Assembly: GCA_027623675.1 (NCBI GenBank)
Contig: JAQBVF010000005.1
Coordinates: forward strand, 1-64,000
Origin: Chloroflexota bacterium
GTDB taxonomy: Bacteria; Chloroflexota; Dehalococcoidia; Lucifugimonadales; UBA3495
Direction of reading: 5' to 3'
Length of the DNA: 64,000 nucleotides
Shown: piece after piece, positions 1 through 64,000 of the stretch
How positions within the stretch are numbered: the first letter of the stretch is position 1
Layout of the letters: every line of letters starts with the position of its first letter
Notes under the pieces: generated by a model
Databases searched by the model: none
What the model saw: the letters and a program-made list of their open reading frames with translations, nothing else
What the model was told of the DNA's origin: nothing
Program-made: the position numbers and the translations under genes

Positions 1-42
1 TTACACCACGAAAGCGGGGAATTTGAGTGAATCAGGCCGCAT

Positions 43-71
43 TTGACATCCTTGGGATGCGGAATTACAGT
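43..71 (+). promoter_or_regulatory. sigma70-type promoter upstream of the ABC transporter cluster
   Basis: TTGACA (43-48), 17-nt spacer, TACAGT (66-71). Confidence 0.55.
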
Positions 72-311
72 TGGCGGTATCCCAGAGGGAGCTATAGCCA
101 GGAAAGTCAGTTTGATTTGGGAAATCCCGGATTAGTTCTCATGTAAAGTTGGTAGCGATTTGATTCTTAGTGAGTGGATAGCATGTAACTTAACTGATTC
201 GCATGCCAGCTTATTGGCAACCTGTCGAGTCACCAGCGATATGTTGTCGAGAATGCAAACTACGTAACTTTGGTTTATTAATAGCGTCTAATGGAAAAAG
301 GAGTCCGATTA

Positions 312-2075
312 ATGTCAGCCCCCTTCAGCCTTAAAACAGCGTTTTCTGTGGTTCTAGTGCTCCTCTTGAGCCTTCTAGCCGCATGTGGCAGTTCAGCCAC
401 TACAGAGCCCCAAGCCACCGCTGCGGCTCCGACCGCGACAGCAGGCGCACCGGCATCTAACGCACCGACCTCGGTGTCGGTACCCGCCGCCGAAGGAATG
501 CTCAAAGCCCCGGAAAGCAACCCCAAGCGGGGCGGGGTCTTACAATGGGCTGGTCTTTCGGACTCGCCCCATTTCGATATGGGCCAATGCAACACGGCAG
601 CCTGCGCCGAGCCGATGGGACCCTTCTTTGATAACCTGATTCGCTACAGCCCCTTCGACGGAGGGAAAGCGCTACTGCCGGACCTCGCCACCGAGTGGGA
701 GGTCTCTGACGATGGGCTGGTTTACACATTCCATCTTCGAGAAGGCGTTAAATTCCAAGACGGAGCTGCGCTGACGTCAGAAGACGTCAAGGCTACTTTT
801 GACCGGATAATCTACCCTCCGACCGGAATGGTTTCTCCTCGCCAGCCCCTTTTCGGAGCCGTCAGTGAGGTTCGAACTGTGGATTCCCTGACGGTCGAAT
901 TCGTCCTCACGGCGCCGAGGGCTTTCATCCCGTCGGCGATCGCCTCAGGTTGGAACGTGATTGAACGGAAGAAGACCATTGACGACAACAATTCCGACTT
1001 GAAGAAACTTAAACCTGGCACGATAGAACACCCCGGTACTGGGCCGTTCATTCTGGAGTCCCACCAATCGGGCGAGTTCTGGAAGTTGGAGAGCAACCTC
1101 GATTACTGGAACCCGGAATTACCTTATCTTGACGGGATTCAATTCAACCACCTGCCCTACGGGCCGGCCACCGGAGCGGCGCTACTCACCGGACGCGTCG
1201 ATTATGTGTACGGCGCCGGCGCTGATCTTCGCGATGATATCCGGGCAAATTACGCCGACACCTATACCGCCGTCGAATACCCGATTCCATCTTATGGCGG
1301 AGCGTGGGTCAATTTTGAAAGAGGTCCTTTGGGGGATGCCAAAGTGCGGACGGCAATCTCCATGGTGCTGGATCGCTGCGCCATCAAGAATGCGATCTCC
1401 GCAATTAGGGAAGTTGCCATTGGAACTTGGATAATGCCCGACGACATCACCTATGGCACTCAGTTCGTGGAAGATACTCTCGGTAAAAAACCTGGTTACC
1501 GTTGTCCCGTGCCCGAGGAAGACATAGCTGCAGCCCAGCAGCTTCTGGCGGACGCAGGTTTCCCCAACGGCGAAGGGATTCCCAAGCTGGACATCATGGT
1601 CCGAGACCTCAATTTCTTTGTCTCACCCACGGCGCCTATGCTTCAGGCTTTCATGAAGCAGAATCTCAACATAGATAGCGATATCCGGGTGGTCCATACC
1701 TCGGTTTGGCAAGAAGACCAGGCTCGCGGGAATTACGATTTAGCCATCAATGGAAATCCCACCACGCTGGCCGAAGTCGCGCCTTACTTCTCCTCATATT
1801 TCACCACCGGCGCTGGCGGAAACTGGAGCCGGGGCTCATCCCATCCGGAATTCGACGCCCTGGTGGATAATCTCTTCAATGAGCCGGACCCTGCCAAGCA
1901 GGCGGAGTTCGTCAACCGTGGGGTAGAGATACTAGAAGAGTGGACGCCGATGATTAACCTATATCATTTCGTCATCGTCGATGGGTTCGCCAATTACGTC
2001 AAAGGACATGGCCGGGCCAACCGAAGCACCTTGGTCAATGACCTCCGTTTCGATACGGTATGGTTGGACAAGTAA
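312..2075 (+). CDS. Dpp/Opp-family ABC transporter substrate-binding lipoprotein
   Basis: Lipobox LLAAC, Ala/Pro/Thr linker, family-5 SBP motifs (LATEWEVS..YTFHLREGVKFQDG, GTGPF). ATG 312 follows AAGGAG, so preferred over 291. Confidence 0.9.
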   Translation: MSAPFSLKTAFSVVLVLLLSLLAACGSSATTEPQATAAAPTATAGAPASNAPTSVSVPAAEGMLKAPESNPKRGGVLQWAGLSDSPHFDMGQCNTAACAEPMGPFFDNLIRYSPFDGGKALLPDLATEWEVSDDGLVYTFHLREGVKFQDGAALTSEDVKATFDRIIYPPTGMVSPRQPLFGAVSEVRTVDSLTVEFVLTAPRAFIPSAIASGWNVIERKKTIDDNNSDLKKLKPGTIEHPGTGPFILESHQSGEFWKLESNLDYWNPELPYLDGIQFNHLPYGPATGAALLTGRVDYVYGAGADLRDDIRANYADTYTAVEYPIPSYGGAWVNFERGPLGDAKVRTAISMVLDRCAIKNAISAIREVAIGTWIMPDDITYGTQFVEDTLGKKPGYRCPVPEEDIAAAQQLLADAGFPNGEGIPKLDIMVRDLNFFVSPTAPMLQAFMKQNLNIDSDIRVVHTSVWQEDQARGNYDLAINGNPTTLAEVAPYFSSYFTTGAGGNWSRGSSHPEFDALVDNLFNEPDPAKQAEFVNRGVEILEEWTPMINLYHFVIVDGFANYVKGHGRANRSTLVNDLRFDTVWLDK

Positions 2076-2085
2076 TTAGGTATTT

Positions 2086-3042
2086 ATGCACAAATACGTC
2101 GCCAAGCGGCTCTTATACTCAATTCCCGGCTTGTTCGGAATCACAATCATCATCTTCTTCGCGCTCCGAATTCTGCCGGGAGACCCGCTGACGATTCTCT
2201 ATGGCGATGGCGGTAGAGCCAACCTGACGGACGCCGATGTTACCGCCATCAAACACGACTTGGGTCTCGATAAGTCCCTAGTTATCCAGTACGGCGAATG
2301 GTTGCAAGACATCTTTACCGGGAAGATGGGTGAGTCGTTCTGGCGCGGCGATTCCGTCTCGGAAATGATTCTACGGCGAGGTCCGCTTACGGCCGAGATC
2401 GCGGTCATAGCGGTCCTTGTATCGTGGTTGATTGGCTTGCCGGTTGGGATTATTGGCGCCATCCGGCAAAACAGCATTGCAGACTATGTCACCCGTTTCT
2501 TTACAATCATATTTTTGGCGGTTCCCAGTTTCTGGGTAGCCATCTTGGTGGTAGTTTTTTCTCTGCTGGCGTTCAATTATCGTCCACCATTAGGCATCAT
2601 CCAGATATGGGAAAACCCGATTGCAAATTTGCAGATCGTACTTGCTCCAGGGATTGTGTTGGGATTAGCCACCTCGGCCTATATCGCCCGCATGGCCCGT
2701 ACAACCCTGTTAGAAGTAATCCGCGACGACTACGTGCGCACCGCCCGAGCCAAGGGCCTGTCTGAACGGACGGTGGTGTTGCGCCACGCCCTTCGCAATG
2801 CTTTGCTACCGGTAATCACCCTATCTGGGGTGCTGTTCGGTCTCCTATTGGGTGGGTCTGTGGCGGTTGAGGCAGCGTTCACGGTGCCCGGTTTGGGTTC
2901 GGCGTTGGTTCAGGCATTTTCCGAACGCGACTTTGTGGTGGTACAGAACCTAGTGCTCCTGTACGGCATCATCTTCGTCTTGGTGAATCTCTCCATCGAT
3001 TTGGCCTACGCTTGGCTCGACCCACGAATCCGCTACAACTAG
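2086..3042 (+). CDS. Dpp/Opp ABC permease, DppB type
   Basis: LPGDP N-terminal motif; DYVRTARAKGL..RHALRNA EAA-loop region; ends LDPRIRY. Confidence 0.92.
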   Translation: MHKYVAKRLLYSIPGLFGITIIIFFALRILPGDPLTILYGDGGRANLTDADVTAIKHDLGLDKSLVIQYGEWLQDIFTGKMGESFWRGDSVSEMILRRGPLTAEIAVIAVLVSWLIGLPVGIIGAIRQNSIADYVTRFFTIIFLAVPSFWVAILVVVFSLLAFNYRPPLGIIQIWENPIANLQIVLAPGIVLGLATSAYIARMARTTLLEVIRDDYVRTARAKGLSERTVVLRHALRNALLPVITLSGVLFGLLLGGSVAVEAAFTVPGLGSALVQAFSERDFVVVQNLVLLYGIIFVLVNLSIDLAYAWLDPRIRYN

Positions 3043-3167
3043 GTTCGGGCATTAATCGGGCAACTTATAGGTATGAACATCCTCGGCAATGATTGGAAGG
3101 TTGGACATCAGCCCCAGTGCACGCTCATTTGATGTAACGCAGGATTCAGAACAGGACTGAGGTCAAT

Positions 3168-4079
3168 TTGGCAGAACAAATCGATACCCAGATCAGTAGT
3201 GCCGCATCGAGCAGTAGCGTGCGGCGCAGGACTAACAGCGCCTGGCGCATTCCAATAACATTCGCACAAAAATACCCGGTTGGGGCGGCGGCCGGAATCT
3301 TCCTACTGTTGATGGCTTTGGTCGCCATATTCGCCGGTGTTATCGCTCCAGCTGACCCTCTGTACGTCGACTTCAATGAACTGGGCAGTTCCCCGTCGGC
3401 CCAAAATCTCCTCGGCACAGACTATACGGGACGCGACATATTAAGCAGAATCATCCATGGCGGTCGGGTATCCCTGCAAGTATCCCTATTCTCGGTGCTA
3501 TTAGGCACTACGGCAGGCTCTGCTTGGGGTATTGCCAGCGCCTACTTCGGAGGCCGATTCGACATCATCAGCCAACGTTTGGTAGAAATGGTCATGTCTT
3601 TCCCGGCGTTGGTATTGGCAATGGTCCTCCTGGTAGCCCTTGGCGGCGGAATGTGGACCGTGATCATCGCAATAGCCGTCACGAGACTTCCGTACGGTGT
3701 AAGGGTGATTCGTTCTGTGGTGCTATCCGTTAAAGAGCTAACCTACGTTGACGCGGCCCGGGCCATGGGCGCTTCCGACCTACGAATAATGGTCCAGCAC
3801 ATCGCTCCCCAATGTTTTGCCGCATTCCTGGTTTTGGCCACGGCCCACCTGGGCGCCGCCATCGTGATTGAGGCTTCATTGGGATTTCTCGGGGTTGGCA
3901 TTACCCCGCCAACGCCCAGCTGGGGCAACATGCTCGGCGGCGTGGTATCAGCGACTTACAAGCCGATCTGGTGGCTGGTGCTTTTCCCAGGTTTGGCAAT
4001 CTCGCTGACCGTACTCGCCTTCAACCTGCTAGGAGACTCCCTTAGGGACGCCCTAGACCCAAAGTTGCGTGGCCGGTAA
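3168..4079 (+). CDS. Dpp/Opp ABC permease, DppC type
   Basis: LLGTDYTGRDILSRIIHG, YVDAARAMGAS, PTPSWGNML, GDSLRDALDP; TTG start after GAGG. Confidence 0.92.
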   Translation: MAEQIDTQISSAASSSSVRRRTNSAWRIPITFAQKYPVGAAAGIFLLLMALVAIFAGVIAPADPLYVDFNELGSSPSAQNLLGTDYTGRDILSRIIHGGRVSLQVSLFSVLLGTTAGSAWGIASAYFGGRFDIISQRLVEMVMSFPALVLAMVLLVALGGGMWTVIIAIAVTRLPYGVRVIRSVVLSVKELTYVDAARAMGASDLRIMVQHIAPQCFAAFLVLATAHLGAAIVIEASLGFLGVGITPPTPSWGNMLGGVVSATYKPIWWLVLFPGLAISLTVLAFNLLGDSLRDALDPKLRGR

Positions 4080-4348
4080 CGGCGGACCACCGCCTAAGAT
4101 TTTATTCATAGAGCCTACCATCCTGCTGAAGAACACTTGGGCTAGGTCGAGGAAATAATTTGCCCAGTGCCTACAGACCCGTTCTTCAAACGATTGGTTA
4201 AGTGATATTTCCGCTCCTAAAATACGCACAGCCGTTGCTGTGAGGAAGGAGTGGGACATGTCGAAAGAACGGAGGAAGCACAGCGTGTCAAGGGTGGAGA
4301 GAATTTGTGCCAGCGGGGCGGATTGACTGACAGTCTTGCTGGCGGCTT

Positions 4349-4561
4349 TTACGTAACCAGGCCAGCAGCCAAGTAGTACCCTACGATCCCCGCCACTGCA
4401 CTCCCAGACACGCCCAGTGTTCCCCTCCACCTCGCGCCCTTCCAGACAGCAACCGTGCCAGCTACGACGCCCAGCAGTCCCAACACCAAGGGATCGAGGA
4501 ACAAGGACAAAGCGGCGCACGCCACCCTGCCGGTTACCCAATTTCAACCAGGTTGATTCAT
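4349..4561 (-). pseudogene. small two-helix membrane protein with in-frame TGA at codon 6, or an intact 58-aa gene from a downstream GTG
   Basis: Hand translation MNQPG*NWVTGRVACAALSLFLDPLVLGLLGVVAGTVAVWKGARWRGTLGVSGSAVAGIVGYYLAAGLVT*; not in the ORF track. Confidence 0.35.
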
Positions 4562-4695
4562 CGGTCTCACTGTCTCGCAGGCCAGAGTTCTCTTACCCTG
4601 ACATCACCTAACCGCGATAAGCCAGCTTCGCTCACCGAAGACCTCCGGGTTCCCCGTCCGCTGAGCAACCTTCAGCGCCCTAGCTGTGTGCATTA

Positions 4696-4932
4696 TCATT
4701 TGCGCCTTATTGCGCCCGCTGTAAAATCTCCGATGAGCGAGCCAGTAGATGCAGACACCAAAGCAATTACGACGTACAACGCTTGGTACCCCAGTCCAAT
4801 GTCTGTACCCATAAGACCTACCATGAAGAGTGCGGGTATGCTTACAGAAAGTCCCCATTGCCACCAGTGAGTTTTTCGCCAGATCAATCGGCAGAAGAAG
4901 CTGAAGATCGCTCCCACTACCAGGTAGGTCAA
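4696..4932 (-). CDS. hypothetical small membrane protein
   Basis: About three hydrophobic segments and a basic C-terminus; start codon uncertain. Confidence 0.45.
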   Translation of the reverse strand: MTYLVVGAIFSFFCRLIWRKTHWWQWGLSVSIPALFMVGLMGTDIGLGYQALYVVIALVSASTGSLIGDFTAGAIRRK

Positions 4933-4993
4933 AACAACCGGGACGATTCGCTCTAAGACGCGTTTGGTCGGCCCTTGGGCCGCTAACCCTCCC

Positions 4994-6337
4994 CTATCCC
5001 TCGATAAAGATCAGCTGGGCATCCGTTATATCGAAACCGGTGTCTATCAGTTCCCCAGTGGCTGAGGCTGTGTTGTAGACGAACACCTTGGACCGGTCCC
5101 CGCCTTCATAGAACGGCTTGATCAGCACGTAGCCGTTGTCGGCGTCGATAGTCGCGTTCCACCCAGATATCCCGACGGCTGTAGACGGCATGTCGAAGGC
5201 ATGCACGGTGAAAAGTTCGGGGTTCGTTAGGTCCGCGGCCAGTATCTCAACCGAGTAAGCGCCGGACTTTTCCAGGAATCCGGCCCAATAGGCCATGCCG
5301 TCGGCGATGACCACGTTTTGCCAACTCGCCGGATGGTAATCGTCCCACCCGTCTATCTCGAAGGCGGCGGTGTAGACGCCGGCGGGCTGGCCGGTTTCGG
5401 GGTCTACCGTGAACACGCCGGTGACGGGGTCCGGCTGGCTGGGCAACTTGGCGCCGTAGAGGGTGTCTCCGCTCGACACCAGATCGAAGCCGATATCCGG
5501 TTTGTCCAACTGGGTTGAAGACCCGCCGTTGTCGTAGGGAGACCGGATGTAGTCGCCTGGGACATTGTAGTAACCCCGGGACATCGACCATTGCTGCGTG
5601 CTGCCTGTCTTGAAATACACCCGCCCGCCGGCCACCGCGTATCCGGGATCCACGACGTCACTCTGGGTCCCCCATTCCGATTTTCGGTCAAGAGTCCTGG
5701 TGTCGTATTCGGCGATGGTCATCGCGCCGCCGTTGGTGTACTTGTCCGACACGTACAACCGGTCTTCCAACGTGTAGGGGCGCTTGAAATGGGGCGCATA
5801 GCTGGGCGAGCTATAGGAATTCAGGACCGTGGTTTCACCGGTGTCCGGGATATAGAGCAAGACCGATCTCGACGAGCTTTCCAGTTGGATGAACTTGGTG
5901 CCCAGCATCGCGCCCGTGCTGGAGTCGTTGACGATGGTCTTGAGGGTGCCCGAGCTGCTGCCGCCGCTCACCGCCAATACCAGGGCCACGGTGTCGGTGG
6001 GTACGATGTCGGGTTCCGGGGCCGGTGTTTCCGATGCCCGCGCACCAGAGGTGCCGCCGTTGTTGGTCAATGGCCCGGGGCCAGACTCGGGCTCGGCCGT
6101 ATCAGGGATATTTGGTGCGGTCGCGTCGGCCGGGGTGTCGGCCGGGGACTGCGTGGCCGGCGCGGTCGTCGGTTCGGTCACGGGGTCGGCGCCGCTATCA
6201 CCGCTGGTGCAGGCAACGGCAACCAGAAGAAGGACCGCGATGGACAACGCGGTGGTTAGCCGCTTTATCTGGCTTGCGGTTGCCCGGTTGATTGAAGAAA
6301 CAGGCTGGTAAATACCCGTGGAAATATCCGTGGCCAT
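4994..6337 (-). CDS. secreted lipoprotein with Pro/Thr/Ala-rich linker and probable beta-rich domain
   Basis: AGGAGG RBS before ATG 6337; lipobox VAVAC; low-complexity linker followed by short beta-strand-like segments. Confidence 0.75.
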   Translation of the reverse strand: MATDISTGIYQPVSSINRATASQIKRLTTALSIAVLLLVAVACTSGDSGADPVTEPTTAPATQSPADTPADATAPNIPDTAEPESGPGPLTNNGGTSGARASETPAPEPDIVPTDTVALVLAVSGGSSSGTLKTIVNDSSTGAMLGTKFIQLESSSRSVLLYIPDTGETTVLNSYSSPSYAPHFKRPYTLEDRLYVSDKYTNGGAMTIAEYDTRTLDRKSEWGTQSDVVDPGYAVAGGRVYFKTGSTQQWSMSRGYYNVPGDYIRSPYDNGGSSTQLDKPDIGFDLVSSGDTLYGAKLPSQPDPVTGVFTVDPETGQPAGVYTAAFEIDGWDDYHPASWQNVVIADGMAYWAGFLEKSGAYSVEILAADLTNPELFTVHAFDMPSTAVGISGWNATIDADNGYVLIKPFYEGGDRSKVFVYNTASATGELIDTGFDITDAQLIFIEG

Positions 6338-6508
6338 AACGCCTCCTGGCAGCGGGTCGGTTTCGGGACACCCCATATATCTTCGGCCCCTGAATCCGGT
6401 AAATCAATGTACGCCCCGCAAGACATGGGGGCTGCCATGCGGTTTTCGGAGCTGCCCCCAGCAAGGAACCGGCGTGCTTCCGATCGGGTTTCGAGGCTGA
6501 ATATTTCG

Positions 6509-6537
6509 TTGACACCCCCACAGGCCGGTGATAAGCT
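6509..6537 (+). promoter_or_regulatory. sigma70-type promoter of the thi operon
   Basis: TTGACA (6509-6514), 17-nt spacer, TGn-TAAGCT extended -10 (6529-6537), just upstream of the TPP aptamer. Confidence 0.7.
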
Positions 6538-6562
6538 CAACTCGTAACAGGACGGTAAACAC

Positions 6563-6660
6563 GTTCTGGCGGGAGCTTGGGTAAGCCAGGCTGAGAGGGT
6601 GGCCAATATCGCCGCCGACCGTCTGTACCTGACCCAGATAATACTGGCGCAGGGATTAGA
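6563..6660 (+). ncRNA. TPP riboswitch
   Basis: Conserved TPP elements GGG..GCTGAGAGG..GACCG..ACCTGA..GATAATAC.GGCGCAGGGA directly upstream of thiG. Confidence 0.95.
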
Positions 6661-6681
6661 CGCAGCAGCAGACTTACGAAG

Positions 6682-6717
6682 CAGCCACCAGGCTATATAC
6701 CTGGTGGCTGTTTCTCT
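6682..6717 (+). terminator. intrinsic terminator in the TPP riboswitch expression platform
   Basis: Perfect 11-bp stem CAGCCACCAGG/CCTGGTGGCTG followed by TTTCTCT. Confidence 0.7.
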
Positions 6718-6747
6718 ATAGCTACTCCCAAAAGGAGAATGGACGAT

Positions 6748-7539
6748 ATGTCCGATGAACTGATTATCGGTGGGAAGTCTTTCAATTCCCGGCTCATCGT
6801 GGGAACGGGTCGGTACCGCACCATGGAAGAGATGGTTGCAGCGGTAGAGGCCTCCGGGACCGAGATGATTACGGTGGCCATCCGGCGCCTGGACCTGGAC
6901 GACCCAACCAGCAAGACCCTGCTCGATTACATCGACTGGAGCAAGTACCAGATATTGCCCAACACCGCGGGCTGCGCCACCGTGGAGGAGGCCCTGTTCG
7001 TCGCCCGGTTGGGCCGTGAAGTGGGCCAGACCGACTTCGTAAAGTTGGAGGTCATTCCCGACCACAACTACCTGTTCCCAGACGGCGCCGCCACGTTGGA
7101 GGCTGCCCGGCTCCTGGTGAAAGAAGGGTTCAAGGTGCTGCCCTACATCCATGCCGACCCGACGTTGGCCAAAGCCCTGGAAGAGGCCGGCTGTGTAACG
7201 GTGATGCCGCTTGGTTCGGCCATCGGTTCGGGCCAGGGCATCCACACCATGGAAGAGATCAAGATCATCATTGAGCAGGCCAACATCCCGGTGGTGGTTG
7301 ACGCCGGTCTGGCAGTGCCCTCCGACGCCGCTCAGGCGCTGGAGATGGGCGCCGACGCGGTGCTGGTGAATACCGCGATCGCCCAGGCCGATGACCCGGC
7401 CCTGATGGGCGAGGCCTTCAAGTATGGCGTGCGGGCTGGCCGGAGCGCATACCTGGCGGGCCGGATCGGGGTGCGGCGCAGCGCCATTGCCAGCAGCCCG
7501 ACCACCGACGTGCCCCAGCCAGTGCCGGCCAGCAGCTAG
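6748..7539 (+). CDS. thiG: thiazole synthase
   Basis: [49 protein letters not shown]. Confidence 0.97.
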
Positions 7540-7544
7540 GCTGG

Positions 7545-8249
7545 GTGACCGCCGAACTGCCACGCCCCTGTCTCTGTCTGGTTACCAGCCGTTCCGCGAC
7601 CGGGCCGGACGGCAATGGTGATTACTCCGACCTGGTTGAACGCGTGGCACAGGCAGTGCTAGGCGGGGTTGACATGGTGCAGTTGCGAGAGAAAGACCTG
7701 GCCGGCCGGGAGTTGCTGACTCTGGCCGATGCCTTGTTGGAGGCGATTGACGGAAGGGCCATGCTGCTGGTGAATGAAAGGGCCGATGTGGCATTGGCCG
7801 CCGGCGCCCGTGGAGTGCAACTGGGCGAGGAAGGACTGCCGGTGAGGGCCGCGAGGAAGACGCTGGGCAATGGCGGGTTGATCGGCCGTTCGGTGCATAC
7901 GGAACGTTCGGCGTTGCAAGCAGAGGCCGATGGGGCCGACTTTCTGATCGTGGGCACCATGTTCCCATCCCAGTCCCATCCCGGCGAGACACCGTCCGGT
8001 CCCGGCCTGATGGGGCGGATATCCGAAAACAGCCGGCTGCCCTTGATCGGCATCGGGGGAATCACCCCAGAGAATGCGGCCACGGTGATCGAAGCTGGGG
8101 CTTCAGGGGTTGCCGTGATTACCAATATCCTGGCCGCGCCCGACCCGGCAGCGGCTGCAGCCGAGTTGAAGCAGGTGCTGCGGCAAGCCTGCCGCCTGGG
8201 CGGCGGAGGCGCCGCAGGGGTGGGCAGCAGAGGAAATGACAGACAATGA
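7545..8249 (+). CDS. thiE: thiamine phosphate synthase
   Basis: GGVDMVQLREK, LLVNERADVA, GRSVH, IGGIT; lies between thiG and thiS. Confidence 0.93.
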   Translation: MTAELPRPCLCLVTSRSATGPDGNGDYSDLVERVAQAVLGGVDMVQLREKDLAGRELLTLADALLEAIDGRAMLLVNERADVALAAGARGVQLGEEGLPVRAARKTLGNGGLIGRSVHTERSALQAEADGADFLIVGTMFPSQSHPGETPSGPGLMGRISENSRLPLIGIGGITPENAATVIEAGASGVAVITNILAAPDPAAAAAELKQVLRQACRLGGGGAAGVGSRGNDRQ

Positions 8250-8449
8250 TTAATCTAACGGTGAACGGAAAACCTCGACCGATAGAAGCCAGCGTGGACC
8301 TGGAGACGTATCTGGCGTCTTTTGGTTTTAACCTCAAGTTCGTCGCGGTGGGTTACAATGGCGTGGTGCTCAAGAAGGATGAGTTCGCCAACCTCACATT
8401 GCAAGACGGCGACGTTCTGGAGATAGTCCGCCCAGTTGGCGGCGGCTAG
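8246..8449 (+). CDS. thiS: sulfur carrier protein ThiS
   Basis: 67-aa ubiquitin-like protein ending LEIVRPVGGG. Confidence 0.95.
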   Translation: MINLTVNGKPRPIEASVDLETYLASFGFNLKFVAVGYNGVVLKKDEFANLTLQDGDVLEIVRPVGGG

Positions 8450-8572
8450 ATCACTGGATTGGGACCCCGTGGGACCACGGTGAGACCACGGTCTTAACCT
8501 AACATAACGCAGGTCTCGGGCTGCCCCGTGACCCCGTGGGCGTCCCGGACCCATTTGAATCTGTAACCTTCT

Positions 8573-8827
8573 ATGGCCGAGAATTTTTCAGTAACCAACG
8601 AGATTGTTGATCCGATATTGGCGAACGTTATAACGGTCAACCAGGACAAGGTGGTGGGCTGGATCTACGGCGAGCCAGGGGCCTGGGGCTTCCTATCCGG
8701 ACAGGCGGTGGCGAACGTCCGCGATCGTGCGGACCGACGCTTGACGGACCAGGAGCGAAGACTGGTCTGGAGCCGCATGTGGTGGTGGCTGGAACAGGTC
8801 AAAGCTCGGATGGGTAACCAATCCTGA
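8573..8827 (+). CDS. hypothetical protein
   Basis: 84-aa Trp-rich ORF filling the intergenic gap. Confidence 0.65.
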   Translation: MAENFSVTNEIVDPILANVITVNQDKVVGWIYGEPGAWGFLSGQAVANVRDRADRRLTDQERRLVWSRMWWWLEQVKARMGNQS

Positions 8828-8978
8828 CCGGCCCAGCCGCGCTCCTCCTGACTACTTGCGCCTCTGTTACTTACCAACCCTAAATTTCATGGGCGTATCT
8901 GCGGCAGGCACGTTCCGATATACTGTGAATCAGTAAACCGCAGACAACGCCTGCGGTATTTTGTTTGTCGAAGAGAAT

Positions 8979-9686
8979 ATGTCCGACTCCATAATTACCG
9001 CCAGCTCCATCCACAAGACCTACGACACTGGTGTCGTCAAGGTGAACGCCCTCCGAGGAGTGGACCTAACGGTTGGCCGCGGCGAGATGGTCGCCATCAT
9101 GGGACCCAGCGGCTGCGGCAAAACCACCATGTTGAACTGCCTTTCCGGTCTGGACGAGATTGACTCGGGCCAGGTGGTTATCGACGGCGTGGTGCTCCAT
9201 GACCTGCCCGACGACGAGCGCAGCGACTACCGGGCCCGCCGCATGGGGTTCGTTTTCCAGCTCTACAACCTGCTTCCCGTTCTGTCGGCTGTCGAGAACG
9301 TGGAACTTCCGCTTTTAGTGTCTGGCACCGGGCCTGCCGAATCACGCAGAAGGTCGATGGAACTATTGGACCTGGTGGGACTGAGCGAGCGCGCCCAGCA
9401 TCTTCCCGGCGAGCTTTCGGGCGGGCAACGCCAGCGCGTGACCATCGCCAGGGCCTTGGTCAACCAGCCGTCGATCGTTTGGGCAGACGAACCCACCGGC
9501 GATCTGGACAGCGAGACGGCTGGCGAGATCATGGACCTGATGTGCGGGCTCAACGCGGACAACGGCCAGAGCTTTGTCCTGGTTACCCACTCGGCGGATG
9601 TGGGAAACCGCGCCCACCGCATCGTCCGTATGCGCGATGGGGAGATCGTTGACGACGGCGTCAACGCGGTCACAATACCTCAGTAA
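8979..9686 (+). CDS. ABC transporter ATP-binding protein, LolD/MacB-like
   Basis: Walker [37 protein letters not shown]. Confidence 0.93.
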
Positions 9687-9744
9687 CAATCGCATTGCCC
9701 TGGCGGGCCGGTAGCCAAGCCTCACAGATACCTCCAGGATTTGT

Positions 9745-12700
9745 ATGGAAGAACTGTTCGGCCTTTCCATGGACATCATCATGGTTGCCCTGCTGGCCGT
9801 GTTTCTGCCGGTGCTGGCCGGCGTTGTTCTAGTCGCCTGGCGCAACCCGGTCATGCTCAAATTGGCCCTCCGCAACATCCCCCGCCGCAAGTCCCAGACC
9901 TCCCTGATCGTTGCTGGAATCATGATCAGCACCCTGATAATGGCGGCCGCGTTTGGCACCGGGGATTCCATCACCTACTCGATCCGCAAGAACGCCGTTG
10001 AAGCCCTGGGGACCATCGACCAGATCATAGTTTCGGCCCGGGCGTCGGAGTCCGACACCATCGGCAGCTCCAACTACTTTCCCTATGAGCGTTTCGAGCA
10101 ACTCAAGGTCGAGCTGGCCGGAATGGATTCCATCGACGGCCTGGCCCCCGGCATCGGCGAATTCGCCCCGACGATCAACAGCCGCACATCCTTGAGTGAA
10201 GGGCAGATGCGCGTGGCCGGCGTGGACCCCAACACCCTGGCCGGATTTGGCGATTTTCATCTGCTGAGTGGTCAAGAGGTGCGTTTGGAATCCCTGGGGC
10301 CGAACGATGCGTTGATCAACGAGGAAGCGGCCAAGGAGTTGGACGCCATTCCCGGTGACCAATTGGTGGCCTTCATCTCCGATTCCAGCGTGGCTTTCAC
10401 GGTGCAGGGCGTGGTGGACAGCGGCGGGTTGGCCGGGCAAGAATCGACGCTCCTGGTCCGCCTGGACCGTGCCCAAGAGATGTTTGGCCGCGAAGGCATG
10501 ATCAACTCCATGGCGGTTTCCAACCTGGGCGGCGTCTTCGCCGGGGCGGAACTGAGCGACGAAGTCACCGGCGCTCTAAGGGTCATCTTTACCGACCGGG
10601 GGATAGCCGGGGAGATAAAAACCCTGCTCAACCGGAACGAAGTGCTGGAGCAGCTGGACCTGCTGGGGCCGGCGCTGGGCGGCGGCCTGACCGCCGATCT
10701 GGCAACCTTTGCGGCCGGACTGAGGGAGGCGAGCCTCACCGATGAATTTATCGGGGTGCTGGCCGATGAAGATGTCCAGGAAGAGGTGTTGAACGCGGTC
10801 AGTGCGGCCGGACTCGTCGATGTGGAACGCCGGGCGGGCACTCTGCTGGCGGGCCTGGCCGAGTTCCGGGTGATCGACATCAAGAAGCAGGTGCTGGACC
10901 AGGCCGACCAGGCCGGATCCGGAGTGACCAGCATCTTCATCATCATGGGATTGTTCTCCATCATGGTGGGTGTGCTGCTCATCTTCCTGATCTTCGTGAT
11001 GCTGGCGGCGGCCCGGCGCTCCGAGATGGGCATGGCCCGCGCCGTTGGCGCCAAGCGCCGGCACCTCATCCAGATGTTTATCTTTGAGGGAACGGCCTAC
11101 TCCGTGGTCTCGGGCGCCATCGGAGTGGCATTGGGTCTCGGCGCCAGTTTCGTCATCGTATTCGTGGTCAACCGCATCTTTACGGCGGGGGGCAGCGGCG
11201 CGCCCGAGAACTTCACCATGTTCGCCCACTTCGAGATCAGGAGCGCCGTCGTCGCCTACTGCCTGGGCATGGTTATCACCCTGAGCACCGTGGGGATATC
11301 CGCCTACCGGGTCAGCCGCCTGAACATAGTGGCCGCCGTGAGGGGGCTGCCGGCGCCGTCCCAGAGATCTGAAACACCGTACCGGCAGCATCTGCTGGCA
11401 CCGCTTCGGGCGCTGGTCCGGCCACTGTTGCTGGCCGTGACCGCTCTGCGGGCTTTGGCGAGTGGGGATGGAGGGCGCGCGATCGGCCTGGTGCTCATGT
11501 CGTTCTGGGCTGCGGTCACCGTCCCGTTCGCATTCTTCGGCGCTGTCTTTCAAGCCCTTTGGATCCCTTTGGGCCACGGTTGGCTGACAGTGGTTGCCGG
11601 CGCTCTGTTGACCTGGGTGGGCACGTCATCCGACGAAGCGGCGCCGCTTCGCATCGGTGTGACACTGGTGATCGTGGGCGTGGGCCTTTCCATCAGAACG
11701 GCCTACCACCGGACCCGGCTCCGGCCCGACGTGGGAGACCGGATCGCCTACACCTTCATGGGGGTGGTGAACCTGGCGTTCTGGGTGATTCCCTTCGGCT
11801 CGCTGCGGGCCATATTCGGCGATGTGGAAGGCGGCATTGAGATGTTCTTCATCTCCGGCATCGCCATGGTGGCGGCGGCGGTCTGGACGGTGATGTACAA
11901 CGCCGACCTGCTCCTTAAACTGCTGACAACGGTGACCCGGCCCTTCGGGCACCTGCGTCCCGTGCTGGTGACCGCGGTGGCCTACCCCATGGCCGCCAAG
12001 TTCCGCACTGGACTGACCCTGGCCATGTTCGCCCTGGTCATCTTCACCCTGATCGTAATGTCGATCCTCACGGAGGCTTTCAGCGCGGCGGTGGGGGATT
12101 CGGACCAGGTTGCCGGCGGCTGGGACATTCAGGCCGAGGTCAACCCCAACACTCCCATCGACGACATACGCCTAGCCATCGATGAGAAACCGGGCCTGGA
12201 TAACAAGGACTTCATATCAATCGGCGGCTATACCGCGTTCCCGGTTGAAACCAGGCAGGTGGGCGCCTCCGAACAGCGCTGGAAGTTCTACGCCGTCCGC
12301 GCCGCCGACGACCAATACCTCCAGGAGACGGCCGCGAACCTGAAACTCATCGCCAACGGTTACGGCGATACCCCAGAGGAAGTCTGGGAAGCGTTGCGGT
12401 TGGACCCCAATCTAGTGGTGGTCGACTCCCTGGTCGTACCCTCTCGTGAAGGTTTCGCCAGCGATGAGATACCCTTTGAACTGGAGGGAGTCTTCTATGA
12501 AGACACCGAGATGGAGGCCATCGACATCGAGGTCAGGGAACCGCGTACCGGTCAGGTGATTCCCCTGAAGGTGATTGGGGTGATGGATCGCCTCACCGAC
12601 GCATTCGGCGAGTTGGGTTTCGGCATGATCGCCTCCCGGCGGGGCCTGGATGAAGCCATTCCCTTCCGCATTCCCACCACCACCTACCGTTTCAAAGCAG

Positions 12701-13218
12701 CGGAGGGCACCGATATACCCGCTCTTTCCAAAGACCTGGAATCGGCCTTCCGCGAGAACGGAATGGAAACCGATGTCCTTTCAGAACTCGTCGACGATAT
12801 CGCCGCCGCCAACCGGGCCTTCAATTATCTGTTCACCAGCTTCATGGGCCTGGGACTGCTGGTCGGCGTAACCTCACTGGGGGTGGTCAGCCTACGGGCG
12901 GTGGTGGAGCGACGCCAGCAGATCGGCGTGCTCCGGGCCATCGGCTACCGGCGCCGGATGGTGCAGCTCAGCTTCCTCACCGAGTCGACATTCGTGGTCC
13001 TCATGGGCATCGCCATCGGGGTTGGGCTGGGCACCGTAATCTCCTACAATATAGTCAAGGACATCCAAGACGACATCGAAACCGTCCGGTTCGCCATACC
13101 CTGGTTGCAGATTGGAATCATCATTGCCATAGCCTACGTCTTCTCTCTGGCGACCACATATATGCCTGCCCGCCAAGCCTCCCGGATCTACCCTGCCGAG
13201 GCGCTGCGCTATGAATAG
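9745..13218 (+). CDS. FtsX-like ABC permease with duplicated architecture
   Basis: Two FtsX-type repeats (RRSEMGMARAVGA; ERRQQIGVLRAIG); ends PAEALRYE. Confidence 0.9.
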   Translation: MEELFGLSMDIIMVALLAVFLPVLAGVVLVAWRNPVMLKLALRNIPRRKSQTSLIVAGIMISTLIMAAAFGTGDSITYSIRKNAVEALGTIDQIIVSARASESDTIGSSNYFPYERFEQLKVELAGMDSIDGLAPGIGEFAPTINSRTSLSEGQMRVAGVDPNTLAGFGDFHLLSGQEVRLESLGPNDALINEEAAKELDAIPGDQLVAFISDSSVAFTVQGVVDSGGLAGQESTLLVRLDRAQEMFGREGMINSMAVSNLGGVFAGAELSDEVTGALRVIFTDRGIAGEIKTLLNRNEVLEQLDLLGPALGGGLTADLATFAAGLREASLTDEFIGVLADEDVQEEVLNAVSAAGLVDVERRAGTLLAGLAEFRVIDIKKQVLDQADQAGSGVTSIFIIMGLFSIMVGVLLIFLIFVMLAAARRSEMGMARAVGAKRRHLIQMFIFEGTAYSVVSGAIGVALGLGASFVIVFVVNRIFTAGGSGAPENFTMFAHFEIRSAVVAYCLGMVITLSTVGISAYRVSRLNIVAAVRGLPAPSQRSETPYRQHLLAPLRALVRPLLLAVTALRALASGDGGRAIGLVLMSFWAAVTVPFAFFGAVFQALWIPLGHGWLTVVAGALLTWVGTSSDEAAPLRIGVTLVIVGVGLSIRTAYHRTRLRPDVGDRIAYTFMGVVNLAFWVIPFGSLRAIFGDVEGGIEMFFISGIAMVAAAVWTVMYNADLLLKLLTTVTRPFGHLRPVLVTAVAYPMAAKFRTGLTLAMFALVIFTLIVMSILTEAFSAAVGDSDQVAGGWDIQAEVNPNTPIDDIRLAIDEKPGLDNKDFISIGGYTAFPVETRQVGASEQRWKFYAVRAADDQYLQETAANLKLIANGYGDTPEEVWEALRLDPNLVVVDSLVVPSREGFASDEIPFELEGVFYEDTEMEAIDIEVREPRTGQVIPLKVIGVMDRLTDAFGELGFGMIASRRGLDEAIPFRIPTTTYRFKAAEGTDIPALSKDLESAFRENGMETDVLSELVDDIAAANRAFNYLFTSFMGLGLLVGVTSLGVVSLRAVVERRQQIGVLRAIGYRRRMVQLSFLTESTFVVLMGIAIGVGLGTVISYNIVKDIQDDIETVRFAIPWLQIGIIIAIAYVFSLATTYMPARQASRIYPAEALRYE

Positions 13219-13248
13219 CCCCAAGGTGAGCCTATAAGGAGAACCAAA

Positions 13249-15567
13249 ATGACCGTTAAAACTATCGCCAACGCCAACGGATTTAGAGTGATTGGCGCCA
13301 CCCCACTACGGCATGACGCGATGGACAAGGTCACCGGGCAGGCCCGTTACGGCGCGGATATATCCCTGCCGGGTCTCCTCCACGGCAAGATACTGCGCAG
13401 CCCCCACGCCCACGCCAAGATCAGGTCCATCGACGCCAGCAAGGCCCTGGCCCTGCCCGGCGTGAAGGCGGTTGTGACCTCGGCCGACCTGCCGGTGCTC
13501 TCCGGACGGCCGGTGGACGTGGCCGAGGGCTCTCCTTTGAATCCCAGGTTCCTGAGCAACAATGTGCTGGCCGCCGACAAGGCGCTATATCGGGGGCATG
13601 CCATCGCCGGGGTGGCCGCCGACAGCGTGCACACGGCCGAGCAGGCCCTGGCTCTGATTGACGTCGACTACGAGGTCCTGACTCCCGTGCTGGATGGCAA
13701 GGAGGCCATGAAGCCGGGAGCGCCGATACTCCACGACATGTTGTTCCATTCCGAGGGCGAATTCTTCCGGCCCGGCGGCCTGCGCGACGAGGGCGACGAC
13801 AGCCCGCCGACCAACATTGCCAGCCACTTTGTATTCGGGTTTGGTGACTTGGAACAGGGTTTCAAAGACGCCGACGTGATTGTGGAGCGGGAGTTCCGGA
13901 CCAAGCCGGTGCATCAGGGTTACATCGAACCGCACAGCGCCACCGCCCGCTGGGACCGGGATGGGCGCGTGACCATTTGGGGCAGCTCGCAAGGCCATTT
14001 CGCCATCCGAGACTTCACCGCGCTGGTCTTGGGAGAGCGAATCTCCAACGTGAAAGTGATCCCCATGGAGATTGGCGGGGGCTTTGGGGGAAAGTTGGTG
14101 GTGTACGTTGAGCCGGTGGCGGCGCTCCTTTCCAAGAAATCGGGCCGCCCGGTCAAGATCACCATGACCCGCCCCGAGGTCTTCGAGGCTACCGGCGCCA
14201 CCGCCGGTGGGTACATCCGGGCCAAGATCGGGGCCACCGATGACGGACGCATCACCGCTGCCGACGCCCACTTTGTCTATGAGTCGGGCGCTTTCCCCGG
14301 CGCGTTGGTCAACCTGGCGGCCTACACCATATTCGCGCCATACGATATCGCCAACATCCGGTCGGAGGGCTACGATGTGGTGGTCAACAAGCCCAAGGTC
14401 GCACCCTACCGGGCCCCTCTGGGACCGCCAGCCGGGTTCGCCGGTGAGACCCTGATCGACGAATTGGCCGAGAAGCTGTCGATGGACCCCATCGAATTTC
14501 GCCTGATCAACGCCGCAAAGGAAGGCACCCGCCGCGTAACCGGCGTCCCGTTCAAGAAGATTGGCTACGTCGAAACTCTTCAAGCGGCCCAGATGCACCC
14601 CCACTACAATGCGCCATTGGGCGGTCCCAACCGGGGCCGTGGACTGGCCACTGCGGTCAGCAATAACATCACCGGCCCGGCCAACGCCGTGGTTACGCTG
14701 CAACAGGACGGCAGCGTGGGCCTGGTTGAGGGCTCAGCCGACCTGGCGGGCAGCCGAACCGCCGCAGCCATGCACGTAGCAGAGGTCCTGGGCATCCCTC
14801 CCGAAGATGTGCACCCATCGGTGGGCGACACCGACTCCATCGGATACACGGCCATCAGCGCCGGCAGCAGCGCCGTCTACAAGACCGGCTGGGCCAGCTT
14901 TGAGGCAGCGCGCGACATGCAGCGTCAGTTGGCGGCACGCGCGGCGCTCATCTGGGATGTGCCGGTGGAGGAAGTGGAAATCGCCGACGGCGTCTATAGC
15001 CACCGGTCCGATCCGGAATTGCGGTTGACGCTGAAAGAGTTGGCGGCCCGGCAGAATACCACCGGAGGGCCGATCTTGGGCCGGGCCGGCGGCGTCTGGG
15101 GCGGCGAGAGCCCTGGGTTCGCCGTGCACATCGTGGACGTGGAAGTGGACCCGGAGACGGGCAAGACCGGGATACTGCGGTACACCGCCATCCAGGACCC
15201 CGGCAGGGCCGTGCATCCCACCTACGTGGCAGGCCAGATCCAGGGCGGGGCTGTTCAGGGTATCGGCTGGGCCTTGAATGAGGAATATGTGACCAACAGC
15301 GAGGGCCGGATGCTGAACTCCAGTTGGCTCGACTACCGAATGCCCGTCGCCAAGGACCTGCCCATGATCGACACCCAGATAGTCGAGGTCCCGAATCCGG
15401 AGCACCCCACCGGGGTTAGGGGCGTGGGAGAGGTTTCGATAATCCCGCCGATCCCGGCCATCGCCAACGCCATCTACCGAGCCATCGGCATCCGAATGAA
15501 CGAGACGCCCATGTCGCCAGGAGCGGTCTTGGAGGCCATCTGGGAGAGGGATTCTAGTTCAAGTTAG
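13249..15567 (+). CDS. xanthine dehydrogenase family molybdopterin-binding subunit
   Basis: DKVTGQARYGAD, LRSPHAHAKI, IGGGFGGK, GQIQGGAVQGIGWAL, GVRGVGE. Confidence 0.92.
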   Translation: MTVKTIANANGFRVIGATPLRHDAMDKVTGQARYGADISLPGLLHGKILRSPHAHAKIRSIDASKALALPGVKAVVTSADLPVLSGRPVDVAEGSPLNPRFLSNNVLAADKALYRGHAIAGVAADSVHTAEQALALIDVDYEVLTPVLDGKEAMKPGAPILHDMLFHSEGEFFRPGGLRDEGDDSPPTNIASHFVFGFGDLEQGFKDADVIVEREFRTKPVHQGYIEPHSATARWDRDGRVTIWGSSQGHFAIRDFTALVLGERISNVKVIPMEIGGGFGGKLVVYVEPVAALLSKKSGRPVKITMTRPEVFEATGATAGGYIRAKIGATDDGRITAADAHFVYESGAFPGALVNLAAYTIFAPYDIANIRSEGYDVVVNKPKVAPYRAPLGPPAGFAGETLIDELAEKLSMDPIEFRLINAAKEGTRRVTGVPFKKIGYVETLQAAQMHPHYNAPLGGPNRGRGLATAVSNNITGPANAVVTLQQDGSVGLVEGSADLAGSRTAAAMHVAEVLGIPPEDVHPSVGDTDSIGYTAISAGSSAVYKTGWASFEAARDMQRQLAARAALIWDVPVEEVEIADGVYSHRSDPELRLTLKELAARQNTTGGPILGRAGGVWGGESPGFAVHIVDVEVDPETGKTGILRYTAIQDPGRAVHPTYVAGQIQGGAVQGIGWALNEEYVTNSEGRMLNSSWLDYRMPVAKDLPMIDTQIVEVPNPEHPTGVRGVGEVSIIPPIPAIANAIYRAIGIRMNETPMSPGAVLEAIWERDSSSS

Positions 15568-15637
15568 CGTGGCGTAACTGGCGGGCGCCCCCGAACCGCG
15601 GATCCCGCCGGCCAGCGCCTGTCTGGCTGCGACCCGA

Positions 15638-15851
15638 GTCATTCCCCGGAAGGGCGAGCAGACACGCCACCGGATAACCGGATTCCGCACCGGCGTCAGC
15701 CGGTGCGGAATGACAACTTGGGGAGGCTGCGACCCTCGACGGACTGCGGATCCGGCAGACCAACCCCCGCCACCTGTCGCCGCGAGAGATGCGAGACGTC
15801 TCGTTGCTGAGGCAAGAGATTCCACGCCGGCTGCCGCCGGTTCGGAATGAC
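15638..15851. repeat. REP-like palindromic repeats with GTCATT/AATGAC ends
   Basis: GTCATTCC at 15638; 13-bp stem ATTCCGCACCGGC/GCCGGTGCGGAAT then GAC at 15681-15714; degenerate copy at 15818-15851; lies between convergent genes. Confidence 0.65.
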
Positions 15852-15961
15852 GGTGTGAGCGTGCGTGAACGACCGGTTTTGGCGAAACACCGGACCCAGC
15901 GCGTAGGCACTTCCAAGAAGCGCACTATTGAACAACCGACTGAAGGACCGACGCTGGCGGG

Positions 15962-16927
15962 CTACGGGGTCAGGATCACCTTGCCGCGGGTGCCCCGGTT
16001 GGCCAGATGCTCGTGGGCCTTGGCCACCTGGGACATGGGCAGCACTTGGTCGACGATCAACTTGACCTTGCCTTCGGCAATCATCGGAAACAACTCAGCC
16101 ATGGCCCCCTTGTGGTCCAGGGAACCCACCGGCGAACGGCCGATGCTGAACCCAATGACCGTGCGGTTGGCGGTGGTGATGTCGGCGGCCGCCAGGTTGG
16201 CCGGGGTGCCCGAGGCGTTGCCGTAGCTGACCAGCCGCCCGTATGAGGCTATGCACCTTACGCTTTTCTCCAACACCGGGCCGCCGACGCACTCCAATAT
16301 CAGGTCCACGCCCTGGCCGCCGGTCTCGTCGTTGACCGCCTTTTCAAAGTCCGTCTCGGTGTAGTTGATCAGAACGTCAGCGCCCAGGGATCTGGCCAGG
16401 TCCAACTTGTCCTGGGTCGAGGCTGTCGTGATCACCTTGGCGCCCCAGGCTTTGGCCAATTGGATGGCCACCGTGCCCACCCCGGAAGCCCCGGCCTGGA
16501 CCAGCACCGTTTGGCCCGATTCCAGATGTCCTCTCGACTTGAGCAGGTGGTAGGAGGTCAGGAATACTATGGGCATGCCGCCCGCTTCCACCGGGTCCAG
16601 GGAGTCGGGATAGGGGAACACTAAGTTGCCGTTAACGGCCACGTACTCCGCCTGGCCTCCCGGCCCCATGGCCATGACCTTCTGGCCCACGGTAATGCCG
16701 TTAACCTCCGAGCCTACTTCTATTACCGTGCCGGCCGCCTCTAGGCCCATCGATGAAGGCAGGTCCGGCCCCGGATAGTTGCCGCTCCGGCGTAGTATGT
16801 CGGCGTAGTTCACCCCGGCCGAGTCGACCTTGATCAGGACATGATGGGGACGGGGAGTTGGCTCCGGCACATCCTCAATCTTCAATACTTCAACGCCGCC
16901 GAATTCGTTCAATCTGACCGCTTTCAT
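15962..16927 (-). CDS. NADPH:quinone oxidoreductase (MDR/QOR family)
   Basis: GVNYAD, GLEAAG, VLVQAGASGVG, GKVIL. Confidence 0.9.
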   Translation of the reverse strand: MKAVRLNEFGGVEVLKIEDVPEPTPRPHHVLIKVDSAGVNYADILRRSGNYPGPDLPSSMGLEAAGTVIEVGSEVNGITVGQKVMAMGPGGQAEYVAVNGNLVFPYPDSLDPVEAGGMPIVFLTSYHLLKSRGHLESGQTVLVQAGASGVGTVAIQLAKAWGAKVITTASTQDKLDLARSLGADVLINYTETDFEKAVNDETGGQGVDLILECVGGPVLEKSVRCIASYGRLVSYGNASGTPANLAAADITTANRTVIGFSIGRSPVGSLDHKGAMAELFPMIAEGKVKLIVDQVLPMSQVAKAHEHLANRGTRGKVILTP

Positions 16928-16970
16928 TTCATCGCTCTCTGCTGGGGTTTTCTTGGTTCTGCAGTAGTAC

Positions 16971-17966
16971 CTAGTTGTAGCCGCGGAACTGGGCTGAGGT
17001 CAGAACGTCGGGGTTGATGACCCGCACGGGTTCCCCGCTGGTGAAGGCGCGGACGTTATCGACGACTCCGGCATAGAACGCCTGGTACCCGTCTTCCGTT
17101 ACGTAGCCCAGGTGGGGACAGATCAGGGTATTCGGCGTCTTGAACAGGGGGTGATCCAGGGGCAGCGGTTCGATATCGAAGGTGTCCAACGCCGCTCCGG
17201 CGATGGCCCTCCGCTCCAAAACGTCGATCAGGGCCTTTTCGTCAACGATGGGCCCACGGGAGATATTCACCAGGTAAGCAGTGGGTTTCATCAGGGCCAG
17301 TTCGGCCGCTCCGACCAGGCCTCTCGTGCGGTCGCTGAGGACCAGGTGCACGGAGAGGATGTCCGACTCCTTGAACAGGGTTTCCTTGTCCACCAGCATG
17401 GCCTCGCATTCCCTGGCCCGCTCGGCGGTCATGTTCTGGCTCCAGGCGATGATGTTCATGTCGAAAGCCTTGCCCACCCGCGCCACCAGCGAGCCGATGT
17501 GTCCCAGGCCCATGAGCCCCAGGGTCTTGCCCTTGAGGTTGGTCCCAACCGTGGTGCCCCAACTGCCGGCCCTGGACCGTTGGTCCTCTTCGGGGATGTG
17601 ACGCAGCATGGCCAGGATCAGGCCCCAGGTGAGTTCGGTGGGCCCCTCGCCCCCGCCGTCGGTGCCGCAGACCGTCACCCCCATCTCGGTGGCCGCTTCG
17701 ATGTCGAATGAGGCGTTGCGGCGGCCGGTGGTGATCAGCAGACGCAGCTTGGGCAGCCGGGACAGGATCGAGCGGGTGAATGGAGTGCGTTCCCGCATCC
17801 CCATCACCAGGTCGAAATCCTTGAGACGCTCCACCAGTTTGTCTTCATCGGCGATGTGGTCTTGGAAGAACTCGACATCAGTGCCGGCGGGCAATCGTGA
17901 CCAGTCGGTCAGTTCTCTGGCTGTCCCCTGGTAATCGTCCAATACTGCTAGTTTCAACTTAGTCAT
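16971..17966 (-). CDS. D-2-hydroxyacid dehydrogenase family protein
   Basis: MRERTPF, GLGHIG, VNISRGPIVDE, PHLGYVT. Confidence 0.92.
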   Translation of the reverse strand: MTKLKLAVLDDYQGTARELTDWSRLPAGTDVEFFQDHIADEDKLVERLKDFDLVMGMRERTPFTRSILSRLPKLRLLITTGRRNASFDIEAATEMGVTVCGTDGGGEGPTELTWGLILAMLRHIPEEDQRSRAGSWGTTVGTNLKGKTLGLMGLGHIGSLVARVGKAFDMNIIAWSQNMTAERARECEAMLVDKETLFKESDILSVHLVLSDRTRGLVGAAELALMKPTAYLVNISRGPIVDEKALIDVLERRAIAGAALDTFDIEPLPLDHPLFKTPNTLICPHLGYVTEDGYQAFYAGVVDNVRAFTSGEPVRVINPDVLTSAQFRGYN

Positions 17967-18060
17967 CTCCCATTGAATGCGCGGTTAGGCGAGGGCTGTA
18001 CCTGCCGGTTGGCGTCAGGTTACCAGTCATATCCGGCACGGTGTTTGGTGATTCGGGCGG

Positions 18061-19110
18061 CTATTTGAAGGCTGGCATAACCTTCTCAGTGATGATGCGC
18101 AGGCTGCGGAGGACCCGCTCCTCGGGGATCAGGCCGCCGGCGTTGAGCTCGGCCAGCACGCCGTCCAGCCCCAGTTCCTCTTTCAGTTGGGCGAAGCGGT
18201 CGATCAGGCCTTCGGCGGTGCCGAATGCAATCTTGGTTTCAAGCATCTCGTCATAGCTCAGGGCCGCCAACTGCTCGGCCCGTCCCTGGCGCAGTTCGGT
18301 GGAATCGATGCCCGCCTTCCCGGCCGACTCGCGGTAAAGCCCGCCCATCCGGCCGAAATAGCCGCTGATGCTCTCGAAGGGTTCGTCCAGCGCCTGCTCC
18401 TTAGTCTCTCCGGCGTAGACCGGTATCCGCAGGGAAACGTCGCCGTGGCCGGCGTGGCCGGCTTCTTCCCAGGTCTCCCGGTAGATCTTCACATTCTCTT
18501 TTAGTTCGGGGATGTCCATGCCGCGCAGTCCGACGAATATGGGATGACCTGCCTTGCCCAGCCGGATGAATGTCTCCGTGGAGTTGGCTGCGATGCGGAG
18601 CGGAGGATGGGGCTGCTGATAGGGCACGGGCGAGATGGTCGCTTTATCCACGTTATAGAACTCTCCTTTGTAGGAGAACTCCTTGCCCTGCCACGCCTGC
18701 AGGATGATCTCCATGGACTCGGCGAACCGGGCCTGGCTCTCACTATAATCGATGCTGAAAACGTCGTAGGATCGGGCGAAACCACTGCGTCCGATGCCAA
18801 ACTCGAACCGGCCCTCACTGATGTGGTCCACCGTCGCCACTTCCTCGGCGATGCGCAGAGGGTTGCTGAGCGGCAGGACGTAGACAGCCATGCCGACCCG
18901 GAGCCGTTTGGTGCGGGCCGCGATAGCGCTGGCCACCACGATGGGAGACGAGAGCACCGAGCGGGCTGGATTGAAGTGCAGTTCGGCCAGCCAGACTCCG
19001 TCCAGACCCATGGCCTCGGCCGAGTCGACCATCCGGAACCCTTCCTTAAATGCCTGGGACTCGGTGACCCCAGCCCTGTTGCCAAACTCCATGAATGCGC
19101 CGAAGTGCAT
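18061..19110 (-). CDS. LLM-class flavin-dependent oxidoreductase
   Basis: WLAELHF, NPLRIAEEVATVDHISEGRFEFGIGR. Confidence 0.92.
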   Translation of the reverse strand: MHFGAFMEFGNRAGVTESQAFKEGFRMVDSAEAMGLDGVWLAELHFNPARSVLSSPIVVASAIAARTKRLRVGMAVYVLPLSNPLRIAEEVATVDHISEGRFEFGIGRSGFARSYDVFSIDYSESQARFAESMEIILQAWQGKEFSYKGEFYNVDKATISPVPYQQPHPPLRIAANSTETFIRLGKAGHPIFVGLRGMDIPELKENVKIYRETWEEAGHAGHGDVSLRIPVYAGETKEQALDEPFESISGYFGRMGGLYRESAGKAGIDSTELRQGRAEQLAALSYDEMLETKIAFGTAEGLIDRFAQLKEELGLDGVLAELNAGGLIPEERVLRSLRIITEKVMPAFK

Positions 19111-19356
19111 GTGGTGCTCCTATCGATTTCATCTTGATGCCGTCGTTTCTGGGTCAAACGTGGCGACGGCGGAGGCCGCGCCGCGCGAAGCCACACTCAA
19201 AAATATCGCATGCGGGACCAAGGGTCAAGAAAATGGCCGTGAGGCTGGACTGCCCATGACGCCTTGACCGGTCTCGCCGCGCGGACTAACCTTAGCCACA
19301 CGATTCCTGGCGCGGTCTCTTTGCCAGTCCGCGTTTGAAAATGAGGCGTATTAACG

Positions 19357-20592
19357 ATGGAAACGGGCCAGTACGACATCGCGATCATCGGGGGCGGCAT
19401 CTTGGGCCTTTCCACCGCCATGCAGTTGGCGGCTAGCGCGCCCAGTTGGAAGGTGGCGGTGCTGGAGAAAGAAGACGCCCTGGCGACCCACCAGACCGGG
19501 CACAACAGCGGGGTGATGCACTCGGGCATCTATTACCGGCCCGGCTCCCATAAGGCCCGGTTCTGCGTGGCCGGCCTGAACAACCTGGTCCGCTTCTGCG
19601 AAGAGAACGAGATCGACTACCAGCAATGCGGCAAGGTCATCGTCGCCACCAATGAGTCTGAGTTGGGACGGTTGCAGGACCTCTACGAACGGGGCACGGC
19701 CAATGGGGTGCCGGACCTGGAGTTGGTCGGCCCCGAAAGGCTGAAAGAGATCGAGCCATATACGGTCGGGGTGCAGGCCCTATGGGCGCCGCACACCGGC
19801 ATCGTCGATTTCACCAAGGTTGCAGCCGCCTACGCCGACAAGTTCCAACAGGCAGGCGGCAACATATTCACGGGCGCCCCGGTGAAGAAGATTGTTAGGT
19901 CCGCTGGTGCTGCCGGTTCAGGCGGCGCCGTGGCTTTGGAGACGCCCAAGGGGACGCTCCAAGCCAAGCACATCATCAACTGCGGCGGTCTGTACGCCGA
20001 CCGGGTGGCTGAGATGACCGGCGAGAAGGTGGGCGTGCGGATCATCCCGTTCCGGGGCGAGTATTACACCCTGCGGCCGGAGAGTCATAACCTGGTGTCC
20101 GGCCTGATCTACCCGGTCCCGGACCCTCGGTTCCCGTTCTTGGGCGTGCACTTCACCCGCAACATCCACGGCAGCGTCGAGGCCGGCCCCAACGCGGTGC
20201 TGGCCCTGCGCCGGGAGGGCTACCGCAAGCGCGATTTCGACATCGGCGAAAGCCTGGGCAGCCTGGCCTATCCCGGGTTCTGGAAGATGGCGGCCAAGTT
20301 CTGGAAGATCGGCATGGGCGAGGTCTACCGCTCTTTCAGCAAGAGGGTGTTCCTGCGCGACCTGCAGCGGCTGCTGCCCGAGATTAAGGAGTCCGACCTG
20401 GCGTCCGGCGGCTCCGGGGTAAGGGCGCAGGCCGTGGCCAAAGACGGCACGTTGCTGGACGACTTCAGCATCATTCAGGGCCGCGACGCCATCCACGTTC
20501 TAAACGCACCGTCGCCTGGCGCCACGTCGTCGTTGGCCATCGGGGAGCACATCGCCGGACTGGCAGTGGAGCAGTTCGGGGGGTCTAGCTAG
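19357..20592 (+). CDS. lhgO: L-2-hydroxyglutarate oxidase/dehydrogenase
   Basis: GGGILG, HQTGHNSGVMHSGIYY, IYPVPDPRFPFLGVH, NAPSPGATSS. Confidence 0.9.
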   Translation: METGQYDIAIIGGGILGLSTAMQLAASAPSWKVAVLEKEDALATHQTGHNSGVMHSGIYYRPGSHKARFCVAGLNNLVRFCEENEIDYQQCGKVIVATNESELGRLQDLYERGTANGVPDLELVGPERLKEIEPYTVGVQALWAPHTGIVDFTKVAAAYADKFQQAGGNIFTGAPVKKIVRSAGAAGSGGAVALETPKGTLQAKHIINCGGLYADRVAEMTGEKVGVRIIPFRGEYYTLRPESHNLVSGLIYPVPDPRFPFLGVHFTRNIHGSVEAGPNAVLALRREGYRKRDFDIGESLGSLAYPGFWKMAAKFWKIGMGEVYRSFSKRVFLRDLQRLLPEIKESDLASGGSGVRAQAVAKDGTLLDDFSIIQGRDAIHVLNAPSPGATSSLAIGEHIAGLAVEQFGGSS

Positions 20593-20719
20593 CCCGTTAT
20601 ATGGGGAAGCCGGGTGTACATAATGTTGCTGGGCAACATGCCTGTAGGTATAATCTTGCCTGCCGGGCCGTTGGCTGTCCGATACGAGATTTACTCTGGC
20701 AGAGTATCCTTTTTATGAG

Positions 20720-21556
20720 ATGGCGCAGGGGGGTGGGCCGGCATTGATGCTTGAGACGGGGCGCACGGTGGACCTGGGATCGTTCCATGCGACGCCGGAA
20801 TCGGTTGATGAGTACCTGCGCTCGGTTGGCGATGAACTGCCCGTCTACCGCGAAGCTGGGATTGCTCCGCCGCTGTACTCGGCAGCCAAGGCATTAGGCG
20901 CGCTTCTGACCAAGCTGGAACTCCCCCCTGGTGCGATACACAGTTTACAAGAGATTGAAACGCTTGCGCCCATCGGTATCGCTGGTGAGATAATTGTCAG
21001 CGCCTATCTGGAGAAGCCTCGCCGCAGAGCTGGTCTAGAATTCTTGACCGCCGTCTGCACCATCGAGTCCGGCGGGGTGGAGGCGCTCCGATCGAAGACC
21101 ACCGTGCTCCTGCCCAGCGGGGAGCCGGCCCAAGAACCGGTCAAGGGGCAACAGAGCGGAGAACGTAAACCGGCCGAGAGCGGTCTACCGGTCGTTACCA
21201 GGCAGATAAACCAAGAGCAATTGAACGCCTACGCCGTGGCATCGGGGGACGACAATCCCCTGCACCTGGACGCAGGATTCGCGGCGGGGACCCAGTTCGG
21301 CGGGATAATCGCCCACGGCATGCTGACTTTGGCCTTCATCTCTGAGATGATGACCGGAGCCCACGGGCGCGACTGGCTGGAATCGGCGTCCCTGCGAGTT
21401 AGGTTCAAGGGCGCGGCCTACCTGGGAGACCAGGTGGATACGACGGCCAGCCTAACCAAGGAAGGGGAAAGCTCGCTGACCTACTCAGTGGGTGCTATCA
21501 ACAGCGCCAGCGGCCAGGAACTGATCGCTGGCAGTGCCGGCGTTAGCGTACGATAA
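20720..21556 (+). CDS. MaoC-family double hot-dog dehydratase
   Basis: C-terminal hydratase-2 motif SGDDNPLHLD..IAHGML; N-terminal degenerate hot-dog domain; start may be 20747. Confidence 0.8.
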   Translation: MAQGGGPALMLETGRTVDLGSFHATPESVDEYLRSVGDELPVYREAGIAPPLYSAAKALGALLTKLELPPGAIHSLQEIETLAPIGIAGEIIVSAYLEKPRRRAGLEFLTAVCTIESGGVEALRSKTTVLLPSGEPAQEPVKGQQSGERKPAESGLPVVTRQINQEQLNAYAVASGDDNPLHLDAGFAAGTQFGGIIAHGMLTLAFISEMMTGAHGRDWLESASLRVRFKGAAYLGDQVDTTASLTKEGESSLTYSVGAINSASGQELIAGSAGVSVR

Positions 21557-21640
21557 GGGGAAATCGCCTTTTGGGGATGGTCCGGCGGCAACCACATGGC
21601 GGGGGCCCGGCCAAACCAGGTCAGACTCTAGGGGAACACC

Positions 21641-22693
21641 ATGCAGAAACAATCGGACAACGGCACAAGCCCGGTGCGAGTGGCATTGGACGCCATGGGC
21701 GGAGACCACGGCCCGGTGGAAACGGTCAAGGGCGCGGTACTGGCCGCCAAGTCCGCCAACGTTGAGATGATCTTAGTTGGTGACCAGGGTCCGGTGGAAG
21801 CCGAGCTGGCCAAATACGACACCAACGGCCTGGCCATCAGGTTGGTCCCATCGGTCGACAAGATCAGGGACGACGAGCATCCGTTACAGGCCATGCGCTC
21901 CAAGCCCAACGCCTCAGTGGTAGTGGCTACCCGGTTGGTCAAGAGCGGGGATGCCGACGTGATAGTCTCCATGGGGTCCACCGGCGGTTCCATGGCCAGC
22001 GCCGTGCTGACATTGGGGCTGATGCAGGGGCTGGAACGTCCCTGCCTGGGCGGCCCGTTCCTGGGGTTGGCCCCCAATACCGTTCTGGTGGACATCGGCA
22101 GCAATCTGGACTCCCGCCCGGGCCTGCTGCTCAATTTCGCCTCCTTGGGCGTCACCTGGGCCAGGACCTACATGGGTATCGACAATCCCAGGGTCGCCCT
22201 GCTAAGTGTCGGTGCTGAGTCGACGAAGGGCAATAGACAGGTCCAAGAAAGCCACCGGGTGTTCGAAGGCAGCCACCTGAACTTCGTCGGCAACGTGGAG
22301 GGGATGGACTTCTTCACCGAGAAAGCCGAGGTAATCATCTGCGACGGCTTCGTCGGCAACATCCTGATCAAGTTCACCGAGGGTCTGGGCGCGGCGTTCG
22401 CGGCCTTCGCCAAGAAGCGGCTGGCGACGTCGTTGGATGACACCACCATCGACGAGTTCGCCGCCGAGTTGGTCCAGTTGACCAACCGCACCCGCACCAA
22501 CGGCGGCCCCCTATTCGGCGTGAATGGTCCGGTGATCCTTGGTCACGGCTCCAGTGGCGCCGACGAGATATTGGCGGCGGTGAACACCTCCATCCGTTAC
22601 GTGCATCTTGGGATGGTTGACATCATGCGCCAGGACCTGGCCCGCATGAACCAAACGCCCAACGAAACGTCAGGCACCGGCGCGGGCCGGTAA
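21641..22693 (+). CDS. plsX: phosphate acyltransferase PlsX
   Basis: VALDAMGGDHGP, NFVGNVEG, CDGFVGNILIK, GHGSS. Confidence 0.95.
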   Translation: MQKQSDNGTSPVRVALDAMGGDHGPVETVKGAVLAAKSANVEMILVGDQGPVEAELAKYDTNGLAIRLVPSVDKIRDDEHPLQAMRSKPNASVVVATRLVKSGDADVIVSMGSTGGSMASAVLTLGLMQGLERPCLGGPFLGLAPNTVLVDIGSNLDSRPGLLLNFASLGVTWARTYMGIDNPRVALLSVGAESTKGNRQVQESHRVFEGSHLNFVGNVEGMDFFTEKAEVIICDGFVGNILIKFTEGLGAAFAAFAKKRLATSLDDTTIDEFAAELVQLTNRTRTNGGPLFGVNGPVILGHGSSGADEILAAVNTSIRYVHLGMVDIMRQDLARMNQTPNETSGTGAGR

Positions 22694-22701
22694 GCCAGCC
22701 A

Positions 22702-23454
22702 ATGACAGGAATCGATCTGGGTGGCAAGGTTGCGCTGGTCACCGGGGCTTCAAGGGGCATCGGCGCCGCCGTCGCCCGCCGCCTGGCCCAGGCCGGCGCC
22801 AGGGTCGCGGTCAACTACCACGCCAGCCCTGACGCGGCCACGGCGATCGTCGCGTCCATCAACGATTCCGGTGGTGAGGCCATATTGGCCGGGGGGGATG
22901 TCTCCCAGGAAGAGGCTGCGCAGTCCGTGATCAAACGGGTGGTTGATCACTTCGGCAGAGTTGATATCCTGGTGAACAATGCCGGCATCACCAAGGACCG
23001 GCTGCTGCTCCGCATGACCCCGGAAGACTTCGACGGCGTGATGAACGTCAACCTGCGGGGCGCGTTCCTCTGCACCAAATACATCATGCCCCACCTGATC
23101 CGCCAGCGTTCGGGCCGGGTGATCAACATGTCCTCGGTAGTCGGGCTTTCCGGAAACCCCGGCCAGGCCAACTACGCCGCCGCGAAGGCCGGACTGGTGG
23201 GCTTAACCAAGGCTGTTGCACGGGAGGTCGCCTCCCGTAACGTCACGGTCAACGCGCTGGCCCCAGGTTACATCTCCACGGCGATGGTGGACGAACTGAC
23301 CGAGGAGACCCAAAAGAAGATCCTGTCCAACATTCCCATGGGCCGGTTCGGCACCGCGGAGGACGTGGCCGAGGCGGTGGTCTTTATCGCCAGCGACGGC
23401 GCCAGCTACATCACCGGCCAGGTCCTGACCATCGACGGCGGCATGATCGCCTGA
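22702..23454 (+). CDS. fabG: 3-oxoacyl-ACP reductase
   Basis: TGASRGIG, NNAGITKD, GNPGQANYAAAK; follows plsX. Confidence 0.92.
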   Translation: MTGIDLGGKVALVTGASRGIGAAVARRLAQAGARVAVNYHASPDAATAIVASINDSGGEAILAGGDVSQEEAAQSVIKRVVDHFGRVDILVNNAGITKDRLLLRMTPEDFDGVMNVNLRGAFLCTKYIMPHLIRQRSGRVINMSSVVGLSGNPGQANYAAAKAGLVGLTKAVAREVASRNVTVNALAPGYISTAMVDELTEETQKKILSNIPMGRFGTAEDVAEAVVFIASDGASYITGQVLTIDGGMIA

Positions 23455-23502
23455 GCGGACCGGCGCCCGTTGAACCTCCCTGCCGTCAACTTCTAAGCAT
23501 CT

Positions 23503-23541
23503 AACCGTTCCATCCAACCGTTCCATCCAACCGTTTGATCC
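23503..23541. repeat. 13-bp tandem repeat, three copies
   Basis: AACCGTTCCATCC twice plus AACCGTTTGATCC. Confidence 0.8.
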
Positions 23542-23626
23542 CCTGATCGTCCCCAGGCGAGCGGCCCATGTATAATACCGCCACGCCCGGACCGGCCCTT
23601 ATCCCGATCTAAAACTGGAGGCCCAG

Positions 23627-24508
23627 ATGCGCACGACCACCAAGTTCCGGCAACTGCTTAAAGCGCCCGGTATCATTCAAGCACCCGGGGCTTACGACTG
23701 CCTGACCGCCAAGATAATCGAGAAAGCCGGGTTCCCGGCGGTCTACATGACCGGGGCCGGCACGTCGGTCGGCCAGCTTGGCTATCCGGACCTGGGTCTG
23801 GCTTCCGTGACCGAGATGGTCCAGAACGCCGCCCGCATCACCGAGATACTTGACGTTCCCCTGATCGCCGACGCCGACACGGGCTACGGCGGGATACTGA
23901 ACGTGCGGCGGACCGTGCGGCAGTACGAGCGGGCCGGGGTGGCGGCGATTCACATTGAGGACCAGGATTTGCCCAAGCGCTGCGGCCACCTGAACGACAA
24001 GAAAGTCATCTCCACCGAGGACATGGTCCAGAAGATCAAGGCGGCCGTGGACGCCCGAACCGACGACGACTTCACCATCATTGTGCGCACCGATTCCATC
24101 GCGGTTACCGGCTGGGACGACGCCATGCACCGTTGCGGCGAGTACATCAAGGCGGGGGCGGACGCCCTGTTCGTCGAAGCCCTGCGCACCCCGGAGGAGG
24201 TGGAGCGCGCCGCCCAGAACCTGGACATTCCCCTGCTCTTCAACTTTGTGGAAACGGGCAAGTCTCCCTTACTGCCGGCGCCGGAACTTGAGCGGCTCGG
24301 CTTCAAGATCGTTATCTATCCCGCCAGCGCCCTGCTCTCGGTGACCCAGGTGGTGGGGCAGGTGATGGCCCAGTTGAAGGAGACGGGCACCACGGCGCAT
24401 CTGCTGGATGGCATGGTCAGCCTGGAGGACTGCTTCGAGGCAGTTGGCCTGTCGGCCATGCTGGCCGAAGATGCCAGGTTCGCCATCGGCGAGGGCGCAA
24501 CCCGTTAG
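23627..24508 (+). CDS. isocitrate lyase/PEP mutase family enzyme (2-methylisocitrate lyase/oxaloacetate decarboxylase-like)
   Basis: DADTGYG, HIEDQ..PKRCGH. Confidence 0.88.
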   Translation: MRTTTKFRQLLKAPGIIQAPGAYDCLTAKIIEKAGFPAVYMTGAGTSVGQLGYPDLGLASVTEMVQNAARITEILDVPLIADADTGYGGILNVRRTVRQYERAGVAAIHIEDQDLPKRCGHLNDKKVISTEDMVQKIKAAVDARTDDDFTIIVRTDSIAVTGWDDAMHRCGEYIKAGADALFVEALRTPEEVERAAQNLDIPLLFNFVETGKSPLLPAPELERLGFKIVIYPASALLSVTQVVGQVMAQLKETGTTAHLLDGMVSLEDCFEAVGLSAMLAEDARFAIGEGATR

Positions 24509-24598
24509 GCATTGCCGCGGCTCGTCTGCCGGATTCTGGCGATTCCGGGTAATGGATCTGTCTATTCTTCGTGTCATTGCCTCATTTAAGATAGAGAT

Positions 24599-25921
24599 AT
24601 GGCGAAAGAGGCAAATAACCCTGTGAGCGGCGGTGACGATTTCCTGTCGCGTTTGCCCCGGGAGGTTTCCCGGTGGGAGAACGACGGCCTAATCTCGGCT
24701 GACCAAGGCCAGTCGATCCTTGGCAGATACCCCCAGGAATCAACCGCCCCCGGCAGCCGCGCCCAGTCCAGACTGATCACCGGCCTGTCGGTTATCGGCG
24801 CTGTATTGGTCGGGTTGGGTATCATTCTCTTCTTTGCCGCCAACTGGGACGGAATGGCCCGAAGCGCCAAGATGGCCATCATCATCGCGGCGGTCCTCTC
24901 CGGGCACGGCCTGGGCTACTACCTGCGTTACCACCGTGGCTATCTCCGGGTTGGTTCGGCCATGGTCCTGCTGGCCTGCCTGATCTACGGCGCGGGCGTG
25001 CATCTGGTCGGCCAAGCCTACAATGTGGAAGTCAACGATCCCCGGCTGATGCTCTTCTGGTTCCTGGGCGTATTTCCCCTGGTCTATATCGTCCGCTCCC
25101 AGCCCATCCAGTTCCTGGGACTGGCGCTCTTCCTTGCGGCAGTGGGTTTCAGAATGCCCGACTGGGTCGACGAGGTATCCAGAGGCCAGGCGGTCTTGGG
25201 CCTGTCTCTGTTCTTGGTCCTCGGGCTGCTGATATTTGCCGTCGGGCGGATCAAAGAGGAATTCAACCTGCTGCGGCCCTACTCCGAGTCATTCCAACTG
25301 GTGGGCCTCATTACCGCTCTGGCGGCGGTCTTTGTCCTTACGTTCAAAGAGGTATTCGACTCCTTTGACGATGGCTTGTACATCCAAGGCGAGACCGAAT
25401 TGGCATTCAGGGCCATGATTGTGTCCGCCGGAGCGCTGACCGTTTTACTGGTCTTGGCGGCGGCGTGGCTGCAGCGGCGCAACGGGCTGGAGTTTGCCTT
25501 GAACGCCACCGAGGGCCTCGCCATCGGCATTTTGTTGGCATCCGCCTACGTGGTGGCCAGCGTCACCAGCGGCGGCGATGTCTTCTACGCCGTGGTTTTC
25601 AACGTCCTGCTGGCGCTCACTCTGCTCGGGGTCTTGGTCTCAGGGTATCTGCGGGGGCGGGAAGCCTTGGTGAACATCGCGCTGGCCTTCATCGGCATCG
25701 ATATCGTTGCCCGCTATTTCGAGTACAGCTGGAATCTGCTTGACCGGTCGTTAATCTTCGTGGCGGCGGGGGTGATTCTGCTGTTGGGCGGCTACCTGGC
25801 CGAGCGGGGCAGGCAGAAGATGCTGGAGCGTATCAGGGCTTCCGGCGGCTCCTTTGGGTCTGATGAGGGCTCCGTCGGCTTTTGGGGAGGCCCTGGCGGC
25901 TCTAGCAGAGGCCAACGATGA
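24599..25921 (+). CDS. DUF2157-type integral membrane protein
   Basis: RWENDGLIS, GLGIILFFAANW; many TM helices; paired with a GDYXXLXY gene. Confidence 0.8.
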   Translation: MAKEANNPVSGGDDFLSRLPREVSRWENDGLISADQGQSILGRYPQESTAPGSRAQSRLITGLSVIGAVLVGLGIILFFAANWDGMARSAKMAIIIAAVLSGHGLGYYLRYHRGYLRVGSAMVLLACLIYGAGVHLVGQAYNVEVNDPRLMLFWFLGVFPLVYIVRSQPIQFLGLALFLAAVGFRMPDWVDEVSRGQAVLGLSLFLVLGLLIFAVGRIKEEFNLLRPYSESFQLVGLITALAAVFVLTFKEVFDSFDDGLYIQGETELAFRAMIVSAGALTVLLVLAAAWLQRRNGLEFALNATEGLAIGILLASAYVVASVTSGGDVFYAVVFNVLLALTLLGVLVSGYLRGREALVNIALAFIGIDIVARYFEYSWNLLDRSLIFVAAGVILLLGGYLAERGRQKMLERIRASGGSFGSDEGSVGFWGGPGGSSRGQR

Positions 25922-26484
25922 GCCACGCCATGAAGATCGCTTTCTGGGCCACCGTCGCCGGGCAGATCATCCTGTTGCTGGCCTTCATCGGCGTCAAGGA
26001 GAACACGCTGCGCACCGGAACGTCGGTTCTGCTGCAAACGGTGCCCGTCGATCCCAGGTCGTTGCTTCAGGGCGACTATGTTACGCTGGATTATGAGATC
26101 GCCGAGCTGCCGCAATCGCTGCGTGAAGCGCCGATCGGAGAAACGGTGTACGTGAGTTTGAGGAAGACGGGCGGCGAACTCTGGGTCTCGCAGGGACATT
26201 CCATCCTGCGGCCAGAAAAAGGCGTGGTATTCATCAAGGGAACGGTTAATGACCGTGGCCGCCTGGACCTTGGCTTGGGCACCTATTTCATACCCGAGGG
26301 CACGGGGAGCATCATAGAGCGGGCGCAGGATGTGAAGGTCCGGGCGTCGGTCAATTCCAGCGGCTCGGCGGTGATCCAGGAACTATTGGTTGATGGCGAG
26401 CCCTTCGACCCCAACCGTCCTCAGGACCTGCCGCTCAAGGAGCCGCCGCCCCGGCCCGCCGAACCGGCCAAGCCGCCGGAATAG
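25918..26484 (+). CDS. GDYXXLXY domain membrane-anchored protein
   Basis: PVDPRSLLQGDYVTLDY and YFIPEG; ATGA overlap with the upstream gene. Confidence 0.88.
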   Translation: MSHAMKIAFWATVAGQIILLLAFIGVKENTLRTGTSVLLQTVPVDPRSLLQGDYVTLDYEIAELPQSLREAPIGETVYVSLRKTGGELWVSQGHSILRPEKGVVFIKGTVNDRGRLDLGLGTYFIPEGTGSIIERAQDVKVRASVNSSGSAVIQELLVDGEPFDPNRPQDLPLKEPPPRPAEPAKPPE

Positions 26485-26517
26485 CCGCCGGAGAAACGGT
26501 AACCCAGGGGGAATCGC

Positions 26518-27039
26518 ATGGCAAACGTAGTGCTGGTCGTCGACATGGTGAAGGGGTTCCTGGAACCGGGCCACAATCTCTATTGCGGCGGCGAGTCCCG
26601 GAACATCATCCCCAGGGTCCACAGTCTGTTGCAGCGAGAGCGTGCGGCCGGTTCCGAGATACTTTTCATCTCGGACCACCATGACCCCGACGACTTGGAG
26701 TTCCAGATATTCCCGGTGCACTGCGTGAAAGGGACCGACGAACCCAACGTCATCGCCGAGCTGGCCGAGTTCGTGACCGGCGACAACGTGATCCCCAAGA
26801 ACCGGTACAGCGGCTTCTTCAATACGCCTCTGGAAGGCCGGCTCGCCGCCGGGAAGCCCGGCAAGGTTATCATCTGCGGGGTCTGCACCAACATCTGTGT
26901 CCTACACACGGCCTCCGACGCTAGGAACCGCGACTATGCCGTTGAAGTGCCTTCGGACTGCGTGGCAAGCTTCGATCCAGATGCCCATGCTTGGGCGCTC
27001 TCCCATCTGAAAGATATACTCGGGGCCGCGGTGATCTAA
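26518..27039 (+). CDS. isochorismatase/nicotinamidase family cysteine hydrolase
   Basis: VVDMVKGF, DHH..FPVHC, KNRYSGF, GVCTNICV. Confidence 0.9.
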   Translation: MANVVLVVDMVKGFLEPGHNLYCGGESRNIIPRVHSLLQRERAAGSEILFISDHHDPDDLEFQIFPVHCVKGTDEPNVIAELAEFVTGDNVIPKNRYSGFFNTPLEGRLAAGKPGKVIICGVCTNICVLHTASDARNRDYAVEVPSDCVASFDPDAHAWALSHLKDILGAAVI

Positions 27040-27166
27040 GCGGCTATCCAGGCAGTCTATCACGAGGCTATCACCGGCCCGGTAACCTTGCTATTCCGCG
27101 AAGGCCCCAGGTATGATGGGCCTAATATCCGGGTTGTGAATGGGCCGGCCGGCGAGGATGAAAACG

Positions 27167-29203
27167 ATGCTGTACCGCACGTATAGATACTCCCAATGGG
27201 ACGGCAGCCAACGGATCTTCGAGTTTGACGCCGATCAGTTGATGGACCTCCTTTCGGACGACATCCTGAATCAGGGCGATGTCATGAAGGCGCTCCGCGA
27301 CCTGTTGCGTCAGGGCGTTCAGGACCGCGACGGCCAGCAGATGCCTGGCCTGCGGGAACTGATGGAACAGCTCAAGAACCAGCGCCGCGAACAACTACAG
27401 CAGCACAACATGGACTCGGTAGTTGACGACCTGAAAGAACGCCTGGAAGACATCGTCAACACCGAGCGAGAAGGCATTCAACGCCGGATGGACGAGGCCA
27501 AAGCGCGGCTCGAGGCCGACCGCTCCGAGAACCCCGAAGGCGGCGATCAGCAGCCGCTATACGACCTTCTGGAACAGCGGGCCGATCGCAACCGGGAGAA
27601 ACTGGACGGCTTGCCGGAGGGTCTGGGCGCTCAGCTCAATGAGTTGATGGAGTACGACTTCATGGACCCCGAGGCCCAGCAGAAGTTCCAAGACCTGCTG
27701 GACATGCTGAAGAGCCAGATGGCCCAGAACATGGGCCAGCAGATGACCGACCAGTTAAAGGGCATGTCGGAAGAAGACATGGCCGCCACCCGCGAGATGA
27801 TGCGGGACCTGAACCAGATGATGCGGGACAAGATGTCTGGGCAGGAACCGGACTTTGACGGCTTCATGCAGAAGTGGGGCCAGATGTTCGGCGACAACCC
27901 GCCCCAGAGCTTCGATCAGCTTATGGAGCATCTGCAACAGCAGCTGGCCCAGATGCAGTCCATGATGGACAGCATGTCCCCCGAAGCCCGCCGCGAGTTG
28001 GAAGATGCCCTGGCCCAGGCCCTTGACCCGGAGACGCAGCGTGAGATGGCCCAGTTCGCCCAACTCATGGAGCAGATGATGCCCATGGACGATCTGCGCC
28101 GCCAATACCCCTTCCTGGGCGACGATACCCTGACCATGGAACAGGCCATGGAGATGATGAAGGGCCTGCAGGAACTGGACCAACTGGAACAATCACTGCA
28201 AGACGCCATGCGCAGTGGCAATCTGGAAGATATCGACCCGGAAAAACTGGCTGAACTGCTGGGAGACGAAGCCCGCCGCACCTACGACGAGTTGGACAAT
28301 CTGCGGAAGCTGCTTCAGGATGCGGGGTACGTCACCGGCGACGACAAGATGGACCTGACCGCCCGGGGCATGCGCCGCATCGGCCAGAAGGCGCTGAAAG
28401 AGGTCTTCACCCACCTCAAGAAAGACCGGATGGGCGACCACCGAATGGATGCCCGCGGCGCCAACGGAGACGTGCTGGGCGAGACCAAGATCTACGAGTT
28501 CGGCGACCCGTTCCAGGTCGATCTCCAGGCCACGGTCAAGAACGCAGTCCTCCGTGGCGGGCCTCAGGTGCCCGTGCAGCTCAGTCCCGACGACTTCGAG
28601 GTCTACCGCAACGAGCATATGACCCGGTCCTCCACCGTTTTGCTGTTGGACCAGAGCCGCTCCATGGGGTTGTTCAACAACTGGCAGGCGGCCAAGAAGG
28701 TGACCCTGGCATTGATGGCCCTGATGCGCAGCCAGTACCCCAGGGACAGCCTTCATATTGTAGGGTTCTCCGATTACGCCCGCGAGATCAAAGAAGAAGA
28801 TATGGCCAAGTGCAGTTGGAACGCCTGGGTATCGGGCACCAACCTGCACCACGCCCTGATGCTTTCCCGGAAGCTCCTGGCCAAGGAAAAGGGCGGCACC
28901 AGGCAGATTTTGGTGATCACCGACGGCGAGCCGACCGCCCACCTGGAGGGCGACCGGGCGTTCTTCGCTTATCCGCCCAGCCACCGCACCGAGTTGGAGA
29001 CCTTGAAAGAGGTCCGGAAGTGCACCCAAGAAGACATCCTGATCAATACATTCATGTTGGAGAACAACTACCAACTGGTCAATTTCGTGGACCGCATGAC
29101 CCGCATCAACAGCGGCCGGGCCTTCTACAGCAGCGCCAACAACCTGGGTGAATATCTGCTGGTCGACTACGTGACCAACCGCAAGAAGCGGGTCTCTGCC
29201 TGA
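27167..29203 (+). CDS. VWA domain-containing protein with long Met/Gln-rich helical region
   Basis: N-terminal YRYSQWDG; MIDAS DQSRSM; GTNLHHAL; VITDGEPTAH. Confidence 0.88.
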   Translation: MLYRTYRYSQWDGSQRIFEFDADQLMDLLSDDILNQGDVMKALRDLLRQGVQDRDGQQMPGLRELMEQLKNQRREQLQQHNMDSVVDDLKERLEDIVNTEREGIQRRMDEAKARLEADRSENPEGGDQQPLYDLLEQRADRNREKLDGLPEGLGAQLNELMEYDFMDPEAQQKFQDLLDMLKSQMAQNMGQQMTDQLKGMSEEDMAATREMMRDLNQMMRDKMSGQEPDFDGFMQKWGQMFGDNPPQSFDQLMEHLQQQLAQMQSMMDSMSPEARRELEDALAQALDPETQREMAQFAQLMEQMMPMDDLRRQYPFLGDDTLTMEQAMEMMKGLQELDQLEQSLQDAMRSGNLEDIDPEKLAELLGDEARRTYDELDNLRKLLQDAGYVTGDDKMDLTARGMRRIGQKALKEVFTHLKKDRMGDHRMDARGANGDVLGETKIYEFGDPFQVDLQATVKNAVLRGGPQVPVQLSPDDFEVYRNEHMTRSSTVLLLDQSRSMGLFNNWQAAKKVTLALMALMRSQYPRDSLHIVGFSDYAREIKEEDMAKCSWNAWVSGTNLHHALMLSRKLLAKEKGGTRQILVITDGEPTAHLEGDRAFFAYPPSHRTELETLKEVRKCTQEDILINTFMLENNYQLVNFVDRMTRINSGRAFYSSANNLGEYLLVDYVTNRKKRVSA

Positions 29204-29325
29204 TATTTAAGGTCTATAACGGACATACGCCGCCCCTTTTTTGCGGCGGCGCGCTCTGATAAGATAAGAGAACAATCGAATAGATGTTGGGATCGTGCGG
29301 CCGGCCTTCCAAAGGCTCGGTCACA

Positions 29326-29448
29326 CTTTTAAGACGGTCCAGAGAGGCTGGCAAAGTTGAGCGTCCCAGATTTCCGCCGGGTGTGCGAGTGCGCACCCGC
29401 TGCGTGAATTTGTTTGCGCCCTTGCCGGTTTCAGGTAAGGGCTTTTTT
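29326..29448 (+). promoter_or_regulatory. PyrR-binding loop and attenuator
   Basis: CTTTTAAGACGGTCCAGAGAGGCTGGCAAAG matches the PyrR binding-loop consensus; downstream terminator GCCCTTGCC/GGTAAGGGC-TTTTTT at 29418-29448. Confidence 0.9.
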
Positions 29449-29500
29449 ATTGGCCGGTTCCAACGCGGTGCGCCAGCCGGTAAAAGCCCCAGTGAAGCGA

Positions 29501-30058
29501 ATGCAAGAACGCCAAATAATGAACCAAGAGGACGTGCGGCGGGCCATGACCAGGGTCGCCCACGAGATACTTGAGCGTAACCGGGGAGCCGAAGACCTGG
29601 TGATCGTGGGTATTCACACCCGTGGGGTCCACCTCGCCCACCGCATTGCCGCCAACCTGGCCGAGTTCGAGGGCGTGAATGTTCCGGTGGCGAGCCTGGA
29701 TGTCAGCCTGTACCGTGACGACCTCCGGGTGCGCGGCCAGTCCAAGGTCCAGCCCACAGATATCCCAATGGGCATCCAGGGCAAGCGCGTGGTTCTGGTG
29801 GATGACGTTTTATATACCGGCCGGACCGTCCGCGCCGCCATGGACGCCCTGGTGGACTTTGGCCGCCCGCAACAGATCCAACTGGCGATCCTGCTGGACC
29901 GCGGCCACCGGGAACTGCCCATCCGGGCCGATTACGTCGGCCAGAACCTGCCCACCTCGATAGAGGAGCGGGTGATGGTCCGCCTCTTGGAGACCGATGG
30001 CGCCGATGAGGTCGCATTGATATTCGACGACAAGATCGGGGCGAAACGTGACTCTTAG
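29501..30058 (+). CDS. pyrR: bifunctional pyr operon regulator / uracil phosphoribosyltransferase
   Basis: [46 protein letters not shown]. Confidence 0.97.
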
Positions 30059-30181
30059 CAAGAATTGGATGCCGGTGACAACCCCGATTCCTAACCCCAT
30101 AACCCAGACAGGACCCGTCACCGGAACCGATCACGGGAATCTTTCCGGCGCCCCGCAAAAGAGATATTAGGACATATTGAG

Positions 30182-31222
30182 ATGGCCCTTTCCAGAACGA
30201 TAGACACCCCGGGGTTGGATGACGCCTTTCCAGTGGAGCCCTCGACCAGGAGGCACGTCTTAGACCTGGACGATTTCTCTAAAGAAGAGATCACCGAGGT
30301 ACTTGAATCGGCCCGCGGCATGAAAGAGGTGTTGGGGCGGGACATCAAGAAAGTGCCGGCCCTGCGCGGCAAGGTAGTCGTAACCCTTTTCTACGAAGCC
30401 AGCACCCGCACCAGAATCTCATTCGAAGAGGCGGGCAAGGTTCTCAGCGCCGACGTGATCAATATGTCGGCGTCGGGCAGCAGCACCGAAAAGGGCGAGT
30501 CCCTGCTGAACACCGGGCTGACCATCCAGGCCATGGGCGTGGACACAATCGTGGTGCGCCATCCTCACTCGGGAGCGCCGTATCTGCTGGCCCGGCAGCT
30601 CAACAAAGTCAACATCATCAACGCGGGCGACGGTCTCCACGCCCATCCCACCCAGGCCCTGCTGGACCTGTACACCGTGCAAGACAAACTGGGCTGGGCC
30701 GCTGACAACCCGAATGGAAACTCGATAGAAGGCTTGAAGGTTGTCATCGTCGGCGATGTGCTCCACAGCCGGGTGGCCCGCTCCAACATCTGGGGTTTCG
30801 CCAAGATGGGGGCCAGGATCGTTCTGTCCGGCCCCGGTACCCTGATGCCGTCCGACATGCTGCGCTCCGGCAGGGTGGCCCGCTCCCAGATGGCCTCCAT
30901 GGTGGGGGTTGAAACAGACCTGGACCGGGCCATCGAAGGGGCTGACGTGGTCATGGCCCTGCGGCTGCAACAGGAACGCCAGCACGCCGGGTTCCTGCCC
31001 AGTTTGCGGGAGTACATCCGCCGCTGGCAGGTCACCGAAGACCGCCTGACGAAAGCAAATCCGGGAGTGATAGTGATGCACCCCGGCCCCATGAACGAAG
31101 GCATCGAGATCAGCAACAACGTCGCCCACGGCGGCGCTTCAGTGATAGAAGAACAGGTGACCAACGGAGTGGCCATACGCATGGCCTTGCTCTACCGATT
31201 GACCATCGGGCCGGGGAATTAA
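30182..31222 (+). CDS. pyrB: aspartate carbamoyltransferase catalytic subunit
   Basis: FYEASTRTRISFE, NAGDG.HAHPTQALLD, MHPGPMN. Confidence 0.97.
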   Translation: MALSRTIDTPGLDDAFPVEPSTRRHVLDLDDFSKEEITEVLESARGMKEVLGRDIKKVPALRGKVVVTLFYEASTRTRISFEEAGKVLSADVINMSASGSSTEKGESLLNTGLTIQAMGVDTIVVRHPHSGAPYLLARQLNKVNIINAGDGLHAHPTQALLDLYTVQDKLGWAADNPNGNSIEGLKVVIVGDVLHSRVARSNIWGFAKMGARIVLSGPGTLMPSDMLRSGRVARSQMASMVGVETDLDRAIEGADVVMALRLQQERQHAGFLPSLREYIRRWQVTEDRLTKANPGVIVMHPGPMNEGIEISNNVAHGGASVIEEQVTNGVAIRMALLYRLTIGPGN

Positions 31223-31268
31223 AGTCTCAAGGCTATAAGAACAAGACACCCAGACCGAGGGAGAACGT

Positions 31269-32642
31269 TTGGAAACCCAAAGCATATTTATTCGTCACGC
31301 CAGGATCATCGACCCGAGCCGCCAGTTGGACCGGGTGGGGGACCTGCTGCTGGGCGGCGGCGAGATTCTGGCCGCCGGAAGGTTGGGCGTCGACCGCATA
31401 CCGGATGGAGCGATAGTCATTAACGGCCTGGGATTGGTCGCCAGCCCCGGCTTTATAGATCTGCACTGTCATCTTAGGGAGCCCGGCTTCGAGTACAAAG
31501 AGACCATCGCCGCTGGCTCGAGGGCCGGAGCCAAGGGCGGTTTTACAACCCTCTGCTGCATGCCCAACACCGACCCGCCGATAGATAACGCGGCGGTGGT
31601 CGACTACATCCGCCAGCGGGCCCGCCAAGATTCTTTGATCCGCATCCTGTCCATCGGCTGTGTGACCAAGGGCCGCAAGGGACTGGAACTGGCGGAGATG
31701 GAAGAACTGGCCAACGCCGGGGTTGTGGCCTTCAGCGACGACGGCGACCCGGTCTACGACGCCAACCTGATGCGGCTGGCCCTGACCTATAGCTCGGACC
31801 TGGGCTTGCCCATCAGCAACCACTGCCAGGACCGTTCGCTGTCGTGCAACGGCGTGATGGCGGAGGGCTCGGTGGCCACGCACCTGGGTCTGGATGGCAT
31901 CCCCGCCGCCGCCGAAGAGGCCATGATTGCCAGGGACATCGCCCTGGCCGAGTCAACCGGCGGCCGGCTCCATGTGGCGCATCTCAGCACGGCGGGCAGC
32001 GTGCCGCTGGTCCGCGAAGCCAAGGAACGAGGCCTGCCGGTGACCGCCGAGGTCTGCCCCCATCATCTGACCATCACCGACCAATGGGTGCTGGGCGGCA
32101 AGGGCGAACCAAGAGCTTCGGCGGGCTCTCTGGCCTACGACACCGCCACCAAGGTCTACCCGCCGTTGCGGGCGCAAAGGGACGTCGATGCCCTGATTCA
32201 GGGTCTGGCCGATGGGGTGATCGACTGCATCGCCACCGATCACGCGCCCCACGACATAACCAGCAAACAGGTCACCTACCAAGACGCGGCCTTTGGTATC
32301 AGCGTGTTGGAGACGGCTTTGGGCTCGCTGCTACAGTTGGTCCATGGCAAGAAGCTGAGCATGGGGGCATTGGTCGACCGGTTGACCAACGGCCCCGCCA
32401 AAGTGCTGGGCGAGAGCTACGCCGATCTGGCGTCGATGCAACCCGGGACCGCCGCCGACGTCGTCTTGTTCGACCCGGAGGAAGACTGGACGGTAGATAC
32501 GTCTGAGTTCGAGTCCAAGGGCAGGAACACGCCGCTGGAAGGCACTAAGCTCAAGGGGCGGGTGGTGGCCACGTTCTCTGGCGGCAACATGGTTTATCAA
32601 GGTCCGGGACTCAGGTTCGAAGAGTCCCGCGCCAGGGTGTGA
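31269..32642 (+). CDS. pyrC: dihydroorotase
   Basis: DLHCHLREPG, MPNTDP, PPLR, ATDHAPH; TTG start. Confidence 0.96.
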   Translation: METQSIFIRHARIIDPSRQLDRVGDLLLGGGEILAAGRLGVDRIPDGAIVINGLGLVASPGFIDLHCHLREPGFEYKETIAAGSRAGAKGGFTTLCCMPNTDPPIDNAAVVDYIRQRARQDSLIRILSIGCVTKGRKGLELAEMEELANAGVVAFSDDGDPVYDANLMRLALTYSSDLGLPISNHCQDRSLSCNGVMAEGSVATHLGLDGIPAAAEEAMIARDIALAESTGGRLHVAHLSTAGSVPLVREAKERGLPVTAEVCPHHLTITDQWVLGGKGEPRASAGSLAYDTATKVYPPLRAQRDVDALIQGLADGVIDCIATDHAPHDITSKQVTYQDAAFGISVLETALGSLLQLVHGKKLSMGALVDRLTNGPAKVLGESYADLASMQPGTAADVVLFDPEEDWTVDTSEFESKGRNTPLEGTKLKGRVVATFSGGNMVYQGPGLRFEESRARV

Positions 32643-32763
32643 CAACCCGAGTCAAACATCCCAGCTCCCAACGAGAAAACACAGAAACACAGCAAGAAAC
32701 CGTTGCAAGCAACCATGGAAAAAATCGCGAACCAAATCGTAAATAAGGAGCGGGTGCGCTACG

Positions 32764-33882
32764 TTGCGTGATCCAGGCAAGCCCGGAGGGCCAGCTTTTC
32801 TGGTCCTAGAAGACGGCTCGGTCCACGAAGGACTAAGTTTTGGCGCCGAGGCCGACGGCCTTGGCGAGACGGTGTTCAACACCAGCATGACCGGCTATCA
32901 GGAGATCCTGACTGACCCGTCCTATGCCGGACAATTGGTGTTACTGACCTATCCTCTGGTGGGGAACTACGGCATCAACCCCCAGGATTTTGAGTCGGCC
33001 CGCATCCAGGTCGGCGGCATGATCGTGCGGGAGCACTGCGAGCAGCCCAGCCACGGCCGCAGCGACCGGACCCTGCATGAGTTCCTAGCCAGCCAGGGCA
33101 TCCCCGGCATCTGCGAGATTGACACCAGGGCCGTCACCCGCCGGCTGCGGTCGAACGGCGTCATGATGGGCGTCATAACCACCGGAGACCCCGATGCGGC
33201 GCTGAGGCGGCTGCAAGACACCCCCGCCTACGACGACATGGATTACGTCGCCACCGTCAGCACCGGCCAGCCGTATGACTGGCCCGGCGGAGAAGCCGGG
33301 GAAGATGAGGATGCCAAACGACACATCCTGGTGACCGACTGCGGCCTCAAGTACAACATCCTGCGGCAGCTCCGCCGCCGGGGCTGCCGGGTGACGGTGG
33401 TGCCAGCGGCGACACCAGGGGAGGACCTGCTGGCGTTGGAGCCCTCGGGGATCCTGTTCTCCCCCGGTCCCGGCGACCCCCAGATGCTGGACTACGTGGT
33501 GGACAACACCCGCCAAATCCTGGGCCGGGTCCCGGTTATGGGTATCTGCTTAGGCCACCAGATAGTCGCCCGGGCGCTGGGCGCTGGGACCTTCAAGCTA
33601 AAGTTCGGCCACCGGGGCGGCAACCACCCGGTCAAAGACCTGGCCGACGGACGCGTTTACATAACCGCGCAGAACCACGGTTATTCCGTCAGCGCGGAGA
33701 AACTGCCGTCGGGCTTGGAGGTCTCACATATCAACTTAAATGACCAAACTGTGGAAGGTCTCAGGCATAAAAACATGCCCCTATTTACCATACAATATCA
33801 CTCCGAGGCTTCACCCGGACCCAGGGACAACGAGTATCTGTTCGACCAGTTCATCGACATGGTCGACGATTTTCAAGCCTGA
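32764..33882 (+). CDS. carA: carbamoyl-phosphate synthase small subunit
   Basis: FNTSMTGYQEILTDPSY, GICLGHQ, QYHSEASPGP. Confidence 0.97.
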   Translation: MRDPGKPGGPAFLVLEDGSVHEGLSFGAEADGLGETVFNTSMTGYQEILTDPSYAGQLVLLTYPLVGNYGINPQDFESARIQVGGMIVREHCEQPSHGRSDRTLHEFLASQGIPGICEIDTRAVTRRLRSNGVMMGVITTGDPDAALRRLQDTPAYDDMDYVATVSTGQPYDWPGGEAGEDEDAKRHILVTDCGLKYNILRQLRRRGCRVTVVPAATPGEDLLALEPSGILFSPGPGDPQMLDYVVDNTRQILGRVPVMGICLGHQIVARALGAGTFKLKFGHRGGNHPVKDLADGRVYITAQNHGYSVSAEKLPSGLEVSHINLNDQTVEGLRHKNMPLFTIQYHSEASPGPRDNEYLFDQFIDMVDDFQA

Positions 33883-34074
33883 TGCCCAGCCGTACTGAAC
33901 GGTTGGGCCGGCCAAGGATCAGAGAAGCCAATTAAACCGGAGCGTGATCGCTCCGATATTCGAGGAGGCGGCCACTGAGTTATTAGCAGTCAAGGTTAGG
34001 GCGAACCGATAGGACAAGCCCAAACTTCAGATTCCGACCCCAACAGGGCGCGATTATCATTTGGAGGAATATTA

Positions 34075-34491
34075 ATGTCTTCATTCGCCATGTTTCTGCT
34101 GGAGGGGGGTGTGGATGTGGAGGTGGCGGTGGACTTTGCGGGGATCGCCTCTTTGCTAGAAGAGGAAACGGCCCGCTATTCTTGTGGTGAGTACATTTAC
34201 AGATTGAGAGCAGGCAAGGGTACGCTGGGACAGCGTTGGGACCTGGTGGTAAATGCCATCGACCCCAGTGCGGAAGGCCAGCGGATGTATCCCTTGGGAC
34301 GGCTAGAGGTGGTGCCCGTGGGTCCAGGGGTAACCAACATCAACGTACCTCCCAGAATCGAACAGAGGGTTCTTGGCGAGGATGCGGCCGATTGGGACGG
34401 CAGGCTCTTCTGCTCGTTCGTCTCCCAGTTGCTCAATTCATTGCACACGCGGAGCTTGATTGAGTTGCCGTGTTTGCTTCCGACGGTTTAA
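34075..34491 (+). CDS. hypothetical protein between carA and carB
   Basis: GGAGG RBS before ATG; 138-aa ORF. Confidence 0.75.
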   Translation: MSSFAMFLLEGGVDVEVAVDFAGIASLLEEETARYSCGEYIYRLRAGKGTLGQRWDLVVNAIDPSAEGQRMYPLGRLEVVPVGPGVTNINVPPRIEQRVLGEDAADWDGRLFCSFVSQLLNSLHTRSLIELPCLLPTV

Positions 34492-34709
34492 CGGACGGTA
34501 TAACGACTGTTTAGCCGATTTAGGTCTTGGATAAGCCCATCTTTCCCGTACGGGAAAGATGGGCTTATCTTCGAGTTACAGGCCGCATGGCCGGTCCCGG
34601 CAGCGCCGGGTTATGGTCAAAAAGTACGGCCGGGTATAACATCGAAAGGCACATATCTCCGGCCCCAAATGGGTCCGTGGCCGCAGCGAACTGCGGAAAG
34701 GAGGACAAC

Positions 34710-37700
34710 ATTCCCGACAAGCCAAAAAAGGTGCTCGTGATCGGTTCTGGCCCTATCGTCATTGGGCAAGCGGCTGAATTCGACTACGCCGGAACACAGG
34801 CCTGCAAGTCCCTTCGGGAAGAGGGCGTTACAACCGTCCTCGTCAACTCCAATCCGGCCACGATCATGACCGACCAGGGCATCGCCGACCGCGTTTATAT
34901 CGAGCCGCTTACCGTGGAGGTCCTGGAACGGATCATCGCCAGGGAGCGGCCCGATGGCATCCTGCCCACCTTGGGAGGCCAGACCGGGCTTAACCTGGCC
35001 GTGGAACTGGCCGACGCTGGAGTCCTTGAACGCTACGATGTTGGCCTTCTGGGAACGCCCTTGGAGACCATTCGGCGCTCCGAGGACCGGGACTTCTTCC
35101 GCACCTTCCTCCACGAGATCGACGAGCCAGAGCCCGAGAACCAGAGCGTTAACACCATGGAACAGGCCTGGGACGCCGCCAAACGGATGGGACTTCCTCT
35201 CGTGGTCCGGCCGGCCTACACCCTGGGCGGCAGCGGCGGCGGCATCGCCAACAACGAGGAAGAGTTCGAACACTTCGCCCGTTCCGGTCTGGCGGCTAGC
35301 CCCATCTCCCAGATCCTGTTGGAACGCTCTCTCGTCGGCTGGAAAGAGATCGAATACGAAGTGATGCGCGACGGCGCCAACAACTGCATCACCATCTGCA
35401 ACATGGAAAACCTGGACCCAATGGGCGTCCACACCGGCGACAGCATCGTGGTGGCCCCCAGCCAGACGCTGAGCGACCGGGAATACCAGATGCTCCGCAC
35501 CGCCAGCATCAAGATAATCAGGGGATTGGGCATCGAGGGCGGTTGCAACGTCCAGTTCGCCCTGCAGCCCCATCCCAGCGTCTCCAAGGCCCTGGGACAG
35601 GAATGGAACCCAGAATCGCCCTATTACGTGATTGAGGTCAACCCCAGGGTTAGCCGCAGCTCGGCTCTGGCCAGCAAGGCCACCGGCTATCCCATAGCCA
35701 GGGTCGCCGCCAAGATCGCGGTGGGCAAGAGGCTGGACGAGATCGAAAACGCCGTCACCAGACAGACCATGGCTGCATTTGAGCCGGCCCTGGACTACTG
35801 TGTGCTCAAGATTCCCCGTTGGCCATTCGACAAGTTCCCCCACGGTGACCGCCGGACCACCACCCAGATGAAAGCCACCGGCGAAGTCATGGTTATCGAG
35901 CGGTCATTCGAGGCTGCTTTGCAGAAGGGCGCCCGCTCGTTGGAGTTGGGCGGCCGGACCATGCTCTGGGAGGACCCAGCCTGGCGGACCGAAGGCAAAC
36001 TGTCTCTGGACCAGCTCCCCCTTGGCCCCAACGATGAACGCCTGTGGGCCTTGATGGCGGCGCTGCGGCGGGGAGCCACGGTGGCGGAATTGGTCGAGCA
36101 TACCTACATAGAGCCGTGGTTCATCAACGCCATGGAGCGCATCGTGAAGATGGAACGGCGGCTGCTCGGCGAGCAGCTCACGCCCAGCCTGCTCCGGTCG
36201 GCCAAGCGGATGGGCTTCTCCGACGGTCAGGTGGGCACCCTGGCCGACATGCTGCCGGAACAGGTGCGCAACCAACGTCACGAATGGGGCCTGCGTCCCG
36301 TTTACAAGACGGTAGATACCTGCGCCGCGGAATTCGAGGCCGTCACCCCCTATTACTACAGCACCTATGACCAGGAGAACGAGGCCCCGCCCTTAAAGGG
36401 CAGGAAGGCGGTGGTCATTGGCAGCGGCCCGATCCGCATCGGACAGGGCATCGAGTTCGACTATTGCAGCGTCCATGCCTCTTGGGCGCTCTCCGAGGCC
36501 GGTGTCCGCAGCATCATGATCAACTCCAACCCGGAGACTGTATCCACCGACTTTGACGCCAGCGACCGGCTCTATTTCGAGCCGCTGGACGAAGAATCGG
36601 TCCGTGACATATTGGAGAACGAAGAGGTTGACGACGTCGTGCCTCCCTCGGTGGTGCAGTTCGGCGGCCAAACGGCCATCAACCTGTCCCAGTCGTTGTC
36701 CATGGCCGGCATGCCCATCTTGGGTTCGAGCGCCGAGGCCATCGACATCGCCTCCGACCGGCACAAGTTCGAGGACTTTTTGGCCCGGCTGGGCATTCCC
36801 CAGCCGCCTGGCGCAGCTGTAACCTCGGTAGAAGAGGCCCTAAAGGTGGCCCAGAACATCGGCTATCCCGCCGTGGTGCGCCCCAGCTACGTCTTGGGCG
36901 GGCGGGCTATGGAGATCGTCCAGAACGCCACCGAGTTGATCTACTACCTTACGGCGGCGGTGGAGATGTCCCCGGACAAACCGGTGCTGATCGACCGGTA
37001 CATGGAGGGGAAGGAGTGTGAGGTCGACGCCATCTGCGACGGGGAGCAGGTGCTGATTCCCGGCATCATGGAGCACGTGGAGCGGGCCGGAGTCCATAGC
37101 GGAGACTCCATGGCCATCTATCCCGGCCTTAACCTCAGTCCACGCGAGGTCGAAACCATCGTCGATTACACAACCCGGATCGGCCTGGCCCTGGGGGTTA
37201 AAGGCTTGATGAACGTGCAATTCGTCATCCACGGCGGCGCGGCTTACCGCAGCCCCAGGACCCACCAAGACGACGGCGAACCCACCACGGTTTACATAAT
37301 CGAGGTAAACCCGCGCGGCAGCCGGACCATCCCATTCATATCGAAACTCACCGGGGTGCCGGTGGCGAAACTGGCGACTCGGATCATGCTGGGAGAGACG
37401 TTAACGGGCTTGGGTTTCCAGGGCGGATTGTGGCCGTCCCAAAACCTGGTTGGGGTAAAGGCCCCGGTGTTCTCCATGGCCAAGCTGGTGGGCGTTGACT
37501 GGCATCTGGGGCCGGAGATGAAATCCACCGGCGAAGTGATGGGGGTCGACCGCGATTTTCAAAAGGCGCTGACCAAGGCCCTATTGGCGGCCAACCTGGA
37601 GCTGGTTCCGGGGACCGGGGTGCTCCTCAGTATCGCCGATCAACACAAGGCGGAAGCAGCCTCTTTGGTGCGGGACCTGAATAACGCCGGCTGCCTGCTC

Positions 37701-38012
37701 TACGCCACCGAGGGCACGGCGGCGATGATCTCGGCGATGGGCTTGCCGGTGAACATGACCACCAAGAAGCTGAGCGAAGGTCATCCCAACGTGGTGGACG
37801 TGATCGAAGACGGCAGCGTGAAGGCAGTGATAAACACCATCTCTGGCGCTCCAGACGTCATGCGCGACGGGTTCTACATCCGGAGGGCGGCGGTGGAGAA
37901 GCACATACCCTGCTTTACCTCGCTAGACACCGCCCGGGCCGCCGCCGAGAGCCTGTCCATGGAACCGGCGTCATACAACATCGCCACCATCGGCGAATAC
38001 CTGAACGGCTAG
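34710..38012 (+). CDS. carB: carbamoyl-phosphate synthase large subunit, apparent ATT start
   Basis: GSGPIVIGQAAEFDY, two ATP-grasp domains and MGS domain; AAGGAGG-5nt-ATT CCC at the position of the usual N-terminal Met-Pro. Confidence 0.95.
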   Translation: MPDKPKKVLVIGSGPIVIGQAAEFDYAGTQACKSLREEGVTTVLVNSNPATIMTDQGIADRVYIEPLTVEVLERIIARERPDGILPTLGGQTGLNLAVELADAGVLERYDVGLLGTPLETIRRSEDRDFFRTFLHEIDEPEPENQSVNTMEQAWDAAKRMGLPLVVRPAYTLGGSGGGIANNEEEFEHFARSGLAASPISQILLERSLVGWKEIEYEVMRDGANNCITICNMENLDPMGVHTGDSIVVAPSQTLSDREYQMLRTASIKIIRGLGIEGGCNVQFALQPHPSVSKALGQEWNPESPYYVIEVNPRVSRSSALASKATGYPIARVAAKIAVGKRLDEIENAVTRQTMAAFEPALDYCVLKIPRWPFDKFPHGDRRTTTQMKATGEVMVIERSFEAALQKGARSLELGGRTMLWEDPAWRTEGKLSLDQLPLGPNDERLWALMAALRRGATVAELVEHTYIEPWFINAMERIVKMERRLLGEQLTPSLLRSAKRMGFSDGQVGTLADMLPEQVRNQRHEWGLRPVYKTVDTCAAEFEAVTPYYYSTYDQENEAPPLKGRKAVVIGSGPIRIGQGIEFDYCSVHASWALSEAGVRSIMINSNPETVSTDFDASDRLYFEPLDEESVRDILENEEVDDVVPPSVVQFGGQTAINLSQSLSMAGMPILGSSAEAIDIASDRHKFEDFLARLGIPQPPGAAVTSVEEALKVAQNIGYPAVVRPSYVLGGRAMEIVQNATELIYYLTAAVEMSPDKPVLIDRYMEGKECEVDAICDGEQVLIPGIMEHVERAGVHSGDSMAIYPGLNLSPREVETIVDYTTRIGLALGVKGLMNVQFVIHGGAAYRSPRTHQDDGEPTTVYIIEVNPRGSRTIPFISKLTGVPVAKLATRIMLGETLTGLGFQGGLWPSQNLVGVKAPVFSMAKLVGVDWHLGPEMKSTGEVMGVDRDFQKALTKALLAANLELVPGTGVLLSIADQHKAEAASLVRDLNNAGCLLYATEGTAAMISAMGLPVNMTTKKLSEGHPNVVDVIEDGSVKAVINTISGAPDVMRDGFYIRRAAVEKHIPCFTSLDTARAAAESLSMEPASYNIATIGEYLNG

Positions 38013-38243
38013 AGTGTTCCGGTTATTGTCCTGGCCGCCAATTTTCCCATTCCCCTGCCAAAAAGGGTTATTCCCTTTTCCTTTTACCAAAGATAATTAG
38101 CGCCTAATTGCACGGTTTGGGTCATTCGATTTGTGGTCTTGGGCGGGCGGTCTGCTTGCTTGGAATCAACTTTGCATCAGGGTGGCAAAGGATGATTAGT
38201 CCGACCACCAAGGTTCTTATTCGTAGAGGCATTATTCTTTGAT

Positions 38244-39257
38244 TTAGCCTCTGATAAGCGGATCACCGTCGTTGCCAAGATAACGCCCCGAAGATCCAGA
38301 GTGGCTCCAGTCACGAGACCGAAAAACGTCATAGATCATATATATGGCGTTGGCAATCCGGTCTCTCCCGCGAAACCCCGGCCAGGCGAAGGCCAAGTGC
38401 CGAGGCTTTCTTAGCCGCTTTGTGATCAGGTCAAGTTCCTTATCTCCCAGAGTGTTTAGACGGTGGGCGTGCTCACACAGAGATAGGGCGTAATCCAAGT
38501 AGCCATACACAACACAGATGGTGAGACCCTTCAAAAAGGCGGCTTTGCTGCAATCGGCCTCTATCAAAAGTGCTTCCGGGGTTTTGAGATATAACGCGTC
38601 GGCGAACACCATTTGGCCTTTCCTGCCTCCGATATATTTGGCGTTCTCTCGCTTCCAGTCGATGGGTCTCATGTCGAATAAAGCGAAACCCAAGCTTCGA
38701 AGATATTGGTCTACGTCCGAGAACAGGGGTTGTTCTTGGTAAAGTTCGGCGAATTCGACTTCCACTTCAATGCCAAATACCGATTTGTCCAACGTTTCAG
38801 ACCCGCCCTGAAGTATCAACAACTCAGTGCCCTGGGTATCAAGCTTGATGAAATCAACACTATCAATGCCGCCTTCCCTCAAAGCCTGGTCAAGCGGCTT
38901 AACCGTAACTTTGGTGGTGGATAATATGTCCCAACGGTCAGCCTCGGGGAATTCCGACAAGAACTTTGCATTGGGTCGAAGGAGCGATGAACACCCCGGG
39001 CTCCGCGTGTTGTAGAAATCGGCTTCTCCAGCCACATTCGAAAGCGCCGTATTTAGGTAGGTGTGACCTCTTGAGCCGCTAGATTCATTGGCCAGTGCTC
39101 GATACGCCTCGGGGTCGGGTTCAAACCCAATCACCTGCAAGTGCTTCCTGCATTGGTTCCAACGGGTGTGGATACCGCCCCTGACTCCTATATCAACCAA
39201 CCGTAGAGGAAATTCGTGGTAATAGGCATCAAAGGTAGGATCGAAAAACGGATTCAT
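38244..39257 (-). CDS. FkbM family methyltransferase
   Basis: VDIGVRGG, GFEPD, DFIKLDTQGTELLILQG, EVEF..LYQEQPLF; visibly more AT-rich than neighbours. Confidence 0.88.
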   Translation of the reverse strand: MNPFFDPTFDAYYHEFPLRLVDIGVRGGIHTRWNQCRKHLQVIGFEPDPEAYRALANESSGSRGHTYLNTALSNVAGEADFYNTRSPGCSSLLRPNAKFLSEFPEADRWDILSTTKVTVKPLDQALREGGIDSVDFIKLDTQGTELLILQGGSETLDKSVFGIEVEVEFAELYQEQPLFSDVDQYLRSLGFALFDMRPIDWKRENAKYIGGRKGQMVFADALYLKTPEALLIEADCSKAAFLKGLTICVVYGYLDYALSLCEHAHRLNTLGDKELDLITKRLRKPRHLAFAWPGFRGRDRIANAIYMIYDVFRSRDWSHSGSSGRYLGNDGDPLIRG

Positions 39258-39507
39258 TACGACCGCCTTGAGGATTTTCCTGGTTGCTCTGGCAAGGCGC
39301 CTACATGATAAGCAAAAGGGATTTGGTTTAGCGTCCTTCGGCGGGGGCGCTTTGCACAAGAAGGTGAATGCAGTTGTTCATTTGTGCGTGGATTTTAGGG
39401 GTAAGGTGGACCCGGGTTTTCGGACAGGTGTTTAAGTGGGAGTTCCAATCCGAAAATAGCCACAGCAACAGGTGTGGCGACCGGCGAAATATGAGGAAGC
39501 GTACCAG

Positions 39508-39537
39508 AAGGCTTATATCTGTAAGGCTTATATCTGT
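39508..39537. repeat. 15-bp perfect tandem duplication
   Basis: AAGGCTTATATCTGT twice. Confidence 0.8.
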
Positions 39538-39607
39538 GGCCGGGCTGATCCGGGCGGTCGGGAGGCCAAGACTGGGATCGGGAATTACTACCTCTTCTGC
39601 CGCCTGG

Positions 39608-40561
39608 CTACCAGTCCAGCTCCGTGCCCAGACCCTGTGCTTTGGCCTTGTCGTAGGCCAGTTTGGCGGCGGCGACATCTGCCACGCCCGTGCCCATGAT
39701 CTTGGCGTAGACCACCTGGTCCCTGCTCTCTCGTCCGGTCACCGCCCCAGACACCACATGCCTAAGCTCGTGGACCTTGCTCCACTGGATGATCCCCTTG
39801 TCCACCGCGCTGCACAGGTCGCCGGCCTCGATCCGTGCCTGTTCTGTCGAATCGACGATGAGCCTCCCGGCGCGGGCGATTGTCGCATCGTCAACCTCCC
39901 GGGCGCGCCAGGTGGTGGGTCCGGCGCCGATGACGGTGCTGCCGTCCTTGAGCCAGGACCCTTCAACCACCGGGTCCATGGTGGCGGCGATACAGACAAC
40001 CACGTCGCAATCGCGGACGGCCTCCTCGTTGGTGGCGGCGGCGGAGACATCGATGCCCAAGTCGCCGGTCATCTTGCGGGCGAATCCTTCCCGGCGCTCC
40101 TTGGTGCGGCTGAATGCTTTTACGTTCTTGATGCCCCGAACCTTGGAGATGGCTTCCAATTGCGTGGGCGCCTGGCCGCCGGTGCCGATCAACCCCACGG
40201 TGAGGTTGCCGGGGTTGGCCAGGTGTTTGACCGTTACGCCGGTGGACGCGCCGGTGCGGAGTTGGCCCAGCCGGTTGGCCTGGGTGTAGCAGAGCAGCTT
40301 ACCCGTGCCGGCGTCGTAAAGGCTGACCTGGAAGGAGTAGGCGCCCTTGACCACCGTGTAGGTCTTGACTCCCAGTAGTCCCTGGTGGAAGAGGCCGCCG
40401 CCCATCACCGACAGCATGCCGCCATCGGCGATGATCTTGCGGCGGGTCATGTTATGGGCTTTGCCTTCGCCGTATTGGCGTTGCATGTTTTCTATGGCCA
40501 CCAGCATGTCATCCATGGTCACGCATTGGGCCACATCTTCGTCTTTGAGGAAAAGAGTCAT
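39608..40561 (-). CDS. ornithine cyclodeaminase/mu-crystallin family protein
   Basis: LRTGAST, IGTGGQA, EAGDL, GTGVADVAAA. Confidence 0.9.
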   Translation of the reverse strand: MTLFLKDEDVAQCVTMDDMLVAIENMQRQYGEGKAHNMTRRKIIADGGMLSVMGGGLFHQGLLGVKTYTVVKGAYSFQVSLYDAGTGKLLCYTQANRLGQLRTGASTGVTVKHLANPGNLTVGLIGTGGQAPTQLEAISKVRGIKNVKAFSRTKERREGFARKMTGDLGIDVSAAATNEEAVRDCDVVVCIAATMDPVVEGSWLKDGSTVIGAGPTTWRAREVDDATIARAGRLIVDSTEQARIEAGDLCSAVDKGIIQWSKVHELRHVVSGAVTGRESRDQVVYAKIMGTGVADVAAAKLAYDKAKAQGLGTELDW

Positions 40562-40734
40562 CGCTGGAAGGTACCTCCGCCGTGGCCCAGGCGCGCAAAC
40601 CCGCATCAGGCCGATTGCCATTTCGCCGCTAGCCGCGGGCCGACAGCCAAATGGTGGGGGCTAGTATACGTCTGCCAGAAGTCCCTGACTATATAGGGGA
40701 AGCGGTCCGGAAGCAGGAAGCCGCGGCGGCCGAG

Positions 40735-40974
40735 TTACTTAAAGAACTCTCGGTTCATCTTGATGTACTCGCGCCATGCGGAAGGAACGGTAAACTCATC
40801 GAATATGGCGTTTACCGGGCAAACGGAGACACAGTAGGAGCAATCGATGCACGTGGCGGGGTCGATGAAATACTGGGTCGCATCGGGCTTGGTGGAGATG
40901 CAGTCTACAGGGCAGACCTCAGTGCAGGAGGCGTCTTTTACCCCGTTACAGGGTTCTGTAATGATGAATGGCAT
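40735..40974 (-). CDS. ferredoxin, FdxA-like dicluster
   Basis: C..VKDASC.EVCPVDCI and CIDCSYCVSVCP. Confidence 0.92.
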   Translation of the reverse strand: MPFIITEPCNGVKDASCTEVCPVDCISTKPDATQYFIDPATCIDCSYCVSVCPVNAIFDEFTVPSAWREYIKMNREFFK

Positions 40975-41142
40975 TCGATTCTCGTAATGGGAATCTGACG
41001 ATTGGGCCGACTGATTTAGCCGCAATAACCATCGGCGAAGTGCCGTTGGGCTATTCTATTCTCAAATCACCCCTTTATTTTGTCAAGGGATAGTATATGA
41101 TATATTATATTGTACGATAAGTGGTGTTCGATAGGGGGTTGA

Positions 41143-42102
41143 ATGGAACTACGGGAACTCATTAGCTTTTACCATGTTGCCAGGGTGCGCAGTGTTTCAA
41201 AGGCAGCAAGGACCTTGGAATTGGGTCAGCCGACGGTCACGACACACCTTCGCAAATTGGAAGATGAGTTCGGTATCACTCTATTCGACCGCATCAAGCG
41301 CCCGATTCAGTTGACCTCTGAAGGAGTCACCCTGCTGGAGTTGGTGACCCCGGTTGTCACTTCAGTCGACGCCTTGAAAACCCAGATGGACTACGCCGAG
41401 CGGCGGGGTTCATTCGTGGTCGGCGCCTATCCGGACCTGGTCACCCATCATCTGCCTCAGGGTATCCAGAGGTTCAGAGAAGACTACCCGGAAGTGCGCA
41501 TCCGGCTGCTCGCCCGTTCGTATAACCCCCTGATTCAATTGGTCCGGTCCGGCGAGATTGACCTGGCATTCTGTTCATCGCCGCCAGCCGATGATTCAAG
41601 CCTGGAATTCAAGGAACTTTTTAAGTACAACACGGTTCTTTTGACGCCGCCGGGGCATGAATTGTTGCACGGCGAACCCATCAAGCTGGAAGACCTGGCC
41701 TCGCTGCCCTTGATCTTGACCGCACCCGAGAGTCAGCTTCGCCAGCGAGTGGAGCAGGCCTTTAAGAACAAAGGACTTGTGCCCGACGTGGTCCTGGCGC
41801 TGGACGATACCGTGTCCATGAAGCGCTATGTTGAGATTGGAATGGGTGTCGCCATCGGCAGCGACTTCACCTTGCATTCAGAAGACCACGACCGGTTTGG
41901 CGTCGTTCGCCTCGACCACATGTTCCCGAGTTCGGTCATCGGCGTTTGCACGCTGAAGGGGAAGTTCGCCGGTCAAGCAGTGCGCAACTTCATCGAGATG
42001 ATGTCCGACCAGATCCGGAACTTCCACGACAACCTTTGGCCCCTGGAAGTAACGAATGGCGTGGGGGCCGGGTTGGCCGAAGTGGGCTCCACAGAAGACT
42101 AG
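41143..42102 (+). CDS. LysR-family transcriptional regulator
   Basis: N-terminal HTH (SVSKAARTLELGQPTVT..LFDR) plus substrate-binding domain; divergent from the ferredoxin gene. Confidence 0.93.
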   Translation: MELRELISFYHVARVRSVSKAARTLELGQPTVTTHLRKLEDEFGITLFDRIKRPIQLTSEGVTLLELVTPVVTSVDALKTQMDYAERRGSFVVGAYPDLVTHHLPQGIQRFREDYPEVRIRLLARSYNPLIQLVRSGEIDLAFCSSPPADDSSLEFKELFKYNTVLLTPPGHELLHGEPIKLEDLASLPLILTAPESQLRQRVEQAFKNKGLVPDVVLALDDTVSMKRYVEIGMGVAIGSDFTLHSEDHDRFGVVRLDHMFPSSVIGVCTLKGKFAGQAVRNFIEMMSDQIRNFHDNLWPLEVTNGVGAGLAEVGSTED

Positions 42103-42141
42103 AGAAGAGGACTAGAGAAGAGGACTAGAGAAAAAGACTAG
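42097..42141. repeat. 13-bp tandem repeat spanning the LysR stop codon
   Basis: GACTAGAGAAGAG twice, then GACTAGAGAAAAA, then GACTAG. Confidence 0.8.
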
Positions 42142-42153
42142 GCTGCTGAAGCT

Positions 42154-42372
42154 CTATTCTTTAGCACCCAGATCCGTGGAGTTCCGGTCCGGCCGGTCCA
42201 CGCTTTTCAGTCGCCGGGCCAACTGCGATCTAGCCAGTAGCACGTACCGCCCACATTCTTGGCAGGTCATGCCGATGTCCGCGCCCAGTCTGTTGACCGT
42301 CCAAAGCGACCCGCCGCAGGGATGGGGCTTCTTCATTCGGAGGACGTCGCCGATCTTCAGGTCCAGCGGCAT
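42154..42372 (-). CDS. DUF951 family protein
   Basis: GDVLRMKKPHPCGG..W...R.GADI...C..CGR. Confidence 0.9.
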   Translation of the reverse strand: MPLDLKIGDVLRMKKPHPCGGSLWTVNRLGADIGMTCQECGRYVLLARSQLARRLKSVDRPDRNSTDLGAKE

Positions 42373-42375
42373 CTC

Positions 42376-43215
42376 TTAACTTCCGAATCCCTTGCCGGCG
42401 GCATCAAGCACCTGGTTGATACTCTCCCGGAGTTTGTCCGCCTCGCGGGCCGCTGCCTCGGCGAAATCGGACCCGCTGGAGGCGTAGATGATCCCGCGGG
42501 AAGAATTTATCAACGCGGCCCTTCCCCGGCTGTTCGTGCCAAAACTCACCGCCGCTTCCAGGTCGCCTCCCTGCGCTCCAACTCCCGGTATCAGCAGGGG
42601 CATTTCGGGGCACTCCGCCCGGACTTCCCGCAACTGTTCCGGCACGGTCGCGCCGACCACCAAACCCAGGTTTCCCTTGGTGTCCCATCCCCGGCAGGCG
42701 ATGGCCATGTTCCGGTACAGGGGCATCTGCCCCGCGTCCGTCACGGTCTGAACATCTTGGAAATCGGCCGAGCCCGGATTGGACCCGCGGCACCAGACAA
42801 AGACACCCTTTGCTTCGTCTTCTAGAAACGGTGTTACGGTATCCTGGCCGCCCCAGGCATTGATGGTGATGGCGTCGAAACCCCACACATCGAATAAGGC
42901 TGTGGCGTAAGCTTGGGCGGATGGGCCGATATCCCCCCGTTTGGCGTCGCCGATGATGATGACGCCCGGCGCCGCGCTCCGGATGTGGGCGATGGTCTTC
43001 TCCAGGTCTCGCAGGCCGGGCAGCCCCAAAGCTTCATAGAAGGCCAGGTTGGGTTTGTAGGCGCAGACCAGCGAGGCGGTGGCGTCAACTATGGCCCGGT
43101 TGAACTCGTAAACACCGGGCGCCGGCATCCGGGACGGATCGGGGTCCAATCCCACGCAGACCAAGCTCTGGGCCGCCTGGGATGCCATTTCCAACCGGTC
43201 GGTAAAGCCGCTCAT
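42376..43215 (-). CDS. pyrF: orotidine-5'-phosphate decarboxylase
   Basis: CVGLDP, YKPNLAFYEA, DAKRGDIG, LIPGVGAQGG, NSSRGI; AAGGAG before ATG 43215. Confidence 0.96.
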   Translation of the reverse strand: MSGFTDRLEMASQAAQSLVCVGLDPDPSRMPAPGVYEFNRAIVDATASLVCAYKPNLAFYEALGLPGLRDLEKTIAHIRSAAPGVIIIGDAKRGDIGPSAQAYATALFDVWGFDAITINAWGGQDTVTPFLEDEAKGVFVWCRGSNPGSADFQDVQTVTDAGQMPLYRNMAIACRGWDTKGNLGLVVGATVPEQLREVRAECPEMPLLIPGVGAQGGDLEAAVSFGTNSRGRAALINSSRGIIYASSGSDFAEAAAREADKLRESINQVLDAAGKGFGS

Positions 43216-43365
43216 CGCGCTCCTTGTTCCTCCAAGATATTCGCCTTCGCCAAGTGCGAAAAGTATACACGACACCGTTTCCGGCGCCGCTGCCCTCCGC
43301 GCTTTCGTATTGCCGCGATTCCACGGGGTTGTTACCATATCCCACGCTGAAGCAGGAGGGTGACA

Positions 43366-44094
43366 TTGGACCTGGGAACCGATCTGGTCGAGGGAATTTT
43401 TCTCGAGCGGGTGAACCGTTTCCTGGCCCTAGTTGAAGTCGGCGGACTGGAAGTTGGGGTGCACGTCGCCAACTCGGGCCGGATGAAAGAGTTGTTCATC
43501 CCCGGTTGCCGGGTGTTCGTGCGCCCCGTCGCCGGCGCCCACCGTAAGACCAAGTTCGACCTGGCCCTGGTGGACATGGGCCACGCGCTGGCGTCCTCCG
43601 ACGCCCGGACGCCCAACCCCTTGGTGGCTGAGGGCGTGGCCACCGGTCATCTGGACCGATTCGCCGGGTTCTCAGACATTCGGATGGAGGTCACCTTTGG
43701 CGACAGCCGGTTCGACCTCATGCTCCGCAACCCGTCTATCCAGGGTCCTGCCGGCACGTGCTATATCGAGGCCAAGTCTGTAACCCTCGTCGAGAAGGGT
43801 ATCGGCCTGTTCCCCGATTCCCCCACCATCAGGGGCGCCAAGCATCTCCACACGTTGGAGACGGTGGTCCAAGCTGGACACCGGGCCGCGGTGGTGTTCG
43901 TGATCCAAAGACCAGATGCCACCGCCTTCGCCACCAACGACCCGGCGGACCCTGTCTTGGCCCAGGCTTTCCAGTCGGCGTTGTCGGCTGGCGTCGAGGC
44001 CTACGCCTACAACTGCCAGGTGACCGAGAGAGTCCTGCGGCTGGACAAGCCACTCCCGATCCTGGACTACACGAAGGCCCTGGGAAATGCTTAA
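43366..44094 (+). CDS. sfsA: DNA/RNA nuclease SfsA
   Basis: RVNRF, HVANSGRMKEL, SRFD, EAKSVTL, FPDSPT.RGAKHL; TTG 43366 (or GTG 43360) after AGGAGG. Confidence 0.93.
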   Translation: MDLGTDLVEGIFLERVNRFLALVEVGGLEVGVHVANSGRMKELFIPGCRVFVRPVAGAHRKTKFDLALVDMGHALASSDARTPNPLVAEGVATGHLDRFAGFSDIRMEVTFGDSRFDLMLRNPSIQGPAGTCYIEAKSVTLVEKGIGLFPDSPTIRGAKHLHTLETVVQAGHRAAVVFVIQRPDATAFATNDPADPVLAQAFQSALSAGVEAYAYNCQVTERVLRLDKPLPILDYTKALGNA

Positions 44095-44797
44095 CGGAAA
44101 CCCTGCCAGCGCCGGGATCACCGCCAGGCTATTTGACATCTATGACCGGTTCCATGCGGCATACGGGCCGCAGAATTGGTGGCCCGGCGACGGCCCTTTT
44201 GAAGTGATCGCCGGCGCCATACTGACCCAGTCGGCCGCCTGGACCAACGTGGAGATGGCCCTGAAAAACATGCGGGCGGCGGGCTGTTGGTCGTTTGAGG
44301 CCGTGCACCGGACCCCCGAAGCCGAGCTGGCCCAGTTGGTGCGGTCGTCGGGCTACTTCAATGCCAAGGCCCGCAAACTGAAGGCCTTCGCCGACCATGT
44401 GATGGCCAACTACCAGGGAAACCTGGACCGGTTCCTGTCTGAACCCCAAGGCCCCCTGCGCGACGAACTGCTCTCCATCCACGGCATCGGCGAGGAAACG
44501 GCTGACGACATCATGGTCTACGCCGCGGGCCAGGCGTCTTTCGTCATTGACACCTACACCCGACGGATCATGGACCGCATGGACCTGACGCCGGTGGCCG
44601 CCCGTCCCAAGTACGCCGACTACCAGGCCGTCTTCCACATCAACCTGCCGGCCGATACCCAACTGTTCAACGAGTTCCACGCCCTGTGGGACCGCCACGC
44701 CAAAGAGGCCTGCACCAAAACCTCCCCCCGCTGCCAGGGTTGCTGCCTCTTGGACATCTGCCCCACCGGAGCCTCCCGCCCCCAAGCCGAGGGCTGA
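44087..44797 (+). CDS. endonuclease III-like HhH-GPD protein
   Basis: GPQNWWP, GAILTQSAAWTNVE, GIGEETAD, C-terminal C-x6-C-x2-C Fe-S-type motif. Confidence 0.9.
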   Translation: MLNGNPASAGITARLFDIYDRFHAAYGPQNWWPGDGPFEVIAGAILTQSAAWTNVEMALKNMRAAGCWSFEAVHRTPEAELAQLVRSSGYFNAKARKLKAFADHVMANYQGNLDRFLSEPQGPLRDELLSIHGIGEETADDIMVYAAGQASFVIDTYTRRIMDRMDLTPVAARPKYADYQAVFHINLPADTQLFNEFHALWDRHAKEACTKTSPRCQGCCLLDICPTGASRPQAEG

Positions 44798-44874
44798 AAG
44801 CTAAATTGACGCCTGATGCGCCCAGGGCTATGATGCGCCAATCACCCTGATTCCCTGCACCCAACGGAGGCCCA

Positions 44875-45225
44875 ATGCAAGTAGTCCGCATCTACAGTGG
44901 AGACGACGGCGAGTCCCATTTCCAAGAGATCGACCTGCCCTTCGAGAGATTGGCTGAGGCCGAGCGCACGGCCCTTGAGAATGCTGAAAGCATCCATTTC
45001 CGCCGCTACCAGCCGGGCGGATTCCTGGAATGGCACACCGCGCCCCGCCGCCAATACGTGATAACTCTGGAAGGCCAGGTTGAAGTCGGCCTGGGCGACG
45101 GCACCAAGCGTGTCTTCAGCGCCGGCGATGTGATCTTGGCCGACGACCTGACCGGCCACGGGCACACCACGGCGGTCCACGGCGGCAAGGTCCGCGTCTC
45201 GGTGGCTATTCCCCTAGCTGACTAA
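44875..45225 (+). CDS. cupin domain protein
   Basis: WHTAPRRQYVITLEG..DDLTGHGH. Confidence 0.85.
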   Translation: MQVVRIYSGDDGESHFQEIDLPFERLAEAERTALENAESIHFRRYQPGGFLEWHTAPRRQYVITLEGQVEVGLGDGTKRVFSAGDVILADDLTGHGHTTAVHGGKVRVSVAIPLAD

Positions 45226-45256
45226 ACAACTTATCAACGAAAAAAAGAGATCAACC

Positions 45257-46066
45257 ATGCCATTTGCCAAGATTGACGACACGCTTGAGATGTACTACGA
45301 GGACGATAACTTCTGCGATCCCTGGCGTAAGCCAGAGACCGTGGTGCTGCATCACGGCAATGCCAAGAACGCCCGGTTGTGGTACGCCTGGGTGCCGCTG
45401 CTGTCCCGCCAGTACCGTGTGGTCCGCCTGGACGCCCGCGGCTTCGGCCGGTCCTCCGTTCCGCCCGAGGGTTACGACTGGTCGCTCAGCAACTTCGGCG
45501 CCGATCTGCTGCGCTTGCTGGACCTGCTGGAAGTGGACAAGGTCCATTACATCGGCGAGACCATCGGCGGGACGATCGGGCTGCAGTTCGCCTACGACCA
45601 TCCGGAGCGGGTGCAGACCCTGACGGCCTGCACGTCGCCTTTTAACTTCGCCGGCGTTGACACCTACAAGGACCACTACAAGCTGGTCAGCGAAGCGGGG
45701 GTTGCCGCCTGGGTCCAGAAAACCGCCGAGCGCAGGTTGGAACCTGGAAAGTCGGACCCGGCCCACCACCAGTGGTACATCGAGCAGATGTCCCAGACCG
45801 AGAAGAGGGTGGTGTTGGAAACCCTGGCCTACCTGGTCACCCAAGACCTGACCGACCTGCTGCCCCAGATCAAAACCCCCACCTTGGTGTTGGCCTCGGA
45901 ACAGAACGCCAGGGACAACCCGGACCGCACCAAGCTCTTCGCCGAGAAGCTGGCCGATGGCCGGTTGGTGGCCATTCCCGGCACCAGCGGCTACGTGCAG
46001 CACTCCGCCCCCGAAGAATGTGTCCTAGCTTGGCGTCAATTCCTGGGCGAGATCAGCGGCAGGTAG
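45257..46066 (+). CDS. alpha/beta hydrolase fold protein
   Basis: LHHGNA, DARGFGRS; GETIGG at the nucleophile elbow (no canonical Ser). Confidence 0.85.
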   Translation: MPFAKIDDTLEMYYEDDNFCDPWRKPETVVLHHGNAKNARLWYAWVPLLSRQYRVVRLDARGFGRSSVPPEGYDWSLSNFGADLLRLLDLLEVDKVHYIGETIGGTIGLQFAYDHPERVQTLTACTSPFNFAGVDTYKDHYKLVSEAGVAAWVQKTAERRLEPGKSDPAHHQWYIEQMSQTEKRVVLETLAYLVTQDLTDLLPQIKTPTLVLASEQNARDNPDRTKLFAEKLADGRLVAIPGTSGYVQHSAPEECVLAWRQFLGEISGR

Positions 46067-46093
46067 GTCAGCCGCCTTCCTCAATCGAATTAA

Positions 46094-46129
46094 AAAGTCC
46101 CCTACCCCATGCGTGGGGGAGGGGACTTT
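46094..46129. terminator. probable bidirectional terminator hairpin
   Basis: AAAGTCCCCT.CCCCA-TGCG-TGGGG.AGGGGACTTT downstream of the hydrolase gene. Confidence 0.6.
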
Positions 46130-46224
46130 CTTCGCCATGGGTGGACTCAAGGATGGAGTCGGTGAAGCGGCTTTCCAGGAAGGGGAATCGGTCGGGCCGA
46201 GGCCCATGTTCAGGCAGGTCCCGG
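46116..46224. repeat. degenerate direct repeat of 46656-46763 (SDR 3' end plus downstream DNA)
   Basis: Hand alignment gives about 85 of 109 identical positions with one gap. Confidence 0.8.
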
Positions 46225-46266
46225 CCCTTCGATCGTCAAGCCGTCATGTCGTTCGCCGAGCCTCGG

Positions 46267-46341
46267 CTATGCATTCACCAGGTAGATGTAGGTTGCCATG
46301 ACGATGATTCCCAACGAAACTCCCTTCGATATAGTACGCAT
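46267..46341 (-). CDS. putative 24-aa hydrophobic small protein
   Basis: MRTISKGVSLGIIVMATYIYLVNA*, preceded by GGAGGGGG RBS; below the ORF-track size cut-off. Confidence 0.4.
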   Translation of the reverse strand: MRTISKGVSLGIIVMATYIYLVNA

Positions 46342-46713
46342 CAGCTTCCCCCTCCGCGAGGCGGGTCCATCGCTCGTCGCGGCGCTCTCAGATATTCTAT
46401 TCAGCACCGCGATGATATCTTGGCAATGTCAATCGGACGTCAATCGCCTGTCATGACTTCGTAAGAAAAACCGATTTTCAGCTTCGAAATGGCCCGGCCC
46501 AAATAACTAGACTCTGTCCCCCGGGGGGCAACAGTACTCCAAATCTAACGCCCCGACACATACTTTGCCGAGCGCCGGTTCTATCGAGCGTTCTCGGCGA
46601 TGCCTGGCAACCACCCCGATGCATCGGAGACCCTAACCCTCGCCTAGGCGCATTTGGGGAGGGGATTCCTTCGGGATGGACGGACTCAGGGATGGGCTCA
46701 GTGAAGCGGCTCC

Positions 46714-47490
46714 CTAGAAAAGGGAACGGGACTGGCCGCCGTCCACGTTCAGGCAGGTGCCGGTGATCAGGTTGGCGTTCTCGGAAGCCAAGAAGGCGAC
46801 GGTGTCCCCGATGGGCTCGGGCCAGCCAAACTTGCCGGCGGGCAGGTTCCGGTCGATGAAATCTGCAACCTGTTCCGGTGTGCTGTTCTTCTGGAACCGG
46901 TCCCAACTGCTGCCCGGGAAGTCGATGGAGCCGGGGGCGATGCAGTTGACCAGCACGTTCTCCTTCATCAGATTCAGCGCCAGATGCTTGGAGAAAGCGA
47001 TCAATGCCGCCTTGCCGGTCATGTAGTCGACGGAGCCGCCGTACTCCCGGCCGTAGATGGACGAGATGCTGATGATTCGGCCCCAGCGCTGTTCCCGCAT
47101 GTGGGGCAGCACCAAGGAGATCAACTCCACGGGGCTCATCAAGTTGAATTCTATGCCCTCGCGGAAGGTTGCCACGCCGGTCTCCTGGAAGTCGGCGCCA
47201 CCCTTGCGTCCGCCGGCGTTATTCACCAAGATGTCGGCTTGGCCCAGGGTTTTGATCGTCTCATCGTGGAACCGGACGAGGTCCTCTTTCTTCATGACGT
47301 CGGCCTGTACCGCCAGTACCTCGTATCCCTTGCCCGCGAGTTCGGCGGCGGTTTCGTCCAACTGCTCTTTGCCCCGGGCGCAGATCGAGACCTTGCAGCC
47401 CTCTCTCCCCAGAGCCTCCGCTGCCTGCTTGCCCAGTCCGTGACTGCCTCCGGTGATCATTGCGACTTTGCCTTGCAGCGCCAAGTCCAT
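46714..47490 (-). CDS. SDR family oxidoreductase
   Basis: TGGSHGLG, NNAG, YMTGK. Confidence 0.92.
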   Translation of the reverse strand: MDLALQGKVAMITGGSHGLGKQAAEALGREGCKVSICARGKEQLDETAAELAGKGYEVLAVQADVMKKEDLVRFHDETIKTLGQADILVNNAGGRKGGADFQETGVATFREGIEFNLMSPVELISLVLPHMREQRWGRIISISSIYGREYGGSVDYMTGKAALIAFSKHLALNLMKENVLVNCIAPGSIDFPGSSWDRFQKNSTPEQVADFIDRNLPAGKFGWPEPIGDTVAFLASENANLITGTCLNVDGGQSRSLF

Positions 47491-47710
47491 TGCCGCCTCC
47501 TGTAATGCTTGCTGAATCGTTTGGTTTCTGGTTGTTTATCCCGGCCACCCGGTGCATCCGCCAGCCACCGGCGGTCAGGGCACAGGGATTATAGATGCAG
47601 CAAGCGCCTGTTGCACGCACCCGTTGAACGCGCCACTCGGGCCAGAGATTCCGCGCCGGGCCGGTGGGCTATAATTGGCCGCAGATATTTGCGGGGGTAC
47701 AAGAATCCGT

Positions 47711-48916
47711 ATGCTAGCGCTCGAAGGCATCAAGGTATTGGATTTCTGCCGTAACGCGCCAGGCATGTTTTGCACCATGATTCTGGCTGACCTGGGCGCT
47801 GAGGTCCTGATGATCGAGCGGCCCATGGACGAGGCCCGTTCCGCCTACGAAAAGATAGTCGCCGGCATCGACGGCCCGGAAGACGAACGCCGTCACGCCG
47901 CGTTCAACGCACTGCAGCGAAACAAACGCAGCATCGCCCTCAACCTCAAGGAACCCGAAGCTCAACAGATATTCCACAAGCTGGCCGAAACCGCCGACGT
48001 AGTGGTGGAAGGGTTCCGCCCTGGCGTCATGGACCGTCTGGGTGCGGGGTATGAGCAGGTCAAAGCCATCAATCCCAGGACGGTGTATTGCTCGGTGTCC
48101 GGTTACGGCCAGGACGGCCCCTACGCTCAGATGGCCGGACATGACATAAACTACATCTCTTTCGCCGGCGCCCTGGGACTGATCGGTCCCGAAAACGGCA
48201 GGCCGTCGATACCGCTGAACCTCATCGCCGACTACGCTGGGGGCGGCCTGTGCGGCGCGGTAGGCATCCTGGCGGCCCTGACGGCGCGGAACAAGACCGG
48301 CGTTGGCCAGTACGTGGACATCGCGATGAGCGAGGGCGTGCTCTACATGCTTTCGGGACTGATAACCGATGTGCAGTCGCAGGGGACATCGGCAGCGAGA
48401 GGCGGCAACCGGCTGAACGGCGGAGCGCCCTACTACAATGTTTACCAGACCAAAGATGGCAAGCATTTCTCCATCGCGGCGATCGAGCCGTGGTTTTGGG
48501 AGAACCTGTGCCAGGCCCTGGATCTGCCCGGTTTGCTGCCCCACCAAAACGCCACGGGCGCGAAGAAGGCCGAGGTTGAAGCGGCGCTGGCGGCCGCCTT
48601 CTTGACCAGGACCAGGGATGATTGGTTCGAGTTGCTGAAGGAAAAGAACATCTCGGTGGGCAAGGTCTACTCGCTGGAAGAGGCGTTGGATGACCCCCAC
48701 GCCCGGCACCGGAACATGGTGGTGGAGCTGGAATCCCCCGACGTTCCCGGGGGCAAAGTGCGGCAGGTGGCGACGCCGATCCATCTGTCGGAGACCCCCG
48801 GCAAGGTGCGGCATCTCGGCTCGGTAACCGGACAGCACACCTGGGAGGTGCTCAAGGAATTAGGGTTCGACGCGGCCGCCGCCGCCGATCTGTCTCGCCG
48901 CCAGGTAGTACAGTAG
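47711..48916 (+). CDS. CaiB/BaiF class III CoA-transferase (AMACR-like)
   Basis: LADLGAEV, RNKRSIALNLK, EGFRPGVMDRLG, GHDINY. Confidence 0.93.
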   Translation: MLALEGIKVLDFCRNAPGMFCTMILADLGAEVLMIERPMDEARSAYEKIVAGIDGPEDERRHAAFNALQRNKRSIALNLKEPEAQQIFHKLAETADVVVEGFRPGVMDRLGAGYEQVKAINPRTVYCSVSGYGQDGPYAQMAGHDINYISFAGALGLIGPENGRPSIPLNLIADYAGGGLCGAVGILAALTARNKTGVGQYVDIAMSEGVLYMLSGLITDVQSQGTSAARGGNRLNGGAPYYNVYQTKDGKHFSIAAIEPWFWENLCQALDLPGLLPHQNATGAKKAEVEAALAAAFLTRTRDDWFELLKEKNISVGKVYSLEEALDDPHARHRNMVVELESPDVPGGKVRQVATPIHLSETPGKVRHLGSVTGQHTWEVLKELGFDAAAAADLSRRQVVQ

Positions 48917-49139
48917 GGCCTTTCAGTCTGTCTGCCAGGCTGCCCGCTTGGGACACGAAAACAGGCTCCGGGCATGCTATACTAATCCGGCTCAAAAATG
49001 CCCTATCCGGCGACAGAGCACGTCCGGCAAACCGCAGTAGGTAGATAACACGCCAGGTCTATTATCAAGATAAGACCGGCAATCAAACCCGCTTAACCGG
49101 GCCGGTGGAGCCGGTCCCATCAAGCTTCAGGGAAATCAG

Positions 49140-50285
49140 ATGATTAAGCGTTTCTCAGTTCTATACGTCGGCCAGATCGATCTGGAAGACGTGGGCGCCG
49201 GAGGCCGCGCGCCAGACGACCGCCGCTACTCCAACGAGCAGTTGGCCCAGGCCTACGACCACGCTTTGGCCCTGGCCAAGCAGATGGACACCTCTGGGTT
49301 TCACACTCTGTGGATGGCCGAGCACCACTTCCAGACGGAAGGCTACGAGTGCATCCCAAATCTTACACTGCTGGGTACCCACTTGGCGGCGCATACCAAG
49401 AACCTAAAGTTCGGCGCGTCGTTCAACATCGTGCCCATGTGGCATCCGCTGCGCCTGGCCGAAGACTTTGCCATGGGGGATATCCTGACCGGCGGCAGGC
49501 TGGTCTTTGGCATCGGCCGCGGCTATCAGGCCAGGGAGGTCGAGACCTTTGGGTCTCCGCTCATTGACCAGGACGCCAACCGGGAGTTATTCGAAGAACA
49601 GGTTGAGATTATCCTCAAGGCTTTCAACGAGGAGAATTTCAGCCATCACGGCAAACACTACGACATCCCGCCCGACGTCCCATACCGGGGTTACCAATTG
49701 AAGACCATCACCGTGGTGCCCAGGCCCATCCACAGGCCGGTGGAGATCTGGCAGCCGATGACCAGCGGCCGCAGCATCGAATTCATCGCCAAGAAGGGCA
49801 TCAAAGGCATGACTGCCCTCAGCGGCGAGAAGGTTGTGGAGCAATTCTTCAACACCTACCGGGACGCTGCTGAAGCGGCGGGCCGGAGCCTAACTCTCGG
49901 GCAGGATATGTCCCTGGGATTCGGTTTTTATATCGCCGACACCCAGGAAGAGGCCATCGAACGGGTACGCCCGTTCCACGACGAGCGCTACAAGTGGTTC
50001 GCGCCCTTCGGCTTGGTCCGCTATGTCGACGAGCAAGGCCGCATGTGGGGCAGCCCCGGAGCGCCCGCCCGCACTCCCCAGGTGGAAGACGGCGTGCAGC
50101 AGAAAGCTTGGATCTGCGGTCCTCCAGAGCATTTCATCGAAACCCTGCGGGAGATGGAGGAGAAATACCCCGGCCTGGAAGATGTCTTCCTGCAGTGGCC
50201 TGAGGGTATGCCCTGGAGCGAGCTTAGCTCCCAACTTGAGATATTCTCCCGGGAAGTTATGCCGGCGTTCGCAAACCGGGCCTAA
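49140..50285 (+). CDS. LLM-class flavin-dependent oxidoreductase
   Basis: WMAEHHF, WHPLRLAEDFA..GRLVFGIGRGY. Confidence 0.92.
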   Translation: MIKRFSVLYVGQIDLEDVGAGGRAPDDRRYSNEQLAQAYDHALALAKQMDTSGFHTLWMAEHHFQTEGYECIPNLTLLGTHLAAHTKNLKFGASFNIVPMWHPLRLAEDFAMGDILTGGRLVFGIGRGYQAREVETFGSPLIDQDANRELFEEQVEIILKAFNEENFSHHGKHYDIPPDVPYRGYQLKTITVVPRPIHRPVEIWQPMTSGRSIEFIAKKGIKGMTALSGEKVVEQFFNTYRDAAEAAGRSLTLGQDMSLGFGFYIADTQEEAIERVRPFHDERYKWFAPFGLVRYVDEQGRMWGSPGAPARTPQVEDGVQQKAWICGPPEHFIETLREMEEKYPGLEDVFLQWPEGMPWSELSSQLEIFSREVMPAFANRA

Positions 50286-50348
50286 CCGGGGCCCGGCGGC
50301 CGGCTCAAACACGAGCTTAAGAAGAAGCACCGATCGGAGGGCACGCCT

Positions 50349-51644
50349 TTGGCGGATCCCGAACATACATCACTGGCAAGGTCAGGCGCCAGCGCGATCT
50401 CACGCTGGCGGGAGGCCACCTGGCGCAGCCCCAATACCCAGTTGCCCAAGTTCAGTTTGGGCTACCGGCTGGAAGACCGGGGCGCCGGTGAAACCTTCAT
50501 GCCCGACTACATCTATGGGAGACCGTCGCTGAACCTCTCGGGTGCGATGCTGAGCGCGGCCAAATTGGCCGGAGCAGACCTGGTCCACGACGACCTCAGC
50601 GGCGCCGACCTGACCGGCTCCGACCTGCGGCAGGCGGACCTTTCCGGGGCCAACCTGCAAGGAGCCCATCTCTGGCGTTCCAATCTGACGCGGGCCAAAT
50701 TCATCGAAGCCAACATGGTGGGCTGTACCCTGGGCCGGACGAACCTGTCTTACGCCGTGTTGACCAGGGCGGACCTAAAAGGGGCGGACCTCTCCAACGC
50801 CAATCTCACCTACGCCGATCTGGAACGGGCCGATCTTTCCGGGGCCGACCTTTCCCAGTCAGACCTCTCTTGGAGCAACCTGAGCGGGGCCAATCTCAGG
50901 GACGCCAAGATCATCGGCGCCAATCTGGACATGGCCGACCTCACTGGTGCCGACCTCCGGGGGGCCGTCATCATCAAGACCAAGCTCAACAGCACCGGAT
51001 TTTCCGGGGCGGTCTGCGGGGTGACCATCTTCGCCAACTGCGACCTCACCCGCGCAATCGGCCTGGAAGACATGCGCCACTCGGGTCCCAGCATGATCTC
51101 TCTGGACACGCTGTCCCGCTCCAAAGGCCAGGTGCCGCCCAGATTCCTTGAGGGCGCCGGTGTGGCGCCGGAGTTGATCGCCGCCCAAAACAGCATCCGG
51201 TCATTTGGTCCGGCCTACACCCGGGTGTTGGTGCTGGGGTCGGAGAACGACGAGGAGCTTGCGAACAAGATCAGGGCCAGTCTGGCGGAGGCGAATGTGC
51301 CGAGCTGGATGATTGCGGCTGACGATGAAGCGTCGCTGCAATCCGGGGCGATCACTCTGGACAAAGCGGTCTATTACGACCGTCTGGTGCTTCTTTGCAC
51401 CGCCGGGTCCCTGCAGAACCCCCACAGCAGCCGGTACTTTTCCAGTCTGATGAACGGGTCGGGGTTCGCCTTGGGAGACCTGGTCACGGTGGCGGCCGAC
51501 GACATCCTCTACCAACGTGAAGACCGCCTTTGCTCGGGGCTGCGGGATGGGATAGTAGTGGATTTCCGAGGCTGGGAAGACGAAGCCAAGTACGCCGAAG
51601 CTATATCTGCCTTGATCGGAGAGATCGCGGGTCCGTCCTTCTAG
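50349..51644 (+). CDS. pentapeptide-repeat protein with C-terminal degenerate TIR-like domain
   Basis: Long A(D/N)Lxx repeat array, then an alpha/beta domain following the TIR pattern; GGAGG RBS before TTG. Confidence 0.8.
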
Positions 51645-51678
51645 GGCCGCCCATTTCCCCGGCGCCGGCTTCCCGCGG

Positions 51679-52023
51679 CTACTCTACGGGAGTGCCCTCG
51701 GCCAGCATCAAGCACGCCTCCCCCCATTGGTTCGGGTTGGCCAGGTCCCATTCTTCCTCTAACTCGGCTGGCTGCAAGCGCAACCCCTCGTCACCGCCGT
51801 ATACCAGCAGCACCACGCCCTCTCCCGAGTCTTCGGCCGGGGCCGACATTGCGGTGCAGGGTCCTTGCGCGCTCCAACCGGTCACCCGGCACCAAAGGTC
51901 GTCTCCCATGGGGTTGGTGGCGTAGACACGGACCACCTCGATGGGATCGGACAGCAGATCGAACATCCGGTGCAGGTCCAGCGGGCTGTTCTCACCACCG
52001 GCGACTTCCACTTCAACCAGCAT
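51679..52023 (-). CDS. hypothetical acidic protein
   Basis: GGAG RBS before ATG; 114 aa. Confidence 0.7.
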   Translation of the reverse strand: MLVEVEVAGGENSPLDLHRMFDLLSDPIEVVRVYATNPMGDDLWCRVTGWSAQGPCTAMSAPAEDSGEGVVLLVYGGDEGLRLQPAELEEEWDLANPNQWGEACLMLAEGTPVE

Positions 52024-52362
52024 CTATCTCTGCTCCAACATATCTATCATCTTCGTCCCGGTCTGGACCCTCCACCGGAGATATTATCATCCGCAGCCCT
52101 CCTACAGGTAAGAGCGAGCATCCGATTCCGCATCTGGTTCCAAACCTGATCTATTGAAGCACCGATGAGTGAAGCGACCGGCTGGCAGGGTCCAATGCAA
52201 TGGTCCGGGGGCCGATCGATTCGATACCCAAAGGGCCGTCTGAATGGACCCCTTAGGACAGAAATTTGGTTGCATCTGAGAAATACCTGAATGACACGTA
52301 ATGAGATTGACCAGAGCGGTTGGCCCGGCAACCCATAAGTGGGCGGCTGCCAGAGGATGCGG

Positions 52363-53613
52363 ATGCTGCAAACCCTTGAACTGAGCACCTTCGACGAAGT
52401 AAACCTGTTTTTCGATACTGCCGCCGACCGCTTGGGCCTGAACGATGGATTGAAGCAGATGTTGAAGCGGCCCTGGCGCGAACTCCAGGTCCAGATACCG
52501 GTCCGGATGGACGACGGCCAGATTGAAGTGTTCACGGGGTTTAGGGTACAGCACAACGGCGCCCGTGGACCCTACAAGGGCGGCGTCAGATACCACCCGG
52601 ATGCTGATCTGGAGGAAGTCCGGGCATTGGCGTCGCTGATGACTTGGAAAACGGCGCTGGTTGACATCCCCTTCGGCGGGTCCAAGGGTGGCGTCCAGGT
52701 TGACCCCTTGCGGCTTTCACAGGGCGAATTGAACCGGCTCACCCGGCGGTACACCCAGCAGATAGAGCATCTGATCGGCCCCAACCGGGATATTCCTGCC
52801 CCGGATATGGGCACCAACGCCCAGACCATGGCCTGGATCATGGACGCTTACGGTCAACTCCACGGGCACTCGCCGGCCGCCGTTACCGGAAAGCCGGTGG
52901 AGATGGGAGGATCACTGGGCCGGGAGTCAGCCACCGGCCGGGGCGTGGCCCTGGTGTTGGAAGAGGCGGCCAAAGACGCGGGGTTGGACCTCCAAGGGGC
53001 CAAGATCGCGGTCCAGGGCTTCGGCAACGTCGGCTCTTGGGCGGCGCGCCTGATGTATGACAGCGGTTGCCGGATAATCGCGGTCAGCGGGATTGACGGC
53101 GGTGTGTTCAACCTTGATGGCCTGGACATTCCCAAGTTGCAAGACTACCAGAGGGCTACCGGAGGGGTGGTCGGGTTCGGCGGCGGCGATGGCATCTCCA
53201 ATTCCGAGCTGCTGGAATCGGATTGCGATGTGTTGGTTCCGGCGGCCATCGACAATGCGATCACCGCAGAGAATGCCAGGCACATCAAGGCCCGGATGAT
53301 ATTGGAAGCGGCCAATCACCCCATCACGCCTGAGGCCGACCGTGTTCTGAGCGAAGGCGGTGTCACCATCCTGCCTGATGTTTTGGTCAATGCCGGCGGA
53401 GTGGTGGTGTCCTATTTCGAGTGGACCCAGAACATTCAGGAATTCCATTGGGACGAAATCCGGGTCAACGAGGAACTCAAGAAGACCATGCTTCGTGCCT
53501 ACCACGAGGTGCGGACCCGGAGCGTTAACGCCCAGATCTCCAACCGCCAAGCCGCCTTTGAGATCGGCGTCCAGCGAGTGGCTAGGGCAGTGGAGCTCCG
53601 AGGGTTCGTTTAG
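52363..53613 (+). CDS. gdhA: Glu/Leu/Phe/Val dehydrogenase (glutamate dehydrogenase)
   Basis: RGPYKGGVRYHP, PFGGSKGG, DIPAPDMGT, QGFGNVG, NAGGVVVSYFEW. Confidence 0.92.
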   Translation: MLQTLELSTFDEVNLFFDTAADRLGLNDGLKQMLKRPWRELQVQIPVRMDDGQIEVFTGFRVQHNGARGPYKGGVRYHPDADLEEVRALASLMTWKTALVDIPFGGSKGGVQVDPLRLSQGELNRLTRRYTQQIEHLIGPNRDIPAPDMGTNAQTMAWIMDAYGQLHGHSPAAVTGKPVEMGGSLGRESATGRGVALVLEEAAKDAGLDLQGAKIAVQGFGNVGSWAARLMYDSGCRIIAVSGIDGGVFNLDGLDIPKLQDYQRATGGVVGFGGGDGISNSELLESDCDVLVPAAIDNAITAENARHIKARMILEAANHPITPEADRVLSEGGVTILPDVLVNAGGVVVSYFEWTQNIQEFHWDEIRVNEELKKTMLRAYHEVRTRSVNAQISNRQAAFEIGVQRVARAVELRGFV

Positions 53614-53886
53614 ACAGGCCGGAAGTTCTTGGCGGTCAGCTTTCAGGGTTCGGGGTCAATCATCGGCCCCTAGCCAGTCTTCTAACACAGAGTCAACCTG
53701 CGACGGCAGCCGCCGAAGAGTCTCTTTTCGCTCTTTCAAGCAAGTCCTAGGCGTAGCGCTTGGATCGGAGCAGCAAGATCCCCCAACCCCTTTTACGAAA
53801 GGGGGCTTTTGGAGGGTTTTTATCTACTGTCATCCCACTTCCCAATATCCAAAAACCAATCTCTGATCGCCCCTGGCATGCTTGGA

Positions 53887-53915
53887 TTGACACCTTTACC
53901 ACCCCTCCGTATCAT
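53887..53915 (+). promoter_or_regulatory. sigma70-type promoter of ggt
   Basis: TTGACA, 17-nt spacer, TATCAT. Confidence 0.7.
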
Positions 53916-53998
53916 TACCCCCAATGTGAGTCCGTCCGTTTCAGGCACGGGCCCACCTAGGGATCTGACCTGAAAATTCCATCTCACCGGGGGCCAAT

Positions 53999-55756
53999 AT
54001 GGCAATAGGAATCAAGACCTACCGTCCCACAGTTTCGGGTGTGACCCACATGGTCACGGCCGGGCATTACCTGGCCACTGCATCGGGTTACCGGATACTG
54101 GAGCAGGGCGGCAATGCCACCGACGCCGGCGTGGCAGCGGGGATCACGCTGAACGTGGTGCTTCCCCAGTGGACCAACTTTGGCGGCGTGGCTCCCATCA
54201 TCATCCACGACGCCCAGAAGCAGGAAACGGTGTCGATCAGCGGTCTCGGCCGCTGGCCCAAGGCAGCCAACATTGACGACTACCTGGCCAAGTTTGGCGG
54301 CGACCTGCCACCGGGCATCCCGCGAACGGTCACCCCCGCCGGCGCCGACGCCTGGATGACCGCCCTGAAACTCTACGGGACCATGACCTTCGAGCAGGCG
54401 GTCACGCCAGCCATGGAACTGGCCGAACAGGGCTTCCCGGTCCCAACCACCCTGGCGTCGTACCTGGAGAAGACCGGCGACGACCTGACCCACGAGTCCA
54501 GCGGCCAGCCGCAATGGCCTTCCACCGCCGAGATCTTCTTCCCCGGCGGCCGAAGCTTCAAGACTGGCGAGATACTGGTGCAGACCGACCTGGCCCGCAG
54601 CTTCAAGCGGCTGATCGAGGTGGAGCGGCAGAACGCATCCATGGGACGCGAGGGCGCGATCCAAGCGGCGCGCGATTTCTTCTACAAGGGAGAGATCGCC
54701 GAGGAGATGGTGAAGTTCAACCAGGACAACGGCGGACTTCTAACCATGCAAGACCTGGCCGATTTCCATGTCGGCGTCGAGCCACCAGCCCACGGCACCT
54801 ATAAGGGGATCGATGTCTATACCTGCGGTCCCTGGTGCCAAGGTCCGGTGAGCATCCAGGCCCTGCAGATACTCGAAGGCATGGACCTGCAGGCGATGGG
54901 CCACAATAGCGCGGACTACATCCACTCTCTCGTGGAGGCCATCAACCTGGCCATGAGCGACCGCGAAGCGTACTACGGCGACCCCGATTTCGTGGACGTG
55001 CCCATGGAGGGCTTGCTGTCCAAGTCGTTCGCCGCGGAGCGCCGGGCCATGATCGACCCGAAAAAAGCATTCGGAAAGATGCCCGAGGCCGGGGACCCTT
55101 GGGTCCACCAAGGCATGAGATCGCCCAACGGCAAACCGGCCCAGCCCGAACCGGTGAGCGGCGGACTCCAGGCCGATACCAGCTATACGGCTGTGGTCGA
55201 CCGCTGGGGCAACGCCTTCTCGGCCACCCCCAGCGACACCATCGCCTACAACCCAATCGTGAAAGGCCTGGGATTCATCGTATCCGGACGCGGCTCCCAG
55301 TCGTGGCTCGACCCCAACCACCCCAGCTCATTGCAGCCAGGCAAGCGGCCCCGGCTGACTCCCAACCCGGCGCTGGCGATGAAGGATGGCAAGGTGCTGA
55401 TGCCCTTCGGCACGCCGGGCGGCGACGTGCAGCCCCAGTCCATGGTCCAGCTATTCCTGAACGTGACCGAGTTCGGGATGGAGGTCCAGGAGGCCATTGA
55501 GGCTCCCAGGGTATCCACCTGGAATTTCCCCAACTCCTTCTGGCCCCACGCCTACAATCCGGCATTGGTCGGAGTTGAAGGCCGCATCGCGCCCGAAGTG
55601 GTGGCAGACCTGCGCAAGCGCGGCCACGACGTGGAGGTCTGGAACGACTTCACGCCGCGCATGGGTTGTCTATGCGCCATCCACGTGGACCAGGAACGTG
55701 GCGGCCGCAACGGCGGCGCCGACCCTCGCCGCGACGGCTACGCCATGGGCCGCTAG
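53999..55756 (+). CDS. ggt: gamma-glutamyltransferase family protein
   Basis: GGNATDAGVA, autoprocessing Thr in DTSY, PGKRP, GTPGGD.QPQ, GGADPRRDG. Confidence 0.9.
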   Translation: MAIGIKTYRPTVSGVTHMVTAGHYLATASGYRILEQGGNATDAGVAAGITLNVVLPQWTNFGGVAPIIIHDAQKQETVSISGLGRWPKAANIDDYLAKFGGDLPPGIPRTVTPAGADAWMTALKLYGTMTFEQAVTPAMELAEQGFPVPTTLASYLEKTGDDLTHESSGQPQWPSTAEIFFPGGRSFKTGEILVQTDLARSFKRLIEVERQNASMGREGAIQAARDFFYKGEIAEEMVKFNQDNGGLLTMQDLADFHVGVEPPAHGTYKGIDVYTCGPWCQGPVSIQALQILEGMDLQAMGHNSADYIHSLVEAINLAMSDREAYYGDPDFVDVPMEGLLSKSFAAERRAMIDPKKAFGKMPEAGDPWVHQGMRSPNGKPAQPEPVSGGLQADTSYTAVVDRWGNAFSATPSDTIAYNPIVKGLGFIVSGRGSQSWLDPNHPSSLQPGKRPRLTPNPALAMKDGKVLMPFGTPGGDVQPQSMVQLFLNVTEFGMEVQEAIEAPRVSTWNFPNSFWPHAYNPALVGVEGRIAPEVVADLRKRGHDVEVWNDFTPRMGCLCAIHVDQERGGRNGGADPRRDGYAMGR

Positions 55757-55834
55757 GCGATCCTAGCTGGTTCGAACATAGCGATCAAAAACAGGAGTCA
55801 TCCTGGAGATTGCTGGGGGGATGCCGCCGCCTTG

Positions 55835-56035
55835 GTCATTCCGGCCGCCTTGGTCATTCCGAGCGAAGCGAGGAATCTTGTTGCTGGTGGGAGACCAACT
55901 GCCGGTCCCGCGGAACGATAGCAATCTTGAAGTCAAGCAAAGAGATTCTGATCCTTCCGCGGAAGAATCAGAATGACCGGTAGCGAGGGTGGTTGCTCGG
56001 CACGACCGTCATTTCGCCTTTCGCCGAAATGACGG
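55835..56035. repeat. REP-like palindromic repeat cluster with GTCATT/AATGAC ends
   Basis: GTCATTCCGAGCGAAGCGAGGAATCT (55853-55878); AGATTCTGAT..ATCAGAATGAC (55943-55977); CCGTCATTTCG/CGAAATGACGG stem (56006-56035). Confidence 0.75.
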
Positions 56036-56261
56036 CATCCGCCCAGTAGTGTGCTGCCGGCAATGAAACTTCGGGATAACTCATGCTTTCTATCAACGAT
56101 GGCAGGTGGGCTCGTCCAAGCGACCCCTTCCACCTTTATGGGGCTCGGCCCTAAAGGTCACCGTCGAGGGTTTGAAAGTCGCTTCTACAACGTCACGCTT
56201 CGTCTTTCCTCGAAAGGACGCAGGGACTGCCAAACCGATAGGCAATCGTTCCATGCCACCG

Positions 56262-57010
56262 TTACTCCGCCGTTCGTCCGTCGTCGATGACCAGTTCGGA
56301 GCCGGTTACAAATGACGCTTCGTCGGAGGCGAGGTACAGCGCGCCGTAGGCCACGTCTTCCGGGCGGCCCAGGCGTTTGAGAGGCGTCCGGTTCATGCGG
56401 TCCTCCCGCTGGGTGTCGTCGGCCAGGAAGCCCTCGGTCATGGGCGTTACGATGGTGCCCGGATGCACCGAGTTGGCCCTGATGCCGTCGGCGGCGTACT
56501 GGATGGCCGTCGACTTGGTCAGCAGCCGCACCGCGCCCTTGGATGCCGTGTAGACCGTGGTCTGGCGGCTGCCCACCAGACCAGCCACCGACGAGATGTT
56601 CACGATGGAGCCACCCCCAGCTTGGCGCATGGCGGGGATGACGCTCTTGGTGCCCAAGAACACGCCTTTGGCGTTGATGTCCATCACCTGGTCCCACTCT
56701 GCCGAGCTGGTTTCCTCGACCACGTGGGCGCGGTAGATACCAGCGTTGTTGACCAGGATATCCAACTTGCCGAAGCGGTCCACAGCCTCGTTCACCGCCC
56801 GTTGCCAGGCTGATTCGTCGGTTACGTCCAGCGGCACGAAGACGGTCTCGCCGCCGGCCTCGTTGATCTCGGCCTCCACCTTGCGGCCTTCGTCTTCCAG
56901 CATGTCCCCGATGATCACTTTTGCGCCCTCTTGGCAAAAAGCCTGGCTTCAACCGCGCCCATGCCGCGGGCCCCGCCGCTGATGAGGGCCACCTCATTCT
57001 CCAGTCGCAT
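56262..57010 (-). pseudogene. SDR oxidoreductase with a 1-nt frameshift near 56930; tandem paralogue of 57036-57785
   Basis: ATG 57010 reads MRLENEVALISGGARGMGAVEARLFAK, then the frame breaks (GCCAAGAGGGC versus paralogue GCCAAGGAGGGC); the remainder is intact in the -1 frame. Confidence 0.8.
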
Positions 57011-57035
57011 GTTGTCCTCTCCCGCTAACGTCCGG

Positions 57036-57785
57036 CTATTGGGCGGTCCAGCCGCCGTCGATGACTAACTCGGCCCCGGTGACGAAGGAAGATTCGTCGG
57101 AGGCCAGGTACAGCGCCCCGTAGGCCACGTCCTCCGGTTGACCCAGGCGGGCGAGCGGAGTTGGGTCCACCCGCTCGGCCTTGAACCGGGAATCGGCTAT
57201 GGCCTCGGCGGTCATGTCGGTCTGGATGACGCCGGGGTGGATCGAGTTGGAGCGGATGCCATCGGAGGCGTATTGGATCGCGGTGGACTTGGTGAACAGC
57301 CGCACCGCGCCCTTGGAGGCGCTGTAGGCCGAAGAGTACGCCGCTCCCACCAGGCCGGCCACCGATGACAGGTTGATGATGGAGCCGCCGCCGGCTTGGC
57401 GCATGGCGGGGATGGCGGCTTTGGCGCCCAGGAAAACACCCTTGGCATTGATGTCCATCACCTGGTCCCACTCGTCGGAGCTGGTCTCCTCCACCGGGTG
57501 GGCTCGGAAGATCCCGGCGTTGTTCACCAATACGTCCAGCTTTCCGAATCGGCCAAGGGTGGCGGCCACCGCCTGCTCCCACTGGTCTTCGTCGGTTACG
57601 TCCAGCGGCACGAATAAACACTCGCCGCCCGTCTCGTTGATCTCGGCTTCGACCCGTTTGCCCTCGGCCTCCAGCAGGTCCCCGATGACGATCTTGGCGC
57701 CCTCCTTGGCGAACAGTTTCGCTTCAACCGCGCCCATGCCGCGAGCCCCGCCGCTGATCAGGACCACCTTGTTCTCCAGTCGCAT
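57036..57785 (-). CDS. SDR oxidoreductase (3-alpha/20-beta-hydroxysteroid or cyclopentanol dehydrogenase-like)
   Basis: SGGARGMG, NNAGI, YSASK, NSIHPG; GGAGG before ATG 57785. Confidence 0.92.
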   Translation of the reverse strand: MRLENKVVLISGGARGMGAVEAKLFAKEGAKIVIGDLLEAEGKRVEAEINETGGECLFVPLDVTDEDQWEQAVAATLGRFGKLDVLVNNAGIFRAHPVEETSSDEWDQVMDINAKGVFLGAKAAIPAMRQAGGGSIINLSSVAGLVGAAYSSAYSASKGAVRLFTKSTAIQYASDGIRSNSIHPGVIQTDMTAEAIADSRFKAERVDPTPLARLGQPEDVAYGALYLASDESSFVTGAELVIDGGWTAQ

Positions 57786-57901
57786 CGCGCTCGCCTCCCC
57801 ATGATTACCTGCGGCGATTTTAAAGCCTGCCGGTACATAGTCAAGGGCCGGGCCTCGATTGACCGGTGAATGGGCCGCCGATAGAATGGTTGTTACTTCA
57901 T

Positions 57902-58456
57902 ATGGAACCAGTTCCGGCCACACCCACCTCCGTTGTCACCGCTGCTTTCCCTGTCCGGCTTCGTTATCTACCCGTGGCGCTGGTCTTGGTTGGCATCCTT
58001 TTTCTGCTGGCCTGTGGTTCCGGTGAGCGCGCGCGGGACTTTGAAGTAACCCAATTCGACGGCGCCACCTTCCGGCTGTCCGAGGAAACCAAGAGCCAGG
58101 CGGTGGTGCTGAATTTCTGGTATCCGAGTTGTCCTCCCTGCCGCGAGGAGATGCCCGCCTTTCAGGCTGCGTGGCAGGAACTACAGGGCGAGCCGGTCCG
58201 TTTCTTGAGCCTGTATGTGCCCCAGGGATTCGACTCGGAGCAGGACGCGAGGGCCTTCGTGGAAGAATTCGGCCTGACATTTAGCTTCGCCACCGACCGG
58301 TTGGCCCGCATCGCCCAAGCCTACGGGTTGGAGTATTTCCCCAAGACCTATTTCATTGACACCGACCGCCGGATCGTGGCCGCCAAGATCAGCACTCTGA
58401 AAACCGAGGACATCGTGCGGCAGGTCCGCGCGATGATTGGGGACGAGGAGTCTTAG
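57902..58456 (+). CDS. TlpA-family thiol:disulfide reductase, probable lipoprotein
   Basis: LNFWYPSCPPCREEMP; lipobox LLAC. Confidence 0.88.
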   Translation: MEPVPATPTSVVTAAFPVRLRYLPVALVLVGILFLLACGSGERARDFEVTQFDGATFRLSEETKSQAVVLNFWYPSCPPCREEMPAFQAAWQELQGEPVRFLSLYVPQGFDSEQDARAFVEEFGLTFSFATDRLARIAQAYGLEYFPKTYFIDTDRRIVAAKISTLKTEDIVRQVRAMIGDEES

Positions 58457-58485
58457 GGCACCGTGCCTGCGCTGACGCCCAAAGC

Positions 58486-58971
58486 ATGACCGCCTTAGAT
58501 TGGATACTACTGGCCATCCGCTGGGGACATGCGCTGTCGGCGGTCACCTGGGTCGGCGGGGGAATCTTCTACCTGATGGTTCTGCGGCCGGCCATCCAAA
58601 GAGCACAGGGACTCCCCGCCGACACCAGCCGGGCCATCGGCGTCGAGTTCCGGGGTCTGGTGACCACCGCCATCGCCGTGCTGCTGCTCACCGGGGTAAT
58701 CTTGTCGGTCTCCAGGCTGACCGAGGACGCGGTGACCAGTCCTTACGTGGTAGTGCTGGTGGTCAAGATCGTCCTGGCGCTGTACATGTTCTACGTGGTG
58801 CGTTTCATGCGCCAGGACAGCTACCCAGAAGAACCTCGTCAGGCGGCCGGCGGCTGGCAGCGGCTTCGCGACCGCTTGACCGGCACCACCGCCGTATTGG
58901 TCATCGGCATAGCGGTGATAGGATTATCTGACGTGCTGGACGGTCTCTTGGAGAACGCGCTGGTTTCATAG
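58486..58971 (+). CDS. CopD-like membrane protein
   Basis: RWGHALSAVTWVGGGIF; four TM segments. Confidence 0.7.
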   Translation: MTALDWILLAIRWGHALSAVTWVGGGIFYLMVLRPAIQRAQGLPADTSRAIGVEFRGLVTTAIAVLLLTGVILSVSRLTEDAVTSPYVVVLVVKIVLALYMFYVVRFMRQDSYPEEPRQAAGGWQRLRDRLTGTTAVLVIGIAVIGLSDVLDGLLENALVS

Positions 58972-58995
58972 GCGGCGAACTAGACTGGAGTTGAG

Positions 58996-59187
58996 ATGAA
59001 GAAAGACCTGATGGACATACTGGCCTGCCCGGTATGCAAGGGTGGGTTGGAGCTGCGGTCCGAAGCGGAAGCGGGCGACGACGTGGTGACCGGCAGCCTG
59101 GTCTGCGCTGCTTGCGACGAGACCTATCCCATCGAAGACTCGATCCCAAACCTGCTGCCACCAGACCTGCGCCGCGAGCTTGGGTGA
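58996..59187 (+). CDS. Trm112 family protein
   Basis: LMDILACPVCKG..LVC..C...YPIEDSIPNLL. Confidence 0.9.
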   Translation: MKKDLMDILACPVCKGGLELRSEAEAGDDVVTGSLVCAACDETYPIEDSIPNLLPPDLRRELG

Positions 59188-59212
59188 TTCACCCGACATA
59201 ACCAGACAAAGC

Positions 59213-59256
59213 GAAAGGCCCCCGGAACCATCAAGTTCCGAGGGCCTTTCTTTTTT
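59213..59256. terminator. intrinsic terminator between convergent operons
   Basis: GAAAGGCCC.CGGAAC/GTTCCG.GGGCCTTTC followed by TTTTTT. Confidence 0.85.
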
Positions 59257-59272
59257 CGAATTTGGCTTACGC

Positions 59273-59812
59273 CTAGCCCTCGCCGGTCAATACGCGGACA
59301 ACCTGAGGGGCCAGCTCTTCAGCCCTGGTTCGCAGGGCCTCCCGGGACAGGTTCTCTATGGGGTGCGGAGTGAAGATGGTCGGGTAATCGGGCGCTCCCC
59401 ACATCTTGGCCATGCCCTGGGCCGTCGGCACGAACCGGTCGGTGCAGATGGTGGCCGATGGTATGCCGGCATTCTCCACGTGGATCCCGTCGTGCACACT
59501 GCACGCACTGCAGGACCCTCAATCACCTATCGCGATGACCACCGAGTCTACTTTCTCGGTCAATTCCTTCAGGGCTGTCGGGTCGGCTGCTTTGGAGGCG
59601 CTGGGCTTCCGGTGCCAGATTACCTCGGTTATCTCATAGCGCGTCCGCAGTACCTCGGCGAGTTCCTCCAGAAGCACGTCCGCGTTGCGCTTGCTGTCGT
59701 CGATGATTCCCAACCGGGTTCCGGCCAGGCTGGCCAGCCGGGGCGCTCCGTCGAAGGGGGCGATTATGGGTTGGGTGACCGGGTTGACCAGTACATGTTC
59801 GCTCTGGGCCAT
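59273..59812 (-). CDS. UGSC-family selenoprotein (179 aa; TGA at 59521-59519 read as Sec), GrdB/PrdB-like active site
   Basis: The ORFs 59519-59812 and 59273-59497 are one frame: VVIAIGD-U-GSCSACSVHDG..ENAGIPSATICT..PHP; SECIS-like hairpin follows the TGA. Confidence 0.88.
59482..59518 (-). promoter_or_regulatory. putative bacterial SECIS element
   Basis: After UGA: lower stem GGGUCC/GGAUCC, internal loop, upper stem CGUGCA/UGCACG with a G-containing apical loop about 20 nt from the UGA. Confidence 0.65.
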
Positions 59813-59893
59813 TTGGTTCCCTCTCTATGCGCCCCGGGGGGCGGGTTAGTAGGATTGTCGCAATCTCGAGATGAAATAGCAACGGGCTGGGCG

Positions 59894-60502
59894 CTATTCG
59901 CTGGAATATTCGAAGGGGCAGAACTCCCCGTATTTGCCAGGGAAGTTGAGCTTTAGCCCTTCACCTTCAAACCTGAATGCACTCGTGGTGCAAAGCTCTT
60001 GAATCTTGGAGGTGAATCCGGTGGGTTTGTTGAGGACCGCTAATCCATCCTCGCCGGTCACCGGGTTCTTCATGGGAGAAAGTTGCATCTCGTAGATCCC
60101 ACCTATGATTACGCGGCTATGGATGCCATTCAGTTCCACCTGGAAGGGAACGTATCTAAACCCTAAGAAGTTGGTCGTCAGGTCGAGGAACACACTGAAG
60201 GGCGCTTCTTGTTTAATCATTGATTCGATGGAGGACCGTTGTTTCGCGTCGGCTTTCTCGTCTATCAGCCAAACCGCCGTGCCGTTGCCCAGATGGACGG
60301 CTTCAGGAAAGATGGACACCTCCCCAAAGGTAACGCCGTTCAGGTCAACGCCGTTGTAATGCCCAGTGTCAACATTCCAGATGTACGAGCCCTCGCATGG
60401 CCCGTAGGACGGTGGCTCCTCAAAGTTACACGGGCAACCCCAGGCGCAGTTACAGGCGGCCAACAGGCTGCCCTTCAGATGATGGGGCCGGTGAGAAGTC
60501 AA
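59894..60502 (-). CDS. DUF1326 domain-containing Cys-rich protein
   Basis: N-terminal CNC..GCPC..P..GPCEG; G.YNGVDL.G; more AT-rich than flanking genes. Confidence 0.82.
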   Translation of the reverse strand: MTSHRPHHLKGSLLAACNCAWGCPCNFEEPPSYGPCEGSYIWNVDTGHYNGVDLNGVTFGEVSIFPEAVHLGNGTAVWLIDEKADAKQRSSIESMIKQEAPFSVFLDLTTNFLGFRYVPFQVELNGIHSRVIIGGIYEMQLSPMKNPVTGEDGLAVLNKPTGFTSKIQELCTTSAFRFEGEGLKLNFPGKYGEFCPFEYSSE

Positions 60503-60517
60503 CGGGCGGTTTACTTC

Positions 60518-61576
60518 CTATCTGATGAGCTTGGTCACGGCGGTGCTGCCGACCTTGGGACCCCAACTGGGGATCACCGATGACATGTTGGATTCCTCAC
60601 CGCCGGCGAAGATCAGCAGGATGTCGTCAGGCTCCGGGATGAGCGAAATCATGGTCTCAGCGTCGCCGGGTTCGGGGTCTCCCTTCAAGACCATGGCCGC
60701 TTTCAGGTCGGCCACGGAGCGTTGGGTGCGGGCGTGGACGAATTCCCTGACCTGGGCTTTGGTCCAGTCCTTCCAGAGGTTGGAGTTGCCGGCGATGGTC
60801 ACCACGATCTGCCCCTGGCGGACGCCGATGCCGGTATCGCCCACGGAGCCGGAGGTGGACATGTTGCTCCCCAAACTGGATGCCACGTCGGATAGGGCGA
60901 TCAGGATGGGCTCGGGGTGGCCCACCGCCCTGACCTGGCGGGGGGACTCACCGGCGAACACGGTCACCGTGCTCTGGTCGGCCGAGAAGCCGCGTTCGAC
61001 GTGGAGTGGCGTCCAATGCGTCTCGGTGTCGGCCTCGGCGATGCAGTACGTGTATTTGCCCGGATGTCCGATGACACTGCGGTCGAACACGCCGGGGATG
61101 GCGGCGCAGGCGTTCATCAACACCAGCCGCACGGCCCGGCCGATGGTGGCGTTGGCCCGGTTGCCTGGGCCGAACAGGTTGTTTCGCGAATTGATGTTCA
61201 GTTCTTTGCAGATGGGGCCGTTCACGATGGACAAGATGGCGGAGCCGCCCATGCTGGATGACGGACCCACCAGGTTGAACACCGGGTCCAACATGGCTTC
61301 GGTGGCGGTCAACAAGACCGGCATGTACTCGGGCAGGCACCCGGCCATGACCGCGTTGGCGGCCACCTTGGCCACGGTTATCTCGCGGCGGCGCTCCGGA
61401 ATCTCTCCGACCACTTCCTCGCCGGGCCGGCCGGAACGCTCGATGAATTCTCCCACCCGCTGTTCCGTGGGCGGGACCACCGGCAATCCGTCGGTCCAAC
61501 CCAGTTCATAGCAGCGCTCGATGGCCTCCAAGGCCGAGTCCCATTGCACAGTTGTTGTATCGCCCGAATCCGGCAA
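60518..61576 (-). CDS. conserved hypothetical protein (TDGLPVVPPT family), probable UGSC partner
   Basis: GWTDGLPVVPPT, NAVMAGC.PEY.PV, VNGP, GNRANATIGRA, G.PGKY, W.PLHVERG; GGAGG before TTG. Confidence 0.85.
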   Translation of the reverse strand: MPDSGDTTTVQWDSALEAIERCYELGWTDGLPVVPPTEQRVGEFIERSGRPGEEVVGEIPERRREITVAKVAANAVMAGCLPEYMPVLLTATEAMLDPVFNLVGPSSSMGGSAILSIVNGPICKELNINSRNNLFGPGNRANATIGRAVRLVLMNACAAIPGVFDRSVIGHPGKYTYCIAEADTETHWTPLHVERGFSADQSTVTVFAGESPRQVRAVGHPEPILIALSDVASSLGSNMSTSGSVGDTGIGVRQGQIVVTIAGNSNLWKDWTKAQVREFVHARTQRSVADLKAAMVLKGDPEPGDAETMISLIPEPDDILLIFAGGEESNMSSVIPSWGPKVGSTAVTKLIR

Positions 61577-61669
61577 GGTAGGTTTCCTCCGATATAGTGC
61601 CGCCGGGGTCCGGCGGCCTTCACTTCCCGTTTGAGAAGCTGGCCAGCAACGGGAAGCCGGCCAGCGACC

Positions 61670-61704
61670 GTCATCCTTAGTCCCTCTCCCGAAGGACTAA
61701 GGAT
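61670..61704. repeat. GTCAT-initiated palindrome (REP-like or terminator)
   Basis: GTC-ATCCTTAGTCC-loop-GGACTAAGGAT, 11-bp stem. Confidence 0.55.
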
Positions 61705-61808
61705 TTTGATGTTGTGTCAACCAAACCCCTCGCTGCACTCGCGGCCATATGGGTGTGGCCGCTTGGGCAGCGGGTGTTTAGTACGGGGCTGCTGTGATCA
61801 GCCGCCGG

Positions 61809-62756
61809 CTATTTGGCTAGGGTGTACTTGGACAGCGAGCGCAGTTCCTTGGGCGGGTTCATGTGGGAGCCGCGGATGGTGAACGAAACCTCGGCCACAT
61901 AGATCGAACCCTGGGAGTCGACGGCGATGCCGTGGGGGGCGATGAATTGTCCGGGACCTTCCCCCTCATTCTTGTCGCCGAACTGGCTGACCAGGTTGCC
62001 CTTCAGGTCGAAGATGGAAACGCGGTGGCCCAGTCCGGGGGCATCGTCCACGCCGCCCATGCCGTTCAACTCGCCGACGTAGATATGCTCGCCCCAGAGG
62101 ACCATGGAGTCGGGCCGGTGGATGTTGCTCCACATGGTCTGGAACTTGCCATCGGTGTCGAAGATCTGGATGCGGTGGGCTTCCCGGTCGACCACGTAGA
62201 CGTTGGCGTCGCTGTCGATGGCGATGTTGTGGGGGCGGATGAACTGACCGGCGTCGATGCCGGGGCTGCCCCAGGAGAACTTGTACTCGCCGGCGCCGGT
62301 GTAGACGTGGATGCGGGAGTTGCCGTAGCCGTCTGACACGTAAACGTCGCCGTTTCCGGGATGGATGGCGGCGGAGGTAGGCCGGTTGAATGGTTCACCG
62401 CTCCAGCGGGGGGACGGGTTATTACGCTCACCGATCTCCATCAGCTTTTCGCCGGCGGCGCTGAATTTCTGGATGGTGTGGATGCCGTCGTCGGCGCATA
62501 GAAGCGAGTCGTCGTGGGCGATGTACAGGCCGTGTGTCCGGTCGGCGCTGAAATGGCCCTGGCCGAAGGACCGGACGTAGTTGCCGTCGCGGTCCAGAAC
62601 GATTATCGGTTCTTCGCCGCGGGTGAGGACGAATACGTTGTCATTGGAGTCGATGGCTACGCCAGGGCACTCTTTGAAGGTCATGCCGCTTGGCAACTTG
62701 GCCCAGTCTTTGACGAAGTTGTAGCGGAAATCTCCAATACCGTATACCTCGGGCAT
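61809..62756 (-). CDS. NHL-repeat beta-propeller protein (PAL amidating-lyase-like)
   Basis: Repeated P.(G/N)IA.D motifs; VSDGYGNSRIH, GQFIRPHNI, DREAHRIQIF. Confidence 0.88.
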   Translation of the reverse strand: MPEVYGIGDFRYNFVKDWAKLPSGMTFKECPGVAIDSNDNVFVLTRGEEPIIVLDRDGNYVRSFGQGHFSADRTHGLYIAHDDSLLCADDGIHTIQKFSAAGEKLMEIGERNNPSPRWSGEPFNRPTSAAIHPGNGDVYVSDGYGNSRIHVYTGAGEYKFSWGSPGIDAGQFIRPHNIAIDSDANVYVVDREAHRIQIFDTDGKFQTMWSNIHRPDSMVLWGEHIYVGELNGMGGVDDAPGLGHRVSIFDLKGNLVSQFGDKNEGEGPGQFIAPHGIAVDSQGSIYVAEVSFTIRGSHMNPPKELRSLSKYTLAK

Positions 62757-62929
62757 GGTTGGCACCTTCTGTTTTTTATTTTGCTGTGGTATTGCTTGCG
62801 CGAATTCCAGCACCGGACCAGGAGGGGAGCGGTCCATGACGGGCTTGGTTGGCAGGCATGGATATCCTAAGTCTGGCCGATTCAGGTGTCAATGGCTGGG
62901 TCGGTTCGCAGGCGTGGCGCGGGCTGAGG

Positions 62930-63298
62930 TTAGGTAGCGCTGGGGTCGCCTTGAAAGAGGCCGATGGGGTTGCCCTCGGTGTCGTTGCAGACCGCCGCGT
63001 AACCCACCTCGGGAATGGCCATCTTTGGCCTGACCACCGTGCCGCCATTGGCCCGGACCTTGGCGATGTAGTCGTCCACCGAGTCCACGTCGATGAAGTT
63101 CATGCCAGTGGCGCCGGGTTGGGGCCGGCCCATGATCGCGCCGTCGATGCCGGGGTGGTCGTCTCCGCCGGTGATGACCAGCCAGTAGTCCTCAGGCCCG
63201 TCCCACTTGTGCACCTGCCAGCCGAACACATCGGAGTAGAACTTGGTCGCCCGCTCTACTTCGTCGGCGTAGATCTCGAAATGGACCACTCTCGGCAT
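62930..63298 (-). CDS. VOC/glyoxalase family protein
   Basis: VVHFEI..D.ERA.KFYSDVFGW, DTEGNPIGLFQ; AGGAG RBS. Confidence 0.9.
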   Translation of the reverse strand: MPRVVHFEIYADEVERATKFYSDVFGWQVHKWDGPEDYWLVITGGDDHPGIDGAIMGRPQPGATGMNFIDVDSVDDYIAKVRANGGTVVRPKMAIPEVGYAAVCNDTEGNPIGLFQGDPSAT

Positions 63299-63442
63299 GG
63301 GTCTCCTCCGGTGGGTTCTGGCGGTGGTTGTTCTGGCGGTTAGCGTGTCACTGCGTCACCGCCTCAAAATCGTCATTGACCGGGACCGGCACGTTTGGCG
63401 CAACGTTCTCCTGAGGGGGAACGGACGATCTATCGCGGCCGG

Positions 63443-64000
63443 TTATTGAATCACCCTGTTGCCTTCGCCTTTCAGGTAGTCGGCGGTGCGGAGGGCGAGG
63501 GCTTGGATGGTGGGCGTTGGATTCACGCAGGCGCTGGTGGTGAAGACGCTGCCGTCGATTATGAACAGGTTGGGAACGTCGTGGGTGCGTCCCCAGCGGT
63601 CGACCACCGACGTCTCCGGGTCCTCGCCCATGCGGGCCGTGCCCAGCAGATGCCAGCCGGCGTTACGGCGTAGGTTGGAGGTCATCACCTGCTTGGCCCC
63701 GGCGGCCTCCATGACCTCGGTCGCCCGGGCCACCGCGTGCTCCAGCATCCTGGCGGTGTTCTCGCTGACCGTGTAGTTGAGTTTGGGCGCGGGGATGCCG
63801 TCGCTGTCGGTTAGTTCCGGGTCTAGAGTGACCATGTTGTGCTCTTCGGGCAGGTCCTCGGTCATGATGGTGATGGCGACTGAGTGGCCGAAGCGCCCCT
63901 TGAATACTTCGTGATGCGTCTCGCCCCACGGCACCTTCTGGCCGAGCAGACCGCCGATTGCCGCCGGAAGGGGGGCATTGCCGTAGGCCAGCACTTGCAG
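63443..64000 (-). CDS. GMC family oxidoreductase, C-terminal part (runs off the window)
   Basis: EDLPEEHN.VTLD, HLLGTARMG.DP..SVVD, NLFIIDGSVF, NPTPTIQALA. Confidence 0.9.
   Translation of the reverse strand: MQVLAYGNAPLPAAIGGLLGQKVPWGETHHEVFKGRFGHSVAITIMTEDLPEEHNMVTLDPELTDSDGIPAPKLNYTVSENTARMLEHAVARATEVMEAAGAKQVMTSNLRRNAGWHLLGTARMGEDPETSVVDRWGRTHDVPNLFIIDGSVFTTSACVNPTPTIQALALRTADYLKGEGNRVIQ

What the first reader, a model, noticed from the sequence alone, without database searches (positions are those of the whole stretch)
59273..61576. Candidate uncharacterised selenium-dependent redox system: TDGLP protein + DUF1326 + UGSC selenoprotein
Seen: three co-oriented genes with gaps of 15 and 81 nt that end at one terminator. 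They encode a 352-aa protein with enzyme-like conserved motifs, a Cys-rich DUF1326 protein (CNC..CPC..C, a plausible metal site) and the Sec protein. From my recall of annotations, the TDGLPVVPPT family often sits next to UGSC genes, and I know of no function for any of the three. Inference: a multi-subunit reductase or lyase. The TDGLP protein may supply substrate binding (analogous to the GrdE/PrdA role beside GrdB/PrdB) and Sec the nucleophile, possibly for C-N or C-S bond cleavage. No grdA/C/D or prdA is present in the window.
Basis: partly seen in the sequence, partly recalled or inferred. Interest (0 to 1): 0.85.

Follow-up and report, generated by a model that had tools for sequence, protein, structure and literature searches.

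The report
Selenoenzyme pair with passenger peroxidase gene
A marine bacterium encodes a known but unexplained selenium-containing protein next to its near-constant unnamed partner, and the two likely form one thioredoxin-fed reductase of unknown substrate, while the gene between them is a dispensable local insertion whose family includes one reported peroxidase.

Summary
Observation confirmed: three co-oriented genes, gaps 15 and 81 nt, one hairpin terminator. The UGA is very likely selenocysteine: SelA/B/D and tRNA-Sec are present, and a covarying SECIS hairpin is kept in 89/89 Sec genes versus 16/69 Cys genes. The system has two parts, not three. UGSC and the TDGLP protein are adjacent or fused in 8/8 copies in this SAR202-type genome, 66/80 GTDB loci and 72/80 metagenome loci; the fusion was already published in 2008 (UGSC/'Unknown_1'). 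DUF1326 sits there in 1/80 and 0/80. Among 18 genus orthologues it is intact in 12, decayed in 3 and absent in 3. Its usual partner is DmdE, and one family member (DmdF) is a reported peroxidase. UGSC's Sec region resembles GrdB/PrdB (hhalign E 1.7e-5); TDGLP shows no GrdE/PrdA homology. A predicted complex (0.75, best control 0.55) docks UGSC's N-terminal arm on the TDGLPVVPPT patch without placing Sec. Thioredoxin-reductase neighbours and redoxin fusions point to a reductase; the substrate is unknown. The scan has found this pair before on other DNA, including this three-gene form.

The parts
60518..61576 (-). TDGLP protein ('Unknown_1' of Zhang & Gladyshev 2008), 352 aa; core partner subunit, likely substrate-binding
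   Evidence: no Pfam/NCBIfam family; 4,928 clusters at 50% identity; AF2 pLDDT 94; same motif as Unknown_1, compared by eye
61586..61590 (-). Shine-Dalgarno-like GGAGG upstream of the TTG start
   Evidence: sequence
59894..60502 (-). DUF1326 (DmdF-family) gene, 202 aa, CxC-x3-CxC-x10-C; accessory insert, not a core subunit
   Evidence: PMC12992908
59273..59812 (-). UGSC-family selenoprotein, 179 aa, D-U98-G-S-C101; N-terminal arm with invariant Pro11
59519..59521 (-). In-frame UGA read as selenocysteine
   Evidence: (8/8 paralogues; tRNA-Sec)
59491..59505 (-). SECIS-like hairpin (6-bp stem, GUG loop) starting 14 nt after the UGA
   Evidence: at least 5 of 6 pairs in 89/89 Sec genes vs 16/69 Cys genes; compensatory C-G/G-C swap
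59213..59250 (.). Intrinsic-terminator-like hairpin, probably bidirectional
   Evidence: similar hairpin with T-run seen by eye in 7 of 10 loci shown, the window's own included
61809..62756 (-). Context: NHL-repeat beta-propeller gene 233 nt upstream, syntenic across the family; functional link not shown

Best explanation
The UGSC selenoprotein and the neighbouring TDGLP protein are adjacent or fused across many phyla and likely form one two-subunit, thioredoxin-fed reductase, while the DUF1326 gene between them is a dispensable lineage-specific insertion. Shown: the gene, the UGA with Sec machinery and SECIS, the pairing, the fusions, and the losses of DUF1326. Predicted: UGSC's N-terminal arm (invariant Pro11) docks on the conserved W27/P35-P36-T37/V41/N74/M77/L151/N155 patch of TDGLP, leaving the UxxC domain tethered. 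Inferred by analogy with PrdB/GrdB: TDGLP binds a small organic substrate; the selenolate of U98 attacks it and displaces a heteroatom substituent; C101 resolves the adduct to a selenylsulfide, releasing the reduced product; NADPH, thioredoxin reductase and thioredoxin (or a fused redoxin) re-reduce the enzyme. The most likely substrate class (about 25-30%) is an alpha-substituted organic acid activated as a CoA thioester, which would replace the pyruvoyl activation of PrdA/GrdE. The eight divergent copies would widen the substrate range, as proposed for other SAR202 paralogue expansions. DUF1326 would at most be a co-transcribed peroxide-protection passenger.
For: Pairing: 8 of 8 UGSC copies in the genome lie within about 1.1 kb of a TDGLP gene, one as a natural fusion. 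UGSC is near 66 of 80 GTDB TDGLP loci, 64 on the same strand within 1 kb. TDGLP is near 72 of 80 Cys-type UGSC loci, and 33 of 33 with enough flank. 25 of 150 representatives carry UGSC sequence, in both orders (4 of the 25 were in the seed). The fusion was reported in PMC2398784 Fig S1A. Binding: complex score 0.75, best of 3 controls 0.55; that mark was reached by 116 of 157 solved complexes and 2 of 215 mismatched pairs (only roughly applicable, own alignments); runs agree in at least 76% of contacts, partner pLDDT at least 89. The interface includes near-invariant residues. GrdB/PrdB likeness: TIGR01917 E 2.9e-6; hhalign probability 78.5, E 1.7e-5, UxxC in register; C101 in 53 of 54. Electron supply: TrxB-like gene in 16 of 80 metagenome loci and 6 of 12 plasmid regions, including a trxB-trxA-TDGLP-UGSC run; fusions to AhpC/redoxin and ferredoxin-thioredoxin reductase beta. 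Catabolic context: CoA-transferase III (18 loci), acyl-CoA dehydrogenase (15), SDR (20), TctC (9) among 168 loci. DUF1326 dispensable: 1/80, 0/80, 0/150; intact 12, decayed 3, absent 3 of 18 genus orthologues; 26 of 30 DUF1326 loci have DmdE and none has UGSC or TDGLP.
Against: No biochemical data exist for either subunit. The complex passed at the exact margin (+0.20) and used a natural Cys-type pair from another organism; its confident contacts exclude the catalytic residue. The GrdB/PrdB match covers only 85 columns at 15% identity, and UGSC's fold matches are generic alpha/beta/alpha (top Z 10.7). TDGLP is not detectably related to GrdE (hhalign probability 0.6), so the activation chemistry is borrowed by analogy. 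TrxB linkage was seen only for Cys-type or plasmid loci (0 of 80 GTDB loci, 0 of 8 own paralogue loci), and 9 of the 16 metagenome cases are one clade. 14 of 80 TDGLP loci lack a nearby UGSC, though 5 of 5 such genomes checked have UGSC elsewhere. The neighbours are diverse and single out no substrate.
Confidence: 0.6

Rival explanations
1. The pair is a general thiol-type oxidoreductase that reduces peroxides, sulfoxides or disulfides for redox protection, and DUF1326 joined as a second peroxide-removing gene.
For: UxxC motif; TrxB and redoxin links; DmdF consumes H2O2 (PMC12992908); a GSHPx gene beside 3 loci; the 2008 paper assumed a Trx-like redox role.
Against: The UGSC model is flavodoxin/Rossmann-like, with no thioredoxin among the listed top matches. 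Eight paralogues at 25-40% identity sit in catabolic operons with LysR/GntR regulators and transporters, which fits substrate-specific catabolism better than housekeeping. A 350-aa conserved partner is not needed for such chemistry.
Confidence: 0.2
2. The pair is a non-redox lyase, hydratase or isomerase in which Sec/Cys and TDGLP's conserved C80 and C178 bind a metal or Fe-S cluster.
For: TDGLP's best, weak structural match is the class I fumarate hydratase alpha subunit (Z 4.9, rmsd 5.7, 174 aligned); C80 is in 89/92 and C178 in 88/92; some neighbours are MmgE/PrpD, aconitase or isocitrate-lyase-like.
Against: Z 4.9 is within the tool's background range; a conserved resolving Cys and TrxB/redoxin links favour redox turnover; the GrdB/PrdB likeness of the Sec region.
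Confidence: 0.1
3. One reading: a three-subunit reductase or lyase in which DUF1326 supplies an essential metal site.
For: Tight spacing and one terminator; intact in 12 of 18 genus orthologues and in one other genus; dN below dS, so still under purifying selection.
Against: Present at 1 of 80 and 0 of 80 loci, and at none of the 7 other UGSC copies in this genome. Losses fall in three separate subclades, and three more copies carry several lesions each while the flanking genes are intact. Identity is 53-69% versus 89-94% for the neighbours; GC3 is 0.67 versus 0.78-0.85. Unrelated genes occupy the same slot elsewhere.
Confidence: 0.05

Closest known systems
UGSC-containing selenoprotein (Pfam PF24696, NCBIfam NF041046) and the UGSC/Unknown_1 fusion of Zhang & Gladyshev 2008 (PMC2398784, Fig S1A)
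   Same: The window's Sec protein is a full member; the TDGLP protein carries the same AVNAVMAGC-x-PEY block as Unknown_1 (compared by eye).
   Different: Here the genes are separate, with an insert between them. The paper noted only the fusion, guessed a Trx-like fold (the model here is flavodoxin/Rossmann-like) and said Unknown_1 was rare (4,928 clusters here). No function is reported in the papers read.
D-proline reductase PrdB/PrdA and glycine/sarcosine/betaine reductase protein B (GrdB/GrdE)
   Same: Sec in a UxxC motif after a beta strand, with weak but in-register sequence likeness; a small Sec subunit paired with a larger partner; thiol-based re-reduction (PMC11229817 introduction).
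   Different: The partner is not detectably GrdE/PrdA; no evidence of a pyruvoyl cleavage; no GrdA or GrdE/PrdA found in this genome; UGSC lacks most of GrdB; substrate unknown.
DmdF peroxidase of Ruegeria lacuscaerulensis (DUF1326; PMC12992908)
   Same: Same Pfam family, with a Cys-rich N-terminus.
   Different: No DmdE (DUF2182) gene beside this copy (the genome's DmdE lies beside another copy on C39); no DMSP gene context recognised; activity untested; the paper notes that dmdEF-like genes outside roseobacters are phylogenetically distinct.

Membership tests
UGSC family (seleno)protein | Match above the curated cut-offs of PF24696 and NF041046 | tested here: met
   197 bits vs 25; 161.6 vs 125
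UGSC family (seleno)protein | UGA recoded as Sec: aligned Cys homologues, SECIS, Sec machinery | tested here: met
   Cys homologues; SECIS 89/89 vs 16/69; selA, selB, selD, tRNA-Sec
UGSC family (seleno)protein | Selenium actually incorporated in the protein | not testable with these tools
   Needs 75Se labelling or mass spectrometry
GrdB/PrdB selenoprotein B | Match above family cut-offs (PF07355, TIGR01917/01918/04483) | tested here: not met
   No PF07355 hit; TIGR01917 26.5 bits vs 602, TIGR01918 24.2 vs 65
GrdB/PrdB selenoprotein B | Homologous Sec-bearing region with UxxC in register | tested here: met
   hhalign probability 78.5, E 1.7e-5, 85 columns against 19 GrdB/PrdB-like sequences from relatives; moderate strength
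Grd/Prd reductase complex | Partner subunit of the GrdE/PrdA family (PF09338) | tested here: not met
   No Pfam hit for TDGLP; hhalign probability 0.6 against only 3 GrdE-like sequences, so very remote homology is not excluded
Grd/Prd reductase complex | Pyruvoyl group formed by cleavage at a Cys | not testable with these tools
   C80 and C178 are conserved but processing cannot be read from sequence
Glycine reductase system | GrdA present in the genome | tested here: not met
   Not found in the 91%-complete genome; found in 3 of 3 control relatives. GrdC/D not searched
DUF1326 / DmdF | Pfam PF07040 match | tested here: met
   E 1e-39; atlas 30 of 30 hits
DUF1326 / DmdF | Adjacent to dmdE (DUF2182) | tested here: not met
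   The only PF09948 gene is on contig C39; 26 of 30 sampled DUF1326 loci have it
DUF1326 / DmdF | Peroxidase activity | not testable with these tools
   Shown only for R. lacuscaerulensis DmdF
Class I fumarate hydratase alpha fold (for TDGLP) | Clear structural match | tested here: inconclusive
   Z 4.9, rmsd 5.7, 174 aligned; Foldseek E 1.3e-3 at best
Thioredoxin fold (for UGSC, as guessed in 2008) | Trx topology | tested here: inconclusive
   Model is five strands with helices; listed top matches are flavodoxin/Rossmann-like

The most novel reading that the evidence does not exclude
UGSC-TDGLP is an undescribed class of pyruvoyl-independent selenoenzyme reductases: a PrdB-like UxxC domain on a tether works against a partner with no clear solved relative, fed by thioredoxin, to strip heteroatom substituents (C-S, C-N, C-O) from organic acids. 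Its 3-12 copies per genome would be a further, overlooked paralogue expansion with which SAR202 bacteria degrade refractory marine organic matter, and would explain one of the most abundant aquatic selenoproteins.
Probability: 0.35. Interest if true: 0.85.

Novelty: new member of a known kind. Interest (0 to 1): 0.5.

Why it matters
UGSC was the fifth most abundant selenoprotein family in the GOS survey (255 sequences; PMC2398784) and is still listed without a function in a 2026 review (PMC13188914). Fixing the minimal unit at two genes, naming the likely electron donor and pointing to Cys-type copies in culturable, harmless hosts makes the function directly testable. Dropping DUF1326 avoids a wrong three-subunit model. 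The paper on SAR202 paralogue expansions read here (PMC6946804) never mentions selenoproteins or UGSC, yet this family has 3-12 copies per genome in all 24 family-level relatives searched.

Tried and rejected
Sequence searches of solved structures gave nothing significant for any of the three proteins or the two profiles. Fold searches of the TDGLP model gave no clear match: no Foldseek hit at E <= 0.001 and no Z >= 5 among 48,161 chains; this does not show a new fold. The protein atlas returned only hypothetical clusters for TDGLP. No RNA holder was listed for the locus, so co-transcription stays untested. A search for longer, fused DUF1326 proteins found none among 801 candidates (weak). Single-sequence folding of the SECIS was uninformative (z -0.3 to -1.9) and gave a different stem; only the comparative test worked. 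The SECIS part had a faulty pattern and was redone. My recollection of a solved proline-reductase structure was not borne out, so no structural comparison with PrdA/PrdB was possible. Literature searches 'UGSC'+'selenoprotein' (9 papers), 'UGSC family' (0), 'DUF1326' (1), 'SAR202'+'selenocysteine' (3, listing only), a SAR202 paralogue query (5) and a selenoprotein-B query (7) showed no functional study of the pair; subscription journals are mostly not covered. DUF1326 was not tested in a complex.
Full report
Observation. The three minus-strand genes are as described: a 352-aa protein with WTDGLPVVPPT (61576-60518), a 202-aa DUF1326 protein (60502-59894) and a 179-aa protein with one in-frame TGA in GD-U-GSC (59812-59273). 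The gaps are 15 and 81 nt, and a 17-pair hairpin follows at 59250-59213. Pfam and NCBIfam assign UGSC (PF24696, NF041046, above cut-off) and DUF1326 (PF07040) and give nothing for the large protein. Its closest homologues, at about 91% identity, are named SAR202/Dehalococcoidia.

The UGA is very likely selenocysteine. The genome has selA, selB, selD and tRNA-Sec. It holds 8 UGSC copies at 25-40% identity to the window's, all with TGA at the same site. A consensus fold of the 8 gives a 6-bp stem with a G-U loop and a C-G/G-C swap in 4 of 8. Among distinct 45-nt segments, at least 5 of the 6 pairs are kept in 89 of 89 Sec genes but only 16 of 69 natural Cys genes; the pair involving a synonymous third position is kept in 89/89 versus 28/69. 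Many of the 89 are related, so this is not 89 independent events. That a G in the apical loop is the SelB signal is recalled knowledge.

The core is two genes. All 8 UGSC copies lie within about 1.1 kb of one of 9 TDGLP genes, and the copy on C46 is one fused frame. Of the best 80 TDGLP loci from GTDB (of 608 confirmed, from 3 of 64 parts scanned), 66 have UGSC within 5 kb, 64 on the same strand within 1 kb; of 70 UGSC copies there, 67 have Sec, 2 Cys and 1 was unparsed. In the reverse test on the best 80 of 161 Cys-type UGSC metagenome loci, 72 have TDGLP, including 33 of 33 with at least 1.2 kb on both sides (some are near duplicates). Of 150 representatives, 25 carry UGSC sequence, 22 before and 3 after TDGLP (4 were in the seed, and Pfam confirms 12). 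The family spans 4,928 clusters at 50% identity and includes haloarchaea. Fourteen GTDB loci have no nearby UGSC; 5 of 5 such genomes checked encode UGSC elsewhere. The link is in print: Zhang & Gladyshev 2008 report a UGSC/'Unknown_1' fusion, and the alignment in their Fig S1A shows the AVNAVMAGC-x-PEY block (PMC2398784; passages and supplement passages seen, compared by eye).

DUF1326 is a passenger. It is present at 1 of the 80 GTDB loci (a same-genus orthologue), 0 of 80 metagenome loci, 0 of 150 representatives and none of the other 7 UGSC loci in this genome. Among 19 same-genus genomes the orthologous locus was found in 18: DUF1326 is intact in 12, broken by several stops, frameshifts or a large deletion in 3, and absent in 3. 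On the TDGLP tree the three absences fall in three subclades, each beside a DUF1326-bearing relative. Outside the genus only 1 of 4 family orthologues has it. In 10 genus orthologues it is 53-69% identical to the window's copy against 89-94% for its neighbours; dN is 0.23-0.37 against 0.04-0.07, and dS is higher or saturated. Its GC3 is 0.67 against 0.78-0.85. It is still under purifying selection where intact, so it is probably useful, but it is not required. Unrelated genes (PaREP1-like and others) occupy the same slot in other genomes. In a phylum sample, 26 of 30 DUF1326 loci (one per genome, of 37 genomes with a match) have DmdE/DUF2182 beside them and none has UGSC or TDGLP; this genome's DmdE is beside a different copy. 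One DUF1326 protein, DmdF, is a reported H2O2-consuming peroxidase needed for DMSP demethylation (PMC12992908; passages and section 13 read).

Structure. Both models are confident (TDGLP pLDDT 94.3, UGSC 93.8). UGSC has an unstructured arm of about 30 residues, then an alpha/beta/alpha domain whose listed matches are flavodoxin/Rossmann-like and generic (top Z 10.7). TDGLP's best match is weak (class I fumarate hydratase alpha, Z 4.9, rmsd 5.7, 174 aligned). A complex was predicted for a natural Cys-type pair (L071, Rhizobiaceae MAG; about 40% identical to the window's TDGLP). It scored 0.75 against a best control of 0.55, exactly at the required margin. That mark was reached by 116 of 157 solved complexes and 2 of 215 mismatched pairs, counts that hold only roughly with my own alignments; runs agree in at least 76% of contacts and partner pLDDT is at least 89. 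No like complex turned up in the structure searches, so memory of a solved pair is an unlikely cause. Confident contacts join UGSC residues 1-13, with the Pro invariant in 54 of 54, to positions equal to window W27, P35-E38, V41, N74, M77, L151 and N155, most of them conserved in 69-89 of 92. Part of the signature motif is therefore a predicted docking site. The catalytic residue was not confidently placed, which is no evidence either way on whether Sec reaches a pocket.

What it works like. UGSC scores weakly against GrdB/PrdB models (TIGR01917 E 2.9e-6, far below cut-off). Its profile aligns to 19 GrdB/PrdB-like proteins from relatives over 85 columns with UxxC in register (probability 78.5, E 1.7e-5). 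TDGLP does not align to three GrdE-like proteins (probability 0.6). GrdA and GrdE/PrdA were not found in this genome, with positive controls in relatives. In Prd, Sec of PrdB attacks the substrate's alpha carbon, which is activated by PrdA's pyruvoyl group (PMC11229817; abstract and introduction read). So this is not a Grd/Prd member, but its Sec domain probably does related chemistry. A TrxB-like gene lies in 16 of 80 Cys-type metagenome loci (about three lineages) and 6 of 12 plasmid regions fetched (of 24 records), but in 0 of 80 GTDB loci and 0 of 8 own paralogue loci. One plasmid has trxB-trxA-TDGLP-UGSC, and TDGLP is fused to AhpC/redoxin or ferredoxin-thioredoxin reductase beta in some representatives. 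The genome has three TrxB-like genes elsewhere. Recurrent neighbours among 168 loci are SDRs (20), CoA-transferases III (18), luciferase-like monooxygenases (16), acyl-CoA dehydrogenases (15), NHL proteins (15), LysR (13), TctC (9) and GntR (9) (one representative per cluster annotated, 73 of 82 clusters; related loci inflate the counts).

Mechanism, with odds. Two-subunit enzyme: about 0.9. Thioredoxin-fed reductase using U98 as nucleophile and C101 as resolving thiol: about 0.6 (inferred). Reductive removal of an alpha-heteroatom from a CoA-activated acid: about 0.25-0.3 (inferred from context and analogy only). Rivals are a general antioxidant oxidoreductase (0.2), a metal-dependent lyase (0.1) and the three-subunit model (0.05).

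Novelty. UGSC is a known family and its fusion to this partner was published in 2008. The 2026 review still lists it as uncharacterised (PMC13188914; passages). PMC1976440 (passages) calls it of unknown function. PMC6946804 on SAR202 expansions has no occurrence of 'seleno' or 'UGSC' in its main text (supplements not checked), while UGSC is in 24 of 24 family-level relatives at 3-12 matches each and 34 of 41 genomes searched. Earlier notes of this scan describe the same pair on many other windows, and this three-gene form with the same verdict; they are unchecked notes and not counted as support. The locus is a new member of a known, unexplained kind. The distinctive feature of this finding, the third gene, is not part of the system. 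Interest 0.5.

Noticed in passing
window 61809-62756 (-): NHL beta-propeller gene 233 nt upstream, 74-96% identical and syntenic across the family, including genomes that lost DUF1326; it matches the PAL lyase domain of peptidylglycine amidating enzyme (3fvz, E 3.8e-18) as well as TRIM NHL domains. Another NHL gene follows the C35 UGSC copy, but the genome has about 13 contigs with NHL paralogues, so this may be chance.
   Followed up: partly
G000 C18:39705-40124, C5:32024-32401, C10:79321-79740 (L119-L121): Three PrdB-like UxxC selenoprotein genes in a genome where no PrdA/GrdE was found; similar genes occur in 23 of 24 family relatives. Their partner and function are unexplained.
   Followed up: partly
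L122-L126, L151-L153 (G018, G009, G006, G021, G028): Some SAR202 relatives carry a full-length GrdB-like gene (U-G-T-S, no resolving Cys); in the three checked it comes with GrdE, GrdA and (in two) a GrdC-like gene, a glycine-reductase-type system unexpected in marine Chloroflexota.
   Followed up: partly
L006 8797-9609 (-) (G000 C20 about 61800-62600): Two short adjacent ORFs that look like a deiodinase-like protein split at a stop codon; possibly another selenoprotein (family named from recall).
   Followed up: no
L012, L013, L015, L017, L021, L022, L112; G000 C26:103059-104144: TDGLP genes with no UGSC within the flank, including a clade 60-64% identical to the window's; their genomes encode UGSC elsewhere, so they may borrow it in trans.
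   Followed up: partly
P0131, P0178, P0206, P0189, P0126, P0129: Other TDGLP fusions: a small CxxC domain with no Pfam hit, a UGSC-TDGLP-ferredoxin-thioredoxin-reductase triple fusion, and tandem double-TDGLP proteins of about 710-740 aa.
   Followed up: partly
L264 and L266 (plasmids NZ_CP012477.1, NZ_CP084884.1); L266, L269, L271: A phosphosulfolactate-synthase-family gene lies near the pair in both an actinobacterium and a haloarchaeon, a possible organosulfur lead; DUF6282 lies near it in three haloarchaeal loci.
   Followed up: no
window 53999-58971: Gamma-glutamyltranspeptidase-like gene, two tandem near-duplicate SDR genes, then a convergent redoxin / CopD-like / Trm112-like run ending at the shared terminator.
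   Followed up: no
G000 C3:53424-54344: SelD itself has an in-frame TGA.
   Followed up: no
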